Notes under the pieces: generated by a model | The model's input: only the letters and a program-made list of their open reading frames with translations | What the model was told of the DNA's origin: nothing | The model's database searches: none | Assembly (NCBI GenBank): GCA_016209635.1 | Contig: JACQWC010000130.1 | Span: forward strand, 1 to 60,030 | Direction of reading: 5' to 3' | DNA: 60,030 bases | Origin: Candidatus Rokuibacteriota bacterium | Lineage (GTDB): Bacteria; Methylomirabilota; Methylomirabilia; Rokubacteriales; CSP1-6 | Shown here: positions 1-60,030 of the stretch, piece by piece | Layout of the letters: every line of letters starts with the position of its first letter | Numbering within the stretch: position 1 is the stretch's first letter | Made by a program: the position numbers and the translations under genes

Positions 1-290
1 ACCAGGTAGCGGGCGGCCGCCTCCGGCCGGAGCGCCTCGCCGCAGGAGAAGATGTCGACGGCCGCGTACCGGTACTCCGGCCAGGTGTGGACCGAAAGGT
101 GGGATTCGGCGATCACCACCACTCCGCTGATGCCGAACGGGTTGAACTCATGGAAGACGACGTCGACGATCGTGGCCTGGGCCCGCTTCGCGGCTTCGAC
201 CAGGGCGCCCTTCACGGCTTCGAGGTTGTTGATGGCGTCGGGATCGCAATCGAACAACTCCAGAAGCAGATGTCGTCCCAGCGCGTTCAA
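1..290 (-). CDS. speD: S-adenosylmethionine decarboxylase proenzyme (3' end outside window)
   Basis: Not in the ORF track. Manual translation from TTG 290 gives MNALGRHLLLELFDCD...FHEFNPFGISGVVVIAESHLSVHTWPEYRYAAVDIFSCG, containing the ES pyruvoyl cleavage motif. SD AAAGGAGG lies upstream. Confidence 0.95.
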   Translation of the reverse strand, partial: MNALGRHLLLELFDCDPDAINNLEAVKGALVEAAKRAQATIVDVVFHEFNPFGISGVVVIAESHLSVHTWPEYRYAAVDIFSCGEALRPEAAARYL

Positions 291-322
291 TCCACTGGCC
301 CTCCTTTGTCCGTTCCGGCCAT
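287..322 (-). CDS. Putative leader peptide (uORF) MAGTDKGGPVD upstream of speD
   Basis: AGGAGAGGTG-6 nt-ATG GCC GGA ACG GAC AAA GGA GGG CCA GTG GAT TGA. Its TGA overlaps the speD TTG (TTGA). Confidence 0.5.
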   Translation of the reverse strand: MAGTDKGGPVD

Positions 323-404
323 CTACCGCACCTCTCCTGCGACGCGTGTGCTCTGACGTCGCCGTTAACGGAGCGAAAAACTTCTCCGGCACGAAACTTG
401 ATTC

Positions 405-433
405 ACTGTAGGGGCCGGTGTGGGCGATTGCAA
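405..433 (-). promoter_or_regulatory. sigma70-type promoter for speD
   Basis: TTGCAA-17 nt-TACAGT on the minus strand. Confidence 0.65.
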
Positions 434-487
434 GAAAAAAACGCGGTTTGCGGCGAACTTCCCGCCGCCGCCGAGGCAAATTTTCGC

Positions 488-515
488 TTGCATTCGCTCG
501 TCGGGCCGGTAGAGT
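488..515 (+). promoter_or_regulatory. sigma70-type promoter for pdaD operon
   Basis: TTGCAT-16 nt-TAGAGT. Confidence 0.5.
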
Positions 516-576
516 GGCGGAAGAATTCCCGCCGGCGCGCGCCGGCACCGCGATGGGAGGCGAGAAGGAGGCGCGA

Positions 577-1056
577 ATGACCAGGACGGTCACGATGGCG
601 GCGGCGACCGCCGGGCACGCCGAGGGCGGGACGCATCTCAACGCCTTCGACAACGCGCTGCTCGCGGCGGGCATCGGCAACGTCAACCTCATCAAGGTCT
701 CCAGCATCATCCCTCCCGAGGTGTCCGTGGTCGAGCTCCCCAAGATCAAGCCGGGCGCCCTCGTCCCCACGGCCTGGGCGGAGGCGACCAGCGACGTCCC
801 GGGCGAGACCATCGCCGCGGCGGTGGGCTATGCCCTGCCGGACGACCCCACGAAGCCCGGGGTCATCATGGAATTCCACGGCCGGTCGACGCGGGCGGAC
901 GCCGAGCGGGCGATCCGCGCCATGCTGGACGAGGCGTTCCGGGTGCGTGGTGAGGCGATCCGCGAGATGCGCGTCTTCGCCGCCGAGCACACCGTCGAGC
1001 GCATCGGGTGCGCCGTGGCGGCCGTCACCCTGCTCGCGGAAGAGGATCTGGTCTAG
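577..1056 (+). CDS. pdaD: Pyruvoyl-dependent arginine decarboxylase
   Basis: LNAFDNALLAAGIGNVNLIKVSSIIPP motif (SS cleavage site); SD AAGGAGG before ATG 577. Confidence 0.9.
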   Translation: MTRTVTMAAATAGHAEGGTHLNAFDNALLAAGIGNVNLIKVSSIIPPEVSVVELPKIKPGALVPTAWAEATSDVPGETIAAAVGYALPDDPTKPGVIMEFHGRSTRADAERAIRAMLDEAFRVRGEAIREMRVFAAEHTVERIGCAVAAVTLLAEEDLV

Positions 1057-1083
1057 CCCGGGCAGCGACTCCGGGGGTCGGGC

Positions 1084-1950
1084 ATGCGGGAGGTTTCGCC
1101 CCGGTTCATCGCCTGCCACCGGCCTCTCTCCGACGCCCGGATCGTCCTCTACGGCGTCCCGTTCGAGGGGCGCGTCAATCTCCGGAAGGGCGCCGACGGC
1201 GGCCCCCGAGAGCTCCGGATCGCCTCCGACTCCATCGAGACCTACTCGCCGGCCCTCCGCCGGGACCTCGAAGACCTTCCCCTGGCCGACATCGGCGATT
1301 GCGTCCTGCCGGACGGCGTCCCGCCCCGGGAGCAGCTCGACGCCGCCCGCGACGAGATCCTGGCCTGGTGGCGCCCCGGGCTCCGCCCGTTCATGCTCGG
1401 CGGGGACCACACGGCGACGGTGGCCGTGATCGAGGCCCTGGCGCCCGCCTTCCCCGATCTCCGCATCCTCCAGCTCGACGCCCATCCCGACACGCGAGAG
1501 GAGTTCCTCGGCGAGCGCTACAGCTACGCCTCTGCCATGGCGCGGGTGATGGAGGTCGTGCCCGCCGGGCGCGTTTACCAGGTGGGGATGCGGACCGGCT
1601 CGCGCGAGGAGTGGGAGCGGGCCCGGCCGCACTTCCACCCGGCGCTCGCCGGCCACCCGCTCGACGTGGTCCGCCGACTCGTGCCGGAGCTCGGAGGCCA
1701 CCCGCTCTACGTGACCATCGACGTCGACGTCCTCGACCCGTCCGAAGCCCCGGGCACGGGCTCGCCCGAGCCCGGCGGCCTCCGGGTGCCCGAGCTGGTC
1801 GAGATCGTCCGGGCGCTCGCCCCGTGCCGGGTGATCGGCGGGGACCTGGTGGAAGTCGCCCAGGCGTGGGATCCGACGGGACGGACGGGGATCGCGGCCT
1901 CCTGGGTGATCCGCGAGGCGCTCCTCGCCTGGTGGGGTGACCTCCGGTGA
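1084..1950 (+). CDS. speB: Agmatinase
   Basis: Ureohydrolase motifs GGDHT, DAHPD, TIDVDVLDPSEAPGTGSPEPGG; follows arginine decarboxylase. Confidence 0.9.
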   Translation: MREVSPRFIACHRPLSDARIVLYGVPFEGRVNLRKGADGGPRELRIASDSIETYSPALRRDLEDLPLADIGDCVLPDGVPPREQLDAARDEILAWWRPGLRPFMLGGDHTATVAVIEALAPAFPDLRILQLDAHPDTREEFLGERYSYASAMARVMEVVPAGRVYQVGMRTGSREEWERARPHFHPALAGHPLDVVRRLVPELGGHPLYVTIDVDVLDPSEAPGTGSPEPGGLRVPELVEIVRALAPCRVIGGDLVEVAQAWDPTGRTGIAASWVIREALLAWWGDLR

Positions 1951-2714
1951 CGGCGCAGTACGGGGCGCCGCGGTTTTACGAGATCGCCTTCGACATGAAC
2001 CGGAAGGGCGAGGTCGATTTTCTCGTCCACTGCTTCCGCCGGTACGCGCGGCGCCCGGTCCGGCGTGTCCTCGACCTCGCGTGCGGGACCGGGCCACACC
2101 TCTGCCGGCTGGCGGAGCGCGGGTACGCGGTGACGGGCCTCGACCTCTCGCCCCGGAACATCACATTCCTCCGCGAGCGGCTCGCGGCGAAGGGGTACCG
2201 GGGCCGCCTCCTGGTGGGCGACATGACGGACTTCCGTCTGGGACGGCCGGTCGACGCGGCGATCTGCATGCAGGACTCCCAGGGGCACCTCCTCACGAAC
2301 GAGCAGCTCCTCGCCCACCTCCGGTGCGTCGCCCGCGCGCTCAAGCGGGGCGGCCTCTACGTCTTCGACCGGTACATGGCCTCCTCCTGGACCAACCCCG
2401 CGCGGAGCTGGTCCTGGTCGCGACGACGCGGCCGGCTGATCGTCCGCGCCTCCTTCTCGGCGCTGAACGACGTCGACCCGGTCACCCAGATCTTCCGGGA
2501 GCGGTTGACGCTCGAGGGGGTCGAGAACGGCGGTCGCCGCGTCTACCGCCAGAGCCATCTCTCTCGGATGGTCTTCCCCCAGGAGCTCCGGGCGCTCGTC
2601 GCGCTCGCCGGCGGGTTCGAGTTCGTCCAGTGGTTCTTCGGGTTCAAGCCGCATCAGGTGCTCGAGCGCTCCAGGCACCCGCTCCTCATGGTCGTGGTCC
2701 TGCGCAAGCGCTGA
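1947..2714 (+). CDS. Class I SAM-dependent methyltransferase
   Basis: VLDLACGTG, GLDLS, GDM motifs; GTGA overlap with speB. Confidence 0.85.
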   Translation: MTAQYGAPRFYEIAFDMNRKGEVDFLVHCFRRYARRPVRRVLDLACGTGPHLCRLAERGYAVTGLDLSPRNITFLRERLAAKGYRGRLLVGDMTDFRLGRPVDAAICMQDSQGHLLTNEQLLAHLRCVARALKRGGLYVFDRYMASSWTNPARSWSWSRRRGRLIVRASFSALNDVDPVTQIFRERLTLEGVENGGRRVYRQSHLSRMVFPQELRALVALAGGFEFVQWFFGFKPHQVLERSRHPLLMVVVLRKR

Positions 2715-3889
2715 GCACCACCGGGCCCGTGCTGAGGCTCAGGCGGGGACGCGAGTCACGGGCGCGCGTCCATCCCTGGATCTTCGAGGGCGATGTCGCC
2801 CAGGTGAGCGACGTCGAGCCCGGCGGCGCCGTGACGGTCGTCGACGCCGCGGGGCGCTTCGTCGGGCGCGGCTTCTACAATCCACGGCCGGCGCTCTGCT
2901 GCCGGATCGCGACCCGCGTGGACGAGCCCCTCGACGCGGGCTTCTTCCGCCGCCGGGTCGAGGCTGCCCTCGCCCGCCGGGCCCGCGGGGGCGAAGTGCC
3001 CGGGCTCGCCCGGCTGGTCTGGAGCGAGGCCGACGGACTCCCCGGCCTGGTCGTCGACCGGTACGGCGCGGTCCTCGTCGTCCAGTGCCTGACGCTCGGG
3101 ATGGCGCGCGCGCGGGCCGAGGTCGCCGGCGCCCTCCGGTCCTTCCTGGGGCCGCTCCCGGTCGCGAGCATGGACGAGGCGACGCCCGCGCGGCTCGAGG
3201 GATTCGAGCCCGCGCGCGGCTGGCTCGACGAGCCCGGGCCGGAGACGGTGATCGTCGAGGAAGGTGGGGTCAGGCTCGGGGTGCGCCCCGGCACCGGACA
3301 GAAGACCGGTCTCTACCTCGACCAGCGAGAGAACCGCGCGCGGGTGGGCGGACTCGCCCGCGGGCGTCAGGTGCTCGACGCGTTCTCCTATACCGCGGGC
3401 TTCGCCTGCCACGCGCTCCGGGCGGGCGCGGAGCGGGCGCTCTGCATCGAGTCGTCGTCCGAGGCCGTCGCCGGGGCCCGGGAGAACCTGGCGCTGAACG
3501 GCGTGGCCGAGCGCGCCCAGATCACCCAGGCGAACGCGTTCGACGAGCTCCGGCGCCTCGCGCGCAGCCGGGCTCGGTTCGGGCTCATCGTGCTCGACCC
3601 GCCCCCCTTCACCCGCGGACGCGGGGCGCGCGAGGCGGCCGCGCGGGGCTACAAGGAGATCAACCTCCGGGCGATGCGCCTCCTCGAGCCCCAGGGGATC
3701 CTCGCGACCTTCTCGTGCTCCCACCACGTCTCGGGGGAAGCCTTCGAGGAGATCTGCCGGGACGCCGCGGTCGACTCCGGCATGAGCCTCCGCGTCCTCG
3801 AGCATCTGACCCAGGCGAGCGACCACCCGGTGCTCCTCACCGTCCCCGAAACCCACTACCTCAAGGGATTGCTCCTCGAAGCCGTGTGA
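2711..3889 (+). CDS. rlmI: RlmI-like PUA-domain rRNA m5C methyltransferase (start approximate)
   Basis: HPWIF, SEADGLPGLVVDRY, GQKTGLYLDQRENR, LDPPPF, TFSCS, PETHYLKG. Confidence 0.85.
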   Translation: MSTTGPVLRLRRGRESRARVHPWIFEGDVAQVSDVEPGGAVTVVDAAGRFVGRGFYNPRPALCCRIATRVDEPLDAGFFRRRVEAALARRARGGEVPGLARLVWSEADGLPGLVVDRYGAVLVVQCLTLGMARARAEVAGALRSFLGPLPVASMDEATPARLEGFEPARGWLDEPGPETVIVEEGGVRLGVRPGTGQKTGLYLDQRENRARVGGLARGRQVLDAFSYTAGFACHALRAGAERALCIESSSEAVAGARENLALNGVAERAQITQANAFDELRRLARSRARFGLIVLDPPPFTRGRGAREAAARGYKEINLRAMRLLEPQGILATFSCSHHVSGEAFEEICRDAAVDSGMSLRVLEHLTQASDHPVLLTVPETHYLKGLLLEAV

Positions 3890-3936
3890 CCGGAGCGGGT
3901 TTCGCGGCCGCCTGTGAAACATGTTACTCTTGCGCC

Positions 3937-4221
3937 GTGAAGACCATCACCGTGCGAGATTTGCGCCAGCGCTGGCCGAGAGCCGAGGCGTTGCTCGAGC
4001 GCGAGAAGGAGATCATCGTCACCCGCGACGGGAAGCCGGTCGCCAAGCTCGTGCGCGTCCGCGAGGTCGAGCCGGTCCGCAAGCGCTTCGACCCCCGAGG
4101 GCATGCCCGGTGGCAGGCCAGGGTGAGTGGGCGGCGAACCGTCCGCTGGGTGGAGGAGTTCCTCATCGCCGACCGCCAGGCTCGCGAGGTCGGCGCTTCG
4201 CGTGCTGTACATCGACAGTAG
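3937..4221 (+). CDS. Phd/YefM family antitoxin
   Basis: MKTITVRDLRQRW...EIIVTRDGKPVAKLV; overlaps the downstream PIN gene. Confidence 0.8.
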   Translation: MKTITVRDLRQRWPRAEALLEREKEIIVTRDGKPVAKLVRVREVEPVRKRFDPRGHARWQARVSGRRTVRWVEEFLIADRQAREVGASRAVHRQ

Positions 4222-4651
4222 CGCGCTGCTCAAGCTCCTCTGGCAAGAGCCGGAGAGCGCCGCGGTACGCGACCACGTGGCGAGCGAGGATCTCGTCATC
4301 GTCTCCTCGCTGGCGGAACTGGAGACCCACGTCCAGCTGACGGCGGCCTGGCTCGCGGGCCGATACGGGAAGGCCGGGCGGGAACGCTTTCGTGCCAAGC
4401 TCGCAGAGTTCCGGACCACCGACCCGTTTCGATTTCGCCCGCTCCCCGGCAGCGTGTTCGAGACGGCCTTGCGGCAACAGGCAGGCGCCGGCCGGACTCA
4501 CTGCCGCACGCTCGACCGGCTTCACCTGGCCGCCATGACCGAACTCGACGTTGCCCGCCTGATGACCCACGATGCCGTTCAAGCTCGGGCGGCGCGGGCT
4601 CTGGGGTTCGAGGTGGTGAGTCCGGGGCGCCGGGCCGGACCCCGGAATTGA
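4202..4651 (+). CDS. vapC: PIN-domain VapC toxin
   Basis: MLYIDSSALLKL...EPES, ELE, RTLDRLHLAA, THD. Confidence 0.85.
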   Translation: MLYIDSSALLKLLWQEPESAAVRDHVASEDLVIVSSLAELETHVQLTAAWLAGRYGKAGRERFRAKLAEFRTTDPFRFRPLPGSVFETALRQQAGAGRTHCRTLDRLHLAAMTELDVARLMTHDAVQARAARALGFEVVSPGRRAGPRN

Positions 4652-4686
4652 GGCTCCGATCCCCCTAGCCTGGCGGGGGTTCTACG

Positions 4687-5739
4687 TCACCAGCGGCGCG
4701 TCTCGCCGTGCTTGAGGGTCCAGATACGGTCGGGGTCGAGGCCGAGCCGGCGCGCCCCGGCCTCGAGGCGTCGCGGCGGCTCGTCCACGGGCTCCTCGGC
4801 CAGATCGAAGGTCCCCCAGTGGATCCCGACGAACCGCTCCGCGCGGACGTCGGCGAAGACGCGCAGCGCCTCCTCGGGCGTGGTATGGGTCAGCCGCATG
4901 ATGGCGGCCGGCGCGTAGGCGCCGATCGAGATCGCCGCCAGGTCGAACGGTCCGAGGCGGGCCCCGATCTCCTTGAAGACCGGGTAGTAGCCCGTGTCGC
5001 CCGCGAAGAAGAGCCGCTTCCGGGCGCCGGCAACGGCCCACCCGCTCCAGAGCCGCCGGTTCGTCTCCCACGGCGTCCGGCCCGAGAAGTGCTGGGCGGG
5101 CACCGACGTCAGGGTGAGGCCCCGCGCCGACCGGCTCTCCCACCAGTCCAGCTCGACGACGTCGGTGATGCCCAGCTCGGCGAACCAGGCACGCAAGCCC
5201 AGGGGGACGAAGAACCGCGGCCGGTGCGTCTCGGCGAGCCGCCTCACGGTCGCGACGTCCAGGTGGTCGTAGTGGTCGTGGGAGATGAGGACGACGTGGA
5301 TCGGTGGCAGGTCCTCGAACGCGAGCCCCGGGGGCGTCACGCGGCGCGGGCCGGCGAAGAACAGCGGGCTGGCGCGGTTCGACCAGTGCGGGTCGGTGAG
5401 GAGGTTCACCCCGTCGAGCTGGACGAGGAGGGTCGCGTGGCCCACCCACGTCACGGTGGCCTCGCTCCGGTTCTCGCGGAGGGCCTGCCCGTCGTTCTGG
5501 ACGCGGGGAAGGTTCGCGACCTGCGGGCTCACCGTGGTCGACCAGACCCGCGCGACGAAGAATTTCGTCCGGGTCCACCAGTCCGGCCGGGCGAAATCGG
5601 GATTGGTGTTGGCGAACCCGCCCACGCGATGGTGGGCCGGCGCGCCGGGCTTCGGGGGACCGACGCCGGCGCACGCGGCGCAGAGGACGGCCGCGAGGAG
5701 GGCCGCCAGGCCCGCGCGAGGTCCCCGGGGAACGATCAA
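4687..5739 (-). CDS. MBL-fold metallo-hydrolase (NAPE-PLD/RomA-like), probable lipoprotein
   Basis: TWVGHAT, LTDP, ISHDHYDHLD, FAGDTGY, IHWGTF; lipobox-like N-terminus LCAAC; TTGA overlap with the kinase stop. Confidence 0.85.
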   Translation of the reverse strand: MIVPRGPRAGLAALLAAVLCAACAGVGPPKPGAPAHHRVGGFANTNPDFARPDWWTRTKFFVARVWSTTVSPQVANLPRVQNDGQALRENRSEATVTWVGHATLLVQLDGVNLLTDPHWSNRASPLFFAGPRRVTPPGLAFEDLPPIHVVLISHDHYDHLDVATVRRLAETHRPRFFVPLGLRAWFAELGITDVVELDWWESRSARGLTLTSVPAQHFSGRTPWETNRRLWSGWAVAGARKRLFFAGDTGYYPVFKEIGARLGPFDLAAISIGAYAPAAIMRLTHTTPEEALRVFADVRAERFVGIHWGTFDLAEEPVDEPPRRLEAGARRLGLDPDRIWTLKHGETRRW

Positions 5740-6998
5740 GCGGGGGGCTGTCCCAGCGGCAACTCGACGACGAACGCCGCCCCGCCCTCGGGCCGGTTCT
5801 CCGCGCGGAGACGGCCCCCGTGCTCGGCGATGATCCCGTAGGAGACCGAGAGGCCGAGCCCGCTCCCCTCCCCGGGCGGCTTCGTCGTGAAGAACGGATC
5901 GAACATGCGCGGAAGAACCTCGGGCGCGATCCCCGGCCCCGTGTCGAGGACCTCGATGCACGCGGCGCCGTCCGCCGCCCGGACGCGGACCGTCAGCACG
6001 CGCTCGCCCGGGTGGTTCGCCATCGCCTGGTGCGCGTTCTGAACGAGGTTCAGCAGGACCTGCTGGATCTGGTTCTCGTCGGCCCACACCGGGGGGCAGG
6101 CGCCGAACTCGGTGACCGCGCGCACCTTGTCCTGCTGGAGCTGGTAGCCCTTCAGCTCGAGCACCCGGCGGGCCTGGTCGGGGAGCGAGCAGAGCCGGCG
6201 CTCGGGCGGGTAACGCCGCGCGAACAGGAGCAGGTTCTGGACGATCCGCGCGGCGCGCGACGCCTCCTCGGCGACGAGCTGGAGGCGATCGTGGACGTTC
6301 GCCGCGAGGTCCGGGTAGGTCAGGAGGAGGTGGGCCTGGCCGAGAATCGTCGTGAGCGGGTTGTTGATCTCGTGCGCGACCCCCGACGCCAGCTCGCCAA
6401 CCGCCGAGAGCTTCTCCGCGTGGATGAGCTGCGCCTGGGCGAGCTTCAGCTCCTCGAGCTGCCGCCGCGTCTCGGAGTAGAGCCGCGCGTTGTCGAGCGC
6501 GATGCCGATCTGGTCGGCCGTCGCCTCCAGGAGGGCGATCTCGCGCTCGGAGAACCGCTGCTGGGTGCGCCGGCCGAGCGACAGCGTGCCGAGGATCCGG
6601 CCGCGGCTGTGGATCGGCACGCACACGAACCCGTGGATCCGCTCCCGCTGGACGACCGCCCGGGCCGGCGGGAAGAGGAAGGGCGACTCCGTCACCCGCG
6701 CGAGGTGGACCGTCTCGCCCGTGGCGGCGACCCGGCCGATGATCCCCTCGCCGACGGGCAGGACCATATTGACCTCGCGGAGCCGCGGCGAGAAGCCACG
6801 GTCACCCCGGAGGTGGAGCCGCGTGCCGTCGGGGGAGAGGAGATGGAGGCTCGAGATCTCGTGACCCGTGACGTGGGTGAGCGCTTCGACGGCGGTGCGC
6901 AGCACCTCGTCGACGTCGAGAGTGCGGCTCACGGCCTCGGCGACGGTGTGGAGGATCTGGAGGTGGGGCTCCATCCCCCGACCCTGGGAGTCGGTCAC
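5736..6998 (-). CDS. GAF-domain sensor histidine kinase
   Basis: GAF domain, then H-box GVAHEINNPL, N-box NLVQNA, DTGPG, FDPFFTTK, GSGLGL. Confidence 0.93.
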   Translation of the reverse strand: MTDSQGRGMEPHLQILHTVAEAVSRTLDVDEVLRTAVEALTHVTGHEISSLHLLSPDGTRLHLRGDRGFSPRLREVNMVLPVGEGIIGRVAATGETVHLARVTESPFLFPPARAVVQRERIHGFVCVPIHSRGRILGTLSLGRRTQQRFSEREIALLEATADQIGIALDNARLYSETRRQLEELKLAQAQLIHAEKLSAVGELASGVAHEINNPLTTILGQAHLLLTYPDLAANVHDRLQLVAEEASRAARIVQNLLLFARRYPPERRLCSLPDQARRVLELKGYQLQQDKVRAVTEFGACPPVWADENQIQQVLLNLVQNAHQAMANHPGERVLTVRVRAADGAACIEVLDTGPGIAPEVLPRMFDPFFTTKPPGEGSGLGLSVSYGIIAEHGGRLRAENRPEGGAAFVVELPLGQPPA

Positions 6999-7681
6999 CG
7001 GCCGCGCGCGAGCGTCCGGCGCGCGCCGCTGAGCGCCGCGTCGACGGCCTTGCGGCCGGCGCCGGCCAGATCACCGAGGTCCCCCGCGACGCTCGCCAGG
7101 AACTCGATCTCGGACAGGTGCTCGCCGGCCTGGGGCGCCCGTCCCGCGGCGGCGTCGCGCGCGGCGGCGAGGGCCGCCGACTCGAGCCGCGCGCCCGTCG
7201 AGGTCTTCCCCGGCTCGCCCATCGCGCGGGCGGCGCGAAAGACGGCGAGCACGAGGTCCTTCCACGGGTCCCCGCCCGTCGGCCCATCGGCGGGACCTTT
7301 GGCGGACGCGGCCGATTGCAGGAGCCCAGCGCTCACGGCGCGGTCGAGATACCCGAAGTCGAAAGGCTTCGGAACGTAGTCGAAGGCGCCGCTCTTCAGC
7401 GTTTCCCTGGCGAGGACGATGTCCTCGTTCGCCGTCACCATGATGACCGGAACGGTCGCGTCGATGGCGCGGATCCGCCGGAGCACCTCCATCCCGTCCA
7501 TGCCCGGCATCCGCATGTCGAGGAGCACCAGGTCGGGGCGCTGCCGCGCCACCACGGCGAGCGCGGCCGCGCCGTTCGGCGCGGTCTCCACCGCGTATCC
7601 CTGCGTGGTGAAGTACTCGCTCAGGATCTCGGCCACCGCGGCCTCGTCGTCGACGACGAGGATGCGTCCGAGCAGGGTCAC
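6995..7681 (-). CDS. Response regulator with atypical helical C-terminal domain
   Basis: ILVVDDE, LLDMRMPGMDG, VTA, PKPF. Confidence 0.88.
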   Translation of the reverse strand: MTLLGRILVVDDEAAVAEILSEYFTTQGYAVETAPNGAAALAVVARQRPDLVLLDMRMPGMDGMEVLRRIRAIDATVPVIMVTANEDIVLARETLKSGAFDYVPKPFDFGYLDRAVSAGLLQSAASAKGPADGPTGGDPWKDLVLAVFRAARAMGEPGKTSTGARLESAALAAARDAAAGRAPQAGEHLSEIEFLASVAGDLGDLAGAGRKAVDAALSGARRTLARGR

Positions 7682-7768
7682 GAGCGTGCGTCCGGGGGGA
7701 ACTCCATGAGCCGGTATTCTAACAGACTCGCTCGGTCGCTTCGGCCACGGCCGGGCCGGACTGCCTCG

Positions 7769-8758
7769 TCACGCCTTTCCTTTCCGGACAGCGTCGTGCT
7801 CCAGGCCTCGAAGCACCTCGATGAACGCGGGGGTGATGCGCGGATCCCACGCGCCGGCGTCCGTCTCGCGCTTCAGGATCGAGACCGCCTCCGCGTGCGG
7901 GAGCGGACGCTTGTACGGGCGCTCCGTGTGGAGCGCATCGTAGACGTCGACGACCGCCATGATCCGCGCCCCCAGCGGGATCGCCTCGCCCTTGAGCCCG
8001 TCGGGGTAGCCCGAGCCGTCCCACCGCTCGTGGTGGTGGCGGATGATGGGGCGCACCTCGTCCAGCGACCGCATGCCCCGGATCAGGTCGGCGCCGACGA
8101 CGGGATGGCGCTTGATCCGCTCGCGCTCGGCGGGATCGAGGGGGCCGGGCTTCAAGAGGATCCCGTCGGGCACCGCGATCTTCCCGAGGTCGTGAAGGAA
8201 GCCACCGAAGCGGAGCGCTCTCAACACCGGCCCGTTCGCGCCGAGCGCCCCGGCGAGAGCCACCGTGTACCGGGCGAGGCGCTCGCAGTGACCCGCGGTA
8301 TAGGGGTCGCGGGCCTCGATGGTCGCGCCGAGCGCGGTGAGGACGCTCTCGGCGCTCTCGAGCTGGTCCACGAGGCTCTTCACGCGGAGCAGCGCCGCCA
8401 CCCGCGTGCGCAGCTCGAGCAGGTCGAAGGGCTTGGCGAAGAAGTCGTCGGCCCCCGCCGAGAGGCCGGCGACGCGGGCGTCGAGGTCGGACACCGCCGT
8501 CAGGATCACGACCGGGGTGAGCTGGAATCTCGGATCCCGCTTGACCCGCGCCGTCAGCTCGATCCCGCTCATGGCCCCCATGTGGACGTCGGTGAGGATC
8601 AGGTCGGGCGGCGTCGTCTCGAGGATTCCGAGCGCCGCCTCGGCCGAGGCCGCGGTCACGGTCCGGTAGCCGAGTGCGGACAGGCTCTCGGCGAGGAGGT
8701 CCCGGATGCCGTCCTCGTCCTCGACCACGAGAATCGTGGCGCCTGAGCCATCTTTCAT
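7769..8758 (-). CDS. Response regulator with HD-GYP c-di-GMP phosphodiesterase domain
   Basis: REC domain, then LHDLGK, HHERWDGSGYPDG, DVYDAL, RPYK. Confidence 0.93.
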   Translation of the reverse strand: MKDGSGATILVVEDEDGIRDLLAESLSALGYRTVTAASAEAALGILETTPPDLILTDVHMGAMSGIELTARVKRDPRFQLTPVVILTAVSDLDARVAGLSAGADDFFAKPFDLLELRTRVAALLRVKSLVDQLESAESVLTALGATIEARDPYTAGHCERLARYTVALAGALGANGPVLRALRFGGFLHDLGKIAVPDGILLKPGPLDPAERERIKRHPVVGADLIRGMRSLDEVRPIIRHHHERWDGSGYPDGLKGEAIPLGARIMAVVDVYDALHTERPYKRPLPHAEAVSILKRETDAGAWDPRITPAFIEVLRGLEHDAVRKGKA

Positions 8759-8805
8759 CGCGGCCTCGTCCTTCGAGCGCGGGGCCGGTCGACTCCCGCG
8801 CCCCG

Positions 8806-11490
8806 CTAGGTGCCGGCGCGTGCCACGAGATCGTAGACGAGCTCGAGGGCGGCGTCGAGCTTCGCCGGGTCCTTGCCGCCGGCCTGGGCCAGATCGGGCC
8901 GGCCGCCGCCGCCGCCGCCCACGGCGCGGGCGACCTCCTGCACGAGCGTGCCCGCGTGGAAGCGCCTGGTGAGGTCCTTCGTCACCGCGGCGACCAGGCT
9001 GACCTTGCCGTCCGCGACGCTGCCGACGCAGACGACCCCGGAGCCCAGGCGGTCGCGCAGCCGGTCCACGACGGCGCGGAGCCCGTCGGCGTCGAGCCCG
9101 TCCACCCGGGCCGCGACGACCGCCACGCCGTTGACCTGGCGCGCGGCCGCGACGAGGTCGTCCGCGCGCGAGCGCGCCAGCCTCGCCTCCAGCTCCCGGA
9201 GCCCGCGCTCGAGCGCGCGCTGCTCGTCCAGGAGCTTCTGGAGCCGCCGCGGCACCTCGAGCGGCGCGATCTTCAGCAATTCCGCCGCCTCGCGCAGCGC
9301 CGCGTCGCGCCGCGCGACGGTCTCGAGCGCCGCCGAGCCGGCGACCGCCTCGATCCGGCGCACGCCGGACGCGACCGCGCCCTCCGTCGCCACCTTCAGG
9401 AGGCCGAGCTGGCCGGTCTGGTCGAGGTGGGTGCCGCCGCACAGCTCGGTCGAGAAGTCGCCGATCCTGACGACGCGCACGCGCTGCCCGTACTTCTCGC
9501 CGAAGAGCGCCAGGGCCCCCAGCCTCAGCGCGGCGTCGAGATCCATCTCGACCGGGGTCACCGCGACATTCGCCTGGACCTGCTCGTTCACCAGCTCCTC
9601 GATCCGCTCGATCTCCCCGTCCTTCACCTGGGCGGGATGCGAGAAGTCGAACCGCAAGTGATCCGGCGCGACCAGCGAGCCGGCCTGGAGCACGTGCGTC
9701 CCGAGCACCTTCCGGAGCGCGGCGTGGAGGAGATGCGTGCCGGTGTGGTGCTGGCGCAGCCCCTGCCGCCGCGGCGACGCGATCGTGACCGCCACGTCCT
9801 CCCCCTCGTGGAAGCCGCCCTGGGCGACGCGCACGCGGTGGACGATCAGCTTCGAGCCGCGGTAGTAGGTGTCGACGATGTCCCCGCGGCCGCTCCGGCC
9901 CACGACCGTGCCCGTGTCTCCCATCTGGCCGCCGGACTCCGCGTACGCCGGCGTCCGGTCGAGGATCACTTCGACCTCGTCACCCGCCGCGGCCTCCCGG
10001 CGCCGTCGCGCGCCGCCCCCGGCGACGTCGACGAGCGCCACCACCCGCGCCGGCGAGGCGAGCGTCGTGTACCCGACGAACTCGATCGGCGGGATCTCGG
10101 CGGAGAGCTGCCGGTAGATCGCCACGGCCTCGGCGCCCTCGTCGCCCCCGAACGCCGCGCCCGCGCGCGCCCGCTCCCGCTGCGCCTCCATCTCTTGCTC
10201 CCACGCCGCGTCGGTCTCGGAGGCCGGCTGCCACCCCCGGTCGCGCAGGACCTCCTCGGCGAGGTCCCGGGGGAACCCGTACGTGTCGTAGAGCGTGAAC
10301 AGGAAGCGTCCGTCGATCGGACGCCCCCCGCCGGGCCCCTCCGCCTCGGCGTACTCGTCGATCCTGCGCATGCCGCTGTCGAGCGTCTCGGCGAACCGCT
10401 CCTCCTCGCCGCGAACGGCCTCCTCGATCCGCGCCTGGGCGGCCGCGATCTCCGGATAGGCGTCGCGCATCAGCTCGACCACCCAGCCGACCGTCGTCCA
10501 GAGGAATGGATCGCGGAGGCCGAGCCTGCGGCCGTGGCGCATTGCACGCCGCATGATCCGCCGGAGCACGTAGCCGCGCCACTCGTTCGACGGCGTGACG
10601 CCGTCGGCCAGGAGGAAGGTGGTCGCCCGCGCGTGGTCGGCGATGACGCGCATCGAGACGTCGTCGTCCGGGAGCGCGTGGTAGCGCTTGCGCGCGAGGT
10701 CCGAGATCCGCCCGATCAGCGGCCCGAGCAGGTCCGTCTCGAAGGTCGACGTGCGGCCCTGCATGACCGCCGTGACGCGCTCGAGCCCCATGCCCGTGTC
10801 GATGGAGGGGCGCGGGAGCGGGGTCAGGGCCCCCGTCCCGTCGCGGTTCCACTGCATGAACACGAGGTTCCAGATCTCGAGCCAGCGATCGCACTCGCAC
10901 GCCGGCCCGAGGCAGGTCCGGCCGGCCGCCGCCTCGGCGCAGGGAAGGTGGTCGCCCTGATGGAAGTGGACCTCCGAGCAGGGGCCGCAGGGCCCCGTGT
11001 CCCCCATCGCCCAGAAGTTGTCCTCCTCGCCCAGACGCAGGACGCGGTCCTCCCCGAGACCGGCAACCTTCTGCCAGAGCCCGAAGGCGTCGTCGTCGTC
11101 CCGGTAGACCGTGGCGCAGAGGCGGCGCCGGTCGAGCCCGAGGTCGCGCGTGAGGAACTCCCAGCAGAAGGCGATCGCCTCCGGCTTGAAGTAGTCGCCG
11201 AACGAGAAGTTCCCCAGCATCTCGAAGAACGTGTGGTGGCGCGCCGTCCGCCCCACGTTCTCGAGGTCGTTGTGCTTGCCGCCGGCGCGGACGCACTTCT
11301 GGCAGGTCGTCGCGCGCGCGTAGTCGCGCCGCTCCTCGCCGAGGAAGAGCGCCTTGAACTGGACCATCCCCGCGCTCGTGAAGAGGAGGGTCGGGTCCTC
11401 CCCGGGAACGAGCGGGGAGGAGCGCACGCGGGCGTGGCCATTCCGCTCGAAGTAGCGGAGGAACGCCTCGCGGAGCTCGTGGCCCTTCAT
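8806..11490 (-). CDS. alaS: Alanine--tRNA ligase
   Basis: DPTLLFT, HHTFFEMLGNFSFGDYFK, IDTGMGLER, HTGTHLLH, ELCGGTH, GGGRPDLAQAGG. Confidence 0.99.
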   Translation of the reverse strand: MKGHELREAFLRYFERNGHARVRSSPLVPGEDPTLLFTSAGMVQFKALFLGEERRDYARATTCQKCVRAGGKHNDLENVGRTARHHTFFEMLGNFSFGDYFKPEAIAFCWEFLTRDLGLDRRRLCATVYRDDDDAFGLWQKVAGLGEDRVLRLGEEDNFWAMGDTGPCGPCSEVHFHQGDHLPCAEAAAGRTCLGPACECDRWLEIWNLVFMQWNRDGTGALTPLPRPSIDTGMGLERVTAVMQGRTSTFETDLLGPLIGRISDLARKRYHALPDDDVSMRVIADHARATTFLLADGVTPSNEWRGYVLRRIMRRAMRHGRRLGLRDPFLWTTVGWVVELMRDAYPEIAAAQARIEEAVRGEEERFAETLDSGMRRIDEYAEAEGPGGGRPIDGRFLFTLYDTYGFPRDLAEEVLRDRGWQPASETDAAWEQEMEAQRERARAGAAFGGDEGAEAVAIYRQLSAEIPPIEFVGYTTLASPARVVALVDVAGGGARRRREAAAGDEVEVILDRTPAYAESGGQMGDTGTVVGRSGRGDIVDTYYRGSKLIVHRVRVAQGGFHEGEDVAVTIASPRRQGLRQHHTGTHLLHAALRKVLGTHVLQAGSLVAPDHLRFDFSHPAQVKDGEIERIEELVNEQVQANVAVTPVEMDLDAALRLGALALFGEKYGQRVRVVRIGDFSTELCGGTHLDQTGQLGLLKVATEGAVASGVRRIEAVAGSAALETVARRDAALREAAELLKIAPLEVPRRLQKLLDEQRALERGLRELEARLARSRADDLVAAARQVNGVAVVAARVDGLDADGLRAVVDRLRDRLGSGVVCVGSVADGKVSLVAAVTKDLTRRFHAGTLVQEVARAVGGGGGGRPDLAQAGGKDPAKLDAALELVYDLVARAGT

Positions 11491-11578
11491 GGGAGGCTCA
11501 ATTGTAGCATCCGACTCCGGGCAGCGCCGGCGACCGCCGCCGGACCCTCAGAGTCCGTGAATCAATCGGGTGTCGAGA

Positions 11579-11645
11579 CGGGCCCGGGTTCATCCCGGGC
11601 CCGGCGAGCGGTGGGGGTATCGGGGGCCATGTCGGGGCCCCCGAT
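11579..11645. terminator. Two tandem GC-rich hairpins downstream of the membrane-protein gene
   Basis: CGGGCCCGGG-ttcat-CCCGGGCCCG and ATCGGGGGCC-7 nt-GGCCCCCGAT; no clear U-tract. Confidence 0.45.
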
Positions 11646-11649
11646 GATC

Positions 11650-12609
11650 TTAGTCCTCGTGCCAGGCCGCGCTCACGCGGTGCGCCAGCCCGCGGTGGCC
11701 CTTCAGAAAGTAGCCGAGCATGGCGGCGGCCGCGAGGAGGTTCCCCAGGAAGATCGTCCAGCCGGCCAGCTCGTCGAGCACCCACTTCGCCGCCACCACG
11801 ACCGCGCCGAAGAAGAAGACCTCGAAGGCCGTGAAGAAGATGACGAGCGCGAAGACGAAGAGCGGCTGGCGCTCCGCGCCGGCGATGAGCAGCGCGACGA
11901 CGATGCCGAAGAGGGCGAAGGCGAGCCCGTGGACCAGGGTGTACAGGAAGATCGCGGGCAGGGCGCTCGGCTGGCGGAGGAGCGCCGTGCCGAGGAGGGC
12001 GGGCGTCCGGAGCGGCTCGCCCTGGACCCAGTCGATCACGAGGAACCAGAGCGCGACGACCGCGGCGCCGATGAGCCCGGCGATGATCCCCTCCGCGAGC
12101 ACGCCGCCCCAGGAGCCGACCAGCGAGCGGGGCAGGGCGCGGTGGGCGCGGAAGAAGTACCAGAGCATCGCCGCGGAGGCGAGGAGGTTCCCGATCAGGA
12201 TCGACCACCAGACGAGCGCCCCCATGAGCGACTTCCCGAGCACGCCGACGGCCCCGAAGAAGAACATCTCGAAGCACGCGAAGAGGATGACGAACGCGAT
12301 GAAGAGAGCGGGCTCCCGCTCGCTCGCCGCCATGAGGCTCGCGGCGAGCACACCGAACCCGACGAAGGCGAGCCCGTGGAGGATCGTGTAGCCCACGATC
12401 GGGCCGAAGGTGATCTCGAGGCCGATCGGGCTGCTGACGCCGTGGAAGACCGCGGCGCCGAGGAGCGCCGGCGTGAGGAGCGGCCGGCCGCGCGCGATGT
12501 CGAAGACGAGGAACCAGACGGCCACGACGGCCGCGCCGATCATACCCGCGACGATGCCTTCCCGCAGGACCGACGGTTGCGCGCGCGCCATGGATGGCTC
12601 CGGCGTCAT
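11650..12609 (-). CDS. Integral membrane protein built from two tandem ~150-aa repeats
   Basis: Duplicated EGIxAGxIGAAVVAxWFLVxD...TPALLG...HGLAF...FExFFFG...GNLLA. Confidence 0.85.
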   Translation of the reverse strand: MTPEPSMARAQPSVLREGIVAGMIGAAVVAVWFLVFDIARGRPLLTPALLGAAVFHGVSSPIGLEITFGPIVGYTILHGLAFVGFGVLAASLMAASEREPALFIAFVILFACFEMFFFGAVGVLGKSLMGALVWWSILIGNLLASAAMLWYFFRAHRALPRSLVGSWGGVLAEGIIAGLIGAAVVALWFLVIDWVQGEPLRTPALLGTALLRQPSALPAIFLYTLVHGLAFALFGIVVALLIAGAERQPLFVFALVIFFTAFEVFFFGAVVVAAKWVLDELAGWTIFLGNLLAAAAMLGYFLKGHRGLAHRVSAAWHED

Positions 12610-12645
12610 CTTAGCGCCCCCCTCCACCCCGGGCAACCGCCGGGT

Positions 12646-13287
12646 TCAGGCCTCGCGCGCGAGTCGCGCGCCGTAGTCGGAGTAGCGGAGGTGCGGGGGG
12701 AGAGACGAGCGGTGGGCGACGGGGCTCCATGGGTCCGCGTGCCGCCAGGCGCCGCCGCGACTGACGCGGCGGGCGCCGCTCGGCGGGCCCGCGGGGTTCC
12801 GCCGCGGCGAGCCCGCGTAGTAGGCCGGGTCGAACCAGTCCGCGCACCACTCGTGGCAGACGCCGGAGAGATCGGTGAGGCCCCAGGGATTCGGGGGGGT
12901 TCCGCCGACCTCGGGCGGTCGATCGAAGAGTCCGTCGGGCCGCGCCTCTCCCCAGGGGTACCGGGCCGCCTCGAGGCCGCCGCGCGCCGCTCGCTCCCAC
13001 TCGGCTTCGGTCGGCAGGCGCGCGCCGAACCACGCCGCGACGGCGACTGCCTCGTCCCACGAGAGGCCGACGACCGGCTGGCGGGGGCTCGAGAAGCCGG
13101 GGCGGCCCCAGAAGCGCGGCGGTGGCACCCCGGTGGCCGCCAGATACTCGGCGAACTCGGCGTTCGTCACCGGGGTGCGGGCGATGCGGAAGGCGTCCAC
13201 CCACACGCGGTGGCGCGGCCGCTCGCCTGGATGGCCGGCGTCCCACCCCATGTCGAACTCCCCGGCCGCGATGCGTATCCAGTCCAC
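12646..13287 (-). CDS. Formylglycine-generating enzyme (SUMF1/FGE-sulfatase) family protein
   Basis: GEFDMG, PVTNAEF, RLPTEAEWERAARGG, YPWG, RGGAW. Confidence 0.88.
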   Translation of the reverse strand: MDWIRIAAGEFDMGWDAGHPGERPRHRVWVDAFRIARTPVTNAEFAEYLAATGVPPPRFWGRPGFSSPRQPVVGLSWDEAVAVAAWFGARLPTEAEWERAARGGLEAARYPWGEARPDGLFDRPPEVGGTPPNPWGLTDLSGVCHEWCADWFDPAYYAGSPRRNPAGPPSGARRVSRGGAWRHADPWSPVAHRSSLPPHLRYSDYGARLAREA

Positions 13288-13382
13288 GGCGCCTAGTCTA
13301 GCCTCCCGCCGTTTATAATGCCGGGGCCGGCAGGGGCCTTCGCCGCCGATCGGCTCGCGGCCGGGAGATCGAGGAGGGGCCC

Positions 13383-14552
13383 ATGAACGTCGCTCCACGC
13401 ATGGCGCGGCTCGGCACCGAGTCCGCGTTCGAGGTGCTCGCGCGGGCCAGGGCGCTCGAGCGCCAGGGTCGGTGCATCATCCATCTCGAGATCGGCGAGC
13501 CCGACTTCGACACACCCCTGCACATCCGCGAGGCGGCGAAGCAGGCGCTCGACGCCGGCGCGACCCACTACGGTCCCTCGGCGGGCCTGCCCGAGCTCCG
13601 CGAGGCGATCGCCAAGCACATCGGCGAGACGCGCTCCATCGCGGTGTCCCCGGAGGAGGTCGTCGTCACGCCCGGGGCGAAGCCCATCATGTTCTTCACG
13701 ATCCTGGCGCTGGCCGGTGCCGGGGACGAGGTGATCTACCCGAACCCCGGGTTCCCGATCTATGAGTCGGTGATCAACTTCGCCGGCGGCGTTCCGGTGC
13801 CGATCCCGCTGCTCGAGGAGAGCGGGTTCGGCTTCGATCTCGACCGCTTCGAGCGCAGCGTCTCGCCCCGGACCCGGCTGATCATCATCAACTCGCCCCA
13901 GAATCCGACGGGGGGCGTGCTCGAGCGCGGCCAGCTCGAGCGCATCGCCGCGCTCGCCGCGTCCCACGGGATCCCGGTGCTGGCGGACGAGATTTATCGC
14001 CAGTTCCTCTACGAGGGGGAGTTCGTCTCGATCGTCGGGCTCCCCGGCATGCGCGAGCTCACGATCATCCTGGACGGCTTCTCGAAGTCCTATGCGATGA
14101 CCGGCTGGCGCCTCGGCTACGGCGTGATGCCGGTGGGCCTGGCCGAGCACGTGACGAGGCTCATGGTGAACTCCGCGTCGTGCACGGCCTCGTTCGTCCA
14201 GCTCGCGGGCATCGCGGCGCTCCAGGGGGACCAGACCCCGGTCGCCCGCATGGTCGGCGAGTTCAAGCGCCGCCGCGATCTGGTCGTGGACGGCCTCAAC
14301 CGGCTACCGGGCGTGTCGTGCAGGTCCCCGCGCGGCGCCTTCTACGTCTTCCCCAACATCACGCGGACGAAGCGGCCCTCGAGCGAGGTCGCGGAGCGGC
14401 TGCTGACCGAGGCCGGCGTGGCGGTGCTCTCGGGGACCGCCTTCGGCGCTCACGGCGAGGGGTACCTGCGCCTCTCGTACGCGAACTCGGAAGTGAACCT
14501 CAGGGAGGCGCTCGACCGGATGCGGCCCGTCTTCGAGAGCCTCCAGCGGTAG
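13383..14552 (+). CDS. PLP-dependent aminotransferase class I/II (aspartate aminotransferase-like)
   Basis: IGEPDF, NSPQNPTG, DEIY, GFSKSYAMTGWRLGY; upstream TATAAT and GAGGAGG. Confidence 0.93.
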   Translation: MNVAPRMARLGTESAFEVLARARALERQGRCIIHLEIGEPDFDTPLHIREAAKQALDAGATHYGPSAGLPELREAIAKHIGETRSIAVSPEEVVVTPGAKPIMFFTILALAGAGDEVIYPNPGFPIYESVINFAGGVPVPIPLLEESGFGFDLDRFERSVSPRTRLIIINSPQNPTGGVLERGQLERIAALAASHGIPVLADEIYRQFLYEGEFVSIVGLPGMRELTIILDGFSKSYAMTGWRLGYGVMPVGLAEHVTRLMVNSASCTASFVQLAGIAALQGDQTPVARMVGEFKRRRDLVVDGLNRLPGVSCRSPRGAFYVFPNITRTKRPSSEVAERLLTEAGVAVLSGTAFGAHGEGYLRLSYANSEVNLREALDRMRPVFESLQR

Positions 14553-14557
14553 CGCGC

Positions 14558-15040
14558 GTGGCCGGCGACGCCTCCGCGGCGTGGAAGGAGTGGGAAGGCC
14601 GGGAGACCGAGCTCGCGTGGGGACGGTACCCCGTCGAGCACGATCCCATTCGCCGTCACTGCCACATGGTGGACGACCGGAATCCGCGCTTCCTCGAGCG
14701 CGGCGAGTGCCCGCCGGTCATGGTGGACTACTTCGCCTCGGCCGGTCCGTGGCCGCCGGCCGACCTCGACATCCTGGCGCTCGTGCGGAGGATCCCGACG
14801 CCGGGCGATCGCCTCGTGAACCTGAACCAGGAGCTGGAGTGGTTCCGGACCGTCAGGGTCGGCGAGCGGCTCGGCGCACGCCACCGGGTGCTGAGCATCG
14901 AGCAGCGCCCGACGCGGCTCGACGCCCGCTCCGTGTGGATCCGCACCGAGACGACCGTCGTCGACGCGACGGGCGCCCCCGTCGCCAGACGGCTGAACCA
15001 GATCATGGTCCACCGCGCCGCTGACGAGGTCCGGCCGTGA
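14558..15040 (+). CDS. MaoC-like hotdog dehydratase (N-terminal type)
   Basis: VEHDPIRRHCHMVDDRNP, NLNQELEWFRTVRVGE. Confidence 0.75.
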   Translation: MAGDASAAWKEWEGRETELAWGRYPVEHDPIRRHCHMVDDRNPRFLERGECPPVMVDYFASAGPWPPADLDILALVRRIPTPGDRLVNLNQELEWFRTVRVGERLGARHRVLSIEQRPTRLDARSVWIRTETTVVDATGAPVARRLNQIMVHRAADEVRP

Positions 15041-15486
15041 GGCCGATCGCCCAGCGGTACTGGGACGACGTCGCCGAGGGCGAGGGCCTCCCCGGGTTCT
15101 CGCTCGAGCTGACGATGACGCGCATGGTGCTCCAGGTGAGCGGGACGCAGGACTTCTATCCCGTCCACCACGACCGCGAGTTCGCCCGGTCGGGCGGCCA
15201 CCCGGACATCTTCATCAACACCGCGTTCATCCGCGCGGCGCTGGCGAGGCTCCTCACCGACTGGGCGGGCGACGAGGGCTTCGTGCGCCGGCTCGCGTTC
15301 CAGATGCGCCGGCCGCACCTTCTCGGCGACACGATCCGCGTTGCCGGGCGCGTGGCGCGGCGGTGGCTGGACGGGGAGCGGGCCGCCGTCGACCTCGACG
15401 TCTGGATCGAGAACCCGCGCGACGGCATCGCGACTCCCGGCAGCGCGACGGTCTACCTCCCGCGCCGTGGGGGTCGCGCCGGCTGA
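15037..15486 (+). CDS. MaoC-family dehydratase
   Basis: YWDDVAEG, QDFYPVHHDREFA hydratase motif, GD. Confidence 0.85.
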   Translation: MRPIAQRYWDDVAEGEGLPGFSLELTMTRMVLQVSGTQDFYPVHHDREFARSGGHPDIFINTAFIRAALARLLTDWAGDEGFVRRLAFQMRRPHLLGDTIRVAGRVARRWLDGERAAVDLDVWIENPRDGIATPGSATVYLPRRGGRAG

Positions 15487-15508
15487 GCGATCCCGCGGGG
15501 ATGCCCCG

Positions 15509-17044
15509 ATGGTCCGCATGACCCTCGCCGATGTCGTCCTCGACGGGCTCGCGCGGGCCGGCACGTCCCGGATCTTCTGCGCGGCAGGCGAGGGCCTCGA
15601 TCCCCCTCTCCTCCGGTCGGCGCGGCGCCACGGCCTCGGCGTCGTCCCCGCCCGTGACCTGGCCGCCGCGTGCGTGATGGCGTCGGTCACCGGGGACTTG
15701 AACCGGAGCCCCGGCGCGGCCCTCACGAGGCTCGGACCCGGCCTGGCCACGGCCGGCCTGGCCCGCGCGCGCCTCGACGGCTCGCCGATGATCCTTCTGA
15801 CCGACGGCCGCCCGGACGAGCCGCCCGCGTCGAGACGCTCTCGACCGGCCGACGCGCGCCTGTTCCTCGGCGCCGTCGTGAAGGCGAGCATCGCCGTCGG
15901 GCCCGGCTCGGCGGCCGACGCGATCGTCCGCGCGTGCCGGCTCGCCCTCGGCGAACCACCGGGCCCCGTGCATCTCGACCTGGGGGCCGACGCTGCCGAG
16001 GAGCCGGCGGTCCCCGTGGCGACGGCCCTCCGTCCCGACGGGCTGCCCCCACCCGACCGAGGAGCGCTCGACCGAGCGGCGCGCATCCTCGCCGCGGCCA
16101 CCCGGCCGCTCCTGGTCGCGGGTGGCCAGTGCCGAACCGGTGAGGTCGCCGGCTGGCTCCGTGCGCTGGCCGAGGCGTTGCCCGCGCCGGTCCTGGTGAC
16201 GCCGAAGGCCAAGGGCGTCCTTCCCGATCCTCACCCCCTCCACCTCGGTCTCTTCCTGGGGAAGGCGATCGGGGCAGCGCCGCTCGCCCGCGCCGATCTG
16301 GTGGTGGCGATCGGCCTCGATCCGAGCGAGCTGGCCGATGGAGACTGGCTCGGGTCGGGGGCGGCGCCGCCGGTGCTCCGCCTCGCGCGATCGCCCGACG
16401 ACCGATATCGTCCGCTGGCAGAGGTCGTCGGCGAGATCGGCCTCGCCATCGAGGAGCTGGCGCCGCGCCTCCAGGGCCGCGACCGCGCCGACTGGGACGT
16501 GGCGGAGCTGGACCGCGCGAAGCGGGCCATCGGGGCCGAGCGCCCGATGCCGACGGGGGGCCTCGGAGCGGCCCGCGTGGTCCAGATCGCGCGCGAGCTC
16601 GCGCCGCCGGGGACGATCGTCAGCGTGGACGCCGGAGAGGTGCGAGGCGTGGTGACGGCGACGTGGCCCGCGCTGGCGCCGGGGGAGTACCTCGTCTCGA
16701 ACGACGCCCGCACGCCGGGCTTCGCGGTGCCCGCGGCGATCGCGGCCAGGCTCGCGCACCCGGATCGGTGCGTCCTCGGCTTCGCGGGTGAGGCCGGGCT
16801 CCCGTTGGCGGTCGCCGACCTCGAGACCGCCGCGCGGCTCGGCCTCTCTCTTGCCGTCATCGTCCTCCGCGGTGAAGGGGCCCCGGGGGTCCCGGTCCGG
16901 GACCTCCCCGCGCGCCCGGAGAGCGTCAGCATCTTCACCGCGGACGGGGAGGCCGGTCTCGGCGGAGCGCTCCGGCGGGCGCTCGACGCGAGGGGGCCCA
17001 CGCTGGTGGAGGCGCGCGTGGCGCGGTATCCTCAGAGTCGGTGA
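15509..17044 (+). CDS. ThDP-binding (acetolactate synthase-like) protein with degenerate motifs
   Basis: LGPG, PPGPVHLDL, KAKGVLPDPHP, GFAVPAAIAA; the catalytic Glu and GDG motif are altered. Start is 15509 or 15518. Confidence 0.75.
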   Translation: MVRMTLADVVLDGLARAGTSRIFCAAGEGLDPPLLRSARRHGLGVVPARDLAAACVMASVTGDLNRSPGAALTRLGPGLATAGLARARLDGSPMILLTDGRPDEPPASRRSRPADARLFLGAVVKASIAVGPGSAADAIVRACRLALGEPPGPVHLDLGADAAEEPAVPVATALRPDGLPPPDRGALDRAARILAAATRPLLVAGGQCRTGEVAGWLRALAEALPAPVLVTPKAKGVLPDPHPLHLGLFLGKAIGAAPLARADLVVAIGLDPSELADGDWLGSGAAPPVLRLARSPDDRYRPLAEVVGEIGLAIEELAPRLQGRDRADWDVAELDRAKRAIGAERPMPTGGLGAARVVQIARELAPPGTIVSVDAGEVRGVVTATWPALAPGEYLVSNDARTPGFAVPAAIAARLAHPDRCVLGFAGEAGLPLAVADLETAARLGLSLAVIVLRGEGAPGVPVRDLPARPESVSIFTADGEAGLGGALRRALDARGPTLVEARVARYPQSR

Positions 17045-17090
17045 CTCCGCTCACGGACGCGCACGATCCGCTCGCGATGGAGAGACGCCC

Positions 17091-17969
17091 ATGACGGCGA
17101 CCCGGCTCACACTGGCGCTCATCCTGCTCGCGGCATCCGTCACGCCGGCGGCCGCCCAGGCGTCGATCCTTGCCCCCGCCGAGTGGCTCGCCCAGCGGCT
17201 CGGCAGCCCCGATCTGAGAGTCGTCGACATGACCACCGAGCCCGAGGAGTACCAGAAGGGTCACATCCCGGGAGCGGTCTACCTGAACGTGAACGATGCG
17301 CGGATCAAGGTGCCGGCCGGCGGTTTTCGCCTCCCGACGCCCGGGGAGGGCGCGCGCCTGCTCGGCAGCCTCGGCATCGGCCCGAAGACCCACGTGGTGA
17401 TCTACGACGACTCCGGAGGGCTCCACGCCTCCCGCCTCTTCTTCACACTCGAGGTCCTGGGGCACGAGCGGGTGGCGATCCTCGACGGCGGCAGCCACCG
17501 GTGGCGGGCGCTCAACCTCCCGTGGACCACCGAGATCCTGCGCCCGGCGCCGACGACCTACGCGCCCCGTCTCCAACCGGAGCGCGTCGTCAGCGCCGAG
17601 TGGGTCCGGGACCACCTGGCGCAGCGGGACCTCGTGATCGTGGACGCGCGAACGCCGGCCGAGTACGCGGGCAAGGACGTGCGGGCCAAGCGGGGAGGTC
17701 ACATCCCCGGGGCGGTCAACATCGAGTGGAAGCAGAACCTCAAGCCCGACTGGTCGTTCAAGCCCGTCGACGACCTCCGGGCGATGTATGCGGCGCAGGG
17801 CGTGACGCCCGACAAGACGGTCGTCACATACTGCCAGACCCACCACCGGGCGTCGCACACGTACTTCGTCCTTCGCCTGCTCGGCTATCCGCGGGTGGCG
17901 GGCTACGACCGCTCGTGGATCGAGTGGGGCAACCGCGACGACCTGCCGATCGCGCACCCGTCGAACTGA
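17091..17969 (+). CDS. Two-domain rhodanese/sulfurtransferase with signal peptide
   Basis: GHIPGA twice, DAR, YCQTHHRA active loop, YDRSWIEW; hydrophobic N-terminus ending AAA-Q. Confidence 0.9.
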   Translation: MTATRLTLALILLAASVTPAAAQASILAPAEWLAQRLGSPDLRVVDMTTEPEEYQKGHIPGAVYLNVNDARIKVPAGGFRLPTPGEGARLLGSLGIGPKTHVVIYDDSGGLHASRLFFTLEVLGHERVAILDGGSHRWRALNLPWTTEILRPAPTTYAPRLQPERVVSAEWVRDHLAQRDLVIVDARTPAEYAGKDVRAKRGGHIPGAVNIEWKQNLKPDWSFKPVDDLRAMYAAQGVTPDKTVVTYCQTHHRASHTYFVLRLLGYPRVAGYDRSWIEWGNRDDLPIAHPSN

Positions 17970-17981
17970 GCGGGCGCCCGT

Positions 17982-19838
17982 CTACGCGACGATGGCCGGG
18001 TCGACGCGCATCACCACGTAGCCGCCCACGGCGCCGGCGCCGAACCCCGGCGCGAAGACGCGCAACGGCCGGTCGATCACGCCCTCGCGCACGGCATCGT
18101 GGATGGCGAGCGGGATGCTGGCCGACGAGGTGTTTCCCACCCGCTCGATGTTGAAGTAGAGCCGCTCGGGGGCGATTCCCGCGGCACGCGCCAGGTTGAC
18201 GACCATCGTCTTGTTGGCCTGGTGCGGCACGATCAGGTCGATCGCGTCCAGCAGCGAGCCCGCGCCCCCGTCGGGGTGGGGCAGCGCGCCGAGCTCGCCG
18301 ATCATCTGGGTCAGGTAACGCTTGACCAGCGCCCGCACCTCGGGACCGTACACGGTGATGTTGTTGTCGAAGTTCGGGTTGGGCCAGACGATCGAGTCGA
18401 CCTCGCTCATCGGGCCGCTCGCGTAGGTCTGGTACACCTCCACGTCCGGCGGCGCTCCCGCGGGCGCCACGCCCACGACGAGCGCCGCGGCCCCGTCGCC
18501 GAAGATCATCCGGGAGGTGCGCACGGTGCCGATCTTGTCCGAGAACTTCTCCCCGCACACGACGAGCACGGGTCGCTCGACCTCCTGGAGGAGTCGCACC
18601 GCCTCGGAGAGGCCGTAGGGTAGCCCGGCGCAGGCGGCCACGATGTCGCACGACGCGTGCGTCTGGAGCATCCCGAGCTGGCCCGAGAGCCAGGTCGCGA
18701 GGGACGGCATCATCTTGACGCTCGTGCACGAGCAGAAGAGGACCGCGCCGATCTCCTCCGGCCGCCGCCCCGACTTGTCCAGCGCCTTCTGGACGGCCAG
18801 GAGCGCGAGGTGGTCGAGGTCGAGCTCGGTGTACACGCGCTGCTCGATGCCCGTCTTCTTCCAAATTTCGTCCGCCGTCATCGGCGACCAGCAGTAGGCC
18901 GCGTTCCGGATGAGGTCGTCGTTGGTGCAGGCGCGCTCGCCCTTGTACACCGCCAGGGCCTCGAGGCGCGGCATGACCCTGAACCGCCGGCGGACCTCGA
19001 CCGGCGGGAAGGGCGCCACGGGCTGGCGCGACGCGCGCGGGGCCGGCGCCTGCGGCCGGACGCGACGGCTGCCCTTCACCCGGCGGATGAACTGGACCAC
19101 GGCGTCGTTCCGCGGATGAAAGACGACCACGAAGTCGTCGGCGTCGAGCTTCCCCACCTCGATGAGCCGCGTCTTCGCGCGGGCCCACCGGTACTGGTTG
19201 TGGAGGACCATCGCCTGCCGCTGCAGGGCCTCGAGCTCGGGCACCGCGTGCGTGCACTCGATGACCTCCTCGTAGCCGTAGCCGGGATAGTCCGGGTCGT
19301 AGGCGAGCAGGTGGTAGGTCAGGGTCTTCGGATTCGACAGGATCTCCGAGACGGTCGGCTTGATGGCCGGAATCTCCGCCCCGGCGCCCTTCTTGTGGCG
19401 GAAGACGTCGAGGAGGATCCGGAAGACCTTGTCCTCCACGCCCTCGTCCCAGGTCGGGGCGAGCTCCCGGTATCCCGCCTCGATCGCCGAGGTGAGCTCG
19501 GTCCCGTCCCACGGCTTGAAGACGGGCAGGAACACGTCGTCGCGGTTGCGCGGGACGTCCCGCCACCGGGTGGGACGCTTCTCGTACATGGTCATCGCGT
19601 AGCGGTTGACCCAGAAGAGGTTGAGCGCCAGGTCGCGGAGCAGCTCGTACCGCCCGGCATAGCCGCGCGACTCCACCCGGGCGACGATGTCCGTCTCGGT
19701 GGGGGCCTTTTCCTCGAAGTCCCGCTTGATCACCGCCGCGAACTGGTCGAGCGTCTCGAAGACCGAGAAGTCCAGCTCGGGGAAGAAGTTGAAGGGGAAG
19801 ACGATGCGGCCGAAGCGGTTGATCACGAACGGCTTCAT
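17982..19838 (-). CDS. 3-oxoacyl-ACP synthase III (FabH-like) with ~290-aa N-terminal extension
   Basis: AACAG (Cys), FGDGA, PHQAN (His), GNTSSASIP (Asn), GFGAG. Confidence 0.85.
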   Translation of the reverse strand: MKPFVINRFGRIVFPFNFFPELDFSVFETLDQFAAVIKRDFEEKAPTETDIVARVESRGYAGRYELLRDLALNLFWVNRYAMTMYEKRPTRWRDVPRNRDDVFLPVFKPWDGTELTSAIEAGYRELAPTWDEGVEDKVFRILLDVFRHKKGAGAEIPAIKPTVSEILSNPKTLTYHLLAYDPDYPGYGYEEVIECTHAVPELEALQRQAMVLHNQYRWARAKTRLIEVGKLDADDFVVVFHPRNDAVVQFIRRVKGSRRVRPQAPAPRASRQPVAPFPPVEVRRRFRVMPRLEALAVYKGERACTNDDLIRNAAYCWSPMTADEIWKKTGIEQRVYTELDLDHLALLAVQKALDKSGRRPEEIGAVLFCSCTSVKMMPSLATWLSGQLGMLQTHASCDIVAACAGLPYGLSEAVRLLQEVERPVLVVCGEKFSDKIGTVRTSRMIFGDGAAALVVGVAPAGAPPDVEVYQTYASGPMSEVDSIVWPNPNFDNNITVYGPEVRALVKRYLTQMIGELGALPHPDGGAGSLLDAIDLIVPHQANKTMVVNLARAAGIAPERLYFNIERVGNTSSASIPLAIHDAVREGVIDRPLRVFAPGFGAGAVGGYVVMRVDPAIVA

Positions 19839-19960
19839 CGCCCTGCTCCATCGAGCGCCTGCGAGCGTCGCCGTGCCACGCCTGGACAGTACCCCGCGGG
19901 GGACGGGCCCGCAAGCCCGCCTCCGCCGCGGCCCGTCTCGGACGCACGTATAATGGGCGC

Positions 19961-20614
19961 ATGGCGATCCTCGGCGAACGGGACAGGCAGGCGGTCCGGG
20001 AGGAGCTCGCGCGGCTCGGCGGGCCGGTCAAGCTCGTCGTCTTCTCCCAGCAGCTCGCGGCGGGCGACCTCTGCCTCCAGAACGAAGCGCTGGTGCGCGA
20101 GGTGGCGGGCCTCACCGACAAGGCGACGCTCGAGGTCCTGAACCTCGCCATCGATCGCGAGCGCGCGCAGGCGTACGGCGTCGACCAGGTACCCGCCACC
20201 GTGGTCGAAGGAGCGCGCGACTATGGTCTCAGGTTCTACGGGATCCCCTCGGGCTACGAGTTCGCGAACCTGATCGATTCGATGATCGTCGCGTCGACGG
20301 GCGAGCCGGAGCTGACCGCCGAGACCAAGGAGGCGCTCGGGGCGCTCGCGACGCCCATCGACATCAAAGTCTTCTCGACGCCCACGTGACCGTACTGCCC
20401 CCAGGCGGTCCGCCTGGCGCAGCACATGGCCGTCGCGTCCGAGCAGGTCCGCGCCACCGCGATCGCGGCGACGGAGTTTCCGGAGCTCGCTCGCGCCTAC
20501 CGGGTGATGGCGGTGCCGAAGGTGGTCATCAACGACCGCGTGCAGTTCGAGGGAGCGCTGCCCGAGCGGGAGTTCCTCCAGGCGGTGCTGCGCGCGGCGA
20601 ACGGCGCCGTCTGA
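19961..20614 (+). CDS. Thioredoxin-fold protein disulfide oxidoreductase (PDO/AhpF-NTD-like), selenoprotein with UPYC
   Basis: ORFs 19961-20389 and 20426-20614 are in the same frame; reading through TGA 20387-20389 gives FSTPT-U-PYCPQAVRLA. Also RFYGIPSGYEF and VPKVVIN. Confidence 0.88.
20401..20417 (+). promoter_or_regulatory. Bacterial SECIS hairpin
   Basis: CCAGGCG-GTC-CGCCTGG perfect 7-bp stem starting 11 nt after the in-frame UGA. Confidence 0.75.
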
Positions 20615-20640
20615 CGACCCGCTCCCCGCGGCCCGCGGCC

Positions 20641-21015
20641 GTGGCCACCCGCGCTGACCTCCTGTTCGTGTACGGCACGCTGATGCGCGGGTACGCGCTC
20701 AATCGCCTCCTCGTCGGCCGCGCGACCTTCCTCGGCGAAGCGCGCGCCGGGGGCCGGCTGCTCGACCTCGGGCGGTATCCCGGCGTGGTCCCGGGCGCGG
20801 GCACGGTGCACGGCGAGGTCTATCGGCTCGCCGATCCCGAACTTCTCCGGACGATCGACCGCGAGGAGGGGTACAATTTTGAGCGCCGTCGCACCACCGT
20901 GATGCTCGCCGAGGGCCGTCGCGCGCGGGCGTGGATCTACCGATACCGCGGGTCATGGGAGCGCGCGATCCCCATTCCCGACGGCGACTATCGCCGGGCG
21001 CGCCCGATCGACTGA
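20641..21015 (+). CDS. Gamma-glutamylcyclotransferase (AIG2-like) family protein
   Basis: LFVYGTLMRG, YPG, VHGEVY, DREEG, AWIY. Confidence 0.85.
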   Translation: MATRADLLFVYGTLMRGYALNRLLVGRATFLGEARAGGRLLDLGRYPGVVPGAGTVHGEVYRLADPELLRTIDREEGYNFERRRTTVMLAEGRRARAWIYRYRGSWERAIPIPDGDYRRARPID

Positions 21016-21034
21016 TGCGACAGGGGAGGATTCG

Positions 21035-22417
21035 ATGGCGCTGACAGCCGCCGAGCTGGTGAAGGCCGACCAGGACCACCTGATTCATCCGCTGCACCAT
21101 CCCGTCGACAACGCGGAGCCCATCATCTACGTGCGCGGGCGCGGGGCGACGCTCACCGACATCGGGGGCCGCGAGTACATCGACGGGCTCGCCGGCTTGT
21201 GGAACGTGAACGTGGGGCACGGGCGCGCCGAGCTGGCCGAGGCCGCGGCGCAGCAGATGCGGGAGCTGGCGTACTTCTCGGGCTACGTCGGATCCTCCAA
21301 TGTCCCGGCGATCCGGCTGGCCGAGCGCCTCCTCGAGCTGGCCTACGACAACATGCAGGCCGTGTTCTTCACCTCGGGCGGCGCCGAGTCGAACGAGTCC
21401 GCGTTCAAGACGGCCCGCTTCTACTGGAAGGCCGTGGGCAGGCCGGGCAAGGTCAAGGTCATTGCGCGGCAGAACGCCTACCACGGCGTCACCCTCCAGG
21501 CGATGAGCGCCACCGGCATGGCGGCGTACTGGAAGATGTTCGAGCCCCGGGTGCCCGGGTTCGTCCACATCCCGACCTGCTATCCCTACCGGTACCAGGG
21601 GGCCCGGCCGGGCGAGACCGTCGGTCAGGCCGCGGCGCGCGAGCTGGAAGAGGCGATCCTCCGCGAGGGGCCCGACACGGTGGCGGCGTTCATCGCCGAG
21701 CCCATCCACGGCGGGGGCGGCGTGCTCTATCCAACGGACGACTACTTCTCGCTCGTGCGGGACGCGTGCACGCGTCACGACGTGCTGTTCATCGCCGACG
21801 AGGTGATCACCGGCTTCTGCCGCACCGGTCGGTGGTTCGCCCTCTCGCACTGGGACGTGAAGCCGGACATCCTCTCGTTCGCGAAGGGCGTCACGTCGGG
21901 CTACCTGCCGCTCGGCGGCATCATGGTGAGCAAGGCGATCAAGGACGCGATGGACGCGGTGAAGCCCGAGGACCGCTGGATGCACGCGTACACCTACTCG
22001 GGTCACCCGACCTGCTGCGCCGTGGCGCTGAAGAATCTCGAGATCATGGAGCGCGAGCGGCTCTGGGAGAACGCGGCCCGGATGGGCACGCGCCTCCACG
22101 AGGGGCTCCGCACCGCGTTCGGCGACCATCCGAACGCGGGCGAGGTCCGGGGCGGCAAGGGGCTGCTGGCGGCGCTCGAGCTGGTCGCGGACCGTGGAAC
22201 GAAGGCGAACTTCCCCGCCGGGGAGAAGGTGGCGCCGCGGATGCAAGCGGAGATGTTCAAGCGCGGGCTGGTGACGCGCGTCCGGCCCACCTCGGGGTCC
22301 CACCCGGCGAACGGCGACCAGGTCTTCTTCGCCCCGCCGCTCGTCGTCACCGAGGCCGAGGTGGATCGCATCGTGAGCATCACGCGCGACGCGGTCAAGG
22401 CCGTCCTCGGCGCGTAA
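21035..22417 (+). CDS. Class III (omega-amino acid/polyamine) aminotransferase
   Basis: GLWNVNVGHGR, SGGAESNE, YHGVT, FIADEVITGF, FAKGVTSGYLPLG. Confidence 0.92.
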   Translation: MALTAAELVKADQDHLIHPLHHPVDNAEPIIYVRGRGATLTDIGGREYIDGLAGLWNVNVGHGRAELAEAAAQQMRELAYFSGYVGSSNVPAIRLAERLLELAYDNMQAVFFTSGGAESNESAFKTARFYWKAVGRPGKVKVIARQNAYHGVTLQAMSATGMAAYWKMFEPRVPGFVHIPTCYPYRYQGARPGETVGQAAARELEEAILREGPDTVAAFIAEPIHGGGGVLYPTDDYFSLVRDACTRHDVLFIADEVITGFCRTGRWFALSHWDVKPDILSFAKGVTSGYLPLGGIMVSKAIKDAMDAVKPEDRWMHAYTYSGHPTCCAVALKNLEIMERERLWENAARMGTRLHEGLRTAFGDHPNAGEVRGGKGLLAALELVADRGTKANFPAGEKVAPRMQAEMFKRGLVTRVRPTSGSHPANGDQVFFAPPLVVTEAEVDRIVSITRDAVKAVLGA

Positions 22418-22431
22418 CCGGACGGCGCCGC

Positions 22432-22629
22432 GTGCGGCTGATCACCGCGCACCGCATCCTCATCGGGGCGGCGATCGTGTTCTTCCTCTTCTACGCCCTC
22501 CTCCGGCTGAGTCACTACCTCAAGGACGGCGGCGGCGCGGACCTCGCCCACTTCCTCGTCTCCGGGGCGATCGCAGTGGGCCTGATGCTCTACTACCGGA
22601 CGCTCGCTCGATGGGGCCGGCCGTCCTGA
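22432..22629 (+). CDS. Small two-TM membrane protein
   Basis: MRLITAHRILIGAAIVFFLFYALL...FLVSGAIAVGLMLYY. Confidence 0.65.
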   Translation: MRLITAHRILIGAAIVFFLFYALLRLSHYLKDGGGADLAHFLVSGAIAVGLMLYYRTLARWGRPS

Positions 22630-22982
22630 TCTACGACGGCGAGTGCGCCGTCTGCCGGGCGAGCGCGCTCTGGATCATGCGCCGCGCGCTCTCCGGCGGC
22701 GCGCTCGAGATCCTGCCCTGCCGGTCGAGCGTCCGCCGGGCGAGGTTCCCGCAGATCTCGGACGAGGCGTGCCTCACGGCGATGCAGCTGGTCCTCCCGG
22801 ATGGCCGCGTCCTCAGCGGCGCCGACGCCGTGCCCGAGATCCTGCGCCGCGTCCGCGGCTGGGGCTGGCTCGCGCGGGTCTTCGCCCTGCCCGGCGCGCG
22901 CCCGGCGGCCCGCAGGCTCTACGCCTGGCTCGCGGAGAACCGCATGCGCCTGCACTGCCGGACCTCGGGGCGCGCCGGCTGA
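22611..22982 (+). CDS. DCC1-like thiol-disulfide oxidoreductase (DUF393)
   Basis: LIYDGECAVC, GADA, YAWLAENR. Confidence 0.85.
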   Translation: MGPAVLIYDGECAVCRASALWIMRRALSGGALEILPCRSSVRRARFPQISDEACLTAMQLVLPDGRVLSGADAVPEILRRVRGWGWLARVFALPGARPAARRLYAWLAENRMRLHCRTSGRAG

Positions 22983-22984
22983 CC

Positions 22985-23422
22985 GGGCCCGCCCGGCCCG
23001 GGACCGCGTGGGATGACCTGGACGCCCTCTACTTCGCCGGATACGCGCTCTGGAACTACCTGACGGCGCCCTTCCTCCTCACCGGCCCGGGCTTCGAGGC
23101 GCGCGAGATCGAGCCCTGGGAGGAGAACGGCGACCGGTGGCGACGCCTCCACGTCGTATTCCCGCGCGACGCGCCGACCCACTGTCGTGAGCAGGTCTTC
23201 TACTTCGACGGGACGGGACTGCTCCGGCGTCTCGACTACACGGCCGAAGTTTTCGGGGGCTGGGCGAAGGCGGCCCACTACTGCGCGGGGCATCGGGAGT
23301 TCGCGGGGCTCATCGTCCCGACCCGTCGCCGCGTCTTTCCCCGGTCGCCGACGGGCCGTCCTCGACGGTTCGCGACGCTCGTCTGGATCGACGTCGAGAG
23401 CGTGACCGTCGTCGAGGCGTGA
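22985..23422 (+). pseudogene. 5'-truncated remnant of a conserved hypothetical protein
   Basis: Protein-like WDDLDALYFAGYALWNYLTAPFLL...LLRRLDY...VPTRRR with no usable start codon or N-terminal half. Confidence 0.6.
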
Positions 23423-23469
23423 GCGCCGACGGCGGCGTCCGCATCCGGCGCGTCGGGCGCCGCGGCGAG

Positions 23470-23772
23470 CTAAGGCGACGCGGAGTTCCTGATCTCGGCG
23501 ATCTTGCGGTCGCGCTCGCTGGCCAGCCGTTCGTCGTCGCGCCGAAGATTCTCGTTCAACTGGTCGATCTCCTCGCGGGTCGTGGCCTTGCGCAGTGCCG
23601 CCTGGTGGAGGATCTCGAGCTCGGCGCTCTTGGCCTTGTAGAACTGGCGGATCTCCGCGATGGCGGACTTCTGCGCGTTGGTGAGGGGACGCTCGCCGGC
23701 GGCCTCCTGATCCTTCTTCCGGAGGCGCTCCATCGCCAGCTCGTATGACTTCTTCGGGGCGTCGTCGGACAT
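23470..23772 (-). CDS. Small helical hypothetical protein
   Basis: MSDDAPKKSYELAMERLRKKD...; GGAGG SD; typical codon usage. Confidence 0.8.
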   Translation of the reverse strand: MSDDAPKKSYELAMERLRKKDQEAAGERPLTNAQKSAIAEIRQFYKAKSAELEILHQAALRKATTREEIDQLNENLRRDDERLASERDRKIAEIRNSASP

Positions 23773-23802
23773 GGGAAGAACCTCCGTCCCGCTACAGCTT
23801 CA

Positions 23803-23876
23803 GCAACGACTCTAGATTTCCCAAGAGGATCCTGCTTCATTTACTCGATCTGAAGTTAAGGGAATCTGGTCGCTGC
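23803..23876 (-). ncRNA. Candidate structured RNA in an AT-rich intergenic patch
   Basis: GCAGCGAC/GTCGTTGC and AGATTCCC/GGGAAATCT stems enclosing CTTCA-11 nt-TGAAG; a G-U pair favours the minus strand. Confidence 0.35.
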
Positions 23877-23915
23877 ATTTATATCGATCCCCCCATCTTT
23901 CGTGAATAATCCAGG

Positions 23916-24443
23916 CTAGAAGCTCCACTCCGAGAAGAGCTTCTGCTTGAAGACCGCCAGCTCCTCGACCGGAGCCGCGCCCTCCCGCCGCGCCAGCAGC
24001 TCGAGGACCTTGTCGTCCATGCGCTGGAGCCGGCGCGCGAGCACCTCGGCGACCGTCGCGATCAGCTTGTAGGCGGCGACGCTCTCGCCGCCCAGCAGGC
24101 GGTGGAACTGCGTCTTGGTGAGCAGGTGGAAGCGACAGTCGGTGCGCGCGCGGACGGTGGCCGAGTGCGGCTGGTCGGTGACGAGGCTCATCTCGCCGAG
24201 CACGGTGGGCGCGTCGATCGTCGCGATCGTCCGCTCGGCGCCATCGGGCCCGCGCCTCGCGATCTCCACGGTGCCCTCGACGAGGATGAGGAGGCCCATC
24301 GGCGCGTCCCCCTCGCGGAAGACGGGCGTGCCGGCCCGGGTCTCCAGGGGGACCGTCGTCCTGACGAGCTGGTCCGCCTGCTCGGCCGTCAGCCCCCGGC
24401 AGAGGACCGAGCGTACGACCTCGCGCAGCTCGGCGGCCGCCAC
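23916..24443 (-). CDS. Cyclic nucleotide-binding domain protein (no HTH)
   Basis: VFREGD, GTVEI, LGEMSLVTDQPHSATVRA. Confidence 0.85.
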   Translation of the reverse strand: MAAAELREVVRSVLCRGLTAEQADQLVRTTVPLETRAGTPVFREGDAPMGLLILVEGTVEIARRGPDGAERTIATIDAPTVLGEMSLVTDQPHSATVRARTDCRFHLLTKTQFHRLLGGESVAAYKLIATVAEVLARRLQRMDDKVLELLARREGAAPVEELAVFKQKLFSEWSF

Positions 24444-24445
24444 CG

Positions 24446-25678
24446 TCAGACCCCCCGGAGCACGGTCGCGCGTCCGACGCGCCCGATCGCCACGATGAAC
24501 GCCGCGGTGCGGAACGAGACCTTGCGCTCCCGCACGACGCGCGCGAGCGTCGCGTACGCCTCGCGCATGTGGCGCTGGAGCTCCGCGCCGATCTGCTCCT
24601 CCTCCCACCTGAACTGTTGGATGTTCTGCACCCATTCGAAGTAGGAGACCGTGACCCCGCCGGCATTCACGAAGATGTCCGGCAGCACGGCCACCCCGCG
24701 CTCGCCCAGGATCTCGTCCGCCCGCGGGGTCGTCGGGGCGTTCGCGGCCTCGAGCACGACGCGCGCGCGGATCTCCTTCGCGTTCGCCTCGGTGATCACG
24801 CCGCCGAGCGCGGCGGGCACGAGCACGTCGACGTTGGAGACCAGCAGCTCCTCGTTGGTGATCGCGTCGCTGCCCGGGAAGCCGACGACGGACTTCGTCT
24901 TCTGGACGTGCTCGCCGAGCCGCGGGATGTCGAGGCCCTCCGGGTTGCGGATGGCGCCGCGGGCGTCGCCGACGGCCACGACCCGCGCGCCGCGCTCGTG
25001 GAGGAAGCGCGCGGCCCAGGAACCGACGTTGCCGAACCCCTGGACGGCGAAGGTCTTCCCGCGGATCTCGCCCGCACCGGCGTCCTTGAGGTATTCCTCG
25101 AGGGCCGCGACCACGCCTCGACCGGTCGCCTCCTCGCGCCCCCGCGAACCGAACAGGTCGACGGGCTTGCCCGTGACCACGGCCGGCGAGAAGCCGTGGA
25201 GCTTCGAGTACTCGTCCATGATCCACGCCATGACCTGGGCGTTCGTGTTGACGTCGGGCGCGGGGATGTCGGTGTGCGGGCCGATGATGTCGTGGATCTG
25301 CTGCACGAACCGGCGCGTGAGCCGCTCGACCTCGCGGGCCGAGAGCGTGCTCGGATCGACGGCGATCCCGCCCTTCGCCCCCCCGTAGGGGAGGTTCACC
25401 ACCGCGGTCTTCCAGGTCATGAGCGAGGCGAGGCCGAGGGCCTCGTCCATGTCCACGGTCGGGTGGTACCGGAGCCCGCCCTTCATCGGCCCGCGGCTCT
25501 TGTCGTGCTGGACCCGGTAGCCGATGAACGTGCCCAGCTCGCCGTTGTCGAGCGTGATCGAGACGTCGACCTTGACCTCGCGGAACGGCGTGACGAGCAT
25601 CTTCTCCACGCGCGCCGAGAGGTCCATCACCCGCGCCGCCTTGCGAAAGTAGTAGTTGACCTCTTCGAAGCCCGGCAT
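24446..25678 (-). CDS. gdhA: Glu/Leu/Phe/Val dehydrogenase (glutamate dehydrogenase)
   Basis: [49 protein letters not shown]. Confidence 0.95.
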
Positions 25679-25850
25679 GGTTCGAGGGCGATTGTATGAT
25701 AGCCGCGGCCCGGGGCGCCCATTCCTACCGCCGCGCGCCACTGCCTCCGAATCGGGCAGATCCCGGCCGCTGCCTGCTCGGAGAGCAGGCGGCGCCCTCG
25801 CCGGGCGCTCTAAGGTCCTGACAAACTTGACCCGACGCCCGTGGGGCGAC

Positions 25851-25866
25851 CGGCACAGGCCTTGCT
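25851..25866 (+). promoter_or_regulatory. sigma54 (-24/-12) promoter
   Basis: CGGCAC-AGGCC-TTGCT, exact GG-N10-GC spacing, about 40 nt upstream of the porin start. Confidence 0.75.
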
Positions 25867-25906
25867 CCACCCGAGGCGACGCCGTCCAACGATCGGGAGA
25901 GACCCC

Positions 25907-27091
25907 ATGACGCGATTCGGGACATGGATGACGGTCCTCGCACTGCTCGCCGCCACCACGACGACGGCCTACGGCCAGGCCCAGCCCGCGGAGAAGCCGA
26001 AGACCCTCCTCGAGGAGATCGCGCTCTTCGCCTACCTCGAGAACAGCTACGTCTGGAACCTCGGCCACACCGGGCGGGGCGACGTGAACGAGCTCCGCTT
26101 CTACGACTTCGACGCCGGCTGGAGCTTCAACATGGCCGAGTTCAGCGTGAAGAAGGAGCCGTCGGAGCGCTATCCCTTCGGGTTCGGGCTCGTCCTGACG
26201 GCCGGTCTGGACGCGCAGAAGAATCACGCGCTCGGCATCTTCCGCGACGACGACGACGCATTTCCGTTCCGGAACACGGCGAAGGTCGACCTCCAGGAAG
26301 CGTACGGGTCCTACAAGATCCCGGTGGGCAGCGGCCTCACCGTGAAGGCCGGAAAGTTCGTCACGCTCCTCGGCTACGAGGTGATCGAGTCGCCGCTCAA
26401 CCTGAACTTCTCCCGGTCCTTCCTGTTCGGGTTCGCGATCCCGCTGACCCACGTCGGGGCGCTCGCCTCGTACGCGTTCACGGACTGGCTCACCGTGACC
26501 GCCGGCCCGGTCGTCGGCTGGGACGTGGCCGACGACAACAACGACACCCTGTCGGTGACGGGCCAGTTCGCGCTGACGCCGCTCAAGGACCTGACGACGA
26601 ACCTCAACTGGATCGTCGGGCCCGAGCAGTTCGACAACAAGACCCACCAGCGGTTCGTGCTCGATTTCGTCGTCAACTACACCGGGATCAAGAACCTCAC
26701 GCTCGGCCTGAACCTCGACATCGGCCACGAGGAGGACGAGCCGTCGCTCGCAGCCTCGGGGACGCGCGCCGGCACGGACGCGAGCTGGTGGGGGTGGGCC
26801 GCGTACGCCGCGTACGACTGGACGGAGAAGCTGCGGACCTCGGCGCGCCTCGAGTACTTCCAGGACCCGGAGGGCGTGCGGACGCTGGCCCTCGGCGCGG
26901 GCTCGAAGGTCTCGCTCTGGGAGGTGACGGCGACGACGCAGTACAAGATCTGGAAGGGCCTCGTCGGGCGGCTCGAGTACCGTCACGACGACGCCGACGA
27001 GAAGGTGTTCAAGGTCCGGGCGCCCGGCCTCGTGCCCACCTCGAAGAGCCAGGACACGCTGACGCTCGCCCTCTACTACTCGTTCTTCTGA
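25907..27091 (+). CDS. Outer-membrane beta-barrel porin (BBP2-like)
   Basis: Signal peptide, [36 protein letters not shown]-terminal Phe. Confidence 0.85.
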
Positions 27092-27152
27092 TCGGCTTCG
27101 TCCGACCGGGGGCGTCTTGATCCCGCCGGGAGAATCCTGTATGTGAGAGGCT

Positions 27153-27557
27153 GTGACGCCAATCCGCGTGCTCATCGCCAAGGTCGGCCTCGACGGCCAC
27201 GATCGCGGCGCGAAGGTCGTCGCCCGGGTCCTCCGGGACGCGGGAATGGACGTGATCTACACGGGGCTCCACCGGACGCCCGACGAGGTCGTCGCGGCCG
27301 CCGTCCAGGAAGACGTCGACGTGCTCGGCCTCAGTCTCCTCTCCGGCGCGCACATGACGCTCGTGCCGCGCGTCCTCGACCTGCTCCGGCAGGCCCGCGC
27401 CGAGGACGTTCTTCTGATGGTCGGGGGCGTGATCCCCGACGAGGACGTGCCCGTTCTCCGTCGCATGGGCGTGAGCGAGGTCGTGCTGCAAGACACGCCG
27501 CCCGAGACCATCGTCAATCGCGTCCGCGATCTCGTCGCGACCCGCGAGCGGCGGTAG
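27153..27557 (+). CDS. hcmB: Cobalamin-binding small subunit of 2-hydroxyisobutyryl-CoA mutase
   Basis: [11 protein letters not shown] (DxHxxG), SLLSG, GG, LQDTPP. Confidence 0.85.
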
Positions 27558-27562
27558 CGCCG

Positions 27563-29014
27563 GTGGCCGCCATCGACCTCGCGGCCCTCGCGCGCTCGCG
27601 GGGCGTCGATCTCACCGTCTGGCCGCCGCGGTACGATCCTGCCTACCGTCCCGACCCCGGGGCCGAGTGGTGGCTGCCCGAGGTCGAGTGCGCGCCGCCC
27701 GCCGCGCGCGACGAGCTCGTCCTCGCGAAGCTCCAGGCGCAGCTCGGCTGGGCGTGGGAGCGGAGCCCGTTCTACCGCCGGAAGTGGCAGCAGGCGGGCG
27801 TCTCGCCCGCGGCGCTGAAGACCCTCGCCGATCTCGCGCGGTTTCCCGTGGTCCAGAAGGCCGAGCTGCGCGACGCCCAGGCCGCGCATGCGCCGTTCGG
27901 CGACTACCTCTGTGTCGAGCCGGGCGAGGTCGCGCGGATCCACGGCACCAGCGGGACGACCGGGCGACCCACCGTTTTCGGCGTGGGACGCGACGACTGG
28001 GAGCGGATCGGCGAGGCCCACGCGCGCATCCTCTGGGGCGCCGGCATCCGCCCGGACGACCGGGTGATGATCTGCTCGTTCTTCAGCCTCTACATGGGCT
28101 CGTGGGGCGCCCTCAAGGGCGGCGAGCGGCTGGGCGCGACGGTCTTCCCCTTCGGCGCCGGGGTCGCCGGCCAGACGGCCATGGCCGTGCACTGGGCGCA
28201 GGACCTGAGCCCGTCGGCGTTCTACGGCACGCCCTCCTACGCCCTCCACTTCGCGGCCGCGGCGCGGCGGGAGGGCTTCGACCCGCGGAGCTTCGGCTTC
28301 CGGGTCCTCTTCTTCTCCGGGGAGCCCGGCGCCGGCATCCCCGCCACGCGACGGCTGATCGAGGAGACCTTCGGCGGCATCTGCGTCGACATGGGCAGCA
28401 TGGCGGAGATGAGCCCGTGGATGACGAACGCGGAGTGCCGGCACCGCACCGGCATGCACCTCTGGCAGGACCTCGTGTACACGGAGGTCTGCGATCCCGA
28501 GACCTTCCAGCCGGTGGAGTTCGGCCGCGAGGGGACGCCCGTCTACACGCACCTCGAGCGGACGTCGCAGCCGATGATCCGTCTCGTGTCGGGCGACCTC
28601 GCGCGCTGGATCGGGGACCCCTGCCCCTGTGGCCGCACCTATCCGCGGCTGCCCGACGGTCTCTACGGCCGCATCGACGACATGTTCATCGTCCGCGGGG
28701 AGAACATCTACCCGAGCGCCATCGAGGACACGCTGCGCGCGATCGACGGCTTCGGCGGCGAGTTCCGCGTCATCATCTCGCGCCGCGAGGCGATGGACGA
28801 GCTGCTCGTCCGCGCCGAGTACGCGGCCACCCACGCCGATCCGGGAGCCCGGGAGGCGCTCCGGGCGACGATGGGCGAGCGGCTGCGCCTGCGCCTCGGC
28901 GTCCGCCCGGTGCTGGACCTCGTTCCCGCGGGGACGCTTCCGGGGACGGAGTTCAAGGCGCGCCGGGTGGTCGACGACCGCGACCTCTACCGCCGGACCC
29001 TCGGCTCCGCCTGA
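27563..29014 (+). CDS. Phenylacetate-CoA ligase family protein, likely 2-hydroxyisobutyrate-CoA ligase
   Basis: HGTSGTTGRP, GTPSY, SGEPG, GRIDDMFIVRGENIYPS; lies between the mutase subunits. Confidence 0.85.
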   Translation: MAAIDLAALARSRGVDLTVWPPRYDPAYRPDPGAEWWLPEVECAPPAARDELVLAKLQAQLGWAWERSPFYRRKWQQAGVSPAALKTLADLARFPVVQKAELRDAQAAHAPFGDYLCVEPGEVARIHGTSGTTGRPTVFGVGRDDWERIGEAHARILWGAGIRPDDRVMICSFFSLYMGSWGALKGGERLGATVFPFGAGVAGQTAMAVHWAQDLSPSAFYGTPSYALHFAAAARREGFDPRSFGFRVLFFSGEPGAGIPATRRLIEETFGGICVDMGSMAEMSPWMTNAECRHRTGMHLWQDLVYTEVCDPETFQPVEFGREGTPVYTHLERTSQPMIRLVSGDLARWIGDPCPCGRTYPRLPDGLYGRIDDMFIVRGENIYPSAIEDTLRAIDGFGGEFRVIISRREAMDELLVRAEYAATHADPGAREALRATMGERLRLRLGVRPVLDLVPAGTLPGTEFKARRVVDDRDLYRRTLGSA

Positions 29015-29100
29015 GACGGGGAGCCGGCGTATGATCGAGGCGACCGAGCCTCGGGCCCGCGCGCGCCCGACCCGCGCCGCCGGCCCAGGAGGGACATCAC

Positions 29101-30783
29101 ATGTTTGACCGGGAGGCGATCGAGCGGATCGCGGCGCTCCGGCGCCAGTGGGAGGCGAACGAGCTCCACGAGTTCCTCGAGCGCCAGCCGGAGGCCCGGG
29201 GCGAGTACCGGACGGGATCCGGGCTGCCGGTCCAGCGCGTCTACACGCCCGAAGACATCGCGTCCACCCCGTTCGAGGAGATCGGCCTGCCGGGACGCTA
29301 TCCCTTCACGCGCGGGCCCTATCCCACGATGTACCGCGGCCGACTCTGGACCATGCGACAGATCGCCGGCTTCGGCACGGGCAGCGACACCAACCGGCGC
29401 TTCCGCTACCTGATCGAGCACGGGCAGACGGGCCTCTCCGTGGACTTCGACATGCCGACGCTGATGGGGCTCGACTCCGACGACCCACGCTCGCTCGGCG
29501 AGGTCGGCCGCGAGGGGGTCGCGGTCGACACGCTCGACGACGTGGAGGCCCTCTTCGAGGCCATCGATCTCGAGCGGATCTCCGTGTCGATGACGATCAA
29601 CCCGACCGCCTTCATCCTCCTGGCGATGTACGTCGCGCTCGCCCAGGGACGCGGCAACGACCTGAACAAGCTGTCCGGCACGGTCCAGGCGGACATCCTG
29701 AAGGAGTACGTGGCGCAGAAGGAGTGGATTTTCCCGATCCGGCCGTCACTCCGACTCGTCCGCGACATGATCGTCTTCTCCGCCGAGAACCTGGCGCGGT
29801 ACAACCCCATCAACATCAGCGGCTATCACATCTCGGAGGCGGGCGCGACGTCCGTCCAGGAGCTGGCCTTCACGATGGCGAACGCCGTCGCCTACGTCGA
29901 GGAGGTGGCGCGGACCGGCGTGCCGGTCGACCGCTTCGCGCCGCGGCTCGCCTTCTACTTCGTCGCGCAGGCCGACTTCTTCGAGGAGATCGCGAAGTTC
30001 CGCGCCGCGCGGCGGATCTGGGCGAAGCTCATGCGGGAGCGGTTCGGCGCCACGAAGCCCGAGTCGATGCGCCTTCGCTTCCACTGCCAGACGGCCGCCA
30101 TCACGCTGACCAAGGCGCAGCCGCTCAACAACATCGTGCGCACCGCGATCCAGGCGCTCTCGGCAATCCTCGGCGGTGCTCAGTCGCTCCACACCAACGG
30201 GCTCGACGAGGCCTACGCCATCCCGTCGGAGGAGGCGATGAAGGTCGCGTTGCGGACGCAGCAGATCCTCGCGGAGGAGACGCGGGTGACCGGCGTCGTC
30301 GATCCACTCGGCGGCTCCTACTACGTCGAGGCGCTGACGAACCGCGTCGAGGCGGAGGTCTTCGACATCCTCCGGAAGGTGGACGCGATGGGCGGGACCA
30401 TCCGGGCCATCGAGGAGGGCTACTTCCAGCGGGAGATCGCCGACTCGGCGTACGACTTCGCCCGCCGCAAGGCGTCCGGCGCCGAGACCGTGATCGGGGT
30501 GAACAAGTTCGTCGAGCCCGCGGAGCCCGCGCCGCTCGAGATTCACCGCGTCCCGCTGGAGGTCGAGGCGCGCCAGGTGGCGCGGCTGGCAGAGGTCCGC
30601 CGGCGGCGGGACGGGACCCGGGTGGCGACGCTGCTGGACCGGCTCGAGTCCCTGGCCCGCGACCCCGCGGCCAACCTGATGCCGGTGACGGTCGAGCTGG
30701 TCAGGGCGCGCGCGACGCTCGGGGAGATCGTCGCCCGGCTCCGGCAGGTCTGGGGGGCTTACGCGGAGACGCCCGCGTTCTGA
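29101..30783 (+). CDS. hcmA: 2-hydroxyisobutyryl-CoA mutase large subunit
   Basis: Acyl-CoA mutase fold with [10 protein letters not shown] (Ile, not Tyr/Phe), [28 protein letters not shown]. Confidence 0.88.
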
Positions 30784-30808
30784 GGGCGGCCAGCGGCCAC
30801 CGACGAGC

Positions 30809-31125
30809 GGCCGGATCGACATCCTCGTGAACAACGCCGCGCGCTTCGCCACCCTGCGGCCCCGGCCCTTCGACGCGATCCCGGAGGCGGAGCGGGACCG
30901 CGTGATGGCCGTGAACGTGAAGGGCATCTGGCGGTGATCGGGCTGACGCGCGCGCTCGCCCGCGAGCTCGGGGAGCCACGGGATCGAGGTGAACGCGGTC
31001 GCGCCGGGCCTGACGCTGAGCGACACCCTCCGCCGGAACCCCGCGATGGCGGGCTTCCAGGCCAGGGCGGTCCTCGAGTCGCACGCCTTCAAGCGCGACG
31101 CCGTGCCCGAGGACGTGGGGGGACG
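30809..31125 (+). pseudogene. SDR oxidoreductase remnant with deletions and frameshifts
   Basis: Pieces GRIDILVNNAA...VNVKGIW, VIGLTRALARELG and VNAVAPGLT broken by a deletion and frame changes; no Rossmann N-terminus or YxxxK. Confidence 0.8.
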
Positions 31126-31153
31126 ATTCCATCCTTGCCCTCCTCGGCGTGCC

Positions 31154-31426
31154 CTCGTCCTCGGCACCTTCATGGACGGCTTCTCGATGATGGTGACGAC
31201 GATCCCGGTGATCCTGCCCATCCTCAAGACCCAGAACGTCGATCTCGTGTGGTTCGGGGTGATCGCCACGATCCTGACTGAGACGGCGCTGATCTCGCCG
31301 CCCGAAGGCCTGAACGTCTACGTGAGCGTGATACCATTCTTCGTCATGATGATCGTCGCCAGCGTCATCCTGATGGTCTTCCCGCAGATCGCGCTCTTGC
31401 TCCCCACCACGATGAAGGGGAACTGA
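31154..31426 (+). pseudogene. TRAP transporter large permease (DctM) C-terminal remnant
   Basis: LGTFMD, DLVWFGV, ISPPEGLNVYV, FPQIALLLP. Confidence 0.8.
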
Positions 31427-31447
31427 GGCGACCGCGGCGCGAAGCCC

Positions 31448-32581
31448 GTGGTGACCGGCACCGGGCTGACGGGCACGGTGCGGGCGGCGGTCCTGGTCCG
31501 GCCGCGGACGATCGAAATCCGCGAGCTCCCCCTGCCCCCGCTCGGCCCCGACGACGGGCTGCTGCGCGTCGAGGCCTGCGGGATCTGCGGCACCGACTAC
31601 GAGCAGTACGAGGGCGACGTGCCGCCCCACGACTACTACACGCCCTTCCCCGTGATCCCCGGTCACGAGCCGCTCGGCGTGATCGCCGCCATCGGCGCGC
31701 GGGCGCGCGAGCGCTGGGGCGTGGACGTCGGCGACCGGGTGGCCGTACGCTCGGGCTACGGCTGCGGGCGCTGCGAGGCGTGCGCACGCTCCGAGCCCCG
31801 GTCGTGCCGGGTGCGCGGCGGGACCTACGGCTTCACCGACGTGGGTAAGCCGCCGTCGCTCTGGGGCGGCTACGCCGACTATATGTACCTCGCGCCGCTC
31901 TCCGTCGTGCGCCGAATCGACCGGGCGCTGCCGGCGGAAGTGGCCGTGATGTTCAACCCCCTCGCCGCCGGGATCTCTTGGGCGGCCTCGGTGCCCCGCA
32001 CCCGCCCCGGCGACCGCGTCGCCATCCTGGGACCGGGTCAGCGCGGCCTCTGCGCCGTGGTCGCGGCGCGCGAGGCCGGCGCGGCCCAGGTCATCGTCAC
32101 CGGGCTCGGCCGCGACGCCCACAAGCTCCGGCTGGCGCGTGACCTTGGCGCCGACCTCGCCATCGACGTGGAGCGCGAGGACGTGGTGGCGCGCGTGCGC
32201 GAAACGACCGGCGGCGGCGCCGACGTCGTGGTCGACACCACGCCGCTAGCGCCCGAGTCCGTCGCGCAGGCGGTGGCGATGGCGGCGCGGCGCGCGCGCA
32301 TCGTGCTCGCCGGGCTCAAGGGACGCCGCGCCACGCCGGGCTTCTTTTCCGACGACGTCGTCTACAAGGAGCTGAGCCTGCAGGGCGTGCTCGGCATGCC
32401 CTACGAGGACTTCGAGCGGGCGGTGGAAATCCTCGAGTCGCGCCGGTACCCGTTCGAGAAGCTCCACACGCACTCGTTCCCCGTCGAGCAGGCCGAGCAG
32501 GCGATCCGCACGCTGGCGAGCGGCGCCGGGGGCGCCATCCACGTCGCGATTGTCCCCGGCGCGCCGCCGCAGGCGGCCTGA
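31448..32581 (+). CDS. Zinc-dependent alcohol dehydrogenase (MDR)
   Basis: CGICGTD, GHE, CGRCEAC...C, GPGQRG. Confidence 0.9.
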   Translation: MVTGTGLTGTVRAAVLVRPRTIEIRELPLPPLGPDDGLLRVEACGICGTDYEQYEGDVPPHDYYTPFPVIPGHEPLGVIAAIGARARERWGVDVGDRVAVRSGYGCGRCEACARSEPRSCRVRGGTYGFTDVGKPPSLWGGYADYMYLAPLSVVRRIDRALPAEVAVMFNPLAAGISWAASVPRTRPGDRVAILGPGQRGLCAVVAAREAGAAQVIVTGLGRDAHKLRLARDLGADLAIDVEREDVVARVRETTGGGADVVVDTTPLAPESVAQAVAMAARRARIVLAGLKGRRATPGFFSDDVVYKELSLQGVLGMPYEDFERAVEILESRRYPFEKLHTHSFPVEQAEQAIRTLASGAGGAIHVAIVPGAPPQAA

Positions 32582-32623
32582 GCCGCGCCGCGAGACCGTC
32601 GGCGCCCTGATCGCCTCGCCACT

Positions 32624-33061
32624 TCAGCTCGCGCGACCCGGTCCAGGCTCCCCGCGCGCGCGCCGGAAGCGCGGCAGCGTGACCTCCGGCGTGACGTCGT
32701 CGAAGACGACCTCGACGGGCAACCCGACGCGGATCTTTTCGTTCGGGACGTCCACCAGATTCGCGGTGAGCCGGGGCCCTTCCTCGAGCTCGACCTGGAC
32801 GACGTGGTAGGGAATTTCGTCGGCGAACGACGGGAAGTACGGCTTGTGGAAGACCACCCACGTCGTGACCGTGCCCCGCCCGCTGACCGGCGTCCACGCG
32901 AAGCGGTCGGACAGGCAGTCGGGGCAGACGGGGCTCGGCGGGTAGCGGAACCGCCCGCACGCCGCACAGCGCTGCAGGGAGAGCTCGTGGCGGCGCACCG
33001 CTTCCCAGAAGTCCTGGTTATCGGGCGTGATCCTCGGCAGCGGCTTCGCGTATCCGCTCAT
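32624..33061 (-). CDS. DUF35 Zn-ribbon/OB-fold protein
   Basis: FWEA, QRCAACG, CPDC, SGRGTV, VELEEGPR. Confidence 0.9.
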   Translation of the reverse strand: MSGYAKPLPRITPDNQDFWEAVRRHELSLQRCAACGRFRYPPSPVCPDCLSDRFAWTPVSGRGTVTTWVVFHKPYFPSFADEIPYHVVQVELEEGPRLTANLVDVPNEKIRVGLPVEVVFDDVTPEVTLPRFRRARGEPGPGRAS

Positions 33062-33083
33062 CGTCGGCGCCCTTGGGGTCCTT

Positions 33084-34271
33084 TCACCGCCGGAACACCA
33101 CCGAGTCGCCCCAGGCGGTGGCCCACTGCATGACACGCGCGCCCTCGACCTGGCGCGCCCCGCACTCGCCGCGCAGCTGGCGGACGATCTCCACGATCGA
33201 GTTCCAGCCCGACACGTGGGCCTCCGACAGGAGGCCGCCCGAGGTGTTCATGGGGAGCGCGCCGCCCAGCCCGATGCGTCCGTCCTGCACCCAGACGGCG
33301 GCCTCGCCGAGCCCGCAGAATCCGAAGCGCTCCAGCACGAAGAGCACGAGCGGCGAGAAGGCGTCGTAGGTGTAGAGCCCATCGACGTCCTGCTGCGTGA
33401 CACCAGCCATCCGGTAGACGAGCAGCTCGTCGTCGGTCGGCGTGTAAGGGAAGCGCCGCTGCTTGCCGATGCCGAGCCCGGGCAGCCCGAACAGGAACTC
33501 GTCGCGCCCGGCGCGCATGCCCTGCATTCCTGCCAGGAGCACCGGCGGCCGGGCGCCGTCACGCGCACGCTCGGCGGTGGTGACGAGCACGCAGGCGGCG
33601 CCGTCGGAGACCACGCAGCAGTCGTAAAGGTGGAGTGGCTCGACGATCCAGCGCGAGCGCTGGTGCGCCTCCAGCGTGAGCGGCTTCTGCATGAGCGCTT
33701 GTGGATTCAGGAGCGCGTGGCGGCGGAACGTGATCGGCACGGCCGCGAGCTGGGCGCTGGTGGCGCCGTAGAGGGCCATGTAGCGCCGGAACGACAGCGC
33801 GGCCCCGGCCGCGGGCGCGGTGAGGCCGTAGACCGGGTTCTCCTCGTGGGTGCCGCCCTCCTCGCGCGTGCCCTCGAAGTCCCCGGGGCCGCCGAGCAGC
33901 CCGCGCTGCTGGGTGAAGCTCACCGCGCACATGCAGGCCACGCACGTGGCGAGCCCCGAGGCGACGGCCATGGCCGCGTGCTGGAGGCTCGGCCCCACGA
34001 AGCGCCCGTGCGTCCAGGTCTGGTCGGCGAAGCGGAGGCGCAGACCGACGACCTCGGCGAAGCGGTCGTAGTCGACGCCGAGCGGCCAGCCGATGTTGAT
34101 GGCGACGCCGTCCACCACGTCCCGGTCGAGGCCGGCGTCGGCGAGCGCCGCCTTGAAGGCCTGGACGGCGAGCTCCATCGGGCTCGACTCGGCCCTGAGG
34201 CTGAAGCGGCTCACCCCGACGCCGGCGATGGCCGTCCGGTCCCGGATGGTCCGCGTGGCGGCGTCGGTCAT
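33084..34271 (-). CDS. Thiolase-superfamily protein (SCP2/Ltp2 type)
   Basis: TAIAGVG, DCCVVSDGA, YDAF, NTSGGLLSEAH, RQLRG. Confidence 0.88.
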   Translation of the reverse strand: MTDAATRTIRDRTAIAGVGVSRFSLRAESSPMELAVQAFKAALADAGLDRDVVDGVAINIGWPLGVDYDRFAEVVGLRLRFADQTWTHGRFVGPSLQHAAMAVASGLATCVACMCAVSFTQQRGLLGGPGDFEGTREEGGTHEENPVYGLTAPAAGAALSFRRYMALYGATSAQLAAVPITFRRHALLNPQALMQKPLTLEAHQRSRWIVEPLHLYDCCVVSDGAACVLVTTAERARDGARPPVLLAGMQGMRAGRDEFLFGLPGLGIGKQRRFPYTPTDDELLVYRMAGVTQQDVDGLYTYDAFSPLVLFVLERFGFCGLGEAAVWVQDGRIGLGGALPMNTSGGLLSEAHVSGWNSIVEIVRQLRGECGARQVEGARVMQWATAWGDSVVFRR

Positions 34272-34320
34272 GCCACCGTCTCTCCCAGCGGGGCGAGCCT
34301 CCGCGGCGCCACCACCGCTC

Positions 34321-35943
34321 TCACCGCGGATCTTGCGCGAGCTCGGCGGCCAGCGTCTCGCGCAGCCGGTGCTTCTGCACCTTGCCCGACGCGGTCAGCG
34401 GCAGCTCGGCGCGGGTCACGAACCGGAAGTGCTGCGGCACCTTGAAGGCAGCCAGCGCCTTCCGGCAGAAGGCGCGGAGGTCGTCGGCCGACACGCGCTG
34501 CTCCTCCTTGAGCACGATCACCGCGGCGACCGCCTCCTCCTTGCGCGGGTCCGGCACGCCGACCACGTACGCCTGCTCGACGTCGGGATGGGTGAGGAGG
34601 ACTTCCTCCACCTCGAGCGGGGCGACGTTGATCCCGCCCGTCTTGACCATCTCCTTGATCCGCCCGCGGAACGAGAGCCGTCCGTCGGCGTCGATCAGGC
34701 CGAAGTCGCCAGTGAGAAACCAGCCGTCGGCGTCGAACGCCGCCGCGTTCTTCTCGGGGTCCTTGTAGTAACCCGGCATCAGGTAGCCGCGGATGCCGAT
34801 CTCGCCAACCTCGCCTGGCGGCAGTGGCCGGTGCGTCCGGGGGTCGGCGATCCTGATCTCCGTGCCCGGCAGCGGGCGGCCGACGGTGTGCAGGCGCACC
34901 TCGACCGGGTCGCGCGCGTCCGTCAGCGCGCAGTTGCCGTAACACTCGGTGAGTCCGTAAACGTTGCAGATCTCGGCGGCGCCGATGTCCATCACCATCT
35001 GCATGGCGGGGGGCGGACCGATGGCGGCGCCGGTGCGGAGCGAGCGGAGGTCTCGGCGGCGGCGCTCGGGGTGCTCCCAGAGCGCGAGGGCGATGTTCGG
35101 CGTGCCGTAGTAGACGCTGCAGCGCTCGCGCGCGATCAGCGCGAGCGCCTCCCCGGGCTCGAAGTGGTCCTGGAGGACCACCGCGCCACCGTGGGTCATC
35201 ACGGCGAGGAGCGCGTTCTCGCAACCGAAGCCCCAGAAGAGCGACACGCCGAGCCAGAGGCGATCCGCCTCGGTGAGGTGCTGACGCTCGCCGATGTTGA
35301 ACATGTTCTCGATGAGGCCGAAGTGCTGGAGCGGCACGCCCTTCGGCGTCGACGTCGTCCCCGAGGTGTAGAGGATGTAGGCGACGTCGCGCGGCTCGAC
35401 CGCGCGCTGGCGCGCCCAGAGGTCGGCGTCGCTGATCCCAGCGCCCAGCGCCTCGAGGTCAGAAAAAGGTGTGAGGCCCCGGTACCGCTCGGCGCCCAGG
35501 CAGATTACGTGACGCAGCTCGGGGCCGCCCGGCGCCTGACCGCGGCCTGCCGTCGGCGCCGCTCCGGCCTCCGCCAGCACGGCGAGGAAGTCCCGGCCGC
35601 GGAAGCGGTCGACGGTGATCAGCGTCGCCGCGTCGGAGTGCCGGAGCACGTAGGCCAGCTCGCGCCCCGTCGACCACGTGCTGACGGGCACCAGCGTCGC
35701 TCCGAGCATCGTGACGGCGAAGTCGGCCAGGAGCCATTCCGTGCGGTTCTCCATGAGGAGCGCGACCTTGTCGCCGCGCTCGACGCCGAGCGCGAGAAGC
35801 CCCTTCGCGAGCTGCCGCACCCGCGCGCGGTAGTCTCGGTAGACCAGTCGCTCCTTGCCCCACACCACCGCCTCTCGGTCGGGATAGCGCGCGGCCATCT
35901 CGTCGAGGAGGTCGGGGAGGGTACGGCTCTGCGGTATGTCCAC
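34321..35943 (-). CDS. Acyl-CoA synthetase (AMP-binding)
   Basis: YTSGTTSTPKG, YGLTE, TGD, GRIKEMVKTGG, SGKVQK. Confidence 0.93.
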   Translation of the reverse strand: MDIPQSRTLPDLLDEMAARYPDREAVVWGKERLVYRDYRARVRQLAKGLLALGVERGDKVALLMENRTEWLLADFAVTMLGATLVPVSTWSTGRELAYVLRHSDAATLITVDRFRGRDFLAVLAEAGAAPTAGRGQAPGGPELRHVICLGAERYRGLTPFSDLEALGAGISDADLWARQRAVEPRDVAYILYTSGTTSTPKGVPLQHFGLIENMFNIGERQHLTEADRLWLGVSLFWGFGCENALLAVMTHGGAVVLQDHFEPGEALALIARERCSVYYGTPNIALALWEHPERRRRDLRSLRTGAAIGPPPAMQMVMDIGAAEICNVYGLTECYGNCALTDARDPVEVRLHTVGRPLPGTEIRIADPRTHRPLPPGEVGEIGIRGYLMPGYYKDPEKNAAAFDADGWFLTGDFGLIDADGRLSFRGRIKEMVKTGGINVAPLEVEEVLLTHPDVEQAYVVGVPDPRKEEAVAAVIVLKEEQRVSADDLRAFCRKALAAFKVPQHFRFVTRAELPLTASGKVQKHRLRETLAAELAQDPR

Positions 35944-35960
35944 CGGATCCCTCGCTCACC

Positions 35961-36180
35961 TCACCCCTGTGCCCCGGCTGCCGGGAGGTCGACGCCGCAC
36001 ACGCCCCGCGCCACCTCGGTCGAGATCTTCTTTTCCCGGAGATCGCGCGCTACCAGCGTGCCGTCCCGCTCGCCGGATGGGCCGTAGCCGCCCGCCCCCG
36101 GTGTGATGATCGTCACCGCGTCGCCCTCGACACCGAGCCTCGCCTTCAGTTCGGGATCCCTCTCGGTCTTGCGGGTCACG
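35961..36180 (-). pseudogene. C-terminal remnant of a hydantoinase B/oxoprolinase
   Basis: GDAVTIITPGAGGYG...RD...DLREKKIS...GV, paralleling the end of the 39868-43683 protein. Confidence 0.7.
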
Positions 36181-37555
36181 ACTTCGCGAGGAACCGCGTG
36201 AACTCGGCGACGCCCGACAGACCGTCGAACCCCAGTCCCTGCTCCCACAGCGCCTCGAGGGCCTCGCGCGGCAGCGTCCGGGCCGCGTTGGACTCGAACT
36301 TCTCGTGGAGCTCGGCCTCGGTCATCGGATGCTCACGGGAGCCCCGCGAGACATCCATGCGCGCTTCGATCTCCGAGCCATCCCGGAGGCGAAGCCGCAC
36401 CCAGCCGGGGAAGTGCTCGGGGAAGGGCAGCGTGTTGTCGATCTGGTAGGTGGTGCGCGCGGTCAGGGCGAGGATGCGTGGATCGCGGATGCGGGCCTCG
36501 GAGAAATCGTCGATGCCGGCCTGACCTTCGGCGAGAACCACCGCCACCGCATAGGGCAGGCTGAAGCGCGCCGCGTAGGCGTTCGCCGGCCGGCGCTTGT
36601 CGGCCAGCGGCTCGCAGAGGATCGGGACCGCGGGACCCGGCACGCGGAGCTCGATCGCCTCGACGTCCTCCGGAGTCAGCTGGTGCTTTGCCCGGAGCGA
36701 TCGCGCACAGTCCATGTACGGGTGGCTCAAGTGGCCACAGGGATAGGGCTTGAAATCGGTGTTCAGAACTTCCCATTCCTGGCCGAGGCCGGACGTGAGC
36801 CGAGTGAGATCCGGACGCGCCGGAGTGGCATAGGCGTTGAACAGGCCGAAGCGTCCCTCCAGCGCCGCGGCCGGTCCCGTGTACCCCCGGGCCGCCAGGA
36901 GTGCGGCGACGATGCCGGCATGGGCCGCCCAGCCGGGGTGCAGCCGCTTCGTCCACGCCCCGTCCGCGAGGAACTCCAGCGAGCCCGCGGCTTGGCTGCC
37001 CGCGATGCCGATGGCGTGCGCCAGATGACTGGCGTCGAGTCGCAACAGACGGCCGGCGGTGACGGCCGCGGCAAACGTCCCGCACACGCCGGTGGCGTGG
37101 AAGCCCCGCGCATGGAAGCCGCTAGGCACCGCCATTCCGATACGCAGACCCACCTCATAGCCGGCGACCGCCGCGGTCACCGCCTCTCGGCCGGTCGCAC
37201 CGGTCCGCTCGGCCACCGCCAGCGCCGTGGGGATGACGACGCCGCTCGGATGCACGAGCGCGACGCTATGGGTGTCGTCGAAATCGTTGCCATGGGCCAG
37301 GGCCCCGTTGTACAGGGCTGCCCACGTCGCCGGTAGCCGGTCCGGCTGACAGAAGAGCGTGGCCTCCGGACGCCCGCCCTGGCTGCGGACCACATCGGCG
37401 ATCGCCGACGCGTATTCCGTCCCAACGCTGGCCAGGCATACGCCGACCGTGTCCAGCAGGCGGAGGCGCACGTTCTCGACCACCTCCGACGGAAGCTTCG
37501 CGTACTCGAGCTCGGCGGCAAAGCGCGCCAGCTCCATCGAGCACGTCTCTGTCAT
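36176..37555 (-). CDS. MmgE/PrpD family protein
   Basis: AHGNDFDDTH, VHPS, GFHATG, KRLHPG, FKPYPCG, ARFSLPY. Confidence 0.92.
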   Translation of the reverse strand: MTETCSMELARFAAELEYAKLPSEVVENVRLRLLDTVGVCLASVGTEYASAIADVVRSQGGRPEATLFCQPDRLPATWAALYNGALAHGNDFDDTHSVALVHPSGVVIPTALAVAERTGATGREAVTAAVAGYEVGLRIGMAVPSGFHARGFHATGVCGTFAAAVTAGRLLRLDASHLAHAIGIAGSQAAGSLEFLADGAWTKRLHPGWAAHAGIVAALLAARGYTGPAAALEGRFGLFNAYATPARPDLTRLTSGLGQEWEVLNTDFKPYPCGHLSHPYMDCARSLRAKHQLTPEDVEAIELRVPGPAVPILCEPLADKRRPANAYAARFSLPYAVAVVLAEGQAGIDDFSEARIRDPRILALTARTTYQIDNTLPFPEHFPGWVRLRLRDGSEIEARMDVSRGSREHPMTEAELHEKFESNAARTLPREALEALWEQGLGFDGLSGVAEFTRFLAKS

Positions 37556-38451
37556 GGACTCCCCCCGATCTTCACCCCCGCCCACTCCTCCAGGACCCTG
37601 ACGAGGTTGGTGAAGTCCTCGGGCCCGAGACCGCGGCTGGCGGCCAGGCGCCACATCTCGATCACTTCCCGGCAGATGAACGTCGGAACCTGGAGGCCCG
37701 CAGCGAGCTCGCCGAACAGGCTCACGTCCTTGAGCATGTGATCCACGGCAAAGCCGTAGTCGAAGGTCCGCGTGAGCACCGCCCGGGGAAACTTGTCCTG
37801 GGTGGCGCCGCTCCGGCCGCTGCTCACGTTGAGGACATCGAGCGCCAGAGCCGGGTCCAGGCCCGCCTTGACTGCCACGACCATCGCCTCGGCCGTCGCG
37901 GCCAGGGTCGTCGCGGAGAGCATATTGTTGACGAGCTTCATGGCCTGGCCCAGCCCCGGCTCGGCTCCGATGTAAAACACGTTCTTGCCGAGGATCGACA
38001 GCAGCGGCCGCAGCGACTCGAAGACCGCCTTGTCGCCGGCTGCCATGATGCTCAGCGTGCCCGCCTCCGCCCCCCGCACTCCTCCGCTCACCGGAGCGTC
38101 GAGGTAGCGAACTCCCCGGGCTTGGAGCTCCGCCGCCACCGCGCGCGCTGCGCGCACGCCCGAGGTCGAGAGATCCACGACGACATGGACCTGGCCCAGC
38201 CCGCGGCCGTCAGGACCGAGCGTGACCTGTTCGAGCGCGGCGGGGCTCGGCAGGCTCAGGAAAATCGTGCCGGCCCGCTCGAGTACCTCTGTCACCGAAC
38301 TGCACACGCTCGCCCCGCGAATCGCCCGGAAGGGCTCCCGGGCCGCCGGGACGACGTCGAACACGTGGACGCGAAGGCCATGATCCAGGAGCCTCCGGGC
38401 CATCGGGCTCCCGATCTTTCCCACTCCGAGGAACCCGACCTGTTCTGTCAT
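37552..38451 (-). CDS. 3-hydroxyisobutyrate dehydrogenase family oxidoreductase
   Basis: GFLGVGKIG, DAPVSGG, KLVNN, KD. Confidence 0.9.
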   Translation of the reverse strand: MTEQVGFLGVGKIGSPMARRLLDHGLRVHVFDVVPAAREPFRAIRGASVCSSVTEVLERAGTIFLSLPSPAALEQVTLGPDGRGLGQVHVVVDLSTSGVRAARAVAAELQARGVRYLDAPVSGGVRGAEAGTLSIMAAGDKAVFESLRPLLSILGKNVFYIGAEPGLGQAMKLVNNMLSATTLAATAEAMVVAVKAGLDPALALDVLNVSSGRSGATQDKFPRAVLTRTFDYGFAVDHMLKDVSLFGELAAGLQVPTFICREVIEMWRLAASRGLGPEDFTNLVRVLEEWAGVKIGGSP

Positions 38452-38479
38452 TTGCAAGTCTCCGGCACGGTTCAGCGCG

Positions 38480-39838
38480 CTATCGACGCAGCAGTCGGCC
38501 GAGGGTCGCCGCATCGCTCACCAAGTCGAGGCCAAGGATCGCCTCAAAGAGACGGTCCGCGTGTGCCCCGTCGAATACCCGGCGGGCGTAGGCGTGGAAC
38601 TTCCGCTCGACGTCGTACTGTGTTGGATACGCGAGGTCCGCCAGCCACTCTTCCTCGACCCGCCCGCCCTTCAGCGTCACCCTCACGCCCCCCGCTTTGC
38701 GTCCGGGAAAGACGCGTGTTGCCTCGGCGTCGACGACCACTTGGACCCGTCGCGCCAGGCGCGCGATCGACTCCGTCGAGCATGCGAGCAGGTGGTCCAG
38801 CGTGAGCTCGCCGTCCAGGAGTACGGCCGCCACCACGAACTGGTTGCTCATCTGAGCTTGGATGATCTCCTCGAACGGACCCGGGTTGTCCACGCCGGGG
38901 CACGTCTTGCCGAGGGGGAACGTCCGGACCGTCACCGTCTCGATCTCGTCGGGTGGCAGCGACGTTCGGCGCCGCAGGCGCTGGGCGGCCTGGATCACGC
39001 TCTGGAGGTAGGCGCAGGCAGGCGCCGGCTTGTGGTAGACGTTGAAGATCTCCCAGTGCCGCCCGAGGTCCGCCAGCACGCGATCGACGTCGACCGGACC
39101 GCCGGCGAACGCGCTGCCGAACCCCGCCGGTCCCTCGATCGCTTCCGGCGCGGTTCGCAACCCCTTCCCGGCGAGGTGGGCAGCCACCAGGCCGTTGCGT
39201 GCGGCAAACGCGTTCTGGAAGTAGAAGTCCGTGGTCCCGGCGTTCGCCCATTCGTTGAGGCCGAGGCCGAGATTGGCCGCCATCCCCAGCGCGTTGGCCA
39301 TCGCGTCCGCCGAGAGCCCGAGCAGCTTTCCGGTGGCGGCCGCGCTGGCGAGCGCGCCGAACGTGCTGCTTGGGCGGTATCCGGAGCTGTTGAAGTGGTC
39401 TCCGACAATGCACTTGCCGATCCGTCCGCCGACCTCATAGCCGGCCAGGATCGCCGTCAGGAGGTCCCGGCCGGTGCCCCCAGTGGCTTCCACTTGGGCC
39501 AGTGCGGCCGGGATCACCATCGTCCCGAAGTGGGACTGGCTCTCCATGTGCATGTCTTCGTAGAGGAGGCTGTGCGCCGCCACCGTGTTCGCGAACGCCG
39601 CCTCTCCCGGCGTCGACGTGTCCGCCGTCGCCCACAATGTCGACGTCCCACGTCCGCCCACGGCCAGCGCCGTCCCGCGCGCCAGCACGGTCCACGGCCA
39701 GTCGTGCCCGCCGAGGGCGTTGGCCACGCCATCCAAGACGCAGAGCTGGGTCTTGGCGCGGACCTCGGCGGGCAGGGCGTCGTAGGTGAGATCTGCGACG
39801 AAGGCACCGAGTCTCTGGGTCGCCGTCAATCGTCCCAT
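38480..39838 (-). CDS. MmgE/PrpD family protein (divergent)
   Basis: AHSLLYEDMH, SHFG, GYEVG, HKPAPAC, AQMS. Confidence 0.85.
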   Translation of the reverse strand: MGRLTATQRLGAFVADLTYDALPAEVRAKTQLCVLDGVANALGGHDWPWTVLARGTALAVGGRGTSTLWATADTSTPGEAAFANTVAAHSLLYEDMHMESQSHFGTMVIPAALAQVEATGGTGRDLLTAILAGYEVGGRIGKCIVGDHFNSSGYRPSSTFGALASAAATGKLLGLSADAMANALGMAANLGLGLNEWANAGTTDFYFQNAFAARNGLVAAHLAGKGLRTAPEAIEGPAGFGSAFAGGPVDVDRVLADLGRHWEIFNVYHKPAPACAYLQSVIQAAQRLRRRTSLPPDEIETVTVRTFPLGKTCPGVDNPGPFEEIIQAQMSNQFVVAAVLLDGELTLDHLLACSTESIARLARRVQVVVDAEATRVFPGRKAGGVRVTLKGGRVEEEWLADLAYPTQYDVERKFHAYARRVFDGAHADRLFEAILGLDLVSDAATLGRLLRR

Positions 39839-39867
39839 GTGTCCCCCCTCGTCGGTGGTTCCTGGAC

Positions 39868-42800
39868 TCAGTGTCGACCGAGGCCGTACACCCAGGCAGC
39901 TGCCCGACGACTGACCTTCTCGTCGGTCAGGTCCTGCGCGATCGCCGCGCGATCACGCGTCGACGGATCGCCCCATCCCCCTCCGCCGGCCGTCCGGTGA
40001 CTCCACATGTCCCCGCCCGCGATATCCACCACCACCTTGGACGGCAGGCGGCGCCATCGCCCCCCGCGCCCGCCTGCGGAGAGGCGGTTCTCGGAGGGCG
40101 CGCCCGGCGCGCCCCCGGCGAGTCCCCACGGGCTCAGCCGCGAACGGTCGGAGCGGATCTGCAGGACGGCGCGACGCCCCAGGAACCGGACGTCGCGCTG
40201 GATCGCCATCCCGCCCCGATGGCGCCCTGGGCCGCCGGTGTCGGGCACGAAGCCGTAGCGCTCCACCCGCAAGGGGAAGTTCGCCTCGATGAGCTCGCAG
40301 CTCGTGTTCTGCGTGTTCGCGATGGGCGAGGCCACCCCTTCGAGCCCGTCGCCGGCCGGCCGGCCGCCGAAGGCCCCCGAGATGACTTCCATGAAGACGA
40401 ACGGCACGCCCAGCTCGTCTTCGCCGCCGACACTGATCACCGCCGGCCCGCCATCGCCCGCTGCGGGGACGCGATCGGGCAGGGCCTGGGCAAAGGCGCC
40501 GAAAAGCGCATCAGTGACCCGGTACGCGGTGACCGCCCGCGCGGCGCAGGCGGCCGGGAAGGCCATGTGGACCACGGTGCCCTCCGGCGCCACCACCGTC
40601 AGCACGCGCTGGAAACCGGCGTTGTTGGGGATCTCCTGCCCGACGATGGCCTTGACGACGAAGAACACCGCGGAACGGGTGATCGAGAGCGGCGCGTTGA
40701 TGGCGCCGCGGACCTGCGGCGCCGTCCCCGCGAAGTCGACGGTGATGGCGTCACCCCCGACCTCGAGGGCCACCTCGATCCGGACGGGCGCGCCGCCGAG
40801 CCCGTCGTCGTCCATGTGATCGACGAACGTGTAGCGTCCCGGGCGCAGCTCGCGGAGCGCCGCGCGAGCCATGCGCTCTCCGTACTCGATGAGCTCGGCC
40901 ATGTACCGCCGTAGCGTCGCCGGTCCCAGCCGGCCGGCGAGCCGGACGAGCTGCATCTGCGCCGTGTTGCACGCGGCCACCTCGGCGAGGAGATCGCCGA
41001 TCACCGTCGCCGATTGCCGCACGTTGGCGCCGAGGAGCGTCACCCACGTCCGGTCGAGCTCACCGCGCGCATAGAGCCTCAGCGGCGGGATGCGGATCCC
41101 TTCCTGGTAGATCTCGGTGGAGTCGGCGGCGTTTCCGCCTGGCACTCGACCGCCGATATCGGCCATGTGGGCCACGACGGCCGCGAACCCCAGCAGCTCG
41201 CCGGCGACGTGGATCGGCTTGAAGAGGAACATGTCGGGCAGGTGCATTCCACCCGAATAGGGATCATTCATCATGACGACGTCGCCCGGATCGAGCCCGC
41301 CCGGGAACGCCGCCAGCACCGCCTCCATCGCCGCCGGAATCGCGCCGAGGTGCACCGCGAGGCCGACGCCTCCGGTGACCAACTCCCCGCGCGCGTTGCA
41401 CAGTGCTACCGAGAAGTCGCGCGCATCCTTCACGCCGAGCGACCGCGCCGTGCGGGCGAGGGTCACACACATCTCGTCGGTGATCGAGCTCAGGCTGTTC
41501 TTGACAAGCTCGAGCGTGATTGGGTCGACCCGGGCGGCATCGGCCGCTGGCCCATCCCCGTCCTCGCCAGTCGGCAGGACCATCACGACGTTGCCGAAGG
41601 CATCGAGGCGGGCCACGCAGCCGACGGGAACGAGGACGGTGGTGTCCAGCTCCTCCACGATGGCCGGCCCCGGCAGCCCGTCGGCGGGAATCTCGCCCCG
41701 TGTCACCACCGGGGCGGCCCGCCAGCCAACGGCCGGACCGAAATAGGCGTTCCGGATGTGCCCGGGGCCGAACCCGGCACCGGGTGTCATGGTCTGCCGT
41801 CCGATCTCAGCGTAGGATGGCTTCGCGGTGAGGCCGCGCGCCCGGAGTCGTGCGGCCACGAGTTGCACGCGGGAGACGTCCTCGCGGTACCCGTAGACGC
41901 GCTCGTGCTCGGCGCAGAAGATCGTGGCGAGCTGCTCCAGGGTCGTGACATCTACCGTCCCCCGGGGGGCTTCGACCACGAGCTCGTAAGACTGCCCGAG
42001 GTAATGCATCGTGACGGACCGATCCAGCGCCACCTGCTCGGACCCGAAACCCTCTGAGGCGAGGTCGGTCAGGGCCTGCCCCTCGAACTCGGCGAAGACG
42101 TGGTTCAAGCGCCCGACGTCCGCGCCGTCCATTTCGCGCACCGTCCTGAGGACGGTGCGGGAATAGACGTGCTGAACGTCCGCCATCAGCAGGCCGAGCG
42201 CGCTGAAGAGGCCGGGCGAGACCGGCACGATGACGCGGCGCAGGCCCATGGCCCGGGCGATCTCGGCGGCGTGCAGGGGGCCCGCGCCGCCGAACGCCAC
42301 CAGCGCGTAGTCCCGGGCCTCCCGCCCCCGCTCCACCGTGACCGCCCGGACCGCGCGGATCATGTTCGATGTCGCGACCGAGTAGATCCCGTAGGCGGCT
42401 TCGTCGACGCCGAGCCCCGAAGGGCGAGCGATCATGGCGGCGACCGCCTCCCGGGCGCGATCGACGAAGATCTGTCGCGCCCCGCCCGCGATCGCCTCCG
42501 GGCTGATGTAGCCGAGGATGGCGTAGGCGTCGGTGACCGTCGGCTCGGTCCCGCCAAGCCCGTAGCACGCCGGCCCTGGCGCCGCACCCGCACTCCGGGG
42601 ACCGACGCGCAGCGCACCGCCCGCGTCGAGCCACGCGACGCTCCCCCCGCCCGCGCCCACCTCGGCGATCTCGATCGAGGGAACGCGGATCACGTGGCCG
42701 CCGCCGGCGGCGGCGCCGGCCGCGCGATTCATGCCGCCGCCGACGTGGTACTCCGAGGCCTGGAACGGCCGGTTCCCCTCGATCAGCGAGGCCTTCGCCG

Positions 42801-43683
42801 TGGTGCCCCCCATGTCGAAGGCGATGAGATTGGGCTCGTCCGTCTGGCGCGCGAGATAGCAGCAGGCGAGCACCCCGGCCGCCGGGCCCGACTCGACGAT
42901 GTGCACGGGCTGGCGCCGGGCAAGCTCGGCGGTGATCACCCCGCCGTTCGACTGCATCACCAGCAAGCGGCCCTCGTAGCCGACGGAGGCGAGCGCCTCG
43001 CGCAGCTTGTCCAGGTAGCGGTCGACGACCGGCATCAGGTACGCGTTGATGGCGGTCGTGCTCGTCCGCTCGAACTCCTGGATCTCAGCGAGCACCTCGT
43101 GCGACACGCACATCGTGAGCTCGGGACAAGCGGCCGCCGCCCACTCCTTGATCAGCCGCTCGTGGCTCGGGTTGGCGTAGGAGTTCAGGAGACAGACGGC
43201 GACACTTCCGATCCCGGCCGCCCGGAGCCGTGTGAGCGCCCGGACGACCTGGTCCCGGTCGGGCGCCTCCAAGGCCTCGCCCCGCGCCGACATCCGCTCG
43301 CCCACCTCGAGCCGCAAGCCGCGCGGGATCAACGGCCGCGGCTTCCGCCAGCCGAGGTCGTAGATGTCGGGGCCCCACCGGCACCGCCCGATCTCCAACA
43401 CGTCCCGGAACCCGCGCGTCGTCAGGAGCCCAACCGGCGGACCGCTACTCTCCATGACGGCATTGGTGGCCACGGTCGTGCCGTGGATGAAGCCGTCGAG
43501 GTCGGCGCCGTCGAGGCCCTCCTCGGCCAGGACCTCGCGCAGCCCGTCCTGCACCCCGCGGGAGTAATCGTCGGGGGTCGAGAGGATCTTCTTGCGGGCG
43601 ATGCTATTGTCCGCGCGAAGGACTAGCAGGTCGGTGAAGGTGCCACCGATGTCGACCCCGACGCGAAAGCGCCTGATGCCCAC
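39868..43683 (-). CDS. Fused hydantoinase A/B (5-oxoprolinase family)
   Basis: DIGGTFTD, HGTTVATNA, SGPAAG, DMGGTT, FGGAG; then DFS, NDPYSGGMHLPD, HMADIGG, GGGGWG. Confidence 0.93.
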   Translation of the reverse strand: MGIRRFRVGVDIGGTFTDLLVLRADNSIARKKILSTPDDYSRGVQDGLREVLAEEGLDGADLDGFIHGTTVATNAVMESSGPPVGLLTTRGFRDVLEIGRCRWGPDIYDLGWRKPRPLIPRGLRLEVGERMSARGEALEAPDRDQVVRALTRLRAAGIGSVAVCLLNSYANPSHERLIKEWAAAACPELTMCVSHEVLAEIQEFERTSTTAINAYLMPVVDRYLDKLREALASVGYEGRLLVMQSNGGVITAELARRQPVHIVESGPAAGVLACCYLARQTDEPNLIAFDMGGTTAKASLIEGNRPFQASEYHVGGGMNRAAGAAAGGGHVIRVPSIEIAEVGAGGGSVAWLDAGGALRVGPRSAGAAPGPACYGLGGTEPTVTDAYAILGYISPEAIAGGARQIFVDRAREAVAAMIARPSGLGVDEAAYGIYSVATSNMIRAVRAVTVERGREARDYALVAFGGAGPLHAAEIARAMGLRRVIVPVSPGLFSALGLLMADVQHVYSRTVLRTVREMDGADVGRLNHVFAEFEGQALTDLASEGFGSEQVALDRSVTMHYLGQSYELVVEAPRGTVDVTTLEQLATIFCAEHERVYGYREDVSRVQLVAARLRARGLTAKPSYAEIGRQTMTPGAGFGPGHIRNAYFGPAVGWRAAPVVTRGEIPADGLPGPAIVEELDTTVLVPVGCVARLDAFGNVVMVLPTGEDGDGPAADAARVDPITLELVKNSLSSITDEMCVTLARTARSLGVKDARDFSVALCNARGELVTGGVGLAVHLGAIPAAMEAVLAAFPGGLDPGDVVMMNDPYSGGMHLPDMFLFKPIHVAGELLGFAAVVAHMADIGGRVPGGNAADSTEIYQEGIRIPPLRLYARGELDRTWVTLLGANVRQSATVIGDLLAEVAACNTAQMQLVRLAGRLGPATLRRYMAELIEYGERMARAALRELRPGRYTFVDHMDDDGLGGAPVRIEVALEVGGDAITVDFAGTAPQVRGAINAPLSITRSAVFFVVKAIVGQEIPNNAGFQRVLTVVAPEGTVVHMAFPAACAARAVTAYRVTDALFGAFAQALPDRVPAAGDGGPAVISVGGEDELGVPFVFMEVISGAFGGRPAGDGLEGVASPIANTQNTSCELIEANFPLRVERYGFVPDTGGPGRHRGGMAIQRDVRFLGRRAVLQIRSDRSRLSPWGLAGGAPGAPSENRLSAGGRGGRWRRLPSKVVVDIAGGDMWSHRTAGGGGWGDPSTRDRAAIAQDLTDEKVSRRAAAWVYGLGRH

Positions 43684-43734
43684 GTCCTCGATTGGCTTCG
43701 GGAGACGTCGCTGCGTAAACGGTAGCGCCGCGCC

Positions 43735-44481
43735 TCAGGTGCGGAACGACGGATCGAGGCGATCCAGGCGCCGGAGCAGCCCGGGCCAGATCAGGCCTCC
43801 CCGGCTGCCGCGCGGGCTGGATGCGGCCATGACCTGGGCGTAGGCCGTCTCCATGATCTCCTTGGGCACCGGAATCAGTTCCCCGCCGCCCGATTGCGCG
43901 CGCACCTGGATCGCGCAGGACGTTTCCAGGTAATACATCGCGACGAACGCCTCGGCGACCGTCTCGCCCACGGTCAGCAGCCCGTGGTTGCGCAGGATCA
44001 GCGAGGTCTTGTCGCCGAGGTCCGCGACGAGACGCGGCTTCTCGTCGTCGCGCAGCGCCGGGCCTTCGAAGTCGTGGTAGCCCAGGCGCGCGAGCACGGA
44101 GATCGAATGCTGCGAGATGGGAAGCAATCCCGCCCGCTGCGTCGAGACGGCCACGCCGTTCAGGGTGTGGGTGTGGAGCACGCACTTGGCATCGTGCCGT
44201 GCGGCGTGGATGGCGCTATGAATCACGAAGCCGGCCGGGTTCACCGGGAACGGCGAGTCCTCGATCTTGTTGCCCTGAAGATCGATCTTGACCAGGCTGG
44301 AGGCCGTGATTTCGTCGAAGAACATGCCGTAAGGATTGATGAGGAACTGGTCCTCCGTGCCCGGCACCCGCGCCGTGATGTGCGTGAAGACGAGGTCCTC
44401 CCAGCCGTAGCGCGCCACGAGCCGATAACACGCGGCGAGATCCACCCGCACTGCCCATTCTTCTGGCGCGACCTTGTTCAT
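43735..44481 (-). CDS. Class II aldolase/adducin family protein
   Basis: THIT, INPYG, GFVIHSAIH, HTHT, LRNHG. Confidence 0.92.
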   Translation of the reverse strand: MNKVAPEEWAVRVDLAACYRLVARYGWEDLVFTHITARVPGTEDQFLINPYGMFFDEITASSLVKIDLQGNKIEDSPFPVNPAGFVIHSAIHAARHDAKCVLHTHTLNGVAVSTQRAGLLPISQHSISVLARLGYHDFEGPALRDDEKPRLVADLGDKTSLILRNHGLLTVGETVAEAFVAMYYLETSCAIQVRAQSGGGELIPVPKEIMETAYAQVMAASSPRGSRGGLIWPGLLRRLDRLDPSFRT

Positions 44482-44600
44482 ACGGAGTCCCCTCTTAGCG
44501 GACCTTGTAACTCAGAACTCCAGCCGGGGCAATACCCGAGTTGTTGTACGGCCACTTCGACGAGCGCGACCCCTTCGACCCCGGCAGGAAGGAGCGGACG

Positions 44601-44696
44601 ATGCCCTATGATCTGGTGATCAAGCACGGCACGGTGATCGACGGCTCGGGCCTGCCCCGGTACCGGGCCGACGTCGGCGTGCGGCACGGAGCGTAG
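44601..44696 (+). pseudogene. N-terminal 31 codons of a D-aminoacylase-type amidohydrolase
   Basis: SD AAGGAG then MPYDLVIKHGTVIDGSGLPRYRADVGVRHGA-stop. Confidence 0.8.
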
Positions 44697-44758
44697 GCGG
44701 TCCATAGCCCCTTCTGCCGGAGCGGCACGTCGAGCCGTGAGCGCGCGGGCGGAGCCCC

Positions 44759-45290
44759 TCAGGAGTGCCGGGACGCGGCCACGAGCATCGAGAACCTCGG
44801 TCCCGGCGCGAGGTGGCGCTCGAGGATCCCGCCGGCGAGGAAGCTGTAGAAGTGGAGCATCGTCTCGCCCACGGTCCCGAAGAGACCGACGACGGTGGCG
44901 CCGAGCTGGCGCGCGCGGTGCAGCTCCTCGATCGCCAGCCTGGGGTCACGGAGCGGCACGATCGCGGCCCACTTCAGGCGGTCGGGGCGCCGCGCGCCGG
45001 TCTTCCCCATCCACGTGTTGTAGCTGCGCATGAGCGCCGCCTCGAAGAGGATGTCCTCGCTCATCGGCTGGAGGAACACGGTGGGGAAGATCACCTGCAG
45101 GTCGATGCCGGCTCCGTCCATGTCCTGGAGCTGCGCGTCCACGTCCGTCATCGACTGGGAGCCGATGGAGAAGTGCTTCTCGCGCGCGAAGCGCATCCCC
45201 GTCGGCGTGCCATAGACGAGCGTGCCCCGTCCCATCGGCTTCGGGAAGACCGCGCCCTCGCGCGCGCCGGCCGGGAAGGTCCGCGGCGGC
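44759..45290 (-). pseudogene. Amidohydrolase_2 family internal remnant
   Basis: DMDGAGIDLQVIFPT, RSYNTW, PDRLKWAA, then an abrupt jump to GGILERH; lacks the N-terminal HxH and the C-terminus. Confidence 0.75.
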
Positions 45291-45293
45291 CGG

Positions 45294-46475
45294 CTAGCGC
45301 GAGATCGTGAGCCGTTCGGCGCCGTAATTGGTGGGATCGTGCCAGGGGCGGCCCTCGGCGAAGCGCGTCGACCTGAACGGCCCGAGATCAGCGGTCCGCG
45401 GGCGGCCGTGGACGATCCATTCGGCCAGGCACTTGCCGATGGCCGGCGAGGTCTTGAACGACGTCCCCGAGTCTCCGAGCATGGCGTAGAGGCCGCGGAC
45501 GGACGGGATCTCGTCGATGATGGGCCGGCCGTCCGGGCTCATCATGATCATTCCGGCCCAGCCGCCGCGCATCGTCGCCTCGCCAAACGCGGGGAAGCGC
45601 GTCGCGAGCGTCTTGCGGCACAGGGCGACGTACGCGGCGTCCACCCCCTCGTCGTAGGCGTCCGGGTCGGCATGTCCCGCGCCCAGCTCCACGCCGATCA
45701 GCGTCGCCGCCTCCCCCTCCGGGCGGAGCCACGAGTGGTGGACGGCGTCGATGACGGCCGGGTGGCGGAGGGTGAAGCCGTGGGGCCAGCGGAAGACCGC
45801 GACCTGGATGCGGTGCGGGCGCAGCCCGAAGTCGAGCCCGAGCGGCGCGAGGAGGCTCCCGGCCCACGCGCCGGGCGCCAGGACGACGACGGGCGCGTCG
45901 ACGCGCCCCCGGGCGGTCTCCACGCCCCCGACCCGTCCGCCCCGCGCGAGGACCCGCGTGACCTCGCAGCCCGTCTCGATCGCCACGCCCAGCCGCCGCG
46001 CCGCGTCGGCGAAGGCGAAGGTGGTCGCGTTCGGGTCCGCGAAGCCGGAGTCGGGTTCCCACGCGGCGCCGCCGACGTCGCCGAGGTCGCAGTCGGGGAG
46101 CAGCTCGGCCAGCTCGTTCTTCGAGACCACCCGCGTCTCGATGCCGATCCGCCGCTGCGTCTCGACGTTCTGGCTCAGCGCGTGCTCGTACCCGCGGGGG
46201 ACCAGCTGGACGAAGCCCACCGGCTCGAAGCCGCAGTCGCCGCCCACCACGGTGGCGAAGTCGCGGAAGGTCTTGAGGCTCTCGAAGGCGAGCCGGGACT
46301 CCGCCTCGTTGGTGTAGTGCATGCGGACGAGCGCCCCCGACTTGCCGGTGGCGCCCGCGCCGAGGTGGCGTCGCTCGAGCAGCCGAACGTTTCGGACGCC
46401 GAGGACGGCCAGGTGAAAGGCCACGCTCGCACCGTTGGCGCCTCCGCCCACGATCACGACGTCCGCGCTCGCCAC
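45294..46475 (-). CDS. FAD-dependent oxidoreductase (DAO/sarcosine oxidase beta-like)
   Basis: VIVGGGANG, GATGKSGA, SPDGRPII, SGTSFKTSPAIG. Confidence 0.9.
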   Translation of the reverse strand: MASADVVIVGGGANGASVAFHLAVLGVRNVRLLERRHLGAGATGKSGALVRMHYTNEAESRLAFESLKTFRDFATVVGGDCGFEPVGFVQLVPRGYEHALSQNVETQRRIGIETRVVSKNELAELLPDCDLGDVGGAAWEPDSGFADPNATTFAFADAARRLGVAIETGCEVTRVLARGGRVGGVETARGRVDAPVVVLAPGAWAGSLLAPLGLDFGLRPHRIQVAVFRWPHGFTLRHPAVIDAVHHSWLRPEGEAATLIGVELGAGHADPDAYDEGVDAAYVALCRKTLATRFPAFGEATMRGGWAGMIMMSPDGRPIIDEIPSVRGLYAMLGDSGTSFKTSPAIGKCLAEWIVHGRPRTADLGPFRSTRFAEGRPWHDPTNYGAERLTISR

Positions 46476-46630
46476 GTCCCGTCTCCTCTCCGAGCGGCTC
46501 GAGCCGTGCCGATTGTGGCACGGTTCGGGCGTGGCTCGCCAGGGTCGGGAGCGGACCGCCGCCGGGGCGGCGGCTCAACCCGCTGGTGGCCCACGGCCGC
46601 CGACCCCCGCCCGTCGTGGACGGGAGAGAG

Positions 46631-46680
46631 CCTGAAGATGGTCGAGGATTCTGCCGCCTGAAGATCGTGGAGGATTCTGC
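46631..46680 (+). repeat. Tandem 24-bp direct repeat in the promoter region
   Basis: CCTGAAGATGGTCGAGGATTCTGC and CCTGAAGATCGTGGAGGATTCTGC (22/24 identical, 26-bp period). Confidence 0.85.
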
Positions 46681-46717
46681 TAGACTGAAGTACCGGGTCG
46701 AGCCCTGGAGGGATCGC

Positions 46718-49012
46718 TTGGCTCAAACAGACGCCGTCCACGCGCTGCAAGAACGCCTCGCATTCGAGCAGAAGCTCGTCCAGCTCGTCGATCGCATCCA
46801 CTCCGCGAAGAGCCTCGACGCCATCTTCACCGAGCTGCACGGCGAGATCCTCGCGCTCTTCGACGCGGACCGGATGACCCTCTACGCCGTCGACCACGAC
46901 AAGAAGGAGCTCTACTCGAGGTACCTCCAGCTCGACACGGTCCGGGAGATCCGCCTGCCCATCACCGAGAAGAGCATCACCGGCTCCGTCGCCACCTGGC
47001 GGCAGATCGTGAACATCGCCGACGCCTACGACAAGGCGGAGCTGGCCCGCATCTCGCCGAACCTCGGGTTCGACAGCTCGTGGGACCAGAAGACGGGGTT
47101 CAGGACCACCCAGGTGCTGGCCGTGCCGATCGTCCACGAGGGCAAGACGACGCTGGGCGTGCTCCAGCTCCTGAACAAGAAGCACGGCCCGCGGTTCACC
47201 AAGGAGGACGAGACCAGCGCCGCCCGCATCGCCAAGACCCTGGGCATCGCCTTCAACAACCAGGCGCAGCTCGGCCAGCGCCGCGGCGGCAAGTTCGATT
47301 ACCTCCTGACGCAGCAGCTCATCACCCAGGAGGAGCTGAACGCGGCGACCGGCGAGGCGCGGCGGCGACAGGTGGACCTCGAGGCGGTCCTGACGGAGCA
47401 GTACAAGATCCAGCGGGGCGACATCGGCGCCGCCCTCAGCCAGTTCTACAAGGTTCCCTTCGTCGAGTTCAGCGACAAGATCATCCCGCCTCCCGACCTC
47501 ATGAAGGAACTGAAGCTCGAGTTCCTCAAGCGGAACCTCTGGCTGCCCCTGAGGCGGGAGGACAAGGCCGTCACCGTCCTGATCGACAACCCCCAGGACC
47601 TCCAGAAGGTCGACAGCGTCAACCACCTGCTGTCGGGCTACAAGATCCAGCTCGCCGTCGGGCTCAAGAAGGACATCCTCCAGTACCTGGGCGTCGCGGG
47701 CGGCGAGCAGGCCGGCGGGTCGAAGGAGTCCATCTCCAACATCCTCGGCGAGCTCCAGGCCGAGGACGCGCCCGGGGCGAGCGACGACGCCTCGGGCTAC
47801 GACGTCGACGAGAACGACAGCAGCATCATCCGCCTGACGAACCAGATGATCATCGACGCGTACAAGGCGCGCGCGTCGGACATCCACGTCGAGCCCTACG
47901 GCCCCCAGAAGGACGTGCTCGTCCGGTTCCGCATCGACGGAAGCTGCCGGGAGTACCAGAAGGTTCCCGGCACCTTCCGCCGGGCGATGGCGGCGCGCCT
48001 CAAGATCATGGCGATGCTCGACATCGCCGAGCGGCGCAAGCCTCAGGACGGCAAGATCAAGTTCAGGATGCAGGACCGGGAGATCGAGCTCCGCGTGGCG
48101 ACCATCCCGACCGCGGGCGGCAACGAGGACGTGGTGATGCGCATCCTCGCGGCGAGCGAGCCGATCCCCATCGACAAGCTCGGGATGACGGAGCGCAACC
48201 TCGGGGAGATCAAGAAGATCGCCGAGAAGCCGTACGGGCTGATCCTGGTCGTCGGGCCGACCGGCTCGGGCAAGACCACCACGCTCCACTCGGTCCTCGG
48301 CTACATCAACAAGCCCGAGCGCAAGATCTGGACCGCGGAGGACCCCGTCGAGATCACGCAGTACGGCCTCCGGCAGGTGCAGGTCCAGCCCAAGATCGGC
48401 TTCACCTTCGCAGGAGCGATGCGCGCGTTCCTCCGCGCCGACCCGGACGTGATCATGGTCGGCGAGATGCGCGACGAGGAGACGGCGTCGACGGGCATCG
48501 AGGCCTCCCTGACCGGGCACCTCGTGTTCAGCACCCTCCACACGAACAGCGCCGTCGAGACCGTGATCCGTCTGCTTGACATGGGCCTCGACCCGTTCAA
48601 CTTCGCCGACGCGCTGCTGGGCGTCCTCGCGCAGCGCCTCGTCAAGCGGCTCTGCCCGGAGTGCAAGGAGGAGTACCACCCGGAGCGCGACGAGTACGAC
48701 GAGCTGGCAGCCGCGTGGGGCAAGGAGGACTTCGAGAAGCTCGAGATCACCTACGATGACGACTTCTCGCTCTACCGGGGCAAGGGCTGCGGCAACTGCA
48801 ACAACAGCGGCTACCGCGGCCGCGCCGGCATCCACGAGCTCCTCATCGCGACGGACGAGATCAAGCGGCTCATCCAGACGAAGGCCCGCGTGTCCGAGAT
48901 GCTCGTGCGCGCGAGGGTGGAGGGGATGACCACCCTCGTCCAGGACGGTATTCTCAAATCGTTGAGCGGCGTGACCGACTTCCGTCAGGTCAAGGCCGTC
49001 GCGATCAAGTAG
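46718..49012 (+). CDS. GAF-domain PilB/GspE family ATPase
   Basis: N-terminal GAF; ASDIHVEP, DIAERRKPQDG, GPTGSGKTT, EDPVE, DPDVIMVGEMRD, CPEC/CGNC; GGAGG SD before TTG. Confidence 0.92.
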   Translation: MAQTDAVHALQERLAFEQKLVQLVDRIHSAKSLDAIFTELHGEILALFDADRMTLYAVDHDKKELYSRYLQLDTVREIRLPITEKSITGSVATWRQIVNIADAYDKAELARISPNLGFDSSWDQKTGFRTTQVLAVPIVHEGKTTLGVLQLLNKKHGPRFTKEDETSAARIAKTLGIAFNNQAQLGQRRGGKFDYLLTQQLITQEELNAATGEARRRQVDLEAVLTEQYKIQRGDIGAALSQFYKVPFVEFSDKIIPPPDLMKELKLEFLKRNLWLPLRREDKAVTVLIDNPQDLQKVDSVNHLLSGYKIQLAVGLKKDILQYLGVAGGEQAGGSKESISNILGELQAEDAPGASDDASGYDVDENDSSIIRLTNQMIIDAYKARASDIHVEPYGPQKDVLVRFRIDGSCREYQKVPGTFRRAMAARLKIMAMLDIAERRKPQDGKIKFRMQDREIELRVATIPTAGGNEDVVMRILAASEPIPIDKLGMTERNLGEIKKIAEKPYGLILVVGPTGSGKTTTLHSVLGYINKPERKIWTAEDPVEITQYGLRQVQVQPKIGFTFAGAMRAFLRADPDVIMVGEMRDEETASTGIEASLTGHLVFSTLHTNSAVETVIRLLDMGLDPFNFADALLGVLAQRLVKRLCPECKEEYHPERDEYDELAAAWGKEDFEKLEITYDDDFSLYRGKGCGNCNNSGYRGRAGIHELLIATDEIKRLIQTKARVSEMLVRARVEGMTTLVQDGILKSLSGVTDFRQVKAVAIK

Positions 49013-50177
49013 CCGCGCCTTCTCCCTCGGACCGTAGCGCCACCCGCCGGAAGCTCGCGTACAGCAGGACATCGTAGACGATCTTCAGCGTGCCGCCGAG
49101 CGCGAACGGCGCAGACAGCGCGATCGCCTGCATCACCCACCCCGTCAGCGCGGGCGTCAGCGCCTGGGCGACCGTCCGCGCGAGGGTCGTCGTGGTCGCC
49201 GCCGCCTCTCGCTCGTGGTCGTCGACGACCGCCATGACGTAGGCCTGGCGCGTCGGGACGTCCATCTGGGACAGGAGGTGGCGGAGGAAGAGGAGCCCGA
49301 CCGCCGACCCCGCGGTCGGGGCCACCGCGATCGCGATCAGCACGACGTTCGACGCGAGGTGGGAGACGACCATCGTGTTCAGGAGCCCGAAGCGCCGGGC
49401 CAGGGGCGCGGCCAGCCCGAGCGATGCCGCCGTCAGGAGCTGCGAGACGAAGAAGACGAGGCCGAGCGCGTCGAGGCCGAGACCGTAGCGCGCGTGGAGG
49501 AAGTACGCCACGAGCGACTGTACAACGAATCCCCCCGCGAAGGAGTCCAGCGCGAAGAGCGCGGCCATGCGCCGGATGAGCGGCGCCGAGGGCAGCGTGC
49601 CGCCGGGCTTCCGGACGACCGCGGGCCCCCCCTTGAGGCGCAGATAGGCGAGAGACTGCACGCCCGCGCCGCCGAGGAACACGAGGAAGAGCGGGCCGTA
49701 GGCCGGGAGGACGCCGACGACGGCCGCACCGAACGCCGCGGCCCCGTAGCCCAGGAGGTTGTAGACGCTCAGGAAGGCGGTCCGGCGGGGGGCGGGGACC
49801 GCGCGGGCGATCAGGACCTGCTCGACCGTGAGGAACGGTCCCGTTTCGCCCGCGCCGACGGCGACGTTGCCGAGCATCGCCGCCGCGACCACGAGCCACG
49901 GGTTCGAGGAGCGAAGGAGGATCAGGGCGGCGACGCCCGACAGGGCCGCGAGGCCGAGGAGCGCAGCGCGCCCGCCGTACCGCTCGGCCGGACGCCGGAT
50001 GGCCCACGTCAAGGCGCCGCTTGCCGCGAGGGTGAGCGTCACGGCAACGCCCACCCCCACCGCGCTCATTCCGAGGGCGGCGAGGTACACGGGCAGGACG
50101 ATGCCGAGGAAGCCGTAGCAGAAGGTCCGCGCGGTCTTGGCGACGAAGACCGCGGCGACCTCACGGGGGAGCGCCAT
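49005..50177 (-). CDS. MFS transporter
   Basis: About 12 hydrophobic segments, AERYGGR, SQMDVPTRQAY. Confidence 0.88.
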   Translation of the reverse strand: MALPREVAAVFVAKTARTFCYGFLGIVLPVYLAALGMSAVGVGVAVTLTLAASGALTWAIRRPAERYGGRAALLGLAALSGVAALILLRSSNPWLVVAAAMLGNVAVGAGETGPFLTVEQVLIARAVPAPRRTAFLSVYNLLGYGAAAFGAAVVGVLPAYGPLFLVFLGGAGVQSLAYLRLKGGPAVVRKPGGTLPSAPLIRRMAALFALDSFAGGFVVQSLVAYFLHARYGLGLDALGLVFFVSQLLTAASLGLAAPLARRFGLLNTMVVSHLASNVVLIAIAVAPTAGSAVGLLFLRHLLSQMDVPTRQAYVMAVVDDHEREAAATTTTLARTVAQALTPALTGWVMQAIALSAPFALGGTLKIVYDVLLYASFRRVALRSEGEGAAT

Positions 50178-50598
50178 GGACTCGCGCGCGGCAGTAGGCG
50201 TAGAGCGCGTCGTACACGTGGAACTGTCGCGTCATGTTGTCATGGTCGTCGCGGGCGATCGCGCGGAAGCCGGAGGCGACCGCGTAGAGTCCCCACGACT
50301 CGGGGGTCAGTTCGCGGGCCTCCGTGTCCGCCCCCCGGACGATCGGCGCCAGCACGCGGAGCGCGGGGTCGTCGAGCCGGTACTTGGCGAGGAACGCGTC
50401 GAACGAGCACAGCTCGCCGTGATGGCCCAGCTCGACCCCCGGCACGTCGAAGGGGATCGCGCGCTCCCCCTCCGCGACCTGCATCACCTCGTCCGCAGGC
50501 ACGAAGCGGAAGACCGGCTCGGGATCGATGAATCGAGCGATGAGCCAGGGGCAAGCGATCCGATCGACCCGGGCCTTCTCGCGCGTCACCCACCTCAT
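50161..50598 (-). CDS. chrB: Chromate resistance protein ChrB (C-terminal domain type)
   Basis: MRWVTRE, VDRIACPWLIARFIDP, PFD, CSFDAFL, IVRGADT, YDALY. Confidence 0.88.
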   Translation of the reverse strand: MRWVTREKARVDRIACPWLIARFIDPEPVFRFVPADEVMQVAEGERAIPFDVPGVELGHHGELCSFDAFLAKYRLDDPALRVLAPIVRGADTEARELTPESWGLYAVASGFRAIARDDHDNMTRQFHVYDALYAYCRARVHGAPP

Positions 50599-50689
50599 CG
50601 CAGCCCTCCTCGTCTCGCCGCCGCTCGCGGCGGCGCACCGGTCAGTTCGGCGTACCACCCTACCTCAGACCGGCCGTAGAGCTCGGGGG

Positions 50690-50718
50690 TTGACAGTGGC
50701 TCAACTCGTGTTTAGTAT
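50690..50718 (+). promoter_or_regulatory. Near-consensus sigma70 promoter
   Basis: TTGACA-17 nt-TAGTAT, followed by GGAGG SD and ATG 50746. Confidence 0.8.
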
Positions 50719-50745
50719 ATGGACGACTGACGGAGGTCAACGGCG

Positions 50746-51036
50746 ATGAACCCGGTTGAGCGTGTCCTGCAGGACGAGCTGACCCACCTGATCGATCGCC
50801 TGGCCGCGTCCCTCCCGGACGGCAGCCTCGAGGCGATCAGCTCCACGACCCCCACCCTCCGCGCCCGCCTCGACGAGGTCGAAGCGCAGCTCGCCGGAAC
50901 CCGGGCGACGCTCCTCGAGGGCTACGGCCGGTGGCGCCGGGCGCTCGAGGACCTCGAGAACCTCTGGGCACTCGGCGCCTGGCGGTCAGCCGCGGCGCAG
51001 GAGCCGGCCGAGCACACCTCGACGCTCGCCGCCTGA
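50746..51036 (+). CDS. Small helical hypothetical protein
   Basis: Promoter, SD and coiled-coil-like sequence. Confidence 0.75.
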   Translation: MNPVERVLQDELTHLIDRLAASLPDGSLEAISSTTPTLRARLDEVEAQLAGTRATLLEGYGRWRRALEDLENLWALGAWRSAAAQEPAEHTSTLAA

Positions 51037-51456
51037 GCGGGCGCGCGCCGCGACGTACGCGGCGCGGATCGCGTCGAAGCGCTGCCAGTAGTCCGGGAGC
51101 TCCCTGGCGAGCACCGCCTGGCGCGCGAGCAGCGCCTCCACGCTTGCGTCGGGCGGCGGGACCGGACCTGGCCGCGTCCCGAGGGACGCTGCCTCGCCCG
51201 GGCCGGTCACGAAGTCCCGCTGCAGGCGCTCGAGGAACTCGCGCACGATCGCGGTGAACTCCTCGCGATCGCGATCCCTGTCGGCGGCGGGCAGGGGCAG
51301 GCCGCGGGCGCGCCGCGCCTGAACCATCGCGTCCAGGCAGGCGAAGTCGACCGCTTCCTCGAGCCGCTCGCGGAGCTCTCCGTCGAGGCGGTCGCGCAGG
51401 GTTCCGGACTCGCCGGGGTCGCGACGGAAGGAGGTGCCGAAGGGGGACGGGCTCAC
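50986..51456 (-). CDS. Hypothetical protein
   Basis: GTGA-coupled to the upstream gene; protein-like LEEAVDFACLD...LPDYWQRFD. Confidence 0.65.
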   Translation of the reverse strand: MSPSPFGTSFRRDPGESGTLRDRLDGELRERLEEAVDFACLDAMVQARRARGLPLPAADRDRDREEFTAIVREFLERLQRDFVTGPGEAASLGTRPGPVPPPDASVEALLARQAVLARELPDYWQRFDAIRAAYVAARARSGGERRGVLGRLLRRG

Positions 51457-52352
51457 GGGGCCAGCATTCGGCGCAGGCCGATCGCGAGCGCGGTCGGCGT
51501 CATACCGAACGCGGAGAAGAACGGCGTCGGGTCGCAGGTGTTCTCCTCCTCGAGCATCAGGAGCTGGTCCGGGGTCAGCGGGAAGTAGGGCAGGGGATGG
51601 AGGACGCGCGTCGTCCGGCGTACGAGCCCGAGCGGGACGTGGAGCTTCAGCACCCGCCGTCGCCCCACGATCTCGCCGATCAGATCCAGAAGGTCACCCA
51701 GCGCCACCGCGTCCGGACCGCCCACCTCGTACGCCTGCTTGACGGTTCCCGGGAGCGCGAGCGCGCGGGAGAAGCCTTCGGCGACCTGCTCGACCGCGAC
51801 CGGCTGGAGGCGCTGGCTCCCGTCTCCGATAACGGGCACCACGGGAAGGCGCCGCACCATCCGGGCGAGCATCGACACGAAGCCATCGCCCCGGCCGTAG
51901 ATCACGGACGGACGGAAGATCGTCCACGAGAGAGAGCTCGCCCGGATCGCCTCTTCGGCGGCCCACTTCGTCCGGTGATAACGCGAGCGGGCGTCCCCCC
52001 GGGTCCCGAGCGCGCTCATGTGGAGGTACCGGCGCACGCCGGCCTCGACCGCAGCCTCGAGAACATTGAGCGTGCCACGCGTGTGGACGTTCTCGAAGGT
52101 GATGCCGAGAGCGAGGTGCTCGCGGATGATGCCGACGAGGTGGATGACCGCCTCGCAGCCGGCGATGTCCTCGGCGAGGCCGCGGCGGATGAGAACGTCC
52201 CCCTCGACCCGCTCGATCGCGCCGAGCCCGTGCAGGTCGCGCTCGGAACCACGCCGGACGAGGCAGCGCACGATGTAGCCATCGGCCCTGAGGGCGTGGA
52301 CGACGGCCCGTCCGACGAAGCCGGTCGCGCCGGTCACGAAGACCCTCTGCAT
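51453..52352 (-). CDS. NDUFA9-like NAD-dependent epimerase/dehydratase (atypical SDR)
   Basis: VTGATGFVG, HLVGII, HMSALG, YHRTK, FRPSVIYG. Confidence 0.9.
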   Translation of the reverse strand: MQRVFVTGATGFVGRAVVHALRADGYIVRCLVRRGSERDLHGLGAIERVEGDVLIRRGLAEDIAGCEAVIHLVGIIREHLALGITFENVHTRGTLNVLEAAVEAGVRRYLHMSALGTRGDARSRYHRTKWAAEEAIRASSLSWTIFRPSVIYGRGDGFVSMLARMVRRLPVVPVIGDGSQRLQPVAVEQVAEGFSRALALPGTVKQAYEVGGPDAVALGDLLDLIGEIVGRRRVLKLHVPLGLVRRTTRVLHPLPYFPLTPDQLLMLEEENTCDPTPFFSAFGMTPTALAIGLRRMLAP

Positions 52353-52397
52353 CGGCCGAATCCTATCAGGAAAGATCGCCGGTGGTAAGATCGCGAG

Positions 52398-54740
52398 GTG
52401 GCTCCCCGTCGCCGCCTCGGCCCGGCGCTCGCCGCGATGCTGCTCGCGGCACCCGGTAGCTGCGCCGCCGCGCTCGACTTCTCGCCCGTCGACGAGGCGG
52501 CGCGCGACGCGGTCGGCTCAGGGGAGATGCCGGGCGCGGTCGTTCTCGTCGGCCGCGGGGAGGAGATCCTCTACGAGCAGGCCTTCGGATGGCGGGCGCT
52601 CATTCCCGACCGCCGGCCGATGACAACGGACACGGTCTTCGACATCGCCTCCCTGACGAAGCCCCTCGGGACGACGCTCGCGATCATGGCGCTCGTCGAC
52701 CACGGCGCCCTCGGCCTGGACGCGCCGCTCGGCCGCTCCCTGCGCGAGTTCGGTGGGCCCGCCTTCGCGGGCGTGACGATCCGGAGGATGCTGACCCACA
52801 GCGCCGGGTTCGCCGCGATCCCGCCGAACGGCGGCCTCGACGGCGGATTCCCGGGCGCCGCGGCCGCGCTCGCCCGGGCGGGCCTCGAGTACACGCCCGG
52901 GACGGCGGTCCAGTACAGCGACACGGGCTTCATCCTCCTGGGCGAGATCGTCCGCCGTGTGAGCGGGGAGCCTCTCGACCGCTATCTGGCGCGGATCCTC
53001 TTCCGACCGCTCGGGCTCGCCGACACGACGTTCCGTCCCGGCGCGCGCCTGCGCGAGCGCGTGGCGCCGACGGCGTTCGCCCAGGGGCGGCTCCTCCAGG
53101 GCGAGGTCCACGACCCGCGCGCCCGGCTGCTCGGAGGCGTGGCGGGGCACGCGGGCATGTTCTCGACGGCGCGGGACCTCGCCAGCATCTGCCGGATGCT
53201 CCTCGCCGACGGGGCGCTCGATGAGCGCCGCGTGCTCAGCGCGGCGACGGTCCGCGCGATGTTCGCCCCCGACGCCGAGAACGACGGCGCCCGCGCGCTC
53301 GGCTGGGACGCCGCCTCCGTGTTCTCGCGGACGATGGCGCCGTTCTTCCCGGCCGGCTCCGTCGGCCACACCGGCTTCACGGGCACCGCGGTCTGGCTGG
53401 ACCCGCCGAGCCGCACGTACCTGATCCTCCTGACCAACCGCGTCCATCCGAACGGCGGAGGCGCCGAGCGCATCCGCGAGCTACGGATGCGGGTCGCGGC
53501 GGCGGTGGGCGCGGCGCTCTTTCAGCCGCCGTTCCCGGGGCCGCCGCCGGCCGACCCCGCGCCGGCGCCGCGCGCGGACGGAGCCGGAGCGGCGGGCCGG
53601 GCGCGGGCGGGCGCGGTGCGCTCGGGTCTCGACGTCCTCGCGGACCAGGGCTTCGCGACGCTCGCGGGCCATAGGGTCGGCCTCGTCACCAACCAGACGG
53701 GCGTCGATCGGGCGGGCCGCCGCGGGATCGACCTGCTCGCGGCCGCGCCGCGCGTGCGCCTCCAGGCGATCTTCTCGCCCGAGCACGGAATCACCGGCGA
53801 GGCGAGCGCGGAGGTCCCGCATGGCCGCGACGCCGCCACCGGTCGCCCCGTCTTCAGCCTCTACGGCGCCTCCCGCCGTCCGACGGCGGCGATGCTGAAG
53901 GACGTGAGCATCCTCGTCTTCGACATCCAGGACGTCGGTGTGCGCTACTACACCTACCTCACGACGCTCGTCTACGTGATGGAGGAGGCGGCGCGCCGCG
54001 GGCTTCCCGTCGTCGTTCTCGACCGCCCGAACCCGATCGGGGGGCGGGTCGTCGAGGGGCCGTCGATGGATGCCGACCTCCGCTCCTTCACCGGCCCGCA
54101 CGCGGTCCCCGTCCGGACCGGCCTGACGATCGGCGAGTTCGCCCGGCTCGTGGCGTCCGAGCGCAGGATCCCCGTCTCGCTGACAGTCGTCCCGCTGTCG
54201 GGCTGGGAGCGCGACCGCTGGTACGACGAGACGGGGCTGCCGTGGGTGAACCCGTCGCCGAACATCCGGTCGGTGACGCAGGCGCTGCTCTACGCGGGGG
54301 TGGGCCTCCTCGAGCCGACGAACCTCTCGGTCGGCCGGGGAACGCCTGCGCCGTTCGAGGTGATCGGCGCGCCGTGGATCGAGCCCCAGGGGCTCGCCGA
54401 GGCGCTGAACGGCCAGCGACTTCGCGGCGTCAGGTTCGAGCCGATCGAATTCACGCCGACCACCGACAAGTACGCGGGCGTGCCCTGCCGGGGCGTGAGA
54501 CTCATCCTCACGGACCGGGAGGCGATCCGCCCCGTGACCGTGGGGCTCGCGCTCGCGAGCGCCCTACGCGCGCGTCATCGCGACCAGTGGAGGGCGGAGA
54601 GCATCCAGAATCTCCTCGTGAGCCGCACGACGATGTGGGCCTTCCTCAGAGGCGAGCCGCTGGACCGGCTGGCCGCCTGGGCCGAGACGGATCGGAGCAG
54701 CTTCCTGAACCGGCGGGCGTCGTATCTCATCTACCGATGA
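52398..54740 (+). CDS. Beta-lactamase-family serine hydrolase fused to DUF1343 (NamZ-like exo-N-acetylmuramidase)
   Basis: FDIASLTK, YSD, GVAGHAG, GHTGFTG; then LVTNQTG, FSPEHG, FDIQDVGVRYYTY, DRPNP, PSPN. Confidence 0.9.
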   Translation: MAPRRRLGPALAAMLLAAPGSCAAALDFSPVDEAARDAVGSGEMPGAVVLVGRGEEILYEQAFGWRALIPDRRPMTTDTVFDIASLTKPLGTTLAIMALVDHGALGLDAPLGRSLREFGGPAFAGVTIRRMLTHSAGFAAIPPNGGLDGGFPGAAAALARAGLEYTPGTAVQYSDTGFILLGEIVRRVSGEPLDRYLARILFRPLGLADTTFRPGARLRERVAPTAFAQGRLLQGEVHDPRARLLGGVAGHAGMFSTARDLASICRMLLADGALDERRVLSAATVRAMFAPDAENDGARALGWDAASVFSRTMAPFFPAGSVGHTGFTGTAVWLDPPSRTYLILLTNRVHPNGGGAERIRELRMRVAAAVGAALFQPPFPGPPPADPAPAPRADGAGAAGRARAGAVRSGLDVLADQGFATLAGHRVGLVTNQTGVDRAGRRGIDLLAAAPRVRLQAIFSPEHGITGEASAEVPHGRDAATGRPVFSLYGASRRPTAAMLKDVSILVFDIQDVGVRYYTYLTTLVYVMEEAARRGLPVVVLDRPNPIGGRVVEGPSMDADLRSFTGPHAVPVRTGLTIGEFARLVASERRIPVSLTVVPLSGWERDRWYDETGLPWVNPSPNIRSVTQALLYAGVGLLEPTNLSVGRGTPAPFEVIGAPWIEPQGLAEALNGQRLRGVRFEPIEFTPTTDKYAGVPCRGVRLILTDREAIRPVTVGLALASALRARHRDQWRAESIQNLLVSRTTMWAFLRGEPLDRLAAWAETDRSSFLNRRASYLIYR

Positions 54741-54774
54741 CCCTCCGTGAGCGGCGCTGGGGGACGGGCGCGCG

Positions 54775-55725
54775 CTAGCGTTCGATCACCCGCAGATCGC
54801 CCGGCAGCGCGGTCCTCAAGTCGCGGCGCCCCGCCCTCGGGATCGTGATCACGGTCGGATCGCCGTCGCTCAGGAATCGCTCCTCCGGGCGTCGCTCGAA
54901 GTGGGCGAGCCAGGACTGGAGCTCGCGCTCGGTGGCCTGGATGCGGGGGAGCCGCGTCGGGTCGAACGCGCGGGAGAACGGCGAGGGCGCGGCGCCACCG
55001 GCGACCATCAGGAGGGCGTCGTGGCGATACGTGACCCCCTTCGCGGTGCCCTGGAGCGCCCAGCTCACCTCCCGCGGGTAGACCCCGTGGGGAAGCGCCA
55101 GGGTCCGGATCGGGTAACGGGGGAGGTGCCGCTGGATCCACTGCTGCGCGAGGGAGATCTGCTCCCGCACGGTCGCCTCCTCGTACTTGCCGAGGTTCGC
55201 GTGCCACAGCGTGTGGTTGCCGATCTCGTATCCGCGGCCCGCGAGGAACCGCAGCTTCCGGCCCTCGTGCTCGGGCTGGTCGAAGAGGCGGTTCGGCCGC
55301 GCGGCGCCCGGCAGGACGAAGAAGGTCGCCGCCCGGCCGAAATCGGGGTGCTCGCGGCTGAAGGCCTCGAGGATCCCGACCGCGCACTTCGGGTCGATCT
55401 CGAGCCGACCGTCGACCTCAAGGTACCGGAACTGGCCGGGCGAGGAGTCGTCGAAGGTGAGCACCACGGGCGTCCGCCCCGCCTCGAGCGCGATGCGCCC
55501 GTCGAGGAGGTCGTTGAGCGCGACGAGGCGGTACCCCCCCGCCCAGAGCGTCTCGAGATCGCGCCGGAAGTTCTCGGGCGTGCGCGTCCAGCGCTCCTCG
55601 GGGTAGTCGATGCGGTGGTACTCGAGGATCATCACCCGGCCCAGCTCGTTCGGGGGGCGCGTCTCCGCCGAGGCCGGCGGAGCCAGGAGGAGCGCCAGGA
55701 CCAGGGCGAGGAAGCGGCCGGTCAC
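54775..55725 (-). CDS. Polysaccharide deacetylase (NodB/CE4), exported
   Basis: Signal peptide; ILEYH, VLTFDD, IGNHTLWH, LPHG. Confidence 0.88.
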   Translation of the reverse strand: MTGRFLALVLALLLAPPASAETRPPNELGRVMILEYHRIDYPEERWTRTPENFRRDLETLWAGGYRLVALNDLLDGRIALEAGRTPVVLTFDDSSPGQFRYLEVDGRLEIDPKCAVGILEAFSREHPDFGRAATFFVLPGAARPNRLFDQPEHEGRKLRFLAGRGYEIGNHTLWHANLGKYEEATVREQISLAQQWIQRHLPRYPIRTLALPHGVYPREVSWALQGTAKGVTYRHDALLMVAGGAAPSPFSRAFDPTRLPRIQATERELQSWLAHFERRPEERFLSDGDPTVITIPRAGRRDLRTALPGDLRVIER

Positions 55726-57152
55726 CGTGCCGCGAAGGCTCCCTCGGGGCGGAGCGCGGTGACCGTGTACTCGTTTCTGGGATTCCAGAGCATCCACCCG
55801 GCCCCGCCCGCGTCGTCCGCCCCCCGGATCTGCGCGCGGATCTCCGCCTCGGCGAAGACCCGCCGGTCGAACGCGTAGTCGCGGAAGTCCTGGATCCACG
55901 GTCGCACGCGGACCTGCGCCGCGCCCGAGCGCTTGCGGATCAGCCGGACGCTCTCGCGCACCACCTGGTAGGGGTGCTCGACGGGGTTCCGGTAGCCCGG
56001 GATGCCGCGGTGGTATCCGGAGGGATAGACCATCGGGCAGATGTAATCGAGGTGCGGGACGAGCTGCTCGATGCGCTGACCGATGTCCGTGTCGTTCTCG
56101 TTGAACGCGGTGTAGCCGAAGACGTCGGCGGCGACGAACGCGCCCATCGGGCCCAGCTCGCGGCGGGCGCGCGCGAGGAAGCCGGCGATCGCCGGCAGCC
56201 GGGTCTCCCGGTTGTTCGGCTTCGCGTACTGCGCGGCGCCGAGACGGCCGTCGGTGGGGAAGCGCACGTAGTCGAACTGCACCTCGTCGAACCCCTTCCG
56301 GACGGCCTCCCGGGCGAGCCCGATGTTGTAGTCCCAGACCTCCTCGCGGAAGGGGTCGACCCACGCGAGCCGCTCGTTGTCGATCCACGGCTGGCCCGTC
56401 CGCGCGTCGCGGACCGCCCAGTCCGGACGGTGGGAGGCGAGGACGTTGTCCTTGAAGACGACGATGCGGGCGATCGTGTAGATGCCCCGCGCCTTGAGGC
56501 CGGCGAGGAGCCCCTCGACGTCCCGGAGGACCGCGGGCCCCTGGGCCCCCGCCTCGACCGCGAGCGGCACCTCCGTGCGATAGAGGATCCAGCCCCGGTC
56601 CCCCTTGACGTCGATCACGACGGCGTTCAGCTCGGTGCGGTCGACCGCGTCGAGGACGCGACCGCGGATCGCCCGGTCCGTGACGCCGTAGTACGTGAGG
56701 TACGCCGCCTTCACCACGTGCGGGCTGAGGATGACCTCGAGGTCGCCCCGCGTGGGCTCCACGGTCACCTTCGCGTAGCCCGGCATCTTGACGAGGAGCG
56801 GCATCCTGGGCCCCACCTCGTCCAGGACGAACGTCCCGTCCTCCGAGGTGGTGACCTCGGCGCCGTTGGCGACGACCGAAGCGCCGGCGAGCGGCTTCCG
56901 GTCGGCGTCGACCACCCGGCCCCTGACGTCGGCGGGCCAGGTCTCGCCCGAGCCCGCCCGCACGGATTCCGGGCCGGGGAGCGCACCGGTCCCGTTCGCA
57001 GCCTGCCGAGCCGAGGCGAGGGTGATCGCGCGGAGCGGGTAGGGGACCAGGAGCCCGTAGCCCGTGAGGATCGCCAGCAGCAGGAGGCACACCGCAAAGC
57101 CCCCGTCGACGAGAAAGCGTCGCCCGGCAGCCTCCGCTGGTCGATCCGGCAT
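55722..57152 (-). CDS. Putative glycoside hydrolase (DUF4015) with carboxypeptidase-regulatory-like domain (start uncertain, possibly 57206)
   Basis: NAVVIDVKGDRG, IARIVVFKD, GFDEVQFDYVRFP, PMVYPS, RPWIQDF, LWNPRNEY. Confidence 0.85.
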   Translation of the reverse strand: MPDRPAEAAGRRFLVDGGFAVCLLLLAILTGYGLLVPYPLRAITLASARQAANGTGALPGPESVRAGSGETWPADVRGRVVDADRKPLAGASVVANGAEVTTSEDGTFVLDEVGPRMPLLVKMPGYAKVTVEPTRGDLEVILSPHVVKAAYLTYYGVTDRAIRGRVLDAVDRTELNAVVIDVKGDRGWILYRTEVPLAVEAGAQGPAVLRDVEGLLAGLKARGIYTIARIVVFKDNVLASHRPDWAVRDARTGQPWIDNERLAWVDPFREEVWDYNIGLAREAVRKGFDEVQFDYVRFPTDGRLGAAQYAKPNNRETRLPAIAGFLARARRELGPMGAFVAADVFGYTAFNENDTDIGQRIEQLVPHLDYICPMVYPSGYHRGIPGYRNPVEHPYQVVRESVRLIRKRSGAAQVRVRPWIQDFRDYAFDRRVFAEAEIRAQIRGADDAGGAGWMLWNPRNEYTVTALRPEGAFAAR

Positions 57153-57222
57153 GGTGAGGTTGACGATACCGGACCGCGCGCGGCGAGCCAAAGGGTTTTT
57201 TCGCATCGTACAATCCGTGCCG

Positions 57223-58065
57223 ATGGATTTCGCTCGATTCGGCTGTGAGGGGGCGAGGAGCCGCATCATCCGGGCGAACGGTCTCGGGCTACACCTCCTC
57301 GAGTCGGGGCAGCCGGGCCGGCCCGGCCTCTGCTTCCTCCACGGCGGCTCGGCCCACGCCCACTGGTTCGACCTGGTAACGCCGGCCCTGAGCGACCGGC
57401 TTCACGTGGTCTCCGTCGACCAGCGCGGCCACGGCGAGAGCGAGTGGCCGACGGATCCCGCCTACGCCACCGAGGACTTCGCCGCCGACCTCGTCGGCGT
57501 GCTGGACGGGCTCGGGTGGGATCGCGCAGTGCTGGTGGGGCACTCGATGGGGGGCCACAACGCGATGTGCTTCGCCGCGTGGCACCCGGAGCGGGTGCGG
57601 GGGCTGGTGATCGTCGACTCGAGACCCTCCATTCCCCCCGAGCGGCTCGAGCGCCTGCGGGAGCGCGGTCACCGTCTGCGGCGCGGCCACCCGACGCTCG
57701 AGTCGGCGGTCCGGGCCTTCCGCCTGCTCCCGCGGGAGACCGTCGCCGACAGGCACCTTCTCGCCCACCTGGCCCGGGCGGGCCTGGTGCAGCGGAACGG
57801 CGCCTGGAGCTACCGGTTCGACCCGCGGTGCAACAGCTCCCGCCGGCCCGCGGACGCCTGCCGCCTGCTCGACCGCATTGAGGCGCCGGCGCTCATCGTG
57901 CGCGCCGAGTTGAGCCCGATCCTCCCGGTGGAGCTGGCCGCGCGCATGCGCGACGCGATCCGGGGGGCGTCGCTCGTGGAGATCCCCGGGGCGTACCACC
58001 ACGTCGTGCTGGACGCGCCCCAGGCCTTCACGGGCGTGCTCGAGGAGTTCCTCGCGCGTCTCTAG
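57223..58065 (+). CDS. Alpha/beta hydrolase
   Basis: LHGG, DQRGHG, GHSMGG, YHHVVLD. Confidence 0.9.
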   Translation: MDFARFGCEGARSRIIRANGLGLHLLESGQPGRPGLCFLHGGSAHAHWFDLVTPALSDRLHVVSVDQRGHGESEWPTDPAYATEDFAADLVGVLDGLGWDRAVLVGHSMGGHNAMCFAAWHPERVRGLVIVDSRPSIPPERLERLRERGHRLRRGHPTLESAVRAFRLLPRETVADRHLLAHLARAGLVQRNGAWSYRFDPRCNSSRRPADACRLLDRIEAPALIVRAELSPILPVELAARMRDAIRGASLVEIPGAYHHVVLDAPQAFTGVLEEFLARL

Positions 58066-58262
58066 CCTGCTTCATTTGACAGAGCATCCCCGGCGCGCGA
58101 CGTCCGACCCTGGCGCCGAACAGCCGCTCGCCCACCGGCTCAGCCTCCCGCCTTCACCTGGACGCCAGCGAGCCTGCTCGAGGGATTCGCCGTTAGGTTC
58201 GTGCGCGTGCGAGGCCAGGTCGACGTCCAGGGAGGGCCTTTGAAGGTCCTACGCTCTCGGGC

Positions 58263-58928
58263 TCAGCGCGGGAACGTCTTGACGTAGACGCTGGGAGAGC
58301 CGGGGGCGTGACGCATGTGCGGGCGGATGCGCGCCGTCACCGGAGACGCGTCCCGCTGGGCGAGCCAGGCGGCGCCCTCCGACACCTTCGGATGCTCGAA
58401 CTCGTAGAGCGTGAGATAGGTCGGCGTGCCAGTCACGGCGCGATAGCGCCGTCCGCGGATCACACCGGGGACCTTCTCGTAGTTGGGGACGTAGATCGTG
58501 TTGTACCAGATGTTGAACTCCGCATCGACCTCGGGCGGCACGTCCATGCGGCCGATCTGGAGGGCCGGCGCCATGTCGCTGGCGGCGATCTCGGGCGTGA
58601 GCGCCGCCGGATGGATCATCGTGTAGACATTGCGGATGTACGTGGTGGCGATGGTCGTGGGGCCCGAACGCTTCGTCCGTTCCGTGGGATTGGCCTGGAC
58701 GCGCCGGTAGGCCTCGCTCTCGAGCACTGCGGCGCCCTCGAGCTCGTAGCAGGCTAGATGCTTGGGCCCGCCTTTCACCGCTTCGTATCGAGCTCCGCTG
58801 AGGAAGCCGGGCACGGAGAGCCGCTCGGCCAGGTGCTCCTCGTTGTACCAGCGGTTGAACTCCTCCTCCTGCTCCGGAGGAACGTCGGCCCAGACCATCA
58901 GCAGCGCCGTGCCCTTCTTCGCCCCCAT
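58263..58928 (-). CDS. Tandem dimeric alpha-beta barrel (EthD/DUF4286-like) protein
   Basis: Duplicated EFNxWYN...VPG...RYxAV...YE. Confidence 0.8.
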   Translation of the reverse strand: MGAKKGTALLMVWADVPPEQEEEFNRWYNEEHLAERLSVPGFLSGARYEAVKGGPKHLACYELEGAAVLESEAYRRVQANPTERTKRSGPTTIATTYIRNVYTMIHPAALTPEIAASDMAPALQIGRMDVPPEVDAEFNIWYNTIYVPNYEKVPGVIRGRRYRAVTGTPTYLTLYEFEHPKVSEGAAWLAQRDASPVTARIRPHMRHAPGSPSVYVKTFPR

Positions 58929-59069
58929 GTGACGCTCCTTTCATCCCGGCCCCGCCGGTCGGGGCGCGGACGGCCTTGACCGAATCCTCCTTCCCCGCGA
59001 GGCATTCGGCGTCGCCGTGTGGCTCCTGCCCGCGCTGACACGGAAGGAGCACCGATTAACGGACGGCGT

Positions 59070-59645
59070 TCACTTCGCCCGAGCGCGATCCGTGATCGAC
59101 CGGTAGATGGTTTCGCGGATGCCGGCCGCCAGCTCGCGCGGCAGGGGCGGCGGCTGGCTGCGCTCGGCACTGGTCCGGACGCCGATGATCGGGACCGATC
59201 GGTCAAGGCCGACCACGGGCATCCAGATGATATCCTCACGCGTCGCCTCGAGGGCCCGCCTGCGCGATTCCACGGCCGGGGCTGGGACGCCGTCGAATGC
59301 CGCGAAGTAGAGCGCCCCGCCGGGCGGCACATCCAACAGGGCCGAGACGTCGCCGTCCGGACCGCGATAGAGATTGCGGCTCCAATCCGTGATGTGGGGC
59401 GCCCATTCGGCAAACCCCCAGTTCTTCTTGTACACCGGGGTCGTGAAGGCCTCGGGCGTCTCGACAACCCAGAGGGTCAGGTACGTGATCGTCTGATCGA
59501 GCCCTGCCGCGCGGTAGCGCTGCCCCGACAGGAAGAATGGCTGGGTCAGCATCTCGGCGAGCTTTGGTCCGCTGTACCAGGCATTCCAGCCGTCCTCGAG
59601 ATCCGGCCGGGAGAAGTTACATCGCACGGCGTAGACGAAGCTCAC
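59070..59645 (-). CDS. Hypothetical protein, EthD-like N-terminus
   Basis: WNAWY...FLSGQRY...YLTLW. Confidence 0.65.
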   Translation of the reverse strand: MSFVYAVRCNFSRPDLEDGWNAWYSGPKLAEMLTQPFFLSGQRYRAAGLDQTITYLTLWVVETPEAFTTPVYKKNWGFAEWAPHITDWSRNLYRGPDGDVSALLDVPPGGALYFAAFDGVPAPAVESRRRALEATREDIIWMPVVGLDRSVPIIGVRTSAERSQPPPLPRELAAGIRETIYRSITDRARAK

Positions 59646-59690
59646 GAGGTCTCGAGCCCCTGGCGCACTGTCGCCTCCCCGCTCCTGCGG

Positions 59691-60030
59691 TCAGCGCGCC
59701 AGGGCCCGGGCCCCGTAGCGGCGGTAGCAGCGCACGGCATTGTCCCAGAAGAGCTTGCGCTTGACCGCCTCCGAGAGCGAGGTCCAGCCCAGGACAGTCT
59801 CGACGGACTTGGGGAACCAGCTCTCCGAGTGCGGGTAGTCGGTCGCGAACATCAGGGTGTCCTCGCCCAGGACCTCGATGGCTTGGCGCAGCGTGAGAGC
59901 ACCCTCGTAGAGCTTGATGCTCTGGAAGTTCTGCGGTCCGCGCACGTACTCGCTGGGCTTCAGCTTGAGCGGCGGCAGCGCGTGCCGGCACATCTCGGCC
60001 AGCTCGTCGAGACGCGCCGCCCACGACGGG
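59691..60030 (-). CDS. Amidohydrolase_2 family protein (5' end outside window)
   Basis: KPSEY, MFATDYPHSES, KLFWDNA. Confidence 0.85.
   Translation of the reverse strand, partial: PSWAARLDELAEMCRHALPPLKLKPSEYVRGPQNFQSIKLYEGALTLRQAIEVLGEDTLMFATDYPHSESWFPKSVETVLGWTSLSEAVKRKLFWDNAVRCYRRYGARALAR

Follow-up and report, generated by a model that had tools for sequence, protein, structure and literature searches.

Does the short reading frame in front of the speD gene of a Candidatus Rokubacteria genome encode a regulatory peptide, or does it serve the expression of speD in some other way? The window analyzed here, the whole stretch of 60,030 nt, opens inside speD, the gene for AdoMetDC, and an upstream ORF (uORF) of 11 codons lies directly before it on the minus strand. 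In eukaryotes, AdoMetDC uORFs (mammalian MAGDIS, and the conserved-peptide uORFs of plant SAMDC) are conserved and sequence-specific, and repress via scanning ribosomes. Arrest peptides of the SpeFL, TnaC and MAGDIS kind depend on a particular sequence placed at a set distance from the site of stalling. The initial annotation of this locus proposed that the peptide senses polyamines and that the arrangement converges on the eukaryotic one, while allowing that the shared Met-Ala-Gly start could be accidental.

The product of the speD frame matches Pfam PF02675 (E = 5.8e-36). Full-length SpeD was taken from contig C169, a second contig of the same MAG (loci L002 and L003) that is 90% identical to window positions 1-329 and carries speD followed by speE, spermidine synthase (PF01564). 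C169 is probably from a co-binned close strain (MAG contamination is estimated at 7.9%), and its uORF peptide is MTGRPKGGPVD. C169 SpeD matches the equivalog model TIGR03330 with 147 bits against a cut-off of 75.65, positions 2-112 of the model aligning to residues 3-113 of the protein. We read TTG 290-288 as the correct speD start because no ATG, GTG or TTG start was found in the speD frame 5′ of it near the domain, and because the alignment with TIGR03330 begins at residue 3. SpeD homologues may be neofunctionalised decarboxylases, according to the accessible part of one report (PMC10407285); the equivalog match and the adjacent speE argue for a true AdoMetDC. The divergent pdaD-speB operon encodes pyruvoyl arginine decarboxylase and agmatinase, and pdaD, speB, speD and speE together therefore encode a complete arginine-to-spermidine route. 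Among relatives, pdaD was located in 77 of 111 sequences and is divergent from speD in all 77. The coordinates of the features are collected in Table 1.

Table 1. Features of the speD leader and its surroundings (window coordinates, except for the speD-speE junction, which is given on locus L002)
Feature	Position	Strand	Remarks
speD (AdoMetDC)	1..290	-	TTG start 290-288; window holds the first 96 codons, gene passes the window edge
uORF MAGTDKGGPVD	287..322	-	ATG 322-320 to TGA 289-287; 11 codons
SD2 AAAGGAGG	300..307	-	within uORF codons 6-8; 9 nt before TTG 290-288
SD1 GGAGAGGTG and spacer CGGTAG	323..337	-	SD1 at 337-329; 6 nt before ATG 322-320
Hairpin 2	339..362	-	GCGACG(T) 362-356 with (G)CGTCGC 345-339; RNAalifold consensus
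Hairpin 1	369..399	-	CGGAG 388-384 with CTCCG 373-369; A/U-rich apex GAAGUUUUUCG
-10 element TACAGT	405..410	-	T, A and final T invariant in 57 relatives
-35 element TTGCAA	433-428	-	17-nt spacer to the -10 element
T-tract and -35 hexamer of the speD promoter (TTTTTTT C TTGCAA)	428..440	-	from sequence reading and conservation
Twin promoter of the divergent pdaD-speB operon	487..521	+	CTTGCAT, 16-nt spacer, TAGAGT; conserved in relatives
pdaD, pyruvoyl arginine decarboxylase	577-1056	+	divergent from speD
speB, agmatinase	1084-1950	+	in pdaD-speB operon, divergent from speD
SAM-dependent methyltransferase-like ORF	1947-2714	+	follows agmatinase in the polyamine cluster
speD stop/speE start overlap on L002	1395-1398	-	TTGA/GTGA type

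Two further features of the divergent strand may be recorded here. The agmatinase stop overlaps the GTG start of the methyltransferase-like ORF by 4 nt (1947-1950, plus strand). The ribosome-binding site of pdaD (553-576, plus strand) is a tandem purine-rich SD, GGGAGGCGAGAAGGAGG, much like that of the speD leaders without a uORF that are described below; an ATG at 553 is in frame with pdaD and has no SD of its own.

The promoter, the two hairpins, SD1, the 11-codon ORF, SD2 and the TTGA overlap were all found in the sequence where the initial annotation had put them. The uORF TGA and the speD TTG overlap as TTGA, with three letters shared; the TGA is not an independent feature, because it is fixed by the second codon of speD (AAC). 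SD2 begins 16 nt downstream of the uORF AUG, and the two starts are 32 nt apart. Much of this arrangement is conserved: the GAGGTG core of SD1 is kept in 56 of 57 aligned relatives (the exception being locus L007), the block of SD1 and its spacer, GGTGCGGTAGATG, is near-invariant across the 57, as is GGTGCGGTAG between SD1 and the ATG, and the GG..GG of SD2 is invariant or at least 90% conserved. No exact or near-exact copy of the SD1-ATG block was found elsewhere in the genome, where only chance-level matches with two mismatches occur. Read in the frame of the uORF, the stretch GTGCGGTAG (323-331, minus strand) is GTG-CGG-TAG; it does not vary among 52-57 relatives, although a spacer can normally change without constraint. 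An RNA pairing partner was sought for it and none was found.

To see how far the uORF extends, we turned to relatives, among which speD was detected in 38 of 41 genomes. The 110 loci with a speD start in reach gave 95 distinct rows in a speD-speE DNA tree, built by a quick method, with the root unknown and from related genomes that are not independent; neither the window nor locus L003 entered the tree, as the available sequence of each is incomplete in the coding or the upstream region. A long leader with the SD1-ATG block is present in 58 of the 95 rows. The other 37 have no uORF and comprise one clade of 36 rows (99% support) and a long-branch outlier, L102. Their leaders are shorter: they keep the promoter and the 5′ hairpin, followed by a tandem purine-rich SD and a UUG or GUG start, and no conserved upstream frame was found in them under any start codon. 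Outside this clade the block GTAGATG is kept in 58 of 58 rows; it doubled as a sorting criterion, and still no row on the uORF side of the tree lacks it. The bacteria of the uORF clade are uncultured Candidatus Rokubacteria from soil and groundwater.

The distance from the ATG to the speD start falls into a few classes. It is 32 nt in 46 rows, 29 nt in six (two events) and 44 nt in one, the classes with a stop that overlaps the start, and 30 nt in three rows and 33 nt in two, where the ATG is in frame with speD. Across the 58 rows, the uORF stop overlaps the speD start as TTGA or GTGA in 50, comes early, 2-5 nt before the start, in three (the sisters L085 and L065, and L034), and is lost in five, in which the ATG is fused in frame to speD, giving an N-extended SpeD. 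The remaining frame, 1 mod 3, was found in 0 of 58 rows; in the window sequence it would take ribosomes about 50 codons out of frame across the speD start. Frame-keeping length changes are -3 (twice) and +12, and frame 0 was reached in three to five events; for the in-frame fusions the tree requires at least three separate events, probably four or five. The frame statistics behind a coupling of uORF and speD are thus some three frame-keeping and three to five frame-changing events among related genomes, and the pattern is suggestive of selection, not a statistical proof of it.

On these comparisons we conclude that the uORF is selected, because the block is present in all rows outside the no-uORF clade while the neighbouring sequence (the hairpin-2 loop, the hairpin-1 stems, and uORF codons 2, 4, 5, 9 and 10) varies freely. 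The proposal of a real element tied to speD holds. Of the features whose conservation the initial annotation had suggested comparing, the SD and the ATG are kept throughout the uORF clade and the overlap in 50 of 58 rows; length and C-terminal residues are not kept.

The peptide itself behaves differently from the block that precedes it. Among 47 sequences of the 32-nt class, codon 2 occurs in 11 forms (for Ala, Asn, Asp, Thr, Ile, Val, Gly and Pro), and codons 4, 5 and 10 in at least 12 each. Entropies at positions 1, 2 and 3 are 1.08, 1.62 and 0.40 for codon 2 and 1.80, 1.56 and 0.61 for codon 10; in the free codons of the uORF, third positions are better conserved than first and second, which is the opposite of purifying selection at the amino-acid level. 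What is conserved in the uORF are nucleotide blocks, namely CGGA, TCG, SD2 (Lys-Gly-Gly) and GGATTGA. CGGATCG is near-invariant, the conserved K-G-G is SD2 in translation, and the final Asp corresponds to the GA before the start codon, which is kept in no-uORF leaders as well. The length of the uORF is 8, 9, 10, 11 or 15 codons. The C-termini in L074 (MSALSAIDEKEGERN) and L084 (MVEGERRPLD) are unrelated to that of the window peptide, and L085, L065 and L034 also have variant C-termini. Every stop is UGA, and 45 of the 47 sequences end in Asp or Glu. The hallmarks of an arrest peptide, a conserved C-terminal peptide and a fixed length or spacing to the stall site, were not found among the relatives. 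With at least eight different amino acids at codon 2, the MAG start shared with the mammalian peptide is a coincidence, a possibility that the initial annotation had allowed for.

The rest of the leader is structured. Both predicted stems are present, those of hairpin 1 covarying and hairpin 2 showing compensatory changes. In relatives, hairpin 1 consists of covarying GC stems around a conserved GAAAUUUUUUC apex, and an unbroken stem of at least 7 bp lies within the first 42 nt in 44 of 58 uORF-class leaders and in 13 of 35 no-uORF leaders. An alternative pairing in the window joins the 5′ end AAGUUUC (399-393) to GAAGUUU (384-378); in some genomes (leaders L035, L037, L043, L044, L047, L054 and L069) the conserved 5′ end AAGUUUYG pairs with CGAAAUUU, which is otherwise the top of hairpin 1. 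At the extreme 5′ end of the leader (378-399, minus strand), either of two A/U-rich helices can thereby form, but not both at once. Hairpin 2 has a GC-rich stem of seven pairs and a loop variable in length and sequence, and it ends 1 nt before SD1. In the alignment, 95% of its cells are paired, and compensatory cells number 14 compared with 3.1 in shuffles, a value reached in 0 of 500 shuffles; in controls slid along the alignment, pairing drops to 7-54%.

Single-sequence folding of the whole leader gave an unremarkable stability (z = -1.49), and RNAalifold on 52 leaders returned only hairpin 2 and three invariant pairs, with pairing of the uORF to SD1 or to the start region unsupported. Three pairings checked by hand (GGCC/GGCC, GAUG/CAUC and CCAG/CUGG) did not covary consistently. 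A search of window positions 1-1200 on both strands against Rfam 15, with E up to 10, gave four chance-level matches, none of them within 287-400. Binding of CsrA to the five GGA motifs was dropped as an idea because no CsrA (PF02599) was found in the genome, which is 92.6% complete.

Upstream of the leader, the promoter TTGCAA-17-TACAGT is borne out by the relatives: across 57 aligned sequences its hexamers and the T-tract vary little or not at all, and the T-tract/-35 stretch TTTTTCTTGCA is invariant or at least 90% conserved. It fits the consensus at only 8 of 12 positions, and a scan for consensus promoters and terminators returned 0 sites. The speD and pdaD promoters have one plan, a T-rich tract, CTTGCA, 16-17 nt, TA(C/G)AGTGA and then a palindrome of GAA..TTC type (GGCGGAAGAATTCCCGCC after the pdaD-speB promoter); an element of the type GAAA-N-TTTC just after the -10 is common to both leaders. 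The pattern [CT]TTGCA[ATC]-N16-18-TA[CGT]A[GTA]T has three matches in the 4.16-Mb genome, two of which are these back-to-back promoters; the third, on contig C257, was set aside, as there is no evident polyamine gene downstream of it. One regulator or sigma factor common to the polyamine genes may explain the near-twin promoters. No further occurrence of the T-tract/-35 motif or of the hairpin-1 apex was found in the genome. A GC-rich palindrome with a GGAAGTTC apex (441-470, minus strand) separates the two -35 boxes, upstream of each promoter; relatives have a GC-rich, partly palindromic sequence at the equivalent place, followed by the conserved T-tract.

Start codons along the operon form a chain. 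In all loci with a start in reach, except the outlier L102, speD begins with TTG or GTG, and in the uORF clade the TTG or GTG of speE overlaps the speD stop in 55 of 57 rows (TTGA in 46, GTGA in 9). On the no-uORF side the same junction is ATGA in 16, TTGA in 8 and of another kind in 13 of 37 rows. No SD is visible before the speE TTG on C169. As both speD and speE begin at UUG or GUG in the uORF clade, the chain has a single AUG, that of the uORF, and runs from this AUG with its strong SD1 through UUGA into speD, with its strong SD2, and through UUGA or GUGA into speE.

From what was observed (the anatomy and how it is conserved, the pattern of reading frames and the chained overlaps), we favor, with confidence a little above even, a reading in which the uORF is a translated leader ORF that acts, in one Candidatus Rokubacteria clade, as the ribosome entry site of a translationally coupled operon of speD and speE. 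Ribosomes would load at the strong SD1 and AUG, translate about 11 codons and terminate at the UGA overlapping the speD UUG, where SD2, 9 nt upstream, has the ideal spacing; they would restart on speD by termination-reinitiation, and the NUGA overlap would hand them on to speE likewise. The peptide as such would carry no information, and control by a metabolite or a protein would more probably act via the promoter and the 5′ hairpin region, which are common to speD and pdaD-speB. If the operon senses anything, these shared elements are better sensor candidates than the peptide. We infer the translation of the uORF, the positive sign of the coupling and the site of regulation from this arrangement. 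The early-stop variants are in favor of coupling, as they still terminate 2-5 nt before the UUG. The in-frame fusions fit as well, because the loading site simply becomes the SpeD start, and they are harmless if the ATG serves to drive speD translation. On the other side, the no-uORF clade starts speD from a tandem SD and UUG or GUG without any uORF, so coupling is not obligatory, and SD2 is strong by itself. Nor does coupling explain the near-invariance of GGTGCGGTAG and of CGGATCG in the uORF.

Contigs from four soil RNA libraries of four studies span window position 1 to about 349 and cover speD, the uORF and SD1; pdaD is covered as well. Being 85-99% alike, they are taken to come from relatives. 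No contig fell on window positions 371-555, a gap from which we draw no conclusion. One of them has insertions of +1 and +2 within the uORF, a net change of +3. That the leader is part of the speD message is no more than hinted at by these contigs, because RNA libraries can hold DNA and the contigs show no transcript ends.

How do other readings fare against the same evidence? Since a ribosome on the AUG would cover SD2, the net effect of the uORF could be negative or buffering: ribosomes at SD1/AUG would compete, constitutively or conditionally, with those at SD2/UUG and lower or buffer the output of speD. The short distances between the sites fit this, and closely spaced pairs of upstream and main ribosome-binding sites have been proposed, in the accessible part of the source, to occlude each other and down-regulate the main ORF (PMC13285730). 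We nevertheless regard occlusion as unlikely, given that overlapping stop and start codons with a well-spaced SD2 are the classical layout for reinitiation, that recurrent in-frame fusions would turn the brake into a strong start and yet persist, and that weak UUG/GUG starts throughout the operon fit delivery of ribosomes better than competition. Slightly more doubtful is a reading of the conserved block as an RNA or DNA element, for instance one bound by a protein or ligand, with the ATG as part of the motif and translation of the short frame incidental. Such an element would account for GGTGCGGTAGATG and CGGATCG being conserved as nucleotides, for third codon positions exceeding first and second, for the covariation of hairpins 1 and 2, and for the promoter type and the GAAA-N-TTTC common to speD and pdaD. 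Yet no Rfam family was matched even with E up to 10, the structure found by RNAalifold at the ATG block is limited to the three invariant pairs, it is difficult to see, unless the frame is translated, why 1 mod 3 is missing and 3n length changes are in excess, and ribosomes will use an SD placed 6 nt ahead of an ATG.

The proposed sensor peptide, a convergent analogue of the AMD1 uORF, would with polyamines stall the ribosome at the UGA, cover SD2 and the UUG, and repress AdoMetDC synthesis. We consider this very unlikely. A ribosome paused at the UGA would indeed sit on the UUG and SD2; the gene appears to be a true AdoMetDC within a complete arginine-to-spermidine cluster; stop and last codon are nearly constant; and bacterial ribosomes can sense a polyamine precursor, as SpeFL senses ornithine, by the accessible part of that study (10.1101/604074). 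But no amino-acid conservation goes beyond the nucleotide-constrained positions, the constant UGA is a by-product of speD codon 2, and the GA behind the last Asp is retained in leaders without a uORF. Lengths of 8-15 codons, the differing C-termini of L074, L084 and the early-stop forms, and the 5 of 58 in-frame fusions, in which termination is abolished, tell against an arrest peptide equally. Present evidence does not establish convergence with the eukaryotic polyamine-sensing uORFs. The in-frame rows could also mean that the ATG is the true SpeD start and that the 32-nt form requires a programmed -1 frameshift, loosely like antizyme recoding; ATG and speD share a frame in five relatives, and in the window the speD frame is open between ATG and TTG. 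This is extremely improbable: no slippery heptamer (X XXY YYZ) precedes the UGA, a P-site GAU cannot re-pair at -1, the well-spaced SD2 and UUG/GUG are conserved also in clades without an upstream ATG, and the family model begins at the UUG-encoded N-terminus.

Beyond translational coupling of the uORF to speD, the whole leader (the alternative 5′ pairings, hairpin 2, the SD1-AUG block and the uORF) could conceivably be a new cis-regulatory switch of polyamine homeostasis in Rokubacteria, a proposal we hold to be unlikely. If it were true, a metabolite (polyamine, SAM or dcSAM) or a protein would set entry into the uORF or the restart at the UUG, and a related element on the divergent pdaD-speB promoter would make a small regulon. 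The locus marks a conserved leader, together with a twin promoter, at the genes that lead from arginine to spermidine in an uncultured phylum. It also offers a clean, clade-wide case in which the only AUG of an operon is on a leader ORF and both enzymes are made from UUG or GUG via stop-start overlaps, and termination-reinitiation from weak start codons could be studied on this natural example.

The uORF most likely belongs to a known class, that of translationally coupled leader ORFs overlapping the start of the main gene. In the literature searched, as far as it was accessible, we found no description of a uORF, a leader or translational control of bacterial speD or AdoMetDC. The eukaryotic AdoMetDC uORFs are alike in the enzyme and in having a short uORF just upstream; here, by contrast, relatives do not keep the MAG start, and the uORF ends within the main start. 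The gammaproteobacterial SpeFL, as far as the accessible text of that study goes, is likewise a leader ORF before a polyamine-pathway gene, speF, at whose stop a ribosome could exert control, and its ornithine sensing rests on the peptide sequence and acts by transcription antitermination (10.1101/604074); the Rokubacteria peptide is unconserved and variable in length, and its output would be translational. Site occlusion as set out in the accessible part of PMC13285730 likewise involves an upstream ribosome-binding site within one ribosome footprint of the main one, but the occluding sites there are almost silent for translation and have no stop-start overlap. The closest likeness is to the ATGA-overlap uORFs of Sinorhizobium meliloti, for which, in the sections available, start-to-stop mutations showed positive coupling to the main ORF (Dietz et al. 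2026, PMC13285730). There too, a short leader ORF has an SD and a start codon to itself, a 4-nt overlap of its stop with the main start, and the main-ORF SD inside it, and the set listed in Table S7 of that work may include comparable cases. In the Rokubacteria, the main starts are UUG or GUG and the only AUG is on the uORF, to which coupling would tie them; the NUGA overlap is used again at the speD-speE junction; and a structured leader, conserved throughout the clade, precedes the uORF. Two traits are unusual for the coupled-uORF class, this chain of weak starts and the structured, clade-specific leader.

Follow-up and report, generated by a model that had tools for sequence, protein, structure and literature searches.

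The protein disulfide oxidoreductases (PDOs) of hyperthermophiles are reduced by thioredoxin reductase. Those of Pyrococcus furiosus (1A8L) and P. horikoshii (1J08) are built of two thioredoxin folds of ~110 residues each, and the redox centres of these enzymes are made of Cys in two CxxC motifs (CQYC and CPYC). The N-terminal domain of AhpF also contains two contiguous thioredoxin folds, where the redox-active dithiol is present only in the second one; in AhpF, a protein of ~520 residues, this domain is fused to an FAD/NADH thioredoxin-reductase-like part. Selenoproteins of the AhpF-N-terminal-like/PDO type were first listed for Carboxydothermus hydrogenoformans and Symbiobacterium thermophilum (Zhang et al. 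2006, PMC1794560), and in a 2026 review the family is given with the model TIGR02187, a UxxC motif, one Sec and the example ABB15282.1 (PMC13188914).

We analysed a window of 60,030 nt (71% G+C) from a Candidatus Rokuibacteriota bacterium, in which an ATG at 19961 on the + strand opens a frame that reaches an in-frame TGA at 20387-20389. A sequence-only reading of this DNA had proposed that this UGA is recoded as Sec in a 217-residue protein, that it occupies exactly the first Cys position of a CPYC motif and that the N-terminal domain has lost its CxxC. The translation bears this geometry out. If the TGA is read through, the frame stays open to a terminal TGA at 20612-20614 and yields 217 residues, residue 143 stands in the context ...KVFSTPT-U-PYCPQAVR..., and the N-terminal site is GDLC where Cys-type relatives have CQYC. 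The features of the locus are as follows.

19949..19954, + strand: −10 promoter box TATAAT, 6 nt 5′ of the ATG, with no Shine-Dalgarno sequence in between
19961..20614, + strand: complete selenoprotein CDS, translated with TGA as U; 217 residues, predicted Sec at residue 143
20063..20074, + strand: degenerate N-terminal active-site motif GDLC, residues 35-38, with only Cys38 left
20360..20590, + strand: C-terminal thioredoxin-fold domain (Pfam Thioredoxin_3), bearing the predicted U143-P-Y-C146 redox centre
20387..20389, + strand: predicted selenocysteine codon UGA, residue 143; TGA in 61 of the 63 loci covering the column
20395..20422, + strand: putative bacterial SECIS element inside the CDS; apical hairpin 20401-20417, with the same apical helix in the RNAalifold consensus
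20641..21015, + strand: gamma-glutamyl cyclotransferase-like (GGACT/AIG2) gene (PF06094, 7.7e-24)
21035..22417, + strand: class-III (omega) aminotransferase gene (several aminotransferase models, best 2.9e-137)

The membership of the read-through protein in the PDO family is demonstrated by profile searches. With the NCBIfam equivalog model TIGR02187.2 (PDO_seleno_TRX, protein disulfide oxidoreductase), whose curated cut-off is 185, the protein scored 248.6 bits, and residues 6-211 aligned with profile positions 2-208 of 209. Pfam Thioredoxin_3 matched residues 134-210 (1.8e-23). Among solved structures, 1J08 (E 7e-45) and 1A8L (E 3e-44), both of them Pyrococcus PDOs, matched best, each over residues 1-212, followed by the Aquifex and Aeropyrum PDOs and then by AhpF N-terminal domains. 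The end-to-end alignment to 1J08 and 1A8L points to two thioredoxin-like folds in ~220 residues. In these alignments UPYC falls on the CPYC of both structures and of the Cys-type relatives, U143 corresponding to their first Cys; in the TGA-type relatives the C-terminal motif is UPYC or UPHC. The earlier statement that PDO/AhpF-N-like selenoproteins are already known is therefore correct, as the family is listed and the window protein passes its curated model. With the described members it shares this model, the UxxC position of Sec, the single Sec and the Cys-type homologues having CPYC; it differs from those listed for Carboxydothermus and Symbiobacterium in coming from the Rokubacteria/Methylomirabilota lineage.

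Compared with the hyperthermophile PDOs (1A8L, 1J08, Aquifex 2AYT/2YWM and Aeropyrum 2HLS), which match over the full length (E 7e-45 to 1e-22, residues 1-212), the window protein has a single U/C centre instead of two Cys centres and is without two short insertions that are present in the Pyrococcus enzymes. The second, N-terminal CxxC centre of the classical P. furiosus-type PDO is absent from the window gene and from the TGA-type relatives inspected. Among the best 120 listed database relatives, the N-terminal CxxC was kept in none of the 45 short (TGA-type) proteins versus 73 of the 75 full-length ones, and this loss is a feature that we state for the window clade only. The AhpF N-terminal domain (1ZYN, 1HYU and 4O5Q) aligned with residues 12-206 (E 6e-10 to 4e-8), and a single active second fold would give the window protein the arrangement described above for that domain. 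However, the window gene is stand-alone and its 217 residues contain no AhpF-type flavoprotein part: TIGR03140 scored 64 bits against a cut-off of 502.9 and TIGR03143 98 bits against 687.65. The gene product is predicted to be a cytoplasmic PDO of two thioredoxin folds, with U143-P-Y-C146 as its sole intact redox centre.

Next, the conservation of the TGA and of the frame behind it was examined. When one genome per species was scanned, 64 loci were obtained, and almost all of them come from MAGs labelled as Rokubacteria/Rokuibacteriota or Methylomirabilota. TGA was present at the active-site column in 61 of the 63 loci covering it. The remaining two, L057 and L058 (52% and 47% identity), are distant relatives in which the codon is TGT and the CPYC motif is retained. 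A Chloroflexi-labelled locus at only 41% identity (L061) has TGA as well. Read-through frames of 213-226 residues were found in the window gene and in all 62 loci with a start (L001-L062). For the codon alignment we used 60 sequences, the window and 59 loci, leaving aside three loci that were too distant (L057, L058 and L061) and two that were incomplete (L063 and L064). In this set the mean identity to the window was 80% on the 3′ side of the UGA and 68% on the 5′ side (n = 59), and the variation on the 3′ side was codon-periodic, with entropies of 0.37, 0.32 and 0.97 bit at codon positions 1, 2 and 3, respectively. A conserved, codon-periodic frame behind the UGA excludes that the gene is split or a pseudogene, and also that the codon is a sequencing error. 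The combination by which a bacterial selenoprotein gene is recognised, an in-frame UGA aligned with the Cys of homologues and followed by a conserved open frame, was found here, and the recoding proposed for this codon survives the comparison.

If the UGA were a true stop, a 142-residue N-terminal product would be made, with or without a 62-residue product from the ATG at 20426, and the gene would be split or decaying. This is how translation table 11 divides the region, into ORFs 19961-20389 and 20426-20614, and how relatives have been deposited: 45 of the best 120 listed are proteins of 140-150 residues that end in ...TP[TG] at this column, as had been anticipated from the sequence for standard annotation. 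Some termination at a Sec codon is also expected under selenium scarcity. Among the 75 full-length proteins of the same 120, a motif pattern finds C at the site in 68 (P0002 among them) and L in one (P0003), and six do not fit it. However, the 142-residue product, whose own CxxC is already gone, would have no redox centre at all, and the product from Met156 would be without the UPYC motif and the first strand of its fold. Between the two ORFs lie 36 in-frame nucleotides that are more strongly conserved than any other stretch of the gene, the junction is bridged by one Pfam and one NCBIfam model, and across the 59 relatives the protein-level constraint is stronger behind the UGA than before it in the same frame. 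We therefore consider termination at this codon as the normal fate of the mRNA to be highly improbable.

Neither an error of sequencing or assembly nor a reassignment of UGA across the whole genome has anything in its favour beyond the mere in-frame stop. The identical TGA recurs in 61 independently assembled species genomes, which rules out the former, and TGA ends 23 of the 34 complete genes in the window as well as the PDO gene itself. Both possibilities are refuted by these two observations and we assign them practically no probability. TGA also terminates 49 of the 63 orthologous PDO genes, so that, with TGA being the usual stop codon, the recoding of the UGA is local. The only other TGA in the window with coding signal on both sides, the in-frame TGA at 31424, was considered as a candidate for a further selenoprotein gene and turned out to be a plain gene junction.

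The sequence-only reading had also proposed that a 7-bp hairpin, its apex carrying GGUC, begins 11 nt past the UGA, and this hairpin is present at 20401-20417 (CCAGGCG-GUC-CGCCUGG, 7 perfect pairs). The first G of the GGUC apex pairs with the C that follows GGUC, forming the closing pair and leaving the loop GUC. A weaker lower helix of 3 bp can form between 20395-20397 and 20420-20422. The spacing had been likened to that of the E. coli fdhF SECIS, and we verified the equal 11-nt spacing on the K-12 sequence; fdhF (UGA codon 140) and the window share the layout of UGA, 11 nt, 17-nt hairpin and GGUC apex, whereas the fdhF stem has a bulged U and a 4-nt loop and the window stem is perfect, with 7 bp and the loop GUC. 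The published bSECIS model, as given in PMC13188914, allows 3-9 nt in the loop and 4-16 bp in the stem, with a G at one of the two leading loop positions, a distance of 16-37 nt between UGA and loop and an energy of ≤ −7.5 kcal/mol. The values for the window hairpin (7 bp, loop GUC, 18 nt and −11.2 kcal/mol) lie within all these limits. The same is true of 61 of the 62 TGA sequences (the window and 60 of 61 loci, evaluated on the bare 17-mer); L061 falls outside by energy alone (−6.2 kcal/mol). In the two TGT relatives, the corresponding 17 nt reach only −1.6 and −4.0 kcal/mol. No Rfam model matched either hairpin form of the window gene and its relatives: the window gave nothing at gathering thresholds, and at E values up to 10 the region 20300-20520 gave only five chance-level matches to unrelated families.

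A hairpin of this kind is weak evidence if taken by itself. The 71-nt fold had z = −0.59 and 52 of 200 shuffled sequences folded at least equally well; 161 of the 1115 TGA trinucleotides in the window precede a simple uninterrupted hairpin within the SECIS limits, and 49 of the 1115 precede one of equal or greater stability. The energy measure used in this survey is conservative, as it gives the validated fdhF element a value of only −2.0. We have therefore rejected the hairpin alone as evidence, since it is within chance for DNA of 71% G+C. The signal is the conservation, namely the TGA kept in nearly all loci and the lowest synonymous variability on the hairpin codons.

In 56 of the 62 TGA sequences the 17 nt read CCGGGC-CGUGC-GCCUGG (6 bp, loop CGUGC). 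In five others, the window among them, the stem is extended by a seventh G-C pair and the loop is GUN; L061 differs from both. Codons 147-152, which correspond to the hairpin, have the lowest third-position entropy of all 212 six-codon windows of the gene, 0.12 bit versus a gene mean of 0.93 bit. Pro147 is CCC in 60 of 60 sequences, Arg148 is CGG in 59 of 59, Arg151 is CGC in 60 of 60 and Leu152 is CTG in 60 of 60, while Pro144 and Ala153, flanking the stem, use four codons each. This demonstrates a constraint on the hairpin at the level of RNA. Covariation was negligible (RNAalifold term −0.06 kcal/mol), the apical helix being recovered all the same, and a both-sided compensatory change (G-C to U-G) affects one pair of the apical stem, in L061 only. 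The hairpin is hence backed by invariance, that is, by constraint on synonymous sites, and not by covariation. Outer helices suggested by the single-sequence fold were discarded: 20390-20393 and 20426-20429 pair in only 60.8% of cells. The lower-helix pair 12-33 is broken in 20 of 58 distinct rows. As the outer helices are poorly kept, we claim only the apical hairpin and the weak 3-bp lower helix.

We infer that the amino acid inserted is Sec and that SelB contacts the hairpin. The UGA could instead be decoded as Cys by a tRNA(Sec)-like tRNA (tRNA-ReC/SelC*), acting through SelB and the same hairpin and giving an ordinary CPYC centre. According to the parts of PMC13582414 available as text, such tRNAs decode UGA as Cys given a downstream SECIS (citing Vargas-Rodriguez et al. 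2018) and are found in several soil and sediment phyla. Cys insertion fits every sequence feature found equally well, and sequence cannot separate Sec from SECIS-dependent Cys. However, in the same parts of that paper these tRNAs are reported alongside canonical SelC, and Methylomirabilota is not named there among the genomes carrying them. A lineage needing only Cys would also be expected to drift to TGY, and TGA is kept in 61 of 63 loci. Cys insertion is very unlikely in our judgement, and Sec insertion remains the preferred reading.

The use of Sec by this lineage is already in print, as is the protein family. Two papers report a Methylomirabilota MAG with 63 predicted selenoprotein genes (PMC13188914, citing Deng et al. 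2026) and Sec-type hydrogenases in Methylomirabilota (PMC13582414). Literature on Rokubacteria or Methylomirabilis together with selenocysteine yielded incidental mentions only, and the BSepDB text contains no mention of AhpF, TIGR02187 or these phyla. Regarding the decoding machinery, no match to SelA, SelB or SelD was found among 40 scanned reading frames of the window, and ARAGORN found no tRNA genes in the 60-kb window or in L001-L060 (60 of the 64 loci). A tblastn search with E. coli SelA, SelB and SelD gave no match in 701,951 bases, which are only a small part of the genomes and give no evidence of absence.

Independent evidence of Sec decoding in the lineage comes from a neighbouring gene. 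In 15 related loci, an AhpC/TSA peroxiredoxin gene (PF00578, E 1.6e-29 to 5e-36, the domain spanning a TGA codon) lies between the PDO and GGACT genes. Its TGA is at the peroxidatic Cys (...AFTGG-U-) in all 16 loci holding the site, and a hairpin follows whose GU-initiated loop begins 17 nt after the UGA; by the simple uninterrupted-hairpin energy measure only one of these 16 hairpins reaches −7.5. The protein belongs to the already known TxxU Prx selenoprotein family. Its N-terminus is hydrophobic and signal-like; since this protein, unlike the PDO, looks exported, we claim no partnership between the two. The TGA-peroxiredoxin gene is absent from the window, where no gene for thioredoxin reductase, peroxiredoxin or ahpC adjoins the PDO gene.

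The GGACT/AIG2-like gene starts 26 nt past the PDO stop, is directly downstream in 56 of 64 loci and is probably in the same transcript as the PDO gene; the class-III (omega) aminotransferase gene is downstream in 58 of 64. A divergent FabH-like gene upstream is retained in 18 of 64.

The mRNA had also been proposed to be leaderless, from the arrangement TATAAT-6-ATG, and this proposal gained support from the comparison. TATAAT-GGGCGC-ATG is the only TATAAT-N5-7-ATG in the window, with 0.01 expected by chance, and TATAAT itself occurs twice in the 60 kb. In 48 of the 63 orthologous genes a TATAAT-like hexamer (≤1 mismatch) ends 5-8 nt 5′ of the ATG, in 41 of them at 6 nt, which demonstrates that the position of the −10 box is conserved. 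Some of the other 15 orthologues have the box at 9 nt or with two mismatches. In L043, L045, L046, L048 and L049, TATAAT is ~30 nt upstream and is followed by GGAGG; the box shifts along with the leader and therefore behaves like a real −10 element. A scan of 19700-20800 for two-hexamer sigma-70 promoters and intrinsic terminators found none, so the −10 box has no recognisable −35 partner in this region. No literature match joined Rokubacteria with leaderless. The conserved position of the box supports a leaderless mRNA, for which we infer the transcription start.

Taken as a whole, we find it very probable that this gene is transcribed into a leaderless mRNA and decoded with SelB/SECIS-directed Sec at UGA 143 into an oxidoreductase with a single U143/C146 centre and a redox-dead first fold. 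Transcription, driven by the TATAAT 6 nt upstream, would start on the A of the ATG or directly beside it. At UGA 143 the hairpin 11 nt downstream, with its apical G-U, would hold SelB-GTP and Sec-tRNA(Sec), so that Sec is inserted instead of termination; the UGA 74 codons later, which has no such hairpin behind it, would terminate. The protein would then alternate between a selenolate/thiol and a selenenylsulfide form. Electrons may pass from a thioredoxin-reductase-type flavoprotein to the window protein and on to disulfide or peroxidase substrates, a route that we propose in analogy to the PDO/thioredoxin reductase system and to that of the AhpF N-terminal domain and AhpC; any redox partners named here come from this analogy only. 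The first fold, its CxxC being lost, would serve as scaffold only, as in AhpF.

These results leave the knowledge of selenocysteine decoding and of the PDO selenoprotein family as it was. This clade is distinguished by a lost N-terminal CxxC, a hairpin that hardly varies and a predicted leaderless mRNA. The set of 62 sequences is a clean, order-wide bacterial SECIS kept by selection on synonymous sites and, together with the peroxiredoxin gene of shared geometry, could help to train SECIS models for uncultured phyla of high G+C.

As the hairpin is identical in 56 of 62 sequences, synonymous sites included, it may be recognised through its sequence in addition to its shape. A joint reading in which such a sequence-read hairpin acts as a selenium gauge within a conserved leaderless operon led by the Sec-PDO seems to us unlikely. 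If it were true, the operon would comprise the Sec-PDO, in some species an exported Sec-peroxiredoxin, a GGACT-type cyclotransferase and an omega-aminotransferase. Scarce Sec-tRNA would lead to termination at UGA 143 and to less expression of the downstream genes, and selenium supply would be tied to an undescribed gamma-glutamyl/amine pathway.

The main value of the finding is practical and lies in correcting the annotation of the 140-150-residue fragments. In these public records the redox centre of the protein is hidden, and the corrected model would give these soil and groundwater bacteria a full-length selenoenzyme.

We examined the surroundings of the selenoprotein gene (PDO gene, 19961..20614, + strand) in the window and in 64 related loci (L001-L064) from a one-genome-per-species scan. 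The order of the PDO gene, a gene for a GGACT-like cyclotransferase and a class-III aminotransferase gene is maintained in 56-58 of these loci (window counterpart of the latter two, 20641-22417), and in the window the three genes are separated by gaps of 26 and 19 nt. This arrangement suggests that they form an operon. On the 5' side lies a divergent gene:

17982-19838, - strand, 618-residue product with a FabH-like C-terminal part

The C-terminal 330 residues of this protein are FabH-like (beta-ketoacyl-ACP synthase III), and no Pfam or NCBIfam model matched the first ~290.

The arrangement gTATAAT-N6-ATG without a Shine-Dalgarno sequence (19949-19963 in the window), on which the leaderless reading of the mRNA was based, is kept in most PDO orthologues, as judged from the upstream regions of L001-L062. 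In five orthologues, the box lies about 30 nt upstream and is accompanied by GGAGG. The only other TATAAT of the window (13314-13319) is located 63 nt 5' of an aminotransferase gene starting at 13383. Our literature search found no paper on leaderless mRNAs in Rokubacteria.

The PDO gene was also observed, at 63-78% identity, on six contigs (L016, L018, L050, L054, L055 and L064) labelled as Acidoferrum, Binatia, Verrucomicrobiia, Elusimicrobia, the archaeon Nitrosocosmicus and Hyphomicrobiales. Most of these contigs share the downstream neighbours of the other PDO loci, and mis-binning of Rokubacteria-type contigs is the probable explanation. In the window clade, two full-length database proteins (P0002 and P0003), 73% identical to the window protein, have C and L at the column of the Sec residue; these could be true Cys/Leu variants or read-through translations.

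Immediately 3' of the PDO gene, 15 related genomes carry a second selenoprotein gene:

L002:6744-7244, AhpC/TSA peroxiredoxin selenoprotein gene, directly after the PDO gene
L005, L008, L012, L014, L017, L022, L024, L031, L036, L037, L039, L040, L043, L048, peroxiredoxin gene at the equivalent position

The encoded AhpC/TSA peroxiredoxin is BCP/PrxQ-like with a signal-peptide-like N-terminus; TGA occupies its peroxidatic Cys position (motif AFTGG-U), and 17 nt 3' of the UGA begins the GU-initiated loop of a hairpin. This gene is absent from the window. Fragments of it are present in three loci (L063, L004 and L027), and these remnants suggest that the peroxiredoxin gene has been lost repeatedly.
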